From positions 40,387 to 91,000 of the forward strand of contig JAKMXF010000049.1 in NCBI GenBank assembly GCA_024704765.1: DNA of 50,614 nucleotides, read 5' to 3'. The stretch's first letter is position 1, and each line of letters opens with the position of its first letter. Made by a program: the position numbers and the translations under genes. The notes below the pieces were generated by a model. That model saw only the letters and a list, made by a program, of their open reading frames with translations, did not search any database and was not told the origin of the DNA. Of the stretch, positions 1 through 50,614 are shown piece after piece. The stretch comes from Oopsacas minuta (Eukaryota > Animalia > Porifera).

Positions 1-173
1 AATGCCACTGTCGGCTGCCATCACCCCACCATATGGAAGTTCCTCCTAGCCCTCAAGCGTGAGCAGGGCCTAGTGGAGGTGCGGCAGACTAACTACCTTG
101 CTGGGAAGCCGCCAACCAAGCGGAGGAGGTCCCAACAGAGTGAACAAGCGTTGAGGATCTAGTTGGAGAATAT
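1..173 (+). mobile_element. 3' fragment of a MULE transposase; exact inverted copy of 380-552
   Basis: Bases 1-173 are the exact reverse complement of 380-552 (position i pairs with 553-i) and encode NATVGCHHPTIWKFLLALKREQG...QALRI*. The fragment is cut by the window start. Confidence 0.9.
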
Positions 174-296
174 ATCCACCAGACCATACGAAGACGAAGT
201 TCCATACAAGTGTAGACACCATCTCAGCCTGAGAACGGATGTTAATCTTCCGTATTATCTATACCTCAAATAAATTTAATTTTGAGATAACACTTT

Positions 297-1736
297 AGAT
301 TAACATGTTAATCCGCTCCCAGACCGAAATGATGTGCTACACCTTGCAAGAACTCCATCTTAGTACGATTTGGTGAATAATATTCTCCAACTAGATCCTC
401 AACGCTTGTTCACTCTGTTGGGACCTCCTCCGCTTGGTTGGCGGCTTCCCAGCAAGGTAGTTAGTCTGCCGCACCTCCACTAGGCCCTGCTCACGCTTGA
501 GGGCTAGGAGGAACTTCCATATGGTGGGGTGATGGCAGCCGACAGTGGCATTGAAGCTGCGGTGCCATGCCTCTACGGCGTTGGTTGTACGGGGGAGTCC
601 GAAGGGCGTACTGAAGTGGTAGTTCCACAGACCAATGGGGAACGTCGCCGCTACATGGTGTCCAGTGGCTAGCGTGCGACCGATATACGTCCTCTCAAAG
701 TAGTCGACTAGCTCGCCTATCTCAGACGTAAGGGGGAGGTCCATTGACACTTGCTCAAACAGATCAGGTACGTCTGCTGGTCGGGCGAATGCAACGGCTG
801 GTATCTTCCGGATGCGCATGGCCAGCTCTTCGTCATGTGTGTAGTCAGACTGCAGCCCTACAGACTGCACATGGCACCAGATATTCTGTGTGAGGTGGAA
901 GAAGCAGCACTTCACTACTGTGTTAGGCCAGACATGCTCAAAGCTGTTAATTGCGCTCTTCTCAAAATCCAGGAGCATCTGTTCAGGCTGGGCGAGAGGA
1001 CAGAGTATGAGGATCTGCTCCCACATCCTACGGTAGGTATCCTCTGTCTTGTTGGGCAGCAGCACGAACAGACTCGGCAACAGATGACCAGTCTTCATAG
1101 GATCGTCTCCTCCTCGGAGTCCATGCACCACATACACCTGGGCGAAGAGGGGAGGCGCCGTCTTGAAGGTGCCATCAGCTAGCCAGATCTTGCTTTGCTG
1201 TAGCATCCCGAGGTTGCGTTGTGTCCCGAAGATGAGGAATCTATGTGCATCGTCTTCCCCAGAGTCATAGAGTAGGAACTGTTCCCCCTTGGCTGTCCGC
1301 TGGTATTCTGCAGGTAGAACCAACTCTGCTAGGGCGGTAGGCTGCACTGGAGCTGATAATACACTTGCACGCTGACGCTGTATCGTCCGCTTCAGGCTGT
1401 CCAGCTTAGGTAGTTTAGCAGCAGTACCCTCTGATGCTGTTAGCATACCCTCACCGATTATCTGGTGTGAGCTATCCTGTGTGTCTCGTGCTTTCCTCTT
1501 GATGCCGGCCTTTATCTCACAGCAGGCCGTAGCCTGCACATCAGGTGCATGCAGATGCTCATTCGTACGCTTCACTATCTCCATTCCCTTCGTATGAACC
1601 CTTGCTTTCTCTTTCCCTCTCTCTCCATGCCAATGTGTTAAATCTCCTCTCTCCTACCTCTCTCCGGATTTCACTAATTCCTAACGGTGCAGCTACCAAT
1701 TGAAGTGGACAGTGGTCGAGATGTGGTAGTTGCACC
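297..1736 (-). mobile_element. Mutator-like (MULE) DDE transposase, mildly degenerate; main ORF 391-1584
   Basis: MULE motifs WLADGTFK (D), LLDFE (D), CCFFH (CxxH) and RTTNAVEAWH (E) are present. Upstream in-frame HWHGERGKEKARVHTKG..NEHLH looks like a decayed FLYWCH finger. After the TAG at 391-393, a shifted frame reads VGEYYSPNRTKMEFLQGVAHIIS, resembling a MULE C-terminus, so a frameshift is implied. Visibly more GC-rich than the flanks. Confidence 0.9.
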
Positions 1737-2291
1737 CAAGTAGAACATAGTTTAGTTTTTAGTTTCTATTTGTTTTGTTTAGTTTCCTATTGTTATTAGA
1801 TAAATGTTTAATTAATCAATTATATTTCTTGTGAGTTACTTATTAATAATACAAGTAGTCATATTTAAACTGGGAAACTAGGATTTATAAAGAGCTTTGG
1901 TTCAGTAATCTCGACAAAAGCAATGAAATATGAACTTAAAACATTTCTAATTGGTCATCTCTACATTGGCTTAGTCAGGCCTGGTTTCCCCCTAATAGCG
2001 TGATCGTAAACCGCAAGCCAAACTCGCTCGTTTATATAAAATATTGCGAACATAAATAAAGCAAACATTACAAGACGCAGCTTAGTTGTATCGTATGTGG
2101 TGCCGGTGGGCGGTATACATATATAATCAATAAACAATGCTTTTAGTCAAAGGGGCAAAACCAACACAGGGCGTGCTGCACAGCACTTCGATAACCGTGC
2201 ACATCTAGATCTCATTGCGAGTATACATGCCAAATCTGGTCTTAACCCCTCCAAAGTCCAAAGGTGTCAACAAGGAAGTAATTTCAAGTGA

Positions 2292-2326
<35 letters not shown>
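2292..2326. repeat. (CA)n(TA)n microsatellite
   Basis: acacacacac...catatatatatatata, followed directly by a cagtggaac pogo/Tigger-like end. Confidence 0.9.
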
Positions 2327-2873
2327 CAGTGGAACATCTGAATTACGGTCACCCTTGGATTCAGGTAAATGGCCGTAATTTCGGGGTCATCAATATAATT
2401 TGGTACTAATAAATGGCTGGAAGTCGGAATTATGGGGTGTCTGTAATTCTGAAATAAATTAATGTTAATGTCTATTGGAAATTTGGAATTCAATCGGGAC
2501 AAATAAGCGGGCTCCGAAAAACAGGTTTTAGCACCCACTGAATCCGCCAGGACGCTAAAATTGTTTGAAACAAATGCAATAATATCTAGCCAACTGCTCT
2601 TGACGCTATACCAGTTTGTAATACCTACTACATAATATTATATACGTCATCCTCTAATAGTATACTATGTCTATTTTCGACCACAATCTAAATGAATCTA
2701 TATAAGCTACTTAGTTAACCTATTTAGCAAATTCTACACAGCAACTGGTAAACCAATTTTACTTAAGATAGAATTAACCAAACGAATTCAGACAAGAAAT
2801 TAGTTCAATTATTTAGCCATTTAAAACCTGTTAAATTATTAACAAACATGGACCAATCAAAAGTGGAGCGAAA

Positions 2874-2922
2874 TGTCGTGGAACGTTTTGTCGTGGAACA
2901 TTTTGTCGTGGAACGTTTTGTC
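2874..2922. repeat. 15-bp tandem repeat (tgtcgtggaacgttt), about 3 copies
   Basis: Directly visible head-to-tail copies with one substitution. Confidence 0.8.
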
Positions 2923-3306
2923 GGACTTCCTATATATATATGCACACACATATATATGTTACCGTCCAAATTGAGTAAGGTTATTCTTACACAAAAATTG
3001 AGATTAAATATTATGGTTTACTAAAAAACAATATTATATAATTTCAAAGATATGATATGAAATATCCAATTCTAAAATTGTATGTTGTATCTAGATTCAA
3101 ACTACAAATATATTCCTTCAATTGACTTAGCATTTGACAAATACTAATACTATTTGTATGGTTTAATACAATTAATATCTAAATATACATTCACAATATA
3201 CTATAAAAATTAATGATCATGACAGAGTAGGAGATAATGTTGTAAATGTACTTCCAGGAAGTAGAACTCTATTAGTTTTCAGTGAATTAATTGTCTAGGG
3301 TAATTA

Positions 3307-3460
3307 ACCAGTTGATTATAAGGATAGTTGACCAGTTGATTATAAGGATAGTTGACCAGTTGATTATAAGGATAGTTGACCAGTTGATTACAAGGTTAGT
3401 TGACCAGTTGATTATAAGGTTAGGTGACCAGTTGATTATAAGGTTAGGTGACCAGTTGAT
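3307..3460. repeat. 24-bp minisatellite (accagttgattataaggatagttg), about 6.4 copies
   Basis: Direct tandem copies with a few substitutions; the matching position in the right TIR arm has only one unit. Confidence 0.92.
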
Positions 3461-4673
3461 TTAGGTGGTTTTGACAAATCCCTGTTTACATTACTATCTG
3501 TTCTCGCATACGGTAGAGTGCCTGTGACACCTATAGTTGCATTTAACCTGCTTCCGTTAGCACTGGTAAGTCTTCCGACAGCTGCCTTACACTAGCATGA
3601 GACGAACTACATAACCCTGCCTCTATAGGGTTCAATCCAGGATTTGGGGGGGGAAGTTGTCATAACGGGAAACGCTATATATCCCTGACTATTCTTTCGT
3701 TTTATTTAGTTTATGCAGAGATTTTGTCCAATTACGATACTAAATACAAACAACAATAATTTCAATATGAATATTTTAGGAAAATCTGTCTTAATTAACA
3801 ATAAACAATATTTATGCTTCAACCTCACAATACTATTCTACAGCTCTTTTCCCTGTATAATGATCAACAAATTCTTCCAACATATCATTCGTTAGGTGAT
3901 TAAGGCCTTCAATGCATATGCCCATCGTATGTTCAAGCGCGCCATCTCCCTAAACCGAACTTCAACTATCGCCTAACTATGGTATGGAAAAGAGGAGATG
4001 GGGAGGGTCAAAAACGAACATAGAAGAGACTAGATCAGTGCACTCCATCCTATTTCGGATATGGTCAATCACGCTTTGTATTTATGGCCGATACACTGTC
4101 TGAAGAAGTTGAATTTTTTCCTCTTCCATGATCACAATGTGTTTTCCACCAAGCTGAGTATCATCTGTAAAAACTAAAGAATGGTTCTTGAACCAAGTGG
4201 CGCTGTCTACTTCTTTAATCTCTGTTCTTCTTTCAGTGGTACTATTGACCATGAAGTAGTATCTTAATTGCACAAAATATCTGCATAAGCTAGATAAAAC
4301 GAAAGAATAGTCAGGGATATATAGCGTTCCCCATTATGACAACTTACCACCCAAAAGTAAAATCCTGGATTGAACCCTGTAGAGGTAGGGGTTACGTAGT
4401 TCGTCTCATGCTAGTGTAAGAGAGCTGTCGGAAGACTTGCCAGTACTAACGAAGGCAGATTAAATGCAACCCGAGGTGTCACAGGCACCGTATGCGAGAA
4501 CAGATAGTAATGTAAGATAGGGTTTTTTCAAAACCACCTCAATCAACTAGTCAATTATCCTGGACAATTAATTCACTGAAAACTAATAGAGTTTCAACTT
4601 TCTAGAAGTACATTTACAACATTATCTCCTATCTGTCATGATCATTAATTTTTTATAGTATATTGTGAATGTA

Positions 4674-4998
4674 CAGGGTGTCTAATAAGTTCTGTTATAC
4701 ATTTTCGCGCCTTAGACAGTAGCTATTAATATACTTATGAAGTAATCTTCTAGAATTTCTTGTAGCATTTTTGGCGCTCTTTCAAATTATACCAAGTATA
4801 TATCATTCAAGTTGATGATTTCCCAGAAAATCATGTTAGAAGAAATTCGTTCAAAAATTGTCACTTTTCACGAATGATATTTGTAATTTGTAATTAGGAA
4901 CATAAGTCCTAAGAAAATAGAAAGTTTCATGGCTTTACAATGGATAAATTTGAAATTATTGGGGAATTGATATATAACAAAACTTATTAGACACCCTG
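4674..4998. mobile_element. Tc1/mariner-type MITE (325 bp)
   Basis: TIRs cagggtgtctaataagtt / aacttattagacaccctg, with TA duplicated at 4672-4673 and 4999-5000. It interrupts the right arm of the foldback and is absent from the left arm. Confidence 0.9.
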
Positions 4999-5111
4999 TA
5001 TATTTAGATATTAATTGTATTAAACCATACAAATAGTATTTGTAGTATGAATCTAGATACAATATACAATTTTAGAATTGGATATTTCATGTTTATTAGC
5101 AGACCATAAAT

Positions 5112-5396
5112 CAGGGGTGGACAAACTACCCGCTTGTGATTTTGAACCGGCCCACCTGGCCTAAGTTATTTGAGTGCTTTAATTATTTGATCACTGTCTT
5201 ACTCTTCCTTACGCATTCGGAAATTTCCCCCATGGAAAATTTTATTAATACAGTTAATTATTGTTTATTTTACAATTAGCTAATAGAATTTCTCTAATAA
5301 ATTAGAACATGGAACGTAGTCGTAGGTCAATACGGCCCGCATAAAAATTTGGAATTAGAATGCGACCCACACAGAAAAAAGTTTGACCACCCCCTG
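5112..5396. mobile_element. hAT-type MITE (285 bp)
   Basis: TIRs caggggtggacaaact / agtttgaccaccccctg, with a perfect 8-bp TSD ccataaat (5104-5111, 5397-5404). Absent from the left arm of the host foldback. Confidence 0.9.
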
Positions 5397-5508
5397 CCAT
5401 AAATCATATCTTTGAAATTATAAAATATTGTTTATTTAGTAAACCATAATATTTAATCTCAAATTTTGTTTCAGAATAACCTTACTCAATTTGGACGGTA
5501 ACATATAT

Positions 5509-5839
5509 CAGTATAAGAACATCCGGTTATAAGAAGCACAACTTGAATTTTGCCGGATATAAGAACATCATAATAGAAAACGGTTACTATATACCCTATA
5601 TAAATTCTGCTGGTTATAAGAACACTCTTATTGTAGAACTAGAATTGGTTCTCATTACCAGTATGTTTGTAGAATTCGGGATTAATTATATAGTAGATGT
5701 GATAATACTTTTCTTTAATATGGTTTCTACATCCAAATGTGATTAAATGAAGTGTTCTCATAACCGGCATCTACTATATACTACATAGCGGTTGTCCAGT
5801 TCCCGACGATTTTCTCATAACCGACATTCACTGTACTGT
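5509..5839. mobile_element. pogo/Tigger-like MITE relic; family members also near 16700-16775, 23783-23865 and 26670-26690
   Basis: Repeated ccggttataagaac motif. The right end reads tacagtacagtgaatgtcggttatgagaaaatcgtcgggaa on the - strand, matching tacagtgcagtagatgccggttctaagaacatcgtcgggaa at about 23785. Confidence 0.6.
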
Positions 5840-5962
5840 AACTTTAAACTGGCAGAGAAACAAACTATTTATCATACTAGAGATGAGAATGCTAATCGAA
5901 CTAACTTTTTCTGAGTAGTTGATTCTTGTCCAATTTATCGATTGATCTATCACTATTTGTAG

Positions 5963-8900
5963 TTACCAACATTTGTACCTGATTACTTCATTATTTATGG
6001 CGAAGATTATCTAACTATCACGAATAAAGTAGAACAATTATATCTTGTCGAAAAGAAAGATGCTCTTGCCCTTTTCTTCAATACAGAACCAGTAAGTAAT
6101 TGTAATAGTTCCTAGTCAGGGTTACAAGGGAATATCTTCAAATATCTTAAAGTCTGGGAACAGATTCCTTAGCAAGAAATTTCTTCACCAGTGTGTTTAT
6201 AAGGGTGTCTACTAAATCTCAAAAAATTTGAATGCAACTCCCGTAGGGGAACCTAACCAAATTCTATAAACTGGAAATTGTCACCTGTGTCTCTCTCGAA
6301 ATTATTCATAAGGGATAATTAACAGGCTATTAAGACTGAAGATTTTCTGATCACTTTTCAGTGATTACAAATATCACAATAAACCTTAGCATAGCCTACT
6401 TTATGAAATTAGGTTCGATTTAAAGAGGAAAGGAGTTTATGCATTTTAACGTGTTCAAATATTCCTGGTGGTTGTGGATACCTATTTTCAGCAACTGTCA
6501 TCGGGTACCCTATGGGAGTTGAATTTAAACTTATTGAAACATGTTAGTGAACACTCTTCAGGCGCGGTACGTCCCTTCAAAAATGCTACGACGAGAAATT
6601 GACAGTACAGTACAAACCGGTTTTTAATGCAGCTCCTATAGGGAGATGCCGTGATGGTATAGACAATGTGCCACGTCCGTCAGTCCGTCTGCGTTGCCCT
6701 GAGACATCTGATGCATTGCTGCATCAACACGTGCCCCTGAAAAGAGCAAAAATACATAACCCTGAGCTGCACTTCCAGTTTGTCGGCTGGACATTTTTTT
6801 TACTATTTCTCTACACGGAAAAAACGAAATAATTACAATTGTACGGCGCTCTACGCACCAGCCATACCGGGTATGCTGCCCCTGCCCATATAAACACGTA
6901 GGTGAGGAAATTTCTTGCTAACGAATTTGTTCTCAGACTTTAGCTGTTTATTCACATTCCCTAACTATCCAAAGATATTTCATGTAAAGGTTTACCTATA
7001 CTATTGCTGCGTTTAAATAATCTTCTCATACTGGGGAACCAAAAACCTTTTCAAGTATTCTGAATCCTCATTGACCGGAATGTAGCCAGAGATATGGGAC
7101 AAATCTGACTACACCTCTGCTCATTGAGGACATTGACCAGATTAGATTATCATTTAAGAGTGTCTTAACTTTAAGATTGGAGCATCCTCCTCATATTCAC
7201 TGTAATACAATAGATGTCTTATATGCAAGCCAAGCACAGCAAAAATATATTTTGGGAGTAGCTGTGTGACTGTATACAATTCGTGTTATATTTCCTCCCT
7301 TTTATCCTTTCAAGCTTTAGGTCAGAAAAATGAACTGAACGTCTAAACCGTGTGTTATTTAACATATATACACGGACATTCTATGATATATAATATCGTT
7401 TTTGTTGCATTATTTCAATTATCTGCTTTAATATCAAATACATTTTCTTTAGGAAAAAGCATTGAAATCATTTGAATATGTATTATATTCAATATTTCAA
7501 GAAGTTATCAAATACTTCATGGTACTTCACGATGAAATGAGCATTGAGCAGGTAATGTTAGTTGACTAATTCATTAATGATAGTACTTACTTGTACAAGT
7601 ATAAAATCGTGAAAACTAATGCCTTTGTCGTCAAATTTGCCTATTTTCGGAATCATTTTGGTTTAGATTTGAAATACTCTTTTCTCGAGCTGCATTAGCT
7701 AACAAGCAAGCTTCGGATTGTGCACACTTTGTGCACAAACCGCGGCGCAATAAATTAAAAATAATAATAAGTTTATACATCTCGACCAGAGTTGGAATCG
7801 TGTTTACTTTTCAGATCCCGACCCGAGTTCGAATCTCAACACGAACTGACTGAACCAGGGACGTAGGGAGCAAAGGTTATTGGTGCGCCTTGCCACTCCA
7901 GCTCCTACGGACTTGTGACTCCGAACCCTACCCGAAGACATCTCCCTATAGGAGCTATACTATAAAATGTTCAGCTGACAGACTGGAGTCAGCTCGGATA
8001 TCTGGGTCATGTTTTCACCGAATGAATAATGATTAGTCGTTAGAAAAAATTGTCACTATCATTTAAATATGAGCCTAATGGAGTGAAAATGCGATTAATC
8101 ATATGATAAAATATGTAGAAGTAGTTGTTAAAATATCAAAATTTGAATCTGCATACTTGGTTACCCCTGACTAACAGTCGAAATGAAGTTTCTAACATCA
8201 AAATATATTTTATGTTAGAAAGATTTAACAAATGATTAATCATATGAGAAATCTGTCGATTTTTAACTTTCAGACTATGAAAATGTCAAATTCGGACTCT
8301 ACGCACCCAATTACCCCCGACAATATGTTGAAACCTAATCTCTAGCATGTCTTTGAATGTATATGTGTACCAATTGTCATGTGAATCCGACTGCTAGATT
8401 TTGCACGTCACACATCGTCCATGTCATAAGCGGATCTCCTTAAGGAACTGCGCTAAATCATTGGGTTTTAATCAAGGTTGCAACCGAATAATATATGGCG
8501 AATTGTTCAATATTCGGTTTCCAACCGAATATCAGTATTAAGTATTCGGTCAGGCTGCTTTTCATGAATACTGATATTCGGTTCTATCAGTTTCAACCTT
8601 GGTTAATTGTATATACAAGATGTAGCCAGGGACTTTTCTGGAAATAATTTGATAATTGCATCATTTCTGAGTTATTGGATTCAGTAATACTATGTCGGTA
8701 GGGAAATGATTTCATCTTGTTTCTAGAAATTCTGCACTCTGATTGATTTTGTTAACAATGATTTTGCTATGATAAATCAAGAGCTAAAGAACCTTACCAA
8801 TCAAATAGCGACGAACAACTTGGGAGATGGCATTCTGCCCAATCTCATTCTAAATGATCGTTGCAGAAACAATGAATTATTCCTAATCAGACTAATCTAC

Positions 8901-11900
8901 CATGTAGCTGTTATGCTATCTTATAAGAAATATCACCAGCTGTTCCTACCTATTGCTTTAATTTATGAAAAACCTGAGATATTAAATGATAAGTTATTTC
9001 CTACTATGATGGATGATCAGTTTCTATTTACAAAGAATGCTATGACTGAAGGTGGGAAATGGTATGAATGTCCTAATGGTCATCCCTACTTCATTGGAGA
9101 TGTAAGTTTAGAGTAAACTATTCGTGTAATAAAGAGATATATTAATCAATATTAATAAATCTCTAAATTTCCGGAATAGTTTTTACTCTAACGTCACTTT
9201 CAAATTTCAAATTTCGACCACTGTTCCTATACAATTGCCCTATCCATCAATTGTATTCTGGATTTATTCATATTTTGTATCTAGTGTGGGAGACCTTGGG
9301 TGGTTTCTAAATGTAGAGAGTGTGGCTCCCAAGTTGGTGGGAGTAGGCATAAATTAGATGGTAAGAATAAACTCCTCGATGTAGCTAGAAATGAAACTAA
9401 AACAGGATACTTCATTGGAAAAATGAACCATGCTACAACCGTTCTTGCAGGGGAAAGGTAATTTGTGTCTGAAATCAAATCAAGGAATTGATTATTATTA
9501 TTATCTATAGGTTACTTGGCCCTGCATCAGTTAAGATAATCCGTGTATTGATTGACATCTCTTTCATCTGGTCATCTTGTTCTAAATACCCAACAGTTAG
9601 TAGCCATGTGCTTCCTTCTCTTGTGACAAAAGGATTAGATGACCCCAGAGATCTTCCTAACTTCTTCTATTTGCATCTAGAGAGAGATATTATGGATCTG
9701 GTAAAGCTAACTGGCAAGAACTTTGGTGAAGTTGTATTTTACCTCCATCTGATAATCAAATCCCTGATGGAGACATCTGAACAAACATGTGAGTAGTAGT
9801 ATTCTATATCAGCTGATCCAGCGTTCTGAGTTCTAACAATATTTTTTAGAATTAAGGGTTTATGGTTCCCTCAGTATAGAGTAGGCCGAAATTATTAGCT
9901 TAATTAAAAGTCCCGGACTGTATTAATGATTGACGTTTTTGATGGAGTATACTTTATCCTAGTTAACGAGCTTTTGGCTCGTCGCTTCGTGATGAATTCG
10001 GTGCTTTGCGCCTCGAGATAACCATTAATATCCTAATTGATTCATATTACATATATAAGTATATTATATCACGAAATCAACAGTAAATTTACATATGAGA
10101 AACTTAAAATACGAAATTCGGATTTAGCGTACTCTTTTACCACTATTTAACCTTTGCAAGCAAGTCTCTATGTATATCTTGAGATTTGGCTCATCTTTTT
10201 ACTACAGTAAAACCAGTCTTTTATACCAAAAGAAAAGTCGTTAATGACAGGTGGTCCTTGATCACAGCTTTGGAATAGCTATTCGTTTAATATCTATATC
10301 AGTCTCAATCTTTTTGAACGTGGAACACAAAAATTCAAAATTCGGTAAATCTTTGATTTTATTGTGCAGTCGTGATTACGCAATAATTTAATGGTCACTT
10401 TGACCAAATGCTAACTCATTTGGTCAAAGTGACGACGTCAGGACATGTGACATATTATGGGGAACCTGTGATTCAAATTCCAAACTTCTATCAGGTATAT
10501 TGGCTGAGCTGTGGTTAATAATGTGATCATTCAAAACCAAAAAGGTGAGAATGACCTTGTCCGAGCCAGGTCCATAATCAGCCCTGGGTGTCTTCCAGCT
10601 TCTCCAATCAATTCTGAACATATATATATATATATATATATATACTAGCGCGCTTCGCTTGCTAAATCGCTGCGACAGCTTAGTGCTACAGGTTAGCTTA
10701 AGTATTCATTAAAGAGCTAAAAAGTGTTATTGGATAATTTTGTATAATACGTTATACATGATCAATTTTGACGTATTATAAGTCTAGGATAACCTGGAAA
10801 TATGAGATTTAACATTGTTAGACTTGTATAAGTCAATTATTATTAAATATTATATAATTTAGTCAACTTATGCTGAGAATTCTCATTAAAAATTATAGAA
10901 CTACTGTTATGATTTATTGCAGAATCAGACTAATAGAAATTACGTCACCAAAATTGTAGATTGAACGTATAACACGAATTATAGTAATACATCTTCATTG
11001 AAAGATGTATTAAAAAAATAATCTGCACTACGTGCCTCGAATTCACAGAATAGGTAATTTTAAGATTTTATTATCCATGATCCATCCAAATTACATTGAC
11101 AGTGTCACCACTTCTGTGGTGACACTGGAGATGCTATGTCACTTTTGTTTAGTAATCTCGGCACTTCGTGCCTAGAATTCCAAATTTCAAAATATACATA
11201 CAGGCTTGCTCTAAACGGCCACAAAGGGTTTATTCTTACAAAATAATTTAATAACATATATGCCATATACGTATATTTGTGAATGATATTGTTCTAAATA
11301 TATCTAGAGTATAGTACTCAAAGGGGCCGTCAATTAGGAGAAGAATGGATACTTCGAGGCGCAATGCGCCGAGTTCATCGCGAAGCGACGAGCCGAAGGC
11401 TCGTTTAATGTAAATCTAAAGTATGAAAAGGAGTCGGAGTCCGCTCCTATTCTGAGTAAGAAGCGGAGGTGAGAGCGCCGCTCCCTTTCAGGGCAAGAGC
11501 TCGGAGCAAGAGCGCTCCAAATAATGAGAAGCGCTTTATGATCTGTACATGTGTTTGTATGTCCAGAATTGATTGAAGAAACTGGTAGACCCCCAGGGCT
11601 GATTTTTGGCATATGAGGCATGAATATATAAATTGGGATTACAGGCAAACATATCTGGTTCTATACACTAGAAACTTTCCAAGATATTTATAGCTTCTCT
11701 TCTACAGGCGATATTAATACTGAATTAACACAGTACGAGTTGAGAGAGCAGTGGGAGAGAGAATTTGATAAGAAATTCATTCAACCTATACTCACCTCTC
11801 TAAACACAGATGTACAGAAACAGATGGAACAGGTGCTGAGTGAAAAGGGGATAGCTAACAATCCTTTACTCAGGTTAATACAGAGATTAGTATATTAGTT

Positions 11901-14900
11901 GAATTATCTATGAATTGTCTTAAATCTTTAGAATTGTATACGAGAGAGATGAACCTGAATCAAACAGCCCGTTACCTCATCTATGGCGCTACAGAACTAT
12001 TGTGAGTCTGGAGCATTTCTCTCAGAGCTTCAGTACAGCTGATTTAAATACCAAAAACAAGTGTCCGTTAGTAGACAAGTTCCTGAAAGAAGAAAACAAA
12101 TTATTCGTGACTCGTTATTTATCAGACATTGTACAGCTACAGAGACGAGTAGGAGATAAGTTCCTACACAGATTGGATAAGAGAGAAGCTGCTAATACTT
12201 CTATTAAAGATTTCTTAGATAGAATGAAAACTGGTAAATAGTTTATAGTTATACTCTATTCTCTTTTTTGAGATGAGTTTGCCATTTTGAATTTTATTCT
12301 TAGAGAACAAACAAGAATCAGAAGAATTAGCTAGACTAGTGAAGAGTCTTGCTACAGCATGGAGTATAATTGGAGAAGATGTGAAGAAGAATGGACGTCT
12401 CAAAATGGAAGAAGCTCTAGAACAACAAGAAATAACTTATGCTACTTCTCTAGCCTACCTGCTCCCCTCCTCAACAGGAGATGGAGTGCTGATCACCTCA
12501 CTCACTGACTATCTAGTGCTGATACACAACTCATTTGTACACGCCTACAGAGACAGAGTGAAGGGGTATGCATCATTCTATTAAATGATATGTCTATAGA
12601 CATGTCTCATATCATTCTTATTGTATTAGGTCCCGTAGTGACAAGATACCACTCCGTGAATTGAATATGAGTCATATGATTGAGTATGTGGAACATCTGC
12701 AGCCTCTACTGCTGTCACAAGCTCACTACTCACTAGCTCTCGGACAAGGAAGTCAGGTGACATATGATTTTGAGGGAGTAGAACAGCAATTAATGGAACA
12801 ATTCATTCAGAACAAACCTCTTATTCTAGCAGAACATCTCCGCTTTGAATATATTCGTGAGGCTTATAACCTGGGTGTGTTTGAGCAGGTGCGACACAAA
12901 GTTCAACAGGTGAGTAACTCTTTAAAAGGAATATCTTCAGTGTTCTTTCTGTCAAACACTAATATATTTGGTTATTAATCAATATTATCTCATTATTAGA
13001 CTGAACTGAATAAAATAGTATGGAGTGCAATACGGAAAGATATGGACTCTCTTGAAGCAGTTACTGATGTTCTCCTACTACTAGATGTAGTGATTGGATT
13101 CTTATCATCAGCAGGAGGAGATCCAGAACAGAAATTGTCTTCTTATCTTTATGATGTTCTAAAATACTCTTACACGTCAGAAGGAGCTGGTCCTCTACAG
13201 AGCAGAAGAGTATGTATAATTGTACATTATCTGTAATATGTATACAATTATAGTAAACTCTCATTATAAAGAAGCTCCCAGGACATCTGTTTCATTTCGT
13301 TATAAACCCAATTACATACATTCAAGCAATCACTTTGATATAACCGAAGAAGATTACTGTCTGTCTTTATATTTGTACTAATATACTTACCTATTTTATT
13401 GAAGGTATAAATACTTGGCAACTTCTTACTTCCTTCCTTCCACGTGGCAATTTGAATTTCTGAGTTCTAGTTGTATTAATTTGGGGATATAGATGTGTAC
13501 CCATTGTCTATTGTCTAGAATGTGCTATTTCCACCACTTCTCAGTTCTCACAGTTATTACAATTAATTATACAACGGTTTTGTTTACTAATATTTACATT
13601 TATTCTTTCTTTCTACAGGCAGAGAGTGCATTGCGTTTGAAACATATACTGAGCTTTTGGGAATTTATGTCAATAGAGAAAGCTCGTAAACTTTGTCTCC
13701 ATGGTCAGGTGAGTACCAGGTGTATTTGGTTGACATCTATTTATCCAGCACACATCTTGTAATTACTGATTAGAGTATTACTAGATCACCAAAAATTACT
13801 GTGAAGATTTAGAATATAATATTCTAACGTCAAAATTTCCTATTATAATTCAAAATAAATATAGAATTTGTTATCGAGTTTGAGGAATATCGATTCTACT
13901 GTCCCAATTGCCTCTATATATTGGGACATTTTGAAATCGCCAAATTATCACTTGCTCAGATTGTAACCTTTTTCCAATATAGATTACCTACTCTTCTCTG
14001 AAAGATGAGTTTCAGGAAGTTGTGAGTGAGGAGGAGAAACAACAAATAATACGAAGTTGTAACCACTTTCCAGTAGAGAAAATTTTGGTATTTCTTCATG
14101 ATTTTATTCTCTTCTTTGTGCGAGAGAGAGATGCTGTAGAGAAGGACTTTGGGTGAGGACGCGAACAATATATAAAAGACCATAGCCTACTAAATATAAG
14201 GCCTAACAGTAAAAGTACCAGGGATGAAGTATTAGCTGAAAGCATTTATATACATGGTCTTTTTATTGTAGAAAAGATACATTTTTGCCTGAATAAATAT
14301 TTTGCAGATTTGTAGGACATCAAATTTTATACAGAAAATGGTAAAAACTTTTAGAAATGTATAAAAATATGTGGCTAGTAAGCATTTATTTAGCAAAATA
14401 TGTTATTCTTTGATGCCTTGTAGAACGTTAAATATTGCATTTATCAACTCAAAGTGAATAAATGAAATGATCTATGGATCCTTTTATACAAAATGTCAAA
14501 AGTTTGTTATTCAAAAGTTGGCTCGTTGTTGAGTTAAGGTAGAGACCATGGATGACAAGTTTTTATGAATATTCAATTATAACTCGAGAATCATTACAAT
14601 TATCGTAAATCAGGATAGTCAATTTATACAATTTAGCCGACTTCCCATACCCTTGTAATACATTTTGATAGGAAATAATTGAAGAGTATTGCAGAATATT
14701 GAAAATGACCATATATGGGCATCGTCACATTGGTGTGAGAGATATCATATCAAAATGTATTGCAAGGGTATGGGAAGTTGGGTAAATAGTATAAATTGCC
14801 TATCCTGATTTTATGATCATGTAAATGATTCTCGAGTTATAATTGAATATTCATAAAAACTTGTCATCCATGGTCTCTACCTTAACTCAACAACGAGCCA

Positions 14901-16001
14901 ACTTTTGACATTTTGTATAAAAGGATCCATAGATCATTTCATTTATTCACTTTGAGTTGATAAATGCAATATTTAACGTTCTACAAGGCATCAAATAATG
15001 ACATATTTTGCTAAATAAATGCTTACTAGCCACATATTTTCACACATTCCTATAAGTTTTTACCATTTATTTGTGTAAAATTTGCTGTTCTACAAAAATG
15101 TAATACATTTATTCAGCTAAAAATGCATTTTTCTGTAATAAAGAAACTATGTCTATAAATGATTTCGGCTAATACTGCATCCCTGGTGCCAAAAATTCGA
15201 GTTACTGTTAGGCCTTATGTTTAGTAGACTATGAAAAGACAAATTTATTGAATAATACAGAAATACTAATTAGTTTTGATATCCTAAATTCCCTATATAA
15301 TCTATTAACTACACAATTCAACTAAATATGAACCATAAGGTTAACTAATAACTATGTGAACGTTACAAATTCTATATTTTCTATATTCGCAGAATTCATA
15401 AAACTTGTATAAATACTGCATGGGCACTCTTTGTCGGCTCATTAACGTTTCAATGTACAATGGGTAACACTTTATTTTTTCTATACTAGCCTGGAATGGA
15501 AGCACCCCAGGGGATTCGTAACCAGAGACGTAGCCAGGATGCGGCACATGGGGCACATGCCGAACCTAAATTGAGTGTGTCCGCAAAGTTTTTACATAGA
15601 AATGTATTACAGCTTTACAGGTGCGGTATTGTACATTATTTAACAAAAATTTGTACAATAATAAGGACTTAGATTTGAGAATACGATTTGTGAAGTCAGG
15701 TACTGTGTAATGGGATTACTGATATTAGTATACGGATTCAAACAACACTCAATAATATATGTGCATAGCATATAATGTGTGTACTGCAGATGCCATACCT
15801 AAGTAGTTTACTGTATTTAAATTTGATTTTTATAGACTGAGGGAAAGCATAATGGAATATGCTGAAGAGAATGATTGGAAACTCCCTGAAGGGTTCTGTA
15901 AATTTCCTGAAGGAATCAAACTATCACAATGCGCCTCTGCTTGGTCTGTGTTAGCTGTATTAGAACACAGTATTACTAACACATATGTTACTGACTTATA
16001 A
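5963..16001 (+). CDS. RNF213: RNF213 (mysterin)-like E3 ubiquitin ligase, C-terminal ~899 aa including the RZ finger; 5' part not in window
   Basis: 13 phase-compatible exons with GT-AG introns: 5963-6091, 7453-7551, 8727-9101, 9285-9457, 9511-9788, 11708-11873, 11932-12233, 12304-12565, 12630-12909, 13000-13209, 13619-13708, 13983-14152, 15836-16001 (2700 nt, TAA at 15999-16001). Motifs: DYFIIYGEDY, RZ finger WYECPNGHPYFIGD|CGRPWVVSKCRECGSQVGGSRH, LREQWEREF, LWRYRTIVSLEH, YLLPSSTGDG, FLHDFIL and the terminus LRESIMEY...FPEGIKLSQCASAWSVLAVL. Confidence 0.92.
6738..6795. repeat. Dispersed repeat, direct copy at about 28515-28570
   Basis: aaaatacataaccctgagctgcact(t/c)ccagt(t/c)tgtc(g/a)gctgga is shared by both sites. 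Confidence 0.75.
8473..8601. mobile_element. hAT-like MITE, same family as 19699-19944
   Basis: Ends caaggttgcaac / gtttcaaccttg with internal aaccgaata/tattcggtt repeats; no clean TSD at this copy. Confidence 0.65.
14181..15233. mobile_element. Foldback element (~490-bp arms, ~80-bp spacer), P/Galileo-like, in an RNF213 intron
   Basis: Termini CATAGCCTACTAAATATAAGGCCTAACAGTAA / TTACTGTTAGGCCTTATGTTTAGTAGACTATG. 7-bp TSD aaaagac at 14174-14180 and 15234-15240. Arms run 14181-~14669 and ~14748-15233. Confidence 0.8.
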
Positions 16002-17264
16002 CATGAAATATACAATGAATATATTCTTCAGTAATACACTGAATTTAGTATATAATATTATAAGAATTTGTTTATGTTTCTTTTTTGTATTTTTGATGAG
16101 TCTTAGCTCTTATTAATCTTTTACTTCCCAGAATTCTACATTTGTATACTCATTATATACTTGTATAATGAAATATTTTTGACTTATTTACTTATTTGAT
16201 ATTTACTAATTAATTTATTTGTAATATTGTAATATCTTTATATTCTCATATTAAGTCACTAATTTGAGTCTTGGGTCTATTCTACGCAAGGCTATCCGAA
16301 TTCTAACGTGGCTTGACGAAGTATATTTGCCGTGCAAGATCCGAGGATAACCCAATCAGCATTATTATGTCACCATTATGATTCCATACTTTGACTTAGA
16401 CTCTTATATCTTACAGGATCATACTAGATCATGATTTATTTGCTCAACCGATCTGAGTGCTTAACCGATTACGGCCGAAGTGTTATCTTTGTAACGAAAG
16501 GAACAGGATAATTTTACCACTTCCGCACCAAAATGAGATTTTAGCACCTTTTTGACGTCATAAAATCACACATTTTCCCGGCAGTATCTGGTTAAGTAGT
16601 AGTAAATATTGTTCTTATTACCTGTATGTTTGTAGAATCAGCAAAAATATACAATATTTATGAGAAAAGTTCTAAAATATGATTCCTACATCTAAATGAG
16701 GTTAAATGAAGTGTTTTCATAACTGGCATCCACTATATACTATATACCGGTTATAAGAACCTACTGGATATATGAATTGTGGTTCCTAGACTTATATATA
16801 TATTTCAGTAGAGTCTCTTAAGGAAGTTGACCTTTGAGACATGTTACTAGACACCTTGGTGAATAAATTCTTGTTAAGGAATTTGTTCCCAGATTGACAA
16901 GATATTTGATAATATTCCCTGACAAGACTATAGAGGGTAATGATCAAACATATGAGTCCCAGCAATCGGAATGCGATCACAGTTCCTCAGTCTCAGCCAT
17001 ATACATAGGATATAAGCGCTGCATTTGACCCAGGGTCTCTGACTGAGAATGAATATTTTCAGGCGCCACAAGAAGTTGCGCAATACAGAACCAAATGTTT
17101 CACAAATACACTTTCAGCAGACAAACAACGAAGGCTGCCAAACAATTTAAGGGACTAGACATCGATGTTATGAAAATAATTAATCTCGACACACTTTTCG
17201 CAGCAAATTTTCTAAGACTCAGAAAAGGGACTACGCATTAATCGATATCCAACGACAACTATTA

Positions 17265-17880
17265 CATAGTGTGATACCACTATCAAAATTAGCGAATACT
17301 GGAGAGTGGAGACAATCTAGATGACTCCATACTAACTGCAGAGGCCTTACGAAATCAGCTATTGAGCCAATCCTCCCCTCATGGAGACATCCACGAAAAA
17401 TCTTACTCTTCGGCCTGGAACAAATGGAGAACATGGTGCAATAAATGGATTGTATCAATTTCACAAACTGCAGTGTCGTTTGCAAGTATCATAAGCATCG
17501 TGAGGCCACTAATAATTATTGCTAGTAAATTCATTACTTTGAGAGTAAATGATTTGATGTCTGCGGGTAGTACTCGGACAGTCTTGAGAAGTTTAGATAC
17601 GTTCCATGTGAAACGTACTACCTTGGGTTGGGTTGTTTCAATACCCTTGAGCAAAACTTGGAAAGGGAAAACCTCAAAACAATAGAATAATAACTTCGCA
17701 TCCAAGCGATACAGAACTATGCCTTATAAACCCTGAAAAATTACATTGAGAAAGAACCGCTCAAACCTGGAGATGTTAACAACTGAAGGTTACTTGTTAC
17801 CGGTTACTAAGGAAAGTGTTAAATTGCGCCAGCTTACAGCATAAGCAAACTAAATCATTGCCCCTAGCGTAGATTGAAGA
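17265..17880. pseudogene. DIRS-type retrotransposon tyrosine-recombinase relic with an internal inversion
   Basis: On the + strand: RGLTKSAIEPILPSWR..KSYSSAWNKWRTWC (~17340-17445) and DTELCLI..NYIEK (~17708 onward). On the - strand, 17450-17700: LLKGIETTQPKVVRFTWNVSKLL..TLKVMNLLAI. These resemble consecutive parts of DIRS recombinases; stops and frameshifts are present. Confidence 0.7.
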
Positions 17881-19474
17881 AGAACCTGAATCTACTTTAC
17901 CCCGCTCCGTGGGGCTCGTCGAATTATTCCATTAGTTAATTATGTACCTAGTACCTATATGGCTATATCATAAATCATTATAAATTTACTTACGAAGAAT
18001 TTGGATTCAGGGTACGTACTTTTGTTATCCCAGTGTAGCAGTTGAGGTCTAGTATCAATATTTTGAAATTTATATTATTTTGCATACCATAAATCCCATT
18101 CTTGTCAACAGACAGACAGACAGAAAACAAAGAACAAACAGCAATTGAGATTTAATAATATAGATTATTATATACAGACTGGCTTATAAAGTGAATTATA
18201 ATTAATTATTGCCAATCCGGCACTATATTGTGTATTATGATACATTCTATTAAACTATCGACAAGTCAAATGGAATGTAAAATGATAAACTAGTACAAGA
18301 GGCTAGTTAATCTGTAACTTGGCAATTATTGCTTTTTCGGGATGAAAATGTTTCCCTTAGTTTCTTTCTTGATTTGGTGGTTCAATATATTCATAAGAGG
18401 CGCAGCTGATCCCACGACCCACATCAATCAGTGCGTTTTGATCAGTTCTTTAGTAATCAAGAGACTGCATTTTACTGAAATACAGTCATAATAAGCAATA
18501 TACGCAATATAAGCAATATACGCATGACTCTCAGCTCTCACGATTTCAAGTTTACAGAAAAATAATACTAAATCGCAGATCTCACGATAGAATAAAGATA
18601 TTATTCACAAATCTCGCGATTTTGAATTTATAAGGCCATAATATACATAGGATAGCTCTGTATTAGTCTGTTAAAATATATCAATTCATTAAATATACAA
18701 TTAGGCACATAATTATGTAGTTAATGAATTGATAGATCCAAGAAGACAAGGAACAACAGCTGACAAGTCTGGCCCCACACAAGACGGAGATACTTACACA
18801 CAATACCCCCGTCTTGTGTAGAACCATCCTAGTAGTTGCGACATACAAGAATTGAAATATCCTAAAGTAGTCTATATTCTAAGGATCTTACTATTGATGA
18901 GAACACAAGTCTTAGCTGATGAGATAAATTTAGAAAGGTATCATTCTTTCTGAGAAGAATTCCACCAAAGCTTTCACAAATCAAAACCTGAGATAGCAAT
19001 ACGGTATAGATAGTTCATAGCAAACTGCTATGCTACAGAAGTACAGTATCTAAACTACATAAATTTGTTAATTGCAGATTCAAACACAGAATACTATCTC
19101 TTAGAAACTCCCTATGATTCCAAAGCACAACCGAGCAATCATTATAAGATACTTATGCCATTCCTTCAAGATCCTGGATACTAAGGATACTAACAAGAAT
19201 TCGCTGATCCGTTGGCCGATTCAGTGTGAGATTATTTCTAATATGGATATGGCATAATTTCGTCTACGTATATGGAGAAGGCCTGGAGTAGCATAGTTAA
19301 TACTTTATAAGAATATTTATACCCTAGGTCTAAGTACCTATTCATTAGTGATAAGATATAATTACATTAATGTAATAATATCTTCCTATTCTGTGAAATG
19401 AATTAAAACAAGCAAATTAAATTATTAATTCAGCAAATAAATATACAAGAATGACATCAAAATAAGTAATACAG

Positions 19475-22400
19475 TTAATAATCTTTTCCAATAAAATCAC
19501 TCATTGGATCATTCTTCATTTTTTTTACTCTGTGATAAGCTTCTAACTGTTCTTCAGAAGGAGCAATAGGGTCTGCCTGCATAGAACTGTAAACTCTCTT
19601 ACGATCTGTAGCAGAATTGTTGTCAGACTCTTTGTTAATTTCTTGCTGTATCTCCTTGATAGCTTCTTGTACCTGAAAATATATTGGTTACTTATTATCA
19701 AGGTTGCAACCGAACAATTCAATATTCGTTTTAAACAAATGTATTTGTCAAATAGTTCAATATTTGGCTGGCTCCCGAATATCAGTATTCGGTTGACCAA
19801 AATATATTTCATACTTGCAGACCCCCGGGGATTACCCCTGACTATACAAGAAATCTATGGAAAATATAATGAAAGATTGGTTAGTAAGACATTTGACCGA
19901 ATGTTTGTTAGAACAACTATTCGGTTGATGCGGTTTCAACCTTGCTTATTATACAACAGGTGATCAATTTATGCCAGCAACTGCCTATCAAGTCGAATAA
20001 CACTATTGGGAGCGAAGACCTAAGTCAGGTCTAGAGGACTGAAGCTACAGTACGATTACGCTAGGACTTACAAAACTAAGCTCAAGCTGTCTAGCCTGTC
20101 TTAGAAAGGATGAAGGTAACCGAGCTAAACATTCACCCTACTCACCTGACCTTGCCCCATGCGACTTATGGTTGTTCTCAACACCAAAGAAAAACCTTGT
20201 AGGCAAACATATTCAGAACAGGATCGACCTATACGCTGAAAGGATAAGTAATATAGACCATCTACTTATAGTGAAGTATAGTGGAACCTCTCTAATGGGG
20301 GGGGAAGTCGGACCGGCGAATCTCCTGATAACCCCCACCCCCATTTATAATTCATAATACACATGTCCTTTAACAGAGATTTGAGTCTGTATGTATAGCC
20401 ACTTCCTCTAACGATTTTTTCAATGATATTTGATCTTATAATATCCCCTAAGGCTGTTGATTAAATATAAAAATTTGTAAGAAATTTTCTTCTGAGAAAC
20501 CCAAAAGTTTTAACTCATCAAAGCGGTAAATATCTGTTGTTTTCCATTTTAGCTCAAAAATTGATTATTCAAGAAAATTTATTGTAGAATTTCCCACTTA
20601 TAGAGGCATAGAGGGTCAATGGTGTGAGGCATATATTTCTCTAAAGTATTTCCATTCCCCATTCCCCGCTTATACGCTGAGGTTCCCAATAGATAGAAAT
20701 CCCGCTTATAGAGGAGGTTGCAGGTTGCATTTTTTCATGAAGTTTTTTTAGTTTGCGATAATACTGTAGTTCACCATAACAATAGTATTATTACTACATA
20801 GCATATGTTACCCACTTTCTCCTCTCTAATCTTGTCCAGTTCTTCCTGTGTGACTTTATTCTTATTCTTTCTCTTCTCAACCATCCTCTCTTTGTGTAGC
20901 TCTACAAGTGACTTACTAACAGAGTCATCTGTCTTCTCCATAGCTTCAGCTAAATATTTTTCAGCTTCTCTCTCTGCTTGTTGTCCTGCTAAACCGGTAC
21001 AGTAGGAGAGCTTAATCAGAGAATGACAGCACGAATAGCCCCATCTACATACCATAATTATATAGTAAACTACTTATTATCAAATTGAAATCTGATTATT
21101 TTGTCCATTTGATAACACTACCCAAACGACAAAAATAACCCAATGGACAAAACAGTTGTGCTTAAAACTAACAGACAAGATGATTGTTACGACATATACA
21201 CACACCAATTGACAATAAACACGGCTGAAAATGATTATCTATCAATTAAGGAAATGTTCTAATCTTAGATTTTGAAAATTACTAAAATTTAGATTATTAA
21301 ATTGCTATTTTTGTCTGTCTGTCCGTTGTCAAGGAAAGGATTTACGGAATGTGTATCGAATTCGAATTTCTCAATTCTGACATGTCGCATAACTTGTATT
21401 TATCGTGTTTAACAAGAAAATAAACAGAATTCAACAAAAGTTGACTAAATATATCGAATATGCTGAATCCGATTCTCATACTTTAGAATAATCATATGTA
21501 AATTATTTGTTGTTTTTATGAATATTAAGTAAACAAATAGTTGAAATCTCAAAATATAAGTAGAGACTTGCTCTTAACAACAACAATGAGTTAATAAAGT
21601 ACGCTGAATCTGAATTTCGCATTTTCTCGTCCAGTAAATGCACCACAAATATTTTTAGTCATTGTGTAAATAAAAACATAATTATAATAACAACTCACTT
21701 TCCTTCTTTCCAATAAGAACCCCAAACAGCTGTGTGATTACTATCCAGCTTATCTTCCTCATACTTGGACTTAACAGGAGCTCTCTCCTCTCCCTTCACT
21801 ACTCTACCAGTTCTAGAATATTCTATGTACCTCTCGTTCTGAGAGAAGATCAGCTCCTTGGGGGGAACCTTCAGGTACTCTTCTCCCCCATATTTGTCCA
21901 GAATTTCTTGTTTTATTTCATTGTTAAATGCGTCTTTCCGTTGATTTACCTAATAGCTATGATAATTACCTAATAGACAGTTCGTAGTTGGTACGTAGAT
22001 GTATTTAATCACTAAAAGTAAAATACAGTGGAACACGCTTATAACGAATAAAATGTGACTAGCATGACTGTCCCAATTAGTTCGTTATAAGCGTGTTCTA
22101 CTGTATATGCTAATATGATTATATATCTCACTTCTTTATACAACAGCTCTGCTTTGGTTGGCTCTCCCTGCAAATGTAGCTCTACCCCTCTCTCAAAAGC
22201 TTCCCAAGTGAACAGCTGTGCTTTAGCCATGTCAGACGTCTCCCCCGAAGACCTCACGAAGTTCTCTCCTGCAAAAGGAACTTCTGAGGGAACCTTTCCT
22301 GTGTTGCTGTAGGGGTTGTCTCGCATGGATCTGCTCTTTGGATCGTAGAAAGCAGAATTTAAATTCAGATTAAGCAAATACTTAGCTGTGTCTTCTCGTA

Positions 22401-23437
22401 TTCTCAGATTCCTGACAGTTGTCCTCAATTTAGAATCGAACTTCTGTCCTGGTACACCAACAATCTCTGAACACATCTCTTCATTATCAGAATCTCTACC
22501 TCTGTCACTACCTACAGCTTCTTTCTTCACTCCATTATCCGTAGGATCAGTATTATTAATTACCGTGACGCCATTATCACTACCTTCAGCCTCTTCTATC
22601 TTCACTTCATTCTCTGTAGATTCTTGATGAGAAGTCAGCTCAGTTTCTAAAGTTTCTGCCTTTATTTGTTGTTTTGCTTTTTCAACTAATACGTGTTCTT
22701 CCATAACCTGTCAGATATCAGTATAGTTACAAATCAATTAACTGATTAGTAAGAAAGTACTATATCATAATAGTAGCTATGTATTAAGTATAGTGGTGTA
22801 GACATTCTGCCAGGAGGGAGGGCACAACTTGCATTCCAACCGCCAGGCTTAAATAGAAGTAATTTTATTGTTTTATTAGTATACATATTGCATACCTTAT
22901 CATAGTCGTTAGGATTGAATCCATTCCATCTGTCTCTCTTCCCGTCATAATCCAGACTCAATTCAGGTTGTTCATACTCATCACAAGCAATATTGTCTCC
23001 ACTGAATATAGCTCCCACTTTACGTGGTCTATCCATACAATCTCTCTTCTTATGTGTAATAGCTCCACAGTTCTCACAGGCCCCCTTCCTGAACTTACTG
23101 CTCTTCTTGCTCGTGTCTACTCCTCTCATATACCAGTCTAATATGCCATCAAATTGCTATGATACATATATAGATATAACAGTATAGTATATTCAATAAG
23201 TTAATAGTTTACCTGCTGTTTCTCTGGCTGAGGTCTCTGATGTTTGAGAGTAGGCTGACCAGTAGACACATACCAAGGGGCTGACTTTATATACTGAGGT
23301 ATGTGTGGATTAATGTCCCTGCCTGACTCATCAACTTCAGCGGGAGCTGTTCCTGCTTTCCTGGCCTCTTCAAGCTCCTTCTGCTTCCTCCAGCCCTCTT
23401 TAGAGAGTTTCTGCTGACCCTCACCAGCTAAAGACAT
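19475..23437 (-). CDS. SLU7: Pre-mRNA splicing factor SLU7 (579 aa, 6 exons)
   Basis: Phase-compatible exons 23213-23437, 22896-23156, 22132-22707, 21699-21949, 20816-21044, 19475-19672 with GT-AG introns. Motifs: [10 protein letters not shown], zinc knuckle [71 protein letters not shown]. Confidence 0.96.
19699..19944. mobile_element. hAT-type MITE in the last SLU7 intron
   Basis: TIRs caaggttgcaaccg / cggtttcaaccttg, with a perfect 8-bp TSD cttattat (19691-19698, 19945-19952). Confidence 0.88.
20045..20235 (+). pseudogene. mariner transposase C-terminal fragment (intronic)
   Basis: [11 protein letters not shown] (degenerate LHDNARPH), then after a frameshift [28 protein letters not shown], the mariner YSPDLAPxD motif. 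Confidence 0.8.
22026..22103. mobile_element. 78-bp pogo/Tigger-like MITE in SLU7 intron 3
   Basis: 23-bp TIRs cagtggaacacgcttataacgaa / ttcgttataagcgtgttctactg (one mismatch), flanked by TA. Confidence 0.9.
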
Positions 23438-24403
23438 TCTTTCTTCTCACAGAATAACACTATGTAATATGCTAGTATAGAATAGTTAGGTAAAATATCA
23501 AGTAATAGAATACAATCTATATGATTAAATATCTGTTATAAGAGAAGGCTTTATGGTATGCTATTTTGAAATTGAATTTCACTAAGAGTTAAGAGTCCCG
23601 GTATAAGCCGGTTAGAGCATCCACATCCCTAGAAAACTGGTGTTTTAGGGGCCCTTGGATCCAGAAAACAATAGAGATATAGGGATCAATCCAGTGATAT
23701 AGGTCCCCCACCCGAAGGTACAAATAAGCTCAAGGTTATAGTTCATAAATAGATTTCTTGTTTGTTGATCCATATTCTTTATTATACAGTGCAGTAGATG
23801 CCGGTTCTAAGAACATCGTCGGGAATTGCATATACTGTTCTTATATCCGGCATGCGGTATACAGAAAATATCCCTTTTAGGAATACACTTGGGGATAGCA
23901 AAAATATTAGATAATCTATTTACTGCATCGTTTTAGGATCCCAAAAACAATAAGGGATTTCGCCCTTATCCCTGAATCTTTAGTATTTTAGGAACGTGGA
24001 TCCCTAAAAGCTGAAACATTGGATCCCCAAACACGCTTACACCGTTAATAATTTGTAAAACTGCTGTGAAATTAAAGATCGGAGAAAATACATTTAGGCC
24101 TCCAACACTCCTCCACTACCCTCGTGATCATTGTGCAACTAATAACTACCTCTTCTTCTGGTACAGTGGAGGTTGCCTTATACGAAAATATAATAAGTCA
24201 GGATAATCTATGCTATTAAGGATATGTTGATATTTGGACATATAAACTAATACAATCAGAATGAGGAAATTATATTTTCTTCATCATTTGCTCATTTGCT
24301 ATACTAATAAATATAGAATGTATACACCAGCGTTAAGCTAATATAATTATTAGCGAGATGTTTGTCAACAGAGATCCGAAGACCAGATCCTGACGACCTG
24401 ACC

Positions 24404-25492
24404 TTACACTTCAGGTGCAGATTCTTCCTTGCCCGGTATTATAACCTGAGTGTCATCATCTCCACTTTTTGCATTATCAGCTTCAGTAGTAAGTCCAGTA
24501 GGTATGGATGAATCTTTATCCTCTACAATATCTGTAGTATTCTTCACTTCTACAGCTGTAGGATCTGTTGTATCCACAGGAGTAGGTTTAGCATCTTTAG
24601 AAGTATCCTGCTCTGGTGATGATTCCGAAACAGGGAGTGGTTTTGTAGTATCATCAATTTGTTCAGAGGCAACAAATGGTGGAGAATCAGCTGATCGCAA
24701 TACTCTAAGTCTCTCAGCATTAAGGACTAGGATCTGGGCATTATAGTATATAGGATTGACAGGAAGAGAGCTTCCGGTTATCACATTCAAACTCTCCTGT
24801 ACAATCCCACGAGCTACATCATCTGTCTGTATGGCTGGCCATATTAGACTAAATAATTTCTCACCAAATTTCATTTGTTCTTTTCTACCTAATAAGCCAG
24901 GTCTGAATATGGAAAGAATAGGAAATGATATATCACGAAATGTATTCTCAAGAAGCCCTTTCATCTTTAAGTAGAAGAAACTTGATTTAGCATCAGAGCC
25001 ACTAGATGTAAGCAGACTCATGTGCTTAACTCCCATCTCCTTCGCTACTCTAGCAAATCTAACAGGAATATCAGTGTCTATCTGAATGAATCTTTCTTTA
25101 GAACCAGCTTTACTTCGAGTAGAACCTAGACAATTATAAAATGTATGTGCTCCTTCGAAAATACCTCTCAGTTCTCCATCACTCACAGCCTCCAGATCTA
25201 CGATATGTTCCACTAACTTCCCTTCTTGTATAGCGTTTGATAAGATCACGGAGTTCACATATTCTCTCGGAACATCATACTTTCTACGTGCTACAACCCT
25301 AACAGAAGTGATCTCATGACAGAGCAGCAGTTCTGCAACAACATATCTACCTGTAACACCTGTAGCTCCTATTACAACCACATTAATGCTACTAGATTGT
25401 GACAAAGGAATGTTACCAGTAGGCTTTGACTTAGGTTCATTATCATCAGGCACTGACTGAGGGTCAGGATGACTGGTATTATATTCAGCCAT
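24404..25492 (-). CDS. HTATIP2: Oxidoreductase HTATIP2/TIP30 (SDR, NAD(P)-binding), 362 aa, intronless, with an acidic C-terminal extension
   Basis: Rossmann motif VVVIGATGVTG, NCLGSTRSKAGSKERFIQID, SSFFYLKMKGLLE (YxxxK) and SIFRPGLL. Confidence 0.9.
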   Translation of the reverse strand: MAEYNTSHPDPQSVPDDNEPKSKPTGNIPLSQSSSINVVVIGATGVTGRYVVAELLLCHEITSVRVVARRKYDVPREYVNSVILSNAIQEGKLVEHIVDLEAVSDGELRGIFEGAHTFYNCLGSTRSKAGSKERFIQIDTDIPVRFARVAKEMGVKHMSLLTSSGSDAKSSFFYLKMKGLLENTFRDISFPILSIFRPGLLGRKEQMKFGEKLFSLIWPAIQTDDVARGIVQESLNVITGSSLPVNPIYYNAQILVLNAERLRVLRSADSPPFVASEQIDDTTKPLPVSESSPEQDTSKDAKPTPVDTTDPTAVEVKNTTDIVEDKDSSIPTGLTTEADNAKSGDDDTQVIIPGKEESAPEV

Positions 25493-27102
25493 TTAACTAA
25501 ATATAAAATAATAAAAGATAACTCCAAAAGTATAATTAGTATAGGATTAATGGCAGGTAATTAGTTGCGCAGGGTTTCATTTAGGGGGGGGCATTTGCCC
25601 CCCCCTCTGTCTAAATATCTGGATGAAACACTGTTACGTACTCAAATTCTAAGGTAAGAATAGCCCAGAACAGGGCCAGTAATTCAATCTGACCAGGTCA
25701 AACCTGGGCAGAATTTTCCACACCAGGTTTTGACCAGGTCCACCGGAAATATTGAAATTAGTATTTATGCTAAAAACGTACAGGTGACCTGCATCTTATT
25801 ATGATAAAGGTAAATGGTAATGCTGCAGGAAAAATGTATTACATTAGATGTTGGTGTCACAGCGAATAGTGTTCCCCTGAAACAATATCATACTTGCCAG
25901 TTGCCTTACATCCATGGATCCCTGAATTATTAAAGGATTTGATATATGACCCATGGAATAATTTCTGCATTTTGTCCTCATAAGAGAGGGAAAAAATCAT
26001 AAACCATTTGTATGTAGTATTTAAAAATCAAGGGATTTCTAGAAAAATATCCAAGGAAACAGTTACAAGGGGCTGATAAGTATGATTCATACACTAGCAA
26101 TCTTTTTCACCCGTGGACCCCTATCCCAATTTTAACACATTCTGTAGACCCCCTCGCATAAATCCCAATAGATCCTGTGGACCCCTGCCGTCGACCGTGG
26201 ATCAGCAAGGGATCCATGGACCCAGGTTGGGAACCGCTGCACTAGGGAACACAATTCACTGTGACACCTGTCATAAAAACTCTAGCGCGATTTACCAAAT
26301 CTTTGTATTTACTCCATTGAATCATTTGCTACATATAAAAACATTCCACGGAGGATATAAGAACATTATACGTACTAGCATAGTTGTCAACTTTTGTAAA
26401 AATCTATCCGCTTGAATCAGTTGAATTTCTCAAATTTTTGAAATGAAATGGATGGCTAATACGAATTATACCCACAATAAGGGCGCATAATTGCATAAGT
26501 ATGTATCTCGTTATGAATCATTGTAATGATGTTAGATTGGCCAGAAATTTGTATGTGGGAGTGCAAAAATTAAAGAGGAATTATGTTCAAATCCTTGAGT
26601 CTCACTTTGGATCCATGAGGCTTGACATCTAAGTACTAGAAAACGGTTGGCGTATACCCCTATATAATTTATGCCGGTTATAAGAGCATGTCCTGAGGTC
26701 CTGAGACAATGAATATCGCTTAAAAGAACCATCATTTAGATACGGTGTCCATATACACACGAATGTATATCTCAAGAACACATCGTTGATAAAAATCTTA
26801 TTTCTACTCCCAGATGGTATTCCCATAAGCAATCATTGTATTTACAACATGTCGATATGTCAATATAAGAACATTCTATGCAAATCATGACGATGTTCTT
26901 ATAGTCAGCACCCACCCTATTAGCCTTATGATAACATTCACAAATAATATACACTTATCACAGTAATAAAACCATTAGCGTTTTCTCAAAACATAAATTA
27001 ACCAGAGCTCATGAGGGGAGCACTGATGCTCGAATTAGGTATGACCAAGACAGATAAATATAGGCTCTCACGGCCCTGGCCAATAGCGGAAAAGTAAATT
27101 TA

Positions 27103-27957
27103 TCAAAAAATATGGAGACAATGCTGTTCATCTCCTTCACAAGCGACAATAACTCTTCCTTGATTATCTACTGTAACACCATTAGGCTCAGTTATAGATA
27201 TCTTGTGAATCAATTTGTAATGAGAACTGAAAATATAAATAGACTGAGAAGTATAATCTGAAATAATAATATTATTAGACCTGTCAATACAGAAGAAATA
27301 CGGATATGTCACATCTAATCCAGCTCCTAGAGAGATAATATTCTTCTGTAGAATGTGATTGTAATTGTACAGATGAAGACAAGGATTCATAGAATCAAGA
27401 ATGAAAATGAATTCTTTTGAAAGTTTAACATCTCGAGGGAATTTGAGGTTATCTTGCCCAAACTGTGATTTGAACCTAAGTTCTCTGGAAACGATCTGAA
27501 TACGATTATTGTAGCAATCACATATGTATACCTCTCCATTAGACTCATCAAATGTCAGACCACGAGGATGAAAAAATTCTAATTCTCCTTTCCCAAATTT
27601 TCCTATTCTAGAAACAAACTTCCCATTACCTTGATAATTCATAATATAGTGGGTTTCTACTGAAATTAGAATTCTATCTCTACATATAGCTACCCCTATT
27701 GGACGTTCCATCTTTCCTTCTCCTTCCTCATCTCCAAACTTGAACAAAATCTTACCATAATTATCGAATACTTTCACACAATAATTCTCTCTATCTGCTA
27801 CATAGATATCTTCTGTACTATTATCAATAGTCAATCCTTCTGCTCTATTAAGATTTTCTAGCCCCTTACCGAATTTACATGCACTGACTATTGGTTGTAT
27901 CTTGTCCTTATAGACTACTACAGAGAAGACTCTTTCTAAAGGATTATCTGTAGCCAT
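27103..27957 (-). CDS. NHL-repeat beta-propeller protein (TRIM2/3/71-type NHL module only), 284 aa
   Basis: Repeated NHL units: GLTIDNSTEDIYVAD..CVKVFD, RPIGVAI, HPRGLTFDESNGEVYICDCYNNRIQI, FPRDVKL, EPNGVTVDNQGRVIV. No RING or B-box is seen. Confidence 0.9.
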   Translation of the reverse strand: MATDNPLERVFSVVVYKDKIQPIVSACKFGKGLENLNRAEGLTIDNSTEDIYVADRENYCVKVFDNYGKILFKFGDEEGEGKMERPIGVAICRDRILISVETHYIMNYQGNGKFVSRIGKFGKGELEFFHPRGLTFDESNGEVYICDCYNNRIQIVSRELRFKSQFGQDNLKFPRDVKLSKEFIFILDSMNPCLHLYNYNHILQKNIISLGAGLDVTYPYFFCIDRSNNIIISDYTSQSIYIFSSHYKLIHKISITEPNGVTVDNQGRVIVACEGDEQHCLHIF

Positions 27958-28144
27958 TTAGTTAATTTATGTTAATTAAACAATTCAAGTATATATTGCA
28001 TGCGAATACTATGTATGTAAGAAGCTAAACTAAATATTATCACTGATACCTACTTAAGATATCAGATATCTATCTTTTAATATACACATCGTTATGTTGC
28101 TGTTGAATTTATAAAATATACATCTCAAAATGCAGAATTGAAAC

Positions 28145-28395
28145 ATGAATTTTTCTAAAGTCAATATTTAACTCCTTTTGGTGATTAATGATATTTTCAC
28201 ACCTTTCTATGTAAAATATACAAGTAAGCTAGAGATTAGGTTTCAATATGTTGTCAGGGGTAATTGGGTGCGTAGAGTCCGATTTCGAGAATTTCAGAGC
28301 CTGAAAGTTACAAATTCACAGATTTATCATATGATTAATCATGTTTCACACCTTTTTGTGGATATTATTCAAAATCATGCTATAAATTTCGTTTT
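28145..28395. repeat. Dispersed ~250-bp repeat; direct copy at ~48068-48300 and an inverted partial copy at ~8215-8345
   Basis: Shared cacacctttctatgtaaaata...gctagagattaggtttcaa(t/c)atgttgtcaggggta(a)ttgggtgcg...aaattcacagatttatcatatgattaatcat. Confidence 0.85.
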
Positions 28396-29189
28396 CTGCT
28401 ACTAAGGGGTAATGGAATATGTAGATTCCAATTTTCTAATTTCCAAATCTATGCCTAACCCACGATAGCATCTGGGATTTACTATAAATAGAGAAGGGTT
28501 GTGTATTTTTGTCTTGAAAAGAACAAAATACATAACCCTGAGCTGCACTCCCAGTCTGTCAGCTGGAAACTTATGTTTTTTTGTTTTCTGTATCCGGTCT
28601 ACAGCCCACACTGTTCAAGATTAAAAGCTGAAACCAGGTGATACCATATGAAATTGCACTTCTGTTTACGATTTTACTACTAAAACTAAAGTGACCATTG
28701 TCCAGTTTACTGTGCCGCTTAGATTGGATCAGAGATGATTAGCCTGTCAGGTACAGGTTGATATTTTAACTGAAAGTATAGGAAAGATTCATAAGAATAT
28801 ACTTAACAATATATTTGGTAGAAACAAATAAATACACAAGAGATTTGGCTATTCCAAGTAGGAAACAACAGAAACTTAGAAAATCTATAGACAACACTCA
28901 CTATCTCGACACACAACAATAATTCTATGTTTATCATTTACTGTAATTCTCATTGGTTTACAATTCGAGATTTTGTTGATTAATTCAAATTCAGAAATGA
29001 GAATAAGAATAGAATTAGAATCATGATTTGAAGTTAGAATATTATTAGAATTGTCAATGGAGAAGAACCAAGGCTGTTATTACTTGTCCTTTCCTCTGAC
29101 ACTTGTAATGAAGGTATTCAGACTTGGACGTGATTGTTAAGGTAATCACAAATGAAATATTCTCGATTTGATTTATCGATAGTTAAACC

Positions 29190-29620
29190 CCTGGGATAAG
29201 CAAACAGAATATTTCACTTCCATAATCACCAAATCGGGAAATATACTTTCCATATAGCTGATAAATCAGGATACAGTGGTTACCTTGAGAAATAAGAACT
29301 CTATTTCTATAAATAACTGAAGCTTTCGGATAGTTCATCTTACCTTCTTCATTGCTATTACCAAATTCAAACAAATACTTGGCAGTACTGTCGAATACTC
29401 TAGCACGATCGATCTGCTATATAAATATTCCTTGTTTCGTTATCTATTGTAACACCATATGGATTATAAAGTCGTGCATTTCGACATCCTTACTTACAAG
29501 CACTTACTAGAGGTTGTCTCTTGCTCCTATAATCAAATCCATTTCTCTCTGCCTCCACCATATTACCAACTTTATCTTCTCCAATCTGATTAGTTGTAGC
29601 TATACCTTAGATATCTAATC
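29190..29620 (-). pseudogene. Degenerate NHL-repeat paralogue
   Basis: FDYRSKRQPLVSACK*GCRNARLYNPYGVTIDNETRNIYIADRSC, a frameshift, then RVFDSTAKYLFEFGNSNEEGKMNYP..RVLISQGNHCILIYQL..ISRFG. It is collinear with the N-terminal part of 27103-27957 and loses NHL similarity after about 2 blades. Confidence 0.82.
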
Positions 29621-29928
29621 CAAACAATAAAAGTACATAAGAAGGTATTTGACCATCTGTAACACGCTTTATACAAAATATCATGCATCATGCATGGATA
29701 TTGAATACGTTAGATATTTGATATTGAAATTTTCATTTTCTTCGTTTACTATGCGGTATAGGTATATAAAACCGTTAGCTATCTCGAATGCCGGTTAACC
29801 CGAACAGATTTTGATTTCTCCTGGGGTTCGAATTACAGGATGATGACTATATTATATATTTATCACATATAAATACTCAATAATAGTTAAAACAGCAAAA
29901 ATAGTTATACAGCAGTTGGGTTGTGACG

Positions 29929-30684
29929 TCAGAGAGGTTTGTATAGCAATGTAGTATAGAACCTATCCTTGTATCTCTGAGGAGTAGCCAGTACTGTGCA
30001 GTTCTTGAGAGAGATAGCATAGAGATGCTTGAGACAGACATGAGAAGGTTCTTCAGTAAGAACTGTCTGGTCTGTCATCTCAGATTGTGCGGAAGGATTG
30101 ATGTGTAGTTGAGGCATCTGAGTTAGCTGTTTAGGGAATTCAGGCGGGATTGGAGGACCTAGTTTACCGTGTATTTTAGGCATTTCCTGTCCGTACTCAC
30201 CTTCTGGACTCTCAGGTCTGTCAGATTGTGTGAATGGACTAGATAGAGAGAAGTCATCTAGCTGTGAACTAACTGCATTCACTGTAATAACATTATTAAA
30301 TCCTCCGTATGTATCTTCTACTAAACTATTTCCATCAGGATCTTGTCTCCATGCACCATCTACATAGAATTTGTACTCGTGTGTTCCCTCTGGTAGCTCT
30401 ATGATCGTATTGAAGTCGTTTGTACTTTTGGAGAGAGGGATCTTCTCCCAGTTGCTAAAGCTCCCTGCTATGTAAACTTCATCAGCTGTTTCAGACCATC
30501 TGAATATACGTGGAGTCTTAACGATGTCATCTCTCTCTGTATCTGGTATATTGGGAGTATCTTTGTGCTGTACAGTGAATATCCCTTCAGCTGCTGCTTC
30601 TTGTTGTCGTTGTATTGTCATATCATCTTCTGATTGCTTTAGGGGAACTGGTTGGCTGCTAAGGTCAGTACCCATTTCTTTCAA
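29929..30684 (-). CDS. PRKAB1: 5'-AMP-activated protein kinase beta subunit, intronless
   Basis: Carbohydrate-binding module FRW..ADEVYIAGSFSNWEKIPLSKSTNDF..ELPEGTHEYKFYVDGAW and C-terminal ASC domain PSHVCLKHLYAIS..TTLLYKPL. The likely start is MGTDL at 30675 (N-myristoylation context). The beta1/beta2 distinction is not meaningful here. Confidence 0.95.
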   Translation of the reverse strand: MKEMGTDLSSQPVPLKQSEDDMTIQRQQEAAAEGIFTVQHKDTPNIPDTERDDIVKTPRIFRWSETADEVYIAGSFSNWEKIPLSKSTNDFNTIIELPEGTHEYKFYVDGAWRQDPDGNSLVEDTYGGFNNVITVNAVSSQLDDFSLSSPFTQSDRPESPEGEYGQEMPKIHGKLGPPIPPEFPKQLTQMPQLHINPSAQSEMTDQTVLTEEPSHVCLKHLYAISLKNCTVLATPQRYKDRFYTTLLYKPL

Positions 30685-30926
30685 TTAGAAAGAATGCTAA
30701 GTGATTAGATAATATAATAAAGATAGTATATAAATGTGAGATGGAGGGATCTATTCATTATAATGATTTTATACAAAGTAGTTTATAAATTCTCTTGATT
30801 GAGGCAGGAATTGCCAAACAGATTGCTAGCTACATTTCTACAAAGCTTTGAGAATGATCTAGATTTGACCTTTTAAATTAATTTCTATGAATATCAGTGA
30901 AATATAAATTATAGAAATATTGTATC

Positions 30927-32498
30927 TTACAATGTTCTATTAGTTGCTAGGCTGTGGGTATTTATAATCGTAATATCCTTAAGTTGCAATCTGTGTAGCT
31001 CTGAATAATATACGAACATCTGAGCTAAGAGCTTCATCTGTCTTGTTAACAACATGCTCACATCTTCACTCCTGCATTCTATAGAGTTTATTTCCTTCTC
31101 CATCCTCCACTCCTGCTGTCTGTCCTCTAGCCGAGTCAGAGGTGAGGAGAGAGAGGCCAGAAAGAAGGGAGGGGTGTCAGGATACTCAAAATAAACAGAT
31201 ACTAAGAAGTATAGCTTGTACTGTTCGTAATGTAGCTCTCCGGAGTAACAGTGTCCATCTCTGGGAGAGAAGTTTTCTAGCAGCTTACCACTACTGGATC
31301 TGGCTAGACTCTCCTTCAGTTCCTCACTACTCAAGAGTTTCCAGTCACAGAGCTTAGCATTAGAATCTATTCCTGAATTGGCTATAGTCTCCAGCTGATC
31401 AGCTAGAGAACTACGACTAGTTACCCGCCTGAAGAGACTATCGATAATATGACCGGTGTGAGTCTGAGCTATCTCACGATTAGGTACTAGGATGTTCGCA
31501 TCAGGTCTCAACCCTCCCATACATTGTACCCACAAATTCTCGAATACTGATATCCTATCATGCACCAGACTGGGCACTACCAGATTGGTGAGGAGATTAG
31601 ACCTGTTCATCCACCTAGCTCTAGGAGCTTCCGGTTTAGGAGCCAGTTCTGTTATAGTAGCAATCACAGTCTCGTCGTAAGTGTCGAATGCGAATCGAAT
31701 AGTGACTGAGTTAGGAGAGGAACGTATCTTGAGGAATATCTGTACAGAGTGTAAGTACTCCTCTTCTTCTGCTAGCTTTCTGATGTCCACCAGTTTCACT
31801 TCAAAATTCAGCTGCTTACAGCTGCAATATGACTTTGTTTCTATAAAGAGAATGTATAGAGGAGGTACCAGTCGCTTGGCTAACACTCTTTCTGCGTTCT
31901 CATGCATCACGTGCATACCCAGATCATTCTCATTGCTAGCAGCCTTAGCAGATAGCCTCTCTACAACTCGTGACAGCTCTGTCATCATGTTAGATTTCCT
32001 TACGTTATCTTCTAACCTTATTGAGGTCTCTTCTTTCAACTTCTTAGCTTGAGTAGTTAGTCTCTGCCTTGTCTGTAATTCCCATTGTAATCTCTGCTTC
32101 ATCAGCTCGTGAGGGCCATCAGTAGGAGAATACTCAATTAGTTGTGTCAGTTCACTCTCATCTATTATTTCTATCTGCTCATGCATAGAAGATAAAGTAA
32201 GACATGACTGTATTTCTTTTTTCAGGTGTTGCGAGTGGTATAACAAGTTCTCCAGCTGTAACAGCTGTTTGTTGAATGCTTCCTTACACAACTGCAGATC
32301 TTCTCTAGCCGAAACTCCTTTAGAGTGAGCCGCTCTATTCATATCCAGCAAGAAGGAAAGATATATATTGGCGTCTTGTCTCAACTTCATACAAGAAGCA
32401 GATTTACCACACTTCTTAGCCTCATAGAGGTCTGATAATAAAACACGAATGTTTTCGTAATAGGATTTGTATTCTTTGAATGGACTACAAGCACTCAT
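30927..32498 (-). CDS. THOC5: THO complex subunit 5 (FMIP) homologue, 523 aa, intronless
   Basis: MNRAAH..LQLENLLYHSQHLKKEIQSC..SMHEQIEIID..HELMKQRLQWELQTRQRL matches the THOC5 N-terminal coiled region; LVPPLYILF and the C-terminal YPDTPPFF..RMEKEIN also fit. Confidence 0.85.
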   Translation of the reverse strand: MSACSPFKEYKSYYENIRVLLSDLYEAKKCGKSASCMKLRQDANIYLSFLLDMNRAAHSKGVSAREDLQLCKEAFNKQLLQLENLLYHSQHLKKEIQSCLTLSSMHEQIEIIDESELTQLIEYSPTDGPHELMKQRLQWELQTRQRLTTQAKKLKEETSIRLEDNVRKSNMMTELSRVVERLSAKAASNENDLGMHVMHENAERVLAKRLVPPLYILFIETKSYCSCKQLNFEVKLVDIRKLAEEEEYLHSVQIFLKIRSSPNSVTIRFAFDTYDETVIATITELAPKPEAPRARWMNRSNLLTNLVVPSLVHDRISVFENLWVQCMGGLRPDANILVPNREIAQTHTGHIIDSLFRRVTSRSSLADQLETIANSGIDSNAKLCDWKLLSSEELKESLARSSSGKLLENFSPRDGHCYSGELHYEQYKLYFLVSVYFEYPDTPPFFLASLSSPLTRLEDRQQEWRMEKEINSIECRSEDVSMLLTRQMKLLAQMFVYYSELHRLQLKDITIINTHSLATNRTL

Positions 32499-34194
32499 TA
32501 GGAATGTATCTAAATTTCATAATAGTTATTACATCAATAGACACGCCAGAAAATCAAGGATTATTGGTCAAAGTGTTTCATTGTCCAGGATTTGGACCAA
32601 AATTATCTGGTCACGCGGCAAACATGTTAAACGAGGTATCATGCTATTTGTATTACAAAATGAAAAAAATATCAATTTATAGTTGTATACATGTACCTGT
32701 CAAATAATATAGTGTCCAGGAATTTTTGGGTGCAAATGTTGAGATGTACAGGATTTAGACCTAAACATGGTGGTTACCCTACCCTAGGCCAGGGTGGTTT
32801 ATGACGCCTATGAATACACTGTTAGAGGAAAATTAGTCCTCTAAAATTTACTGAAAATGGTCCTATAATCCAATATTGCATAGATATTTGGTCCTAAACT
32901 TATCGAAAAAAAGATCTGGGGTCAAAATACGGTCCTGACGGACAATTTTTCAGACTTCCATAATTCATGGAACGGAATGGACAAGTTTTTCTTGGGGAAT
33001 TTTCAAAACTTAGTTTGACACATATTTGCCCTCAAAATCACAAAATAGTGTAGAACAACAGTTGTCAAGGATATGCATATCTAATGACATTTCACGTCGA
33101 TATCAATCAATGAGTCAAATTTGTATCGATTTGTATAGTATTTATTTCATTTCGCCTAGAAATGTTCCCTCTCTAATTTTCGATCTCCTTTTCTTGGCTA
33201 GAGGGAGGTAGTTATCCAGCCTAAAGCTGGTTCATATAATATTCGCGATTGAGCATGATGAAAAGCTGCTCACGATTGTTGATCGATTTCGCTCAAAATG
33301 GAGAAAATTGATTACCACAAACATGAAAAGTCAAACAAAAGCTTGACAACCGTCATAAAATAATATTCTGAGATTTACAAGGCTAAATGTGCAACAAACA
33401 ACAAATTTGAAATTTCTTCAAAAAAAACTTGTCAGTTAATAAATAATATCTAGATAATATCAAATTTGGAATCTAAAATATGATAAATCATGTAGATATA
33501 GATTTGAAAATGTCAAATTTGGAATCTACATACTCGATTGACTAGCATTGAAAAGTATAGGGAAATATTGGCGCATATGTCTTTACCAATTCGTGAATTT
33601 GCAGAATGGAAAAGCATAAATTACCCAAATCAAATATTATCTAATACTCATCAGCTACCAAATTAGATATTAGTGAGATGCTTACTTGCTGGTATAAAGA
33701 AGATTTGAAAGCAGATTATCTAGCATAGGTAATGACGGATGAGGATTGCGAAGAAGCGTCCTATTGGGATCAAAAGGCCGCAGAATATGTTACAAAAACT
33801 TTATATTATGTCGTATTGATTTGATATTCTCAAACCCAAGTTTTAACGAAAGATCAACAGAAGACATTTATCAAATGGAAATATTCACACCTTCTCACAT
33901 AGTTCATATTTATTTGTTTTATGTATATGCATAGAGGAAATAATACAAAAATGCAAAAAGGTTTTAGAATTATACTTCTAAAGGCTATAATGGGGTAATC
34001 GAGTATGCTGAGTCCGAATATGATTTTTAACATCGTATGATCAATTTTTGTTGTTATTTATGTACATAAAGTAAACAAATTCAAAAAGTTCGTATACTTT
34101 TAACGGTTACAGAGGTAATCGAGTGTTCGAATGTGATGTTGTGAATAGCATATCGTGAATATTCGACTTAGAGAGTGACTTTCAAACATACATA

Positions 34195-35487
34195 CAGGGT
34201 GGGGCATAATTTCTGCCACAGTATTATAAGATTACCACAAATATTTCTTCCAACATTCAAGTCTTATTTGCCCCTTAGATACATTGTATTATATGTTTAG
34301 GGTGTTGTAATAAAGTAATATTTCTTCTGTGTCTATAATCTCAACTATATTGTAATCGATCAAGAATTATTCTATTATTTGAGGAAGGGAAAAGTCCATC
34401 AGAAATATTCAAAATACTAAAATTTCCCAATAGTAGAAGGAAGTTGATATATAGAACTATTAAGCGATATACAGATACTGGGGGGATAAATGACAAACGC
34501 TGGTCGTCCACGCTCTGTTACCACTCAAAGGCTTAAAAAGGTATTGAGGGAACGGATACGGAGGAATCCCCGCCGTTCAATGAGGAAAATGGCCTCTGAA
34601 CTTAAGATCTCTCGTAGATCTATTGGACGAGTTGTTAAAAGAGACTTAGAGATGCGTTCTTTCAAGCGAAAGAGAGTGCACCATCTCTCGGTCTTAGTAA
34701 AGGGAAAAAGAGTCACGAGGAGTAAGGGACTACTAAACCGGCACGCAATCCATGGTCTTGAATCTTTTGTATTTACTGATGAGAAATTATTCACCATAGA
34801 GGATATACATAACCCGCAAAAGGATCGTATCATCTCATCCTCACTTGAAAACATTCCTGAAGAACTTCGATACGTTAGTCGGATACAAAAACCTCTCTCA
34901 GTGATGGTATGGGCGGGAATTTTTGCAATTAGCCGGACACTACTCATTTTTGTACCCGCAGGAGTGAAAATCAACACTCAGGACCTACCGAGAGCTTATA
35001 TTAAAGCCTGTTGTAAAAGGACTGAGCCGTACGATGTTTTCTGGAAAACCTTTTGTGTTTCAACAGGACGGTGCTCCAGCTCATACTTCTAATGCTACAC
35101 AAGCATGGTTTCGGAGCAATAATCCCAATTTTATTCGGAAGGAGGAATGGCCACCCTACAGTCCTGATTTGAACCCATGGACTATTCAATCTGGTCAATC
35201 TTGGAAACAAATGCCTGTTCAAAGTCTCACACTAATGTAGAGTCATTGAAAAGGGCATTGTGTCGAGAATGGGAGAGGATACCTCAAGAAACCCTACGTG
35301 CTGCTGTTAATGCTTTTCCCAAGAGACTGCACAGTTATTAAAGCAAAAGGTGGCTATATTGAAAAATGATTTATATTATTGATAATGAATGTATTTAGTA
35401 TTCACTTGAAAAGTATCAGGATGATACTGTGCTAATTAGGAATCATATCGAAATTTAACCTTGTGGCAGAACTTATGCCCCACCCTG
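34195..35487 (+). mobile_element. Full-length Tc1/mariner element of the DD37D (maT) family, transposase frameshifted
   Basis: 26-bp TIRs cagggtggggcataa(t/g)ttctgccaca with TA TSDs (34193-34194, 35488-35489); 1293 bp. The transposase runs ~34355-35369 across several frames: paired-like HTH, GRPR linker, FVFTDEK (D), FQQDGAPAH (D), WPPYSPDLNP[M]DY (D, 37 residues after the second D), ending KAKGGYIEK*. Confidence 0.92.
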
Positions 35488-36349
35488 TAGGATACTTAGT
35501 AATACATAACACAAATTATCGGCTGATAAGGAGTAACATAGGCGCCCGAACGGTGCCTATTAAGGACGCTTCGTATCCGCAACCGCGTAGCGCAAGGAAA
35601 AGTAGCTTACTTTTATATGTTGTATTTTTCAACTATACAAGTAGTAATGTATGGATTGCACAATCTGTGACCAAAGAATTTATTCATACATTTGGAAAAT
35701 ATAAATAAAATCATTTCGCGGATTAATCCTGATACATATTTGAAGCATGTTTTTCTATGGAAATCTTTCTTATATTTCCCCGATCGGAATGATATTATAA
35801 CAGATATTTTGTTCATTAACTTATAATCATGTGACACTTCGGTGTTACATGATTATAAGTTAATTCGTAATCTTGCTTAGGTTATGGTTAAATGAACTTC
35901 ATACTGCCCTATCTATAGAAGTCTTCTAAAGATAGGGTGGTATGAAGGATATCCCTACCGTTATACCCCTACCAAATCCTCCTACAAAATGGGGACATGA
36001 GAATACTTTCCAGTAGGATATCCAATTCAAGCTTTAAGTGTTACGTGAAGTTTGAACCACCCCTTTAGTGCCAGGAAATTAACCCTTTTAGGTTTCTATT
36101 CGATAACAAGTCAGATGAATCAAGTAAAGTCATAAATAAACTATATTGAATCTCGAATATGTCTACAAAATAATGGAATAAAATTATGATAAATTAATAT
36201 AATACGTCTAAAGAATATGAGAGTAGGAAGAGAAAGATCAAGAGAGGTGCAGCTACCGCATCATGACCACTGTTCTTCTTCCATGGTAGTTGCACCTCAA
36301 TGGAAAGGATAGAGGAGAGGAGTGGGGTGGAGTGAGGAGAGAAATGAGA

Positions 36350-36468
36350 TGTGACGCATCTCCAACTCTCCTCTGTACTCCAAATAAATATCCACTCTCA
36401 AACAGCTTATTTCCTCCTCTTTGTGACTTGATCAGCCTAAACGTCGGCTGATCAAAGGGTTCCGCCAT
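36350..36468 (-). pseudogene. FLYWCH/MULE N-terminal fragment
   Basis: MAEPFDQPTFRLIKSQRGGNKLFESGYLFGVQRRVGDASH resembles the start of a FLYWCH domain. It sits beside a 51-bp hairpin that is also found beside the MULE at 1686-1736. Confidence 0.55.
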
Positions 36469-38555
36469 AAGGATTGTCAATTCCAAAAATAATTAGGATT
36501 ATCTATGCAATTGAAAGACTTGTCTGTAATCAGAAATAATTATTAGAAAAATGGATTAATTATGTGTACTTAGATTAAATTAATTACTTAATTAATATCA
36601 TATCAAATTGAGCAATCAAATAAGGTGTGAATTGTCGTTATCCTGTAAAGGGTCGTATCACTCATATGGCATACAACAAAGAGGTATACGATAGTTTTAT
36701 AGACCGTGCGTTCGTTTGACCGTATCCCTATTCTTTGACCCCTGAAATAATTTTAAATGTGTGTACCATCCTAATTAGCATGGAGTATACTAAAAATTTT
36801 AATCCTTACACATATTTGCAGTAATGTAACTAAATAGGATTATCTAGAAAATTAACAAACTATTGTTTTCTGTACACAAATATATACATTTAATAAATAA
36901 TGTTTTTAGAATATAATATTTAATATAAATTGGGTGGTCATAGGTTGGGGCTTTAAGAGGCTGCCACAACTAGACACATTAAAATCCATCCTGTAATGTA
37001 CTGAATTTTATTCATAACGCATATAAATTGACGAAAACATGTACAAAACTACAATTTCTACTCCACTAAAGTTAATACAAAAAATGTGTCAACTCAGATG
37101 GTATTAATTAGTGGATCTGGAAGTTATAGTACTTGTAAGTATATTAAATGAATTTTAAATTCTCAGGTTACAATAGATAAGTCATCTCATATAATATCGT
37201 TAGAGTAGAATTATGCATTAAGCTTTGCACATTAATTTTCTCATTATGCGGCCAATTCCCGTTATATCAACACGGATACTAGGACTTAACTAGCATTGAG
37301 GCAGAGGAGGCAACTGCCTCCATACCACCCCCTTCCTTGAAGCGTTACGTAACGTTTGAACGGTTTGTATCGAAATCTGGAATTATACAAATATGGTCTC
37401 AAACCGTCACAGTGACATACAATTCATGAGGTCTATGTGATTGTCGAACTTTTCCAATAACATATATCCCAACCTATTACACTCCATATGTTGATCATCA
37501 CACCGTTTTTACTGTTTATTTATATATAGACATAAGTAATGATAATAGTTTCTATGAAAATATGACCCTAACATAACATTGAGTCAGCAGGGATGGATCT
37601 AGGTTCAAACGTCATGTTGTTTTATCTTCTATGTAATTTTATGGTACTCCTGAAGTTCACTGGTGGGGCTAATCAAATGACAAGTTTTGCATTCTCAATT
37701 TATGTGGAATTTTACAGCTGTAAAAGTCAAGAAATGTAATGACGTACAACACGTATCATCGTGGCCTTCGTTATATAAGGCCAATTAGCAACTTGAAGAT
37801 TTTGGGTCAGTGATAAGTCCGAAGTCCATTATAATTATACAGGCAATTATATTACAGTTGAAATCGGGTTATTTTGTCGATTTGATTGCACTGCCAAACG
37901 ACAAAATAACTCAATAGACAAAATAATCCATTATACTGAATACTGATAGACAGGATCATTTGTTTGAATTGAGTCCCGAATTAATGTATTATTTGTTGAT
38001 ACTGAATTTGCAAATAATTCCAGATGGCCAGATCAAAACGTTATCTGTATATTTACTTTTATTTAGCATATATGTCTGAAAAAGCTCTAATTTTGAAACT
38101 CAGTAGAGAGTATTTTATAGATATACTCATACTAATTTTATACCATTAAATCTGTATTGGATGTTTTCAAATATCAATAAATAAGTTGTAGGAAAATTTT
38201 GCACGTTATGCATTATTTATAGTAAGCATAACTGCTCAAAGAGGTGAGGCTAAGCCCCATAAAATGTGATAAAGCTATTGCACTGACAGCCCCCACCTAC
38301 GCCTACTCCCTGCTCCTCGCTCTGTTGGAGTGGGGATTTACCTTGGATTAGTGGCCTTTACCTGCTTAGATGTTTTTCTAGCTCATTTCGAGGCTAGTAT
38401 CCAAATATCCTCTGTACACAATATCCTACTTTCGGCTAGGTGGTATATATAATTGTATCCAACAAAATTTGACGTTACTTGCTGTTCTTCTATTCAACAA
38501 GGCTAATTATATACAAAGCTTACTTTAGATCTTTCACAATATTAGAAATCGAGTT

Positions 38556-41500
38556 ATGGCTAGAAGGTTGGAACGGCCTCCTGACCTAGAACTTTTGCCA
38601 GTAAATCGGAGTGAATTAAAACGTACTCTATCAAGTTTGAATCTTGGAGACGAAAAAACAGAATTCATCCTGGAACACGGCGAAAAGTTTATTGATAAAC
38701 CCGAACTATTATCAGTAAGGTTGGAGATTACACTTGATACGGCAGAAGAAATAACGGAAGCTCTAAAGATATCCAGGCAAGTAAACACTAGTGGATTAAC
38801 CAAAGAGATGGCTAATGAAATTGATAGATGTTCGAAAATGAATGTTGTTAAAAGCCCATTAGATATTGCATTACTTCTCGATCTTGATGAGGGTATCGTC
38901 ACTGCTTACCTAAACTCTAAGAGCCTAAACGATCGACAAAAAAGAGCTATCAATGAAAAATATAGAAAGGGTTATTCCATTCGTGACATCGTAGATCAAT
39001 TGAAATTACCACACAGAAAAGTTTTGGAATATGTGGAAGGTACCTATTTAGAATTCACTGGAAGAGAAGGTCGAAAGGTTTTGGAATTAATACTTAAAAA
39101 TTCCCAAGAGGTCACAGTTGAAAGAATAAGAGAGAAGATAATATGTAAAGATCTGAAACTGCAAGATCAGTTAATGTGTGTTTTGAAGCAGAAGAATGAA
39201 AGTGAATATACACAGATAATTACATACTTACACAAGTTTAGTGAATCGAGAAACTTTAGCAATGTTGATACACATTTATCCTTGGATGATATATTTTTCA
39301 TCAATCAAAGTGTTCTAAGTATCAATTTACTCAGCATACAATTGAATAAAGTGGAGACAGTCATAAGAAACTTTGTACAGCGATATGCTCCACTTGAAAT
39401 TGAGGAGAATGGATATAAAAATTTGCAATTGGTTAAAGTTGCAGAAATTGCACATAATTTTGGCACAGACACAAAAACATTTCACACGTATAGAATGATT
39501 GTTACAGATTCGATTGAATCCATGATACAATCAGCAAAATCCATCAAAAGCCAGAATATTATTCACAAACCTAAAGAAATTTTTAAAAAACTTTTACCTT
39601 TGACATTTTACTACCTAAAGTGCAGCCTACCTTTCGAAGATATTACTAGGATAATTGCTGAAACTTGCCAAATCACATTCACTACTCATGATGTATTCCA
39701 TATAATTTTCCAACTTTCTGATCCAGTTTTGAGAGGCTTTTGCGTTGAACATTATTCATTCAGTAATCCCGTCCCTCTGTATTACCCAAAACTCGACGCC
39801 TCGATTAACAAACAACGAACAGAATGCAAGTTTGAAATATGCAGTGAATTATGGTACTCAATTCAAGAGTACGATGGTTTGATTTCATTCGGTTTAGGCC
39901 GAGCTGGTTGGGATCCTTTTGGGAAGTCACATTTATTAGATATGATCTTTGAAACAGATTTCGCCAAAGGAAATCCTCGAAACAGCGCATTCCATAAGAA
40001 TTCCATAGATATTCAAATGACAAATAATCTATTTGCGGCTGTAGGGGACAGTTCTTCATACGAGTCTACCAAATGGGCCTATATTGATTGTAACGGATAT
40101 GCAGACATGCGTGTTGTACATGCTATTTGTGAACATCTGGAAATTGCAATAATTCATGTAAGCCATTTTGATTTTACACGATATAGACCACAAATCATGA
40201 TGGATATAAACAAATTTAAATATGTTAAACATTTATACATATTTGTTAGAGATTGTGAAAAATATGAGGTACAAGTTGATGAGAAAAAATCCTGTATTTT
40301 CATTCCAAATTTAGTTCAAAATGATAAAACTCTCTTCTACTCTTCTTTGAAAAAGATTGGCTATGAAATATTACACTTGAAACCTAAAAAGAAGATTGGA
40401 AGGGAAATGATAGAGTCTTTAATAGGGAAGTTCAAAGCTCCTAGCTTGAAAGAAATACAATCAGACTACGAGCACATTCAGACAATGATGAGTAATATCA
40501 TGCAGAATAAGAAATCTGAAACTCTAGATTTTTCCTTCTTAAACTACTACCCATTATTTATAGTGTACATGGAATTATACTATCTAGCATCAAATGAAAC
40601 GAAGCGCGAAATGATTATTAAGCATGATAAAAATCGTGTCATTTTCAAAGAACACTTGGATAAGATGGAAATAGGCAACATTGTTCATTGTTTTAACGAA
40701 ATATTGGAAAGAAAGAATTCTATACTGATATTATGGAAATTATCACGAGAACTCTCCGTGCTCACTAACAAGATTACTCGCAGTAATGAGGGACGAAAAG
40801 TTGTTAAGCTTAAAAACGACAAATACAACCTTGAAATTCTGTGGAGAGAGGCTCTACTGTCTAGTAAATTTGGTAAGGACTGTCAAATTCGAAAGAACTT
40901 TGGAGAAAAATTTTCACTAAATTTCAGCAATTACGTGGAGAGAGGTGAGGTATTTGAGTTAATTGACGGTGACAATCTAAGATATTTTAATCAAGATATC
41001 AATGCTCTACTAGCAAACTTATACAGGAAACAGATTAAAACTCTGAAAAATACTCCTAAGAACAAAATTGAAATGAGACAGGCTCCAATTGTAGTCAGCA
41101 TATTTGGGCCGCAAAGCTCTGGAAAATCTACTTTATTGAATTATTGCTTTGGTTGTAAGTTTCTAACAAGTGCAGGCAGATGCACAAGAGGGATATACGC
41201 TTCTCTCTCTCAACTGAGTCAACCTGTCAACTGTACGGAACAGTTCCTAATTCTCGATACAGAAGGATTGGATGCGAGTGAAAAGAGAGATTCTCTAAAA
41301 CACTTCGACAGAACAATGGTATTATTCTGCCTCGCTGTTTCTCAAGTTGTAATCATAAACTTGAAAACAGATATAGGCGAAGTGATGCAAAATCTCTTAC
41401 AAATATGCGCGTATTCTCTTCACAAACTCAAAGTAAGCAAGGTAGTAGCCCCTAAAGTATTCTTTGTTCTCAATCAACAAGCGGATCCTGATCCTGAAAA

Positions 41501-44500
41501 ACATCTCGGAGCAATTAACATTCTATTAGAAAAACTCAACACAGAATCAGACTTAATGATGACAGAAGGAATAAAGATTTCAGATTTAATACAAGTTTCA
41601 AGGAAAAACTTATTCATTTTGCCTTCAGCTTTTAACTCGCAACAAATAAACAGGCCAGCTGCAAATCTGTTTGATTCAGAAGTAATCAAACACTCGCCAA
41701 CTCAAACATTTGCAAAGGCATGTGAAAAATTACGACTTTCTATAATCAACCAATTGATTAGTATGCCACAAGATGAAAGAGCACCCTTCAAAACGATGAG
41801 TGAGTGGGTGGAGATGTCTGGAGTTATCTGGGAAATAATTGTTAAATATCAGGACATAGTAAAGCATAAAAATGTTGAAGAAATGATGTGTCACAACAGA
41901 TTGGGCATGATAGTAACCGATCTAATTAAGAAACACATATCTGATCATCATAACGAATTTGATAAGAGCGCAGACCAAATCATTACAGACATTAAAAATA
42001 TTGATAAACCATTCCATAAAACGTTTGTTCTAGATGAGAAGATGGAAATATTCGACGACTTGTATTGTGAGCACCAGGAGGAGTGTTACAATGAATATAG
42101 AAAAATATGTCAATCTGACGCTTTACTGTGTAACATGTATCATATTTGTGAAGAAGTTAAATCAAATCTCTCACGATTACTGTACATAGAGAGAAAATAT
42201 TATCAAGATAAAATTCAATTCCAGATCAAAGCCTGTTGGGCTGAACTCAATCGCTCCCACCTCATGGGTAATTTTCAAATCGCGATAAATGAAAATCTAG
42301 ATGATAATTTAGAACTTAATGAAAAGGAACAGCAAAAAGCATTTGAAGAAACTTGGTTAAGATGCTTCGGAGATGAAGACTTGAAAGAAGAAAGGACCGA
42401 GCGAGACGAAGATTTTGATAATCTGTATTCTATATTTAAGATGGAGTCAAAGATGATGGAAAACAAACAAACAATTTTTAAGCTTTTAAGTAGTTCGAAT
42501 TTTGAGATGGATAAAGTGATACAGTCCCTTCGAATGGAGATGCTAATGAATTTCGAAAATTATGTAGAATCGTTCTCTGCAGAAGAAAATTATTTCTTTC
42601 CATGGAAAGAAAACATTCTACCAATGAAAGATATGGTCCCTTTTACTGGAAGAGATTACTGTGAATATCTAAAAGAAGATTCACTTTACACATCAGCCAA
42701 AAAGAACCTTTTTGGCACTCAAACAATACTAACTATCAATCATTGGATTCCTAAGGAATGCCATGATCTTATTCAGTGTTGTTCAGGTTATTCTAATCAT
42801 GCAGACATAACCTGGAAAACGGAAGAAAGGAAACAAATACTTTTGTTAGCTTCTGTCTTGAAAGATCCAGATAATCCTAGAGTTAGCACTTGGTCAAAGT
42901 TACTTCACAATATATCTTCAACCGTTGAGAGTCTACTTAAGCGAGATCCACATATCCCTAAAGGTACTGTTAGGGAATTAATGAATTATTTGAGTACTAC
43001 CTTCAAACATGTCAATTATGAAATTAATTACATACAAGCAAAGTTGACTAACAAGGCAGAGATGACAATAACTACTTTTGTCTTTGCATACGCCTTCAAA
43101 CATTTGTGGGAAACGAAGATGAAGAGAAGGAACCAGTACAATTTGGAAAAAGAACGAGAAAAATCAAAACTTCTTGATTATTTCTTTCAAAAAGTCAAAA
43201 GCAGAACACTGGCTAGAGGAAATTGGGATAGAAAGGAAATGAGGAAGATTGATCAAAGGATTGCTAACAAATTTTCTTTAGACTTCTTAGAAAGGGTTAA
43301 GCGAGGAGTGATGACTGATGGAAAACAATTTATTGAAAATAAACTAATGCAACGAAAGGACGACTTATCACACAAGGCTCTATTTCTGTTAATTGACGAA
43401 TTAATAACAAAAGAACTCAATTTAAATCCTGGAGTGGAAGTTTTGAATCAGAATAACATCGTTATTCAGTTTACTTGTAATCGCAATGAGTTAATCAAGA
43501 AAATATTTCATTCTCGATGGGATGAGATTTTGGCACAAGTATATGATGAATTGGTTGACTATATGAAAAGTACTTTCTTAGAGCAATTAAAATTGATTAA
43601 AGCTGCGATTGCAAACTTCTTGGAGAATATTTTATCAATCAATTCTGAAGGAATAGCATTCGATTCAGACACCAACTTTGAGTTAGCCGATAGAGAAACT
43701 TATGAGGAGCATATTTCTGAGCCCAAACTAAGAGAGAGTCCATTGAAAGCCAATGCGCTTTATCTTGAGATGTATTTCAATCCGAATGTGACTCCGGAAG
43801 AATTCAAAACTTTCTTCCAAGATACTTTCGAAGTGAATGGTATCAAAATGTTGAAGAGACAAAGATATTGGAGTTTATGCGATAAGCCAGAGGATCTAAA
43901 CATCAGACTAGATAAATACACTTTCAAGAAATTACAATATACCAAAATGTTCAACTCAGAAAACATTTATAATGCCTACAGCTACATGAGAGAATTTCTA
44001 TCTACTTTAAACTGCTACGAATACGAGATGACTATGAATGAATTTCGAAAGATAGTGAGATACTTAGAAGATGAGTATGAGGCACTGATCGTTAGTTGTC
44101 CAGCTAAATGCCCCAGCTGTGGAAAACTTTGTGAGAGGGAACTTCACATGCACGGTGAGAAATGTCAGATAAAAACAGGTCATCAAATTTGTTCAATGGG
44201 TGGGAAGGTTTGGAGAATTGATGAAGATAAAACTGCAGTATTAATTACTTGCGATGATTACCGAGAATCTACTGAAGTTAAGATACCAGGTAAGAATATG
44301 AAATGGAGTGTTTTCAAAGAGCAAACTGGAAATGAATGGGATTGGACTAAAGTTCAATCAGATGAAGACTACAGAACCCTACAAGAAAATAACCGTGAAA
44401 AAATGATGAGGATTTGGAACAAATTTGGGAGAGGAATATTAAATTATCACGCAAAAACGGGAACCAAAATTACCTACATTCCATATGTATCTTTTGAAAA

Positions 44501-45176
44501 AGTATTGAAAACAGTTGGAATATTCGATTTTCGTATTTGTTTCGTTATTGATGGAACTGGATCAATGGCCAATGATATTGATAGGGCCAGAATCTCGGTT
44601 GGACAATTAATTAGTAAATATAAAAAAGGTCATAAATCTGTGTTTGCGATAGTGATTTATCGTGATCATTGTGATGGTGAAGATCTAATAGAGATGTTCC
44701 CAGTCGATTCTAGATTTACGATAAACCACCAGAGTGTACAAAATTTTCTTGAAGGCGTAAAGGTATTTGGTGGAGGAGATGGTCCAGAGGCAGTGTTGGA
44801 TGGACTAGCTATGGCAATCAACAAATTTACCCACTCAGATAACATATGGCTCAGAAATATGATCATTCACATCTTCGACTCTCCCCCACATGGGGATTTC
44901 CCCAATTATAAATCACATAGCGCTGGCAGTGATAAACAAAACTGTTGTTGCTGTAACAAAGGTGGGTTGTGTGAATTTGAATGGGAAAGCGATGTCTGGG
45001 ATACTATACGAGAGTTGAAAATTGAGTATAATGGGATAAATACAGGAAGTGAATTCCCTGAGTTCACAGAAACAATGAAAGAACATTTAGAAGAAAATTT
45101 CGGATCTATACAGACGGTGGAGAAACACATGGTTAACGATGCCGTTTACCAGATCTTCATTGACTACGAAGCTTGA
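38556..45176 (+). CDS. Very large inducible GTPase (VLIG/GVIN/URGCP)-like protein with a C-terminal vWA domain, 2206 aa, intronless
   Basis: G1 SIFGPQSSGKSTLLNYCFG, G2 SAGRCTRG, G3 LILDTEGL, FDRTMVLFCLA and FFVLNQ. An upstream degenerate P-loop-like segment LISFGLGRAG..GKSHLLDMIF. Cys/His cluster CPAKCPSCGKLC..H..C..GH. vWA: CFVIDGTGSM, YRDHCD, GGGDGPEAVLDGL, IFDSPPHG. Confidence 0.9.
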   Translation: MARRLERPPDLELLPVNRSELKRTLSSLNLGDEKTEFILEHGEKFIDKPELLSVRLEITLDTAEEITEALKISRQVNTSGLTKEMANEIDRCSKMNVVKSPLDIALLLDLDEGIVTAYLNSKSLNDRQKRAINEKYRKGYSIRDIVDQLKLPHRKVLEYVEGTYLEFTGREGRKVLELILKNSQEVTVERIREKIICKDLKLQDQLMCVLKQKNESEYTQIITYLHKFSESRNFSNVDTHLSLDDIFFINQSVLSINLLSIQLNKVETVIRNFVQRYAPLEIEENGYKNLQLVKVAEIAHNFGTDTKTFHTYRMIVTDSIESMIQSAKSIKSQNIIHKPKEIFKKLLPLTFYYLKCSLPFEDITRIIAETCQITFTTHDVFHIIFQLSDPVLRGFCVEHYSFSNPVPLYYPKLDASINKQRTECKFEICSELWYSIQEYDGLISFGLGRAGWDPFGKSHLLDMIFETDFAKGNPRNSAFHKNSIDIQMTNNLFAAVGDSSSYESTKWAYIDCNGYADMRVVHAICEHLEIAIIHVSHFDFTRYRPQIMMDINKFKYVKHLYIFVRDCEKYEVQVDEKKSCIFIPNLVQNDKTLFYSSLKKIGYEILHLKPKKKIGREMIESLIGKFKAPSLKEIQSDYEHIQTMMSNIMQNKKSETLDFSFLNYYPLFIVYMELYYLASNETKREMIIKHDKNRVIFKEHLDKMEIGNIVHCFNEILERKNSILILWKLSRELSVLTNKITRSNEGRKVVKLKNDKYNLEILWREALLSSKFGKDCQIRKNFGEKFSLNFSNYVERGEVFELIDGDNLRYFNQDINALLANLYRKQIKTLKNTPKNKIEMRQAPIVVSIFGPQSSGKSTLLNYCFGCKFLTSAGRCTRGIYASLSQLSQPVNCTEQFLILDTEGLDASEKRDSLKHFDRTMVLFCLAVSQVVIINLKTDIGEVMQNLLQICAYSLHKLKVSKVVAPKVFFVLNQQADPDPEKHLGAINILLEKLNTESDLMMTEGIKISDLIQVSRKNLFILPSAFNSQQINRPAANLFDSEVIKHSPTQTFAKACEKLRLSIINQLISMPQDERAPFKTMSEWVEMSGVIWEIIVKYQDIVKHKNVEEMMCHNRLGMIVTDLIKKHISDHHNEFDKSADQIITDIKNIDKPFHKTFVLDEKMEIFDDLYCEHQEECYNEYRKICQSDALLCNMYHICEEVKSNLSRLLYIERKYYQDKIQFQIKACWAELNRSHLMGNFQIAINENLDDNLELNEKEQQKAFEETWLRCFGDEDLKEERTERDEDFDNLYSIFKMESKMMENKQTIFKLLSSSNFEMDKVIQSLRMEMLMNFENYVESFSAEENYFFPWKENILPMKDMVPFTGRDYCEYLKEDSLYTSAKKNLFGTQTILTINHWIPKECHDLIQCCSGYSNHADITWKTEERKQILLLASVLKDPDNPRVSTWSKLLHNISSTVESLLKRDPHIPKGTVRELMNYLSTTFKHVNYEINYIQAKLTNKAEMTITTFVFAYAFKHLWETKMKRRNQYNLEKEREKSKLLDYFFQKVKSRTLARGNWDRKEMRKIDQRIANKFSLDFLERVKRGVMTDGKQFIENKLMQRKDDLSHKALFLLIDELITKELNLNPGVEVLNQNNIVIQFTCNRNELIKKIFHSRWDEILAQVYDELVDYMKSTFLEQLKLIKAAIANFLENILSINSEGIAFDSDTNFELADRETYEEHISEPKLRESPLKANALYLEMYFNPNVTPEEFKTFFQDTFEVNGIKMLKRQRYWSLCDKPEDLNIRLDKYTFKKLQYTKMFNSENIYNAYSYMREFLSTLNCYEYEMTMNEFRKIVRYLEDEYEALIVSCPAKCPSCGKLCERELHMHGEKCQIKTGHQICSMGGKVWRIDEDKTAVLITCDDYRESTEVKIPGKNMKWSVFKEQTGNEWDWTKVQSDEDYRTLQENNREKMMRIWNKFGRGILNYHAKTGTKITYIPYVSFEKVLKTVGIFDFRICFVIDGTGSMANDIDRARISVGQLISKYKKGHKSVFAIVIYRDHCDGEDLIEMFPVDSRFTINHQSVQNFLEGVKVFGGGDGPEAVLDGLAMAINKFTHSDNIWLRNMIIHIFDSPPHGDFPNYKSHSAGSDKQNCCCCNKGGLCEFEWESDVWDTIRELKIEYNGINTGSEFPEFTETMKEHLEENFGSIQTVEKHMVNDAVYQIFIDYEA

Positions 45177-45889
45177 ATTTTCCTATAATATACGAATTAC
45201 ATAAATTTTAGTCTGGTTTAGTTAGTCAACCCCCAGAATATGTTTTTGAGAATTACTATATTTATTCCCCTTTGTTATCTAGAAATATGTAAAATTAAAA
45301 CTCCCAACATACAAAATTTGTAATAGCCGGAAATTGTTGAGCGACTCTCCCACTTGACTCACTATGAAAGCTCTATAGTTGTTCATTACTAGAGGGGTAC
45401 TAAGTTCTTGTTACTGAGGCTCACTTCCACACTTGACCTACTTGAGTCAGAGACCCATTATTTTCTTTCATACATAATTCAATTTGTTCCTTCTTGCTCC
45501 CTTTGTCATTCTCATTCATCAACTTCCTCAATTTATTTAATTTTTTCCCCTGGGTGGGCAGCTTGCACACCCGGAAGCACGCTGTCTGCGCTACTGGGAT
45601 AGGGGGGATATAACCCCTACTTTTTGGCTCCTAATAGTGATTATGCTTATTTAAATATTTGAAGGATATTGTATACTTGCCAACTGTCCGGATTGTTCAG
45701 TTGTCCCGATTTTTCGGCCATACAGTTAGTTAGTTAGTGTTATGTCAGGTTAATGTGTGTTACATTGAATTGACCATAATTCCCTGATCTCAGTACATAG
45801 ACAAAATGTGTATAGGCAGTACACAATGTGACATGTATGTAGCTTGTACAGTCAAAATTCATAAGGGGAGCTCGAGGTCGGGACGGAGA

Positions 45890-46520
45890 ATATTATAACA
45901 TCACCTATGACCTACTTAACATTTGGTCATATTTGTCACAGAGAAGGCCATAAAACGAAGAGACCAGTTTGTAATTCCCGTTCTTGAGTAAATTATACTT
46001 TATACAGTAGAACCTCGTTAATACGTACACCAAGGGACCGTCGAGATTAGTACTCCTTATACGAAGTACGTATTAACCGGAGTAAAACAATTGAATATCC
46101 ATTGTACGGACTAAAATTGTGTTAAATTTTGTTCGTCTTAACCGGAAATTCGTATTAAATGTGTTCGTATTAACGAGGTTTCACTGTATAAGGTATTGTG
46201 ATATGGCGAATCCAACGGAACCATTGTTGTGGTTGGTTGATTTAGAATAAGTTGAATCCTTTAACCCACGAACATGCAAATGTATCAATAGAAATTAATT
46301 TATTCTGTTTGAAAATTTTATTATTTCTAATGTCATCATTAAATGGCGCCTAAACTCCTTAACCACAAAAATGGTTCCGTTGGATTCGCCAACCACAATA
46401 CCCTATATAAAGTAGAATTTACCCAAGAACAGGAATAACAAACTGGCCTCTTCGTTTCATGCCATTCTCTGTGACAAATATAGCCGTATATTAAGTAAGC
46501 CATGGTGTAGACTATAAAAT
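45890..46520. mobile_element. Palindromic foldback/MITE (arms ~45890-46234 and ~46360-46520) with a nested MITE
   Basis: catatttgtcacagagaag..aaacgaagagaccagtttgt..tacttta is mirrored at 46405-46490; tggcgaatccaacggaaccatt is mirrored at 46370-46391. Confidence 0.75.
46005..46186. mobile_element. 182-bp pogo/Tigger-like MITE
   Basis: TIRs cagtagaacctcgttaatacg / cgtattaacgaggtttcactg, with TA duplicated at 46003-46004 and 46187-46188. Confidence 0.9.
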
Positions 46521-47294
46521 AGCTATCCTGATTTCACCATAATTCCCACGGTTATTTATGCGGATATCCCAATTATAAGAGTCCCGATTAATCGGCTTCC
46601 ACCGTATAAAGTAAATAATCTTCTAAATAATCCAAGAACTTACTTTCAATGGTTATGATATGGTAATCGGGCATGCTGATTCCAAATGTGATATTTTGAA
46701 CAAAGCATTGTGAATATTTGTTTTTATGTGCATAAAGTAAACAATTTCTAAATAGTCTTAGGATTCAACGCAGAGATGCAGCGGTCCGCTTTTTCTCAAG
46801 TGCGGTCTGGATCGGTCCAAATTAGCGAGCTAACGGTGTGGGGCGGTACATCAGTCTGGACCGAGACAGGTCCATCCGCCTGGAACTATTCATATCCTCA
46901 ATAGGACAAATGATGCACATACACGTAAATTATACGAAGCTAGAATCTGATAAAAATGTGAAATCACCACCTGTGCCAATGAAATTTCATTAAATTATCT
47001 ATAGTGGCTTTTATAATCGATAATTTTCTACCAAATATTTTCGCTTAATATGAAGTCTCTTTATTATGAATAACATTATTTGTCCTGTGAAAGTTACGAT
47101 AAGTGACTCTGACTGCATAAAGTATAAAAGGTATATAATTAATCCTGAAATCGTAGGCTAATGGCTATCTATCTAGTATATAATATATGTTAGATTATTA
47201 ATAAATAAAAATATACTATAGATAGCCAACCATTTAATGCTGAGCCAATATACAAATGTTCCGATTTTTCGTACATGTGTTGAGGCTAATGTAT

Positions 47295-47369
47295 CAGGGT
47301 TGCCGTGGGAAAGGAATTTCAATTCCCATTCCCATCCTTATGGGAATTCCTATTCCCACGGCAACCCTG
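47295..47369. mobile_element. 75-bp hAT-like MITE
   Basis: Perfect 17-bp TIRs cagggttgccgtgggaa / ttcccacggcaaccctg. ctaatgt occurs on both flanks, an imperfect TSD. Confidence 0.8.
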
Positions 47370-47662
47370 CTAATGTTTCACCCAAACTTGTCAAAAACCT
47401 TGGGGTAGCTGAACATGAATTGAGCAGGTTTAGTTTATGCTATCGGTCTGGACCGGTCCATGAAATTCCCGGACCACTGCCACACTGATTCAACGGTTTT
47501 ACGGGGTAATCGAGTACGCTGATTCCGAATTTCGCACAATATACTAATGTTTAAATAATATACAGTCCTTTTTTGAAAAAATTAGGGGCACAAAGTGCCA
47601 AAAGAGTTACATGAGAACAGAGAGTGTTAGCAAGCCGCGCATCGGACATGCGAAACGGCTCG

Positions 47663-49729
47663 TCAATAATAATCTTCATATTCATAATGGCATTCATTGG
47701 AATAATATCCGTATTCATCATAATCCTGGCTATCATCTTCAGAATCAGAACTAGTTTCAGTTCCAGTTTCAGTGTCAGATTCTGAAACACTCTCCAAAAT
47801 AGTCTCTACAGACACTGCTCCCTTTGGTATCCAATCCACAAACAAAACCTCTTGATAAGCAGCTGCATAATTTTCCTATAATAATACAAGAAATTATTGG
47901 TAGATACTTAAGTATATATAGAATCAATCTGTAATATTAAATCTTCATTTAGTATTGTATAGGGAGATGGAATGGACGGTGTGCTACGTCCGTGCGAGTC
48001 TAGCAGTCGAATTAACATGAAAATTAGCATACATATAAATTTTGGGTCGGAGATTTTCACCTCGGGTATGAATAGTTTCTAAAGTGAATATTTCACACCT
48101 TTTTGGTGATTAATCATATATTCACACCTTTCTATGTAAAATACAAAAGCGAGCTAGAGATTAGGTTTCAACATGTTGTCAGGGGTATTGGGTGCGAAGA
48201 GTTCGATTTTGAGAATTCAGATAAATTCACAGATTTATCATATGATTAATCATATTTCATACCCTTGCATATAATTCAAAATGATGCTAGAAATTTCGTC
48301 TCAACTAAGTAAGCTAAATCCGAATTTCGCATACATGTTCAAGTTTATCATGTTTGTAAATAAAAAATTCATTTTACGTTTATGTCGGTGAGATTTTTGT
48401 AGACTTTTTAGTGTGTTGAAAGGTCACATTCCAAATTAGTGAAAAGTCACTTTTATTCTTAGGGGATAGGATTTTTTAATAGAAAATACTCGCCAACATA
48501 TAAATAAACAGATGTAAATTCATTGGTGTTTTTCAATATACAAAAGTAAACAAAGTATTAAAATCAGAAAGATACAGAGAGATTTACCCTCAACGGCTAT
48601 ATAGGGATAACCAAGTACGCTGAATCCGAATTTCGCATTTACCAGTTACTCATATGTAATATTCTTGTTGATTTTATGAATACTAGCGCGCTATAATAGA
48701 TATTTATGATTTGATTAAGACTAATTTGGTATATTTCATGTCAGAATTGAATATGAATTTGTAGACTGTATATTTGTGTACTGTTGGCCCAGTCATTTCC
48801 AGGAAATAGTTTCTAGCAAGTCCCCAATTTGTTGAAGAGTTTTTTATCAATCTACATATTTTGACAAGGAGTATTTTGATATTTTGCATGAAAATTGTCT
48901 TCGATTCCATTGAATAAATTATGCAATCGTAAAGGGATGGTCTTTTCTGACAAACACTGGGACCTGTAGTTCCATGTATGGGACATTGGCACCAAAGAAA
49001 AGCAACCTAAGAGTCACCATACGAAAAGCGCAGTTACCTCTATGTAAACTTACCGTCTCCTCCTTTTTACCTGGGGGTCTATCCCCCAGATATTCAAAAT
49101 AAGCGCCTATGTAAGGGGGTGCTGAGGTTGGAAAAGGTTAAGAAACGTTGCATTAGTGCATCTCCCTATCGGAGATGCACTAATAATCTGTAAAAGGAGC
49201 AGGCGAAGCTAGGATGAAAATCTTGTAGATTTAATAACATGTAGATGCTCTATCTACTGTTTTTGTAATTCCAATATTACAACGGGATACATAAATGCCG
49301 AATGAAATAATTAACAATTTAAACATTCACAATTACCTGTTTTTCACTGGTTAGATAATGATCTATATTGCATTGTAGAGTCAGGTCACAAGCTTCATAG
49401 TATACATTTGGATAATACTTTTTGAGATACTTAATGTCTATTTTGACAATTACAGTGCGTTCGTTGCCATATATTTCAGAAGTTTTCTGGTCAGCTGTAG
49501 CAGCCCAATCAATAGCACATTCCAAATCGGTTGTAGTAGAAATGAATCTTGATGGATTGGTTAAACCACTGGCTATATGCTGGTTTATAGTCCTCTTAGA
49601 ATGAGGAGCAACACAGAATAGATCCTGCTGGAAATCCTCATTAGGACGTAACGCACGATATAAATAGCGTTGTTTGAGTTCTGAGAGTCCATTGATGGGT
49701 CCATCAGAATTGTGATTATAAGATGCCAT
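47663..49729 (-). CDS. Putative R-S-E (cholera/pertussis toxin-class) ADP-ribosyltransferase-like protein with an acidic tail, 201 aa, 2 exons
   Basis: Exon 1 is 49337-49729 (131 codons, donor CAG|gtaatt). Exon 2 is 47663-47875 (acceptor tattattatag|GAA, phase 0, 70 codons plus stop). The joined protein has YLYRALRPNED (R), SRFISTTTD (S-T-T) and NYAAAYQEVLFVDWIP (E), then a Ser/Asp/Glu/Tyr-rich tail. Confidence 0.8.
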
Positions 49730-50311
49730 GAAGAATAGGTAAAATATTATTCTATTTTTACAGAATTTAACACAATTATAGAATGTTATACCCCAAACTT
49801 TTTGCAATATGGTAATAATCGCTATATGAGCCGTTATAGAGCATGTTGAGAGATGAAGAATGATCTAGAGAATTCTAAAATCGGTCAAGAACTAAAAATT
49901 TACAGCAATTCGAGCTTGTAAGCCAAAGTCTATGGAAAAATTGCAACTTCATTGAAGCCAAATATATTACACTAATAGTATTGCAAATAGCATAGTAGTG
50001 TGCATACAATACTACAACATACTTAATTAGCATTCCAATGTGTAAGTATTTTGTATTACCTATTAATCAATCTCTTAATTCATAAGTTATATAATGACAG
50101 TACAGACTCATATCAGATTCCTAGAATTACTTTAAATTGATTTAATGGTAGTGGTTCCACTGTTTCCCATATGATTTTTGGTCAAGTACTCATAACCAGG
50201 ATTGAAAGCAACCTCTGTCACCTATCATGTCTTAATCCTTATGCATATTAGACCTCTGCGCGGGGTGGGTGCGGCCCCACATCCTGACCCGCGCAGATGT
50301 CTAATGCAGAT

Positions 50312-50510
50312 ACAGTAGACCCTCGCTAATCCGAACAGAGGTGTTCCGATTAGCGAATTTGTTCGGATTAGTGAAGTAATACATTTATATGGGGAATTAT
50401 AAACATTATGCAACTCAAAATTATAGGAATAAATATAAGTAATAAGTAATATGTATTACAAATCAGATTATGGTACTGTAAGATATAATAGAAACCTCGC
50501 TAATCCGAAC
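50312..50510. mobile_element. pogo/Tigger-like MITE relic
   Basis: tacagtagaccctcgctaatccgaac...gttcggattagtga, with a second cctcgctaatccgaac near 50495. Confidence 0.55.
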
Positions 50511-50517
50511 GAAACAT

Positions 50518-50614
<97 letters not shown>
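50518..50614. repeat. (TAC)n microsatellite, about 32 units, running off the window end
   Basis: Perfect trinucleotide run. Confidence 0.98.

What the first reader, a model, noticed from the sequence alone, without database searches (positions are those of the whole stretch)
47663..49729. Hidden spliced toxin-like ADP-ribosyltransferase: the catalytic Glu lies in a second exon 1.46 kb away
The ORF track shows two unrelated-looking pieces. A phase-0 GT-AG intron (47876-49336) joins them into a 201-aa protein with the full R-S-E triad: YLYRALRPNED, SRFISTTTD and YAAAYQEVLFVDWIP. The spacing and flanking motifs (H..SG...S.FISTT, IVKIDI, DLT, EVL...IP) recall, from memory, the ART toxin tips of bacterial Rhs/polymorphic toxins more than the secreted or GPI-anchored animal ARTC enzymes. 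There is no signal peptide, so it would be cytosolic. The strongly acidic tail (SESDTETGTETSSDSEDDSQDYDEY..YEYEDYY) could act as a nucleic-acid-mimicking or auto-inhibitory segment. The intron shows it is a resident eukaryotic gene, possibly a domesticated bacterial toxin.
Basis: partly seen in the sequence, partly recalled or inferred. Interest (0 to 1): 0.85.

Follow-up and report, generated by a model that had tools for sequence, protein, structure and literature searches.

The report
Sponge gene resembling bacterial RNA-modifying toxin
A glass-sponge gene, split by one intron, encodes a protein with the predicted fold and the catalytic residues of a bacterial toxin that tags RNA with ADP-ribose; it likely serves as an intracellular defence enzyme, and related genes occur in clams, oysters and corals.

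Summary
A phase-0 GT-AG intron (47876-49336) joins two exons into a 201-aa protein identical to the NCBI model LOD99_10649 of Oopsacas minuta. One public run, kind unrecorded but RNA-like, carries the junction. The predicted fold is a cholera-toxin-class ADP-ribosyltransferase (Scabin Z 10.5), and R25, S64 and E140 are kept in 172 of 181 related domains. The family is Pfam DUF7587. Its only clear solved relative by sequence is the Rhs tip RhsF/TreThr (9ZDM, E 5e-16), an antibacterial toxin that ADP-ribosylates tRNA. It is no sponge one-off: relatives occur in bivalves, a coral, viruses and dozens of unnamed proteins, and the tree does not resolve origin or direction. The acidic tail is private to this copy within its clade (1 of 20). 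Activity is untested; this copy is less basic than its relatives. Animal ARTs of toxin origin are known (pierisin, CARP-1). Verdict: new member of a known kind, with a testable RNA-target lead.

The parts
49337..49729 (-). Exon 1, residues 1-131: N-terminal three quarters of the ART domain
47876..49336 (-). Phase-0 GT-AG intron, 1461 nt, holding multi-copy repeat pieces
   Evidence: junction letters in run X4 and repeat-level depth in intron bins
47663..47875 (-). Exon 2, residues 132-201 and stop: catalytic strand, last strand and acidic tail
49655..49657 (-). Arg25, first residue of the R-S-E triad (RhsF R1403, Scabin R77)
   Evidence: invariant in 74 of 74 rows of A1
49538..49540 (-). Ser64 of the STT motif (RhsF S1445, Scabin S117)
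49505..49507 (-). Trp75, eleven residues after the Ser; same spacing as RhsF Y1456 and Scabin W128, both needed for activity in those enzymes
   Evidence: W in 48 of 49 close rows, aromatic in 29 of 30 bacterial rows; equivalence inferred from spacing
47849..47857 (-). Tyr138-Gln139-Glu140: catalytic Glu in a Y-x-E motif rather than Q/E-x-E
47666..47797 (-). Acidic Ser/Thr/Tyr-rich tail, residues 158-201, net charge -16, low-confidence in the model
47547..47662 (-). Likely 3' untranslated region
   Evidence: X4 contig 47547-47753 at depth 441; inferred

Best explanation
This is a spliced gene of the glass sponge Oopsacas minuta whose product has the predicted fold and the conserved catalytic residues of a mono-ADP-ribosyltransferase of the RhsF/TreThr (DUF7587) family, and it likely works in the cytosol as a defence enzyme that transfers ADP-ribose from NAD+ to a nucleic acid, most probably RNA. 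Shown: gene structure, family membership by sequence, conservation of R25, S64, W75 and E140. Predicted: the fold. Inferred: NAD+ is bound by R25 and the STT strand, E140 drives loss of nicotinamide, and W75 helps to place cofactor or acceptor, as in Scabin and RhsF. Inferred more weakly: the acceptor is tRNA or another RNA, so that modification would stall translation in an infected or damaged cell or in an engulfed microbe. The acidic tail may damp activity but is a private feature of this copy.
For: AlphaFold2 with 74 sequences: mean pLDDT 85.7, residues 11-160 mostly above 90. Structural search of 48,161 chains: Scabin Z 10.5 (rmsd 2.7, 113 aligned), EcPltA 10.1, pertussis S1 9.9, TreX 9.6, Tpt1 9.5, all ART folds; RhsF-CT's own best structural matches were ScARP and EcPltA. 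Family profiles match PDB 9ZDM_B at E 5e-16 (A1), 1.3e-5 (31 close relatives only) and 1.5e-12 (9 bacterial-type tips); no other chain reaches E 0.001. [quoted passage not shown] R, S and E are all present in 46 of 49 close, 30 of 30 bacterial and 96 of 102 other domains. Close clade against bacterial tips: HH probability 99.7, E 5e-26. Bacterial relatives are C-terminal tips followed by a related acidic gene of about 100 aa in 14 of 17 loci by my script's simple rule. Defence role: many diverged relatives with variable tails and a very large GTPase gene and an RZ-finger gene in the same window; this is circumstantial.
Against: No activity was measured. P0003 alone does not find 9ZDM (no ART among 16 hits up to E 10); the link needs a profile. 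Substrates vary within this branch of the fold: TreX modifies FtsZ, EcPltA and pertussis toxin modify G proteins, Scabin modifies DNA. Nucleic-acid ARTs have basic clefts, whereas this domain has net charge -4, the lowest of its 49 close relatives (shared with two others; median +3), and lacks the basic residue at 8 of 15 positions that are mostly basic in the family; no surface map could be computed. In HMMER's alignment one gap puts W75 against the residue before Y1456. A cytosolic RNA-modifying enzyme would need control, and none is identified.
Confidence: 0.5

Rival explanations
1. It is a CARP-1-type enzyme that ADP-ribosylates guanine in DNA, as in clams.
For: PMC12945103 says CARP-1 has Y at the position two before the catalytic Glu, has two long helices beside the cleft, and has homologues in bivalves, cnidarians and sponges. 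P0003 has Y138 there (45 of 49 close rows), helices 69-87 and 129-138, and named relatives in Ruditapes, Mercenaria, Mactra, Pinctada and Orbicella. CARP-1 also lacks a receptor-binding domain (PMC11209040). Scabin is the top structural match.
Against: The Oopsacas protein in that paper's CARP-1 branch is KAI6650727.1, not KAI6659794.1. CARP-1 did not appear by name among 47 profile hits (a word-limited search). The W-x-x-Q-x-E guanine-reading loop of ScARP, Scabin and pierisin is absent. CARP-1's cleft is described as strongly basic; this domain is acidic overall. The CARP-1 sequence could not be obtained, so kinship is untested.
Confidence: 0.2
2. It is an active ART with a protein acceptor, or mainly an NAD+ glycohydrolase.
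For: EcPltA, pertussis S1 and TreX, all protein-modifying, score within 1 Z unit of Scabin. The domain is acidic and has lost family-typical basic positions. Ten of 49 close relatives end in a hydrophobic, often Cys-rich tail that suggests membrane anchoring, which suits membrane-protein targets.
Against: No E-x-E (arginine acceptor) or Q-x-E motif. The one characterised sequence relative acts on RNA.
Confidence: 0.22
3. It is a decaying or catalytically weak copy from a fast-turnover family.
For: Atypical charge and a private tail. Of the 8 codons with differences listed for run X4, 5 change the residue (48 further rows were not shown).
Against: Open frame, clean splice sites, all four key residues intact, none of them among the listed differences, and a spliced form present in X4. 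A 62% identical relative (P0004) shares the N-terminus and appears to stop aligning at the same junction.
Confidence: 0.08

Closest known systems
RhsF-CT / TreThr of Chromobacterium violaceum (PDB 9ZDM; PMC13324451, PMC13617354)
   Same: Only solved structure matched by the family profile below E 0.001. Same R, S, S+11 aromatic and E by spacing; same F/Y-A-x-x-x-x-E run before the Glu instead of a W-x-x-Q-x-E loop; same structural neighbours.
   Different: RhsF is the tip of a T6SS-delivered Rhs protein with an immunity gene and a basic pocket. This is a stand-alone, intron-split animal gene with a longer helix after the STT strand, W for Y, Y-x-E for D-x-E, an acidic domain and an acidic tail. 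No detectable pairwise match.
CARP-1 of the clam Meretrix lamarckii (BAF03560.1)
   Same: Small animal R-S-E ART without receptor domain; Y two residues before the Glu; similar range of phyla.
   Different: Sequence not available here, so homology untested; a different Oopsacas protein is its listed homologue; CARP-1 is described as strongly basic.
Scabin / ScARP / pierisin family
   Same: Best structural match (Z 10.5); R, STT, S+11 Trp, E; weak profile hits at E 0.2-1. Pierisin-1 has an auto-inhibitory linker behind the domain (PMC8883491).
   Different: No W-x-x-Q-x-E loop, no signal peptide, no ricin domains; 19% identity.
Tox-ART-RSE of polymorphic toxin systems (Zhang et al. 2012, PMC3482391)
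   Same: R, S, E toxin tips with RHS or HINT domains, already noted in fungi, insects, molluscs and plants.
   Different: That family's RxDxR and [DN]xN motifs are not seen here (RxLR instead); sponges are not listed there.
Pfam DUF7587 (PF24494)
   Same: 39.6 bits against a cut-off of 27; clusters in Ascomycota, Mollusca and Rhs tips.
   Different: Listed as unknown function; 0 papers in the searched library hold the term.

Membership tests
Cholera-toxin-like (R-S-E) ADP-ribosyltransferases | Split beta-sheet ART core | tested here: met
   Predicted model pLDDT 85.7; all 8 chains with Z at least 8 are ART folds; Foldseek best hits pertussis S1 and EcPltA, E 3e-4
Cholera-toxin-like (R-S-E) ADP-ribosyltransferases | Arg on strand 1, Ser on strand 2, Glu on strand 5 | tested here: met
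   R25 in strand 22-26, S64 in 62-66, E140 in 140-144; the only invariant columns of 74 rows
Cholera-toxin-like (R-S-E) ADP-ribosyltransferases | NAD+ cleavage and ADP-ribose transfer | not testable with these tools
   needs an assay
DUF7587 (PF24494) | Score above the gathering cut-off | tested here: met
   39.6 bits against 27, E 7.4e-10
RhsF/TreThr-type ART | Sequence homology to RhsF-CT | tested here: met
   profile E 5e-16 and 1.3e-5; not seen with the single sequence
RhsF/TreThr-type ART | R-Y-E triad (aromatic at Ser+11) | tested here: inconclusive
   W75 by spacing, but W not Y, and one residue off in HMMER's gapped alignment; 9ZDM was not among the structural hits, so no superposition
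RhsF/TreThr-type ART | Basic pocket; RNA or tRNA acceptor | not testable with these tools
   only a proxy: net domain charge -4, 8 of 15 family-basic positions not basic
Rhs / polymorphic toxin system | N-terminal delivery and repeat region, adjacent immunity gene | tested here: not met
   201-aa stand-alone protein; no long frame upstream to the window end and none of 80 aa or more resembling an immunity gene downstream
Pierisin/Scabin guanine ARTs | W-x-x-Q-x-E acceptor loop | tested here: not met
   A-x-x-Y-x-E here against Table 2 of PMC11281641
CARP-1 group | Y two residues before the catalytic Glu | tested here: met
   Y138; feature from the Fig. 2 legend of PMC12945103
CARP-1 group | Sequence homology to BAF03560.1 | not tested
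   sequence not obtainable by any search; not named among 47 hits
Animal ecto-ARTs (ARTC1-5) | Signal peptide, GPI anchor, E-x-E motif | tested here: not met
   no hydrophobic N- or C-terminal stretch, Y-x-E, and only DUF7587 in the Pfam scan up to E 10; the features of ARTC1-5 are recalled

The most novel reading that the evidence does not exclude
Sponges, bivalves and corals carry an expanded, so far unnamed family of enzymes descended from tRNA-targeting Rhs toxins, and use base ADP-ribosylation of tRNA or other RNA as an innate-immune translation shut-off; cytosolic, tail-anchored and secreted forms exist, and large DNA viruses carry the same domain and may have moved it.
Probability: 0.25. 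Interest if true: 0.8.

Novelty: new member of a known kind. Interest (0 to 1): 0.52.

Why it matters
It assigns a fold and a catalytic site to a domain of unknown function and ties animal members to a bacterial toxin whose target, the tRNA anticodon, was published only in 2026. The known animal enzymes of this class (pierisin, CARP-1) modify DNA. If this family modifies RNA, early-branching animals would have a toxin-derived translation-arrest defence, testable with one biotin-NAD+ assay. If it proves to be the CARP-1 family, it would give CARP-1 its bacterial relatives and a solved template.

Tried and rejected
Single-sequence fold: pLDDT 33.9, not used. Single-sequence PDB search: chance hits only. 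Word-based searches with the single protein found only itself (1 of 1 and 1 of 41 candidates). No RNA holder listed among 4 runs. No whole genome is held, so paralogues in Oopsacas were not counted; none lies in the window. Phage collection: no match; plasmids: one Bartonella RHS protein, E 2e-5. Viral structure library: nothing below E 0.001. Viral scan with P0090: nothing. Metagenome scan with the close clade gave 2 loci, the one read being a bacterial-type Rhs gene, so relatives' intron structure could not be read. Complex prediction of domain, NAD and tail: no verdict, score 0.00, alignment not used. The candidate immunity family matched no PDB chain below E 0.04 and no Pfam family in more than 1 of 10 members. 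Quick tree was beaten by a constrained search and replaced by the careful tree. A second Atlas search did not complete. Two papers were not held (PMC6126934, PMC1564245). Literature searches for DUF7587 (0 papers), CARP-1 residues and sponge ARTs (25 of 832 listed, none with the ART term) gave nothing on this gene. Three look-ups of earlier findings were blank. Vertebrate ecto-ARTs and 9ZDM are absent from the shown structural hits; that is no evidence either way. Rejected: a recent transfer into this sponge alone, because the nearest 48 domains and then clam proteins stand between it and any bacterial row; a mis-joined gene, because.

Full report
1. Observation. On the minus strand an ATG at 49729 opens 131 codons that end at a GT (49336); an AG at 47877-47876 precedes 70 codons and a stop at 47663. 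The join is supported apart from that annotation. The uninterrupted relative P0005 aligns 4-121 on exon 1 and 122-147 on exon 2, and of 37 AG sites followed by 20 or more open codons only 47875 supplies profile positions 105-128. Across the 49 close domains the junction region aligns without a break, except in three that are cut short or lack the segment. Four public runs hold the stretch, one sample, none on record as RNA. In X1-X3 depth is flat over exons and single-copy intron, and X1 contigs run straight through both splice sites. In X4 summed depth is 976-1973 on exon bins and 11-25 on non-repeat intron bins, and two contigs cross from one exon into 17 and 10 letters of the other. I infer that X4 is RNA and that the gene is transcribed and spliced. 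The flanks are short, and contig depth is no measure of expression level.

2. What the protein is. Pfam gives DUF7587 only (39.6 bits, cut-off 27). The HMMER search of 1.84 billion representatives gave 119 hits at E 0.001 or better, self included. With loci I had 194 sequences; 181 domains covered at least 80% of the profile and 18 sequences were dropped. R25, S64 and E140 are the only invariant columns of a 74-row alignment and are all present in 172 of the 181 domains. AlphaFold2 on that alignment gives pLDDT 85.7, with the three residues on strands 22-26, 62-66 and 140-144 and a low-confidence tail. The best structural matches are Scabin (Z 10.5), EcPltA (10.1), pertussis S1 (9.9), TreX (9.6) and Tpt1 (9.5), tied within the method's resolution. 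The fold is therefore of the cholera-toxin class; a shared fold does not give the substrate.

3. Closest characterised relative. Family profiles match one PDB chain clearly, 9ZDM_B (E 5e-16, 1.3e-5 and 1.5e-12 for the broad, close and bacterial-type alignments). 9ZDM is RhsF-CT of Chromobacterium violaceum. PMC13324451 (passages and section 7 read) shows RNA ADP-ribosylation in vitro and loss of toxicity for R1403, Y1456 and E1497 mutants. PMC13617354 (abstract, section 16, first part of the discussion) maps the target to the anticodon of charged tRNA-Thr(GGU). Counting along the printed chain, its R, S, Y and E lie at offsets 0, 42, 53 and 94, as published, and correspond to R25, S64, W75 (Ser+11) and E140. 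Scabin has W128 at Ser+11, needed for both its activities (PMC7828395 passages). This position is W in 48 of 49 close domains and W, Y or F in 99 of 102 of the remaining non-bacterial ones. The equivalence rests on spacing; HMMER's gap puts W75 one residue earlier. Like RhsF and unlike Scabin, the protein has an Ala and no Gln in the loop before the Glu; it reads Y-x-E.

4. The CARP-1 question. PMC12945103 (passages, section 7, supplement text; figures not seen) states that CARP-1 has Y at that position, two long helices beside the cleft, and homologues in bivalves, cnidarians and sponges. That fits this family well. But the Oopsacas protein it lists is KAI6650727.1, another record, and I could not fetch CARP-1. 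The relation is open.

5. Distribution and origin. I looked up names for 30 of the 119 hits, and named more: Ruditapes, Mercenaria, Mactra, Pinctada, Orbicella, E. coli, Flavobacterium and Tenacibaculum. The Atlas adds clusters in Ascomycota. The nine closest relatives looked up are unnamed records on contigs of 15 kb to 1.3 Mb; that they are sponge genes is my inference. Bacterial relatives are C-terminal tips of Rhs or HINT proteins followed by a related acidic gene of about 100 aa. In the careful tree (107 rows after removing near-duplicates, 130 columns, 9ZDM not included) P0003 lies in a 20-row clade (100/97), next to a 14-row clade with clam proteins (94/83, not starred); deeper nodes are weak. 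Holding its clade with bacterial and viral rows is not rejected (p 0.79, quick tree), nor is holding all 80 non-bacterial, non-viral rows together (p 0.41). P0003 is 22-37% identical to the bacterial-type rows and 27-34% to the named animal rows that I compared. A bacterial origin of the family is likely from its toxin-tip context and from precedent (PMC3482391 passages), but number, date and direction of transfers are not resolved.

6. The tail. Residues 158-201 carry net charge -16. An acidic patch near the domain occurs in 1 of 20 rows of its clade (itself), 2 of 14 in the clam clade, 0 of 22 bacterial, 0 of 5 viral and 6 of 46 other rows, those six forming one clade; background in distal tails is 1 of 80 windows. 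So the feature recurs elsewhere but is not inherited within the clade. Pierisin-1 offers a precedent for an auto-inhibitory linker (PMC8883491 passages). Relatives have tails of 1 to 847 residues, and 10 of 49 end in a hydrophobic stretch.

7. Mechanism. Most likely: NAD+ binds across the split sheet through R25 and the STT strand; E140 promotes loss of nicotinamide; W75 and the helix ending in Y138 shape the acceptor site; ADP-ribose goes to a nucleic acid, RNA being the best guess from the only characterised kin. I put NAD+ turnover at about 0.8 and a nucleic-acid acceptor, given activity, at about 0.7; within that I favour RNA over DNA, while allowing that the enzyme may take both. Against this stand the acidic domain and the loss of 8 of 15 family-basic positions. 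A defence role is inferred from the toxin kinship, the many diverged copies and the neighbours, a 2206-aa URGCP-type GTPase gene 2.5 kb away and an RZ-finger gene; their immune roles in other animals are recalled, not tested.

8. Novelty. The gene model is public but unnamed. No paper in the searched library holds 'DUF7587', and the main text of the Oopsacas genome paper (PMC10280926, passages; supplements not seen) has no 'ADP-ribos', 'toxin' or 'horizontal'. Animal ARTs of this class are known (pierisin, CARP-1; PMC11209040, PMC11281641, PMC11606950 and PMC9503650, passages only), and sponge CARP-1 homologues are already listed. Two key papers could not be read and subscription journals were not searched. 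What appears new is the link between animal DUF7587 proteins and the tRNA-modifying RhsF, and the size of the clade around this gene. I file it as a new member of a known kind, interest 0.52.

Noticed in passing
window 38556-45176 (+): Single open frame of 2206 aa with URGCP/RHD3-type GTPase and C-terminal vWA domains, tail to tail with the ART gene; its 3' end has exon-like depth in run X4.
   Followed up: partly
window 8727-9116 (+) and 12589-12978 (+): RZ-type zinc finger and a further exon; looks like the end of an RNF213-like gene (label recalled).
   Followed up: no
window 27103-27957 (-): Single-frame NHL-repeat protein.
   Followed up: no
proteins P0090 and P0098: P0090 has two copies of the ART domain fused to an adenovirus-type protease (Peptidase_C5), which suggests a Polinton-like element (label recalled); P0098 groups with it (100/98).
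   Followed up: partly
L018:2914-3942 and L019:2935-3690: Stand-alone homologues with R, S and E in a giant-virus genome bin and in another viral contig with giant-virus-like neighbours.
   Followed up: partly
L001-L016 and L020, gene behind the toxin tip: A family of acidic proteins of about 100 aa, candidate immunity proteins, with no Pfam family and no PDB match.
   Followed up: partly
proteins P0005, P0006, P0012, P0022, P0025 and others: Ten of 49 close relatives end in a hydrophobic, often Cys-rich tail, like a tail anchor.
   Followed up: partly
proteins P0155, P0121, P0150-P0160; P0056/P0126: A clade with the coral Orbicella has N-terminal hydrophobic leaders and Cys-rich regions, so probably secreted forms; P0056 has ricin-type lectin domains before the ART domain.
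   Followed up: no
window 47547-49629, run X4: X4 contigs differ from the window (25 letters in 618 of the intron; 9 listed coding letters in 8 codons, 5 of them changing the residue): a divergent allele or a close paralogue.
   Followed up: partly
protein P0004: 62% identical relative with the same N-terminus whose predicted sequence stops aligning exactly at the exon junction, as if the same intron had been read through.
   Followed up: partly
residues 14-15 (window 49685-49690): A Gly plus hydrophobic pair shortly before the catalytic Arg in 20 of 20 rows of the clade, 10 of 14 of the clam clade, 10 of 22 bacterial and 4 of 46 other rows; it may mark common descent of the first two clades.
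   Followed up: partly
window 50518-50614: Perfect (TAC)32 microsatellite running off the window end.
   Followed up: no
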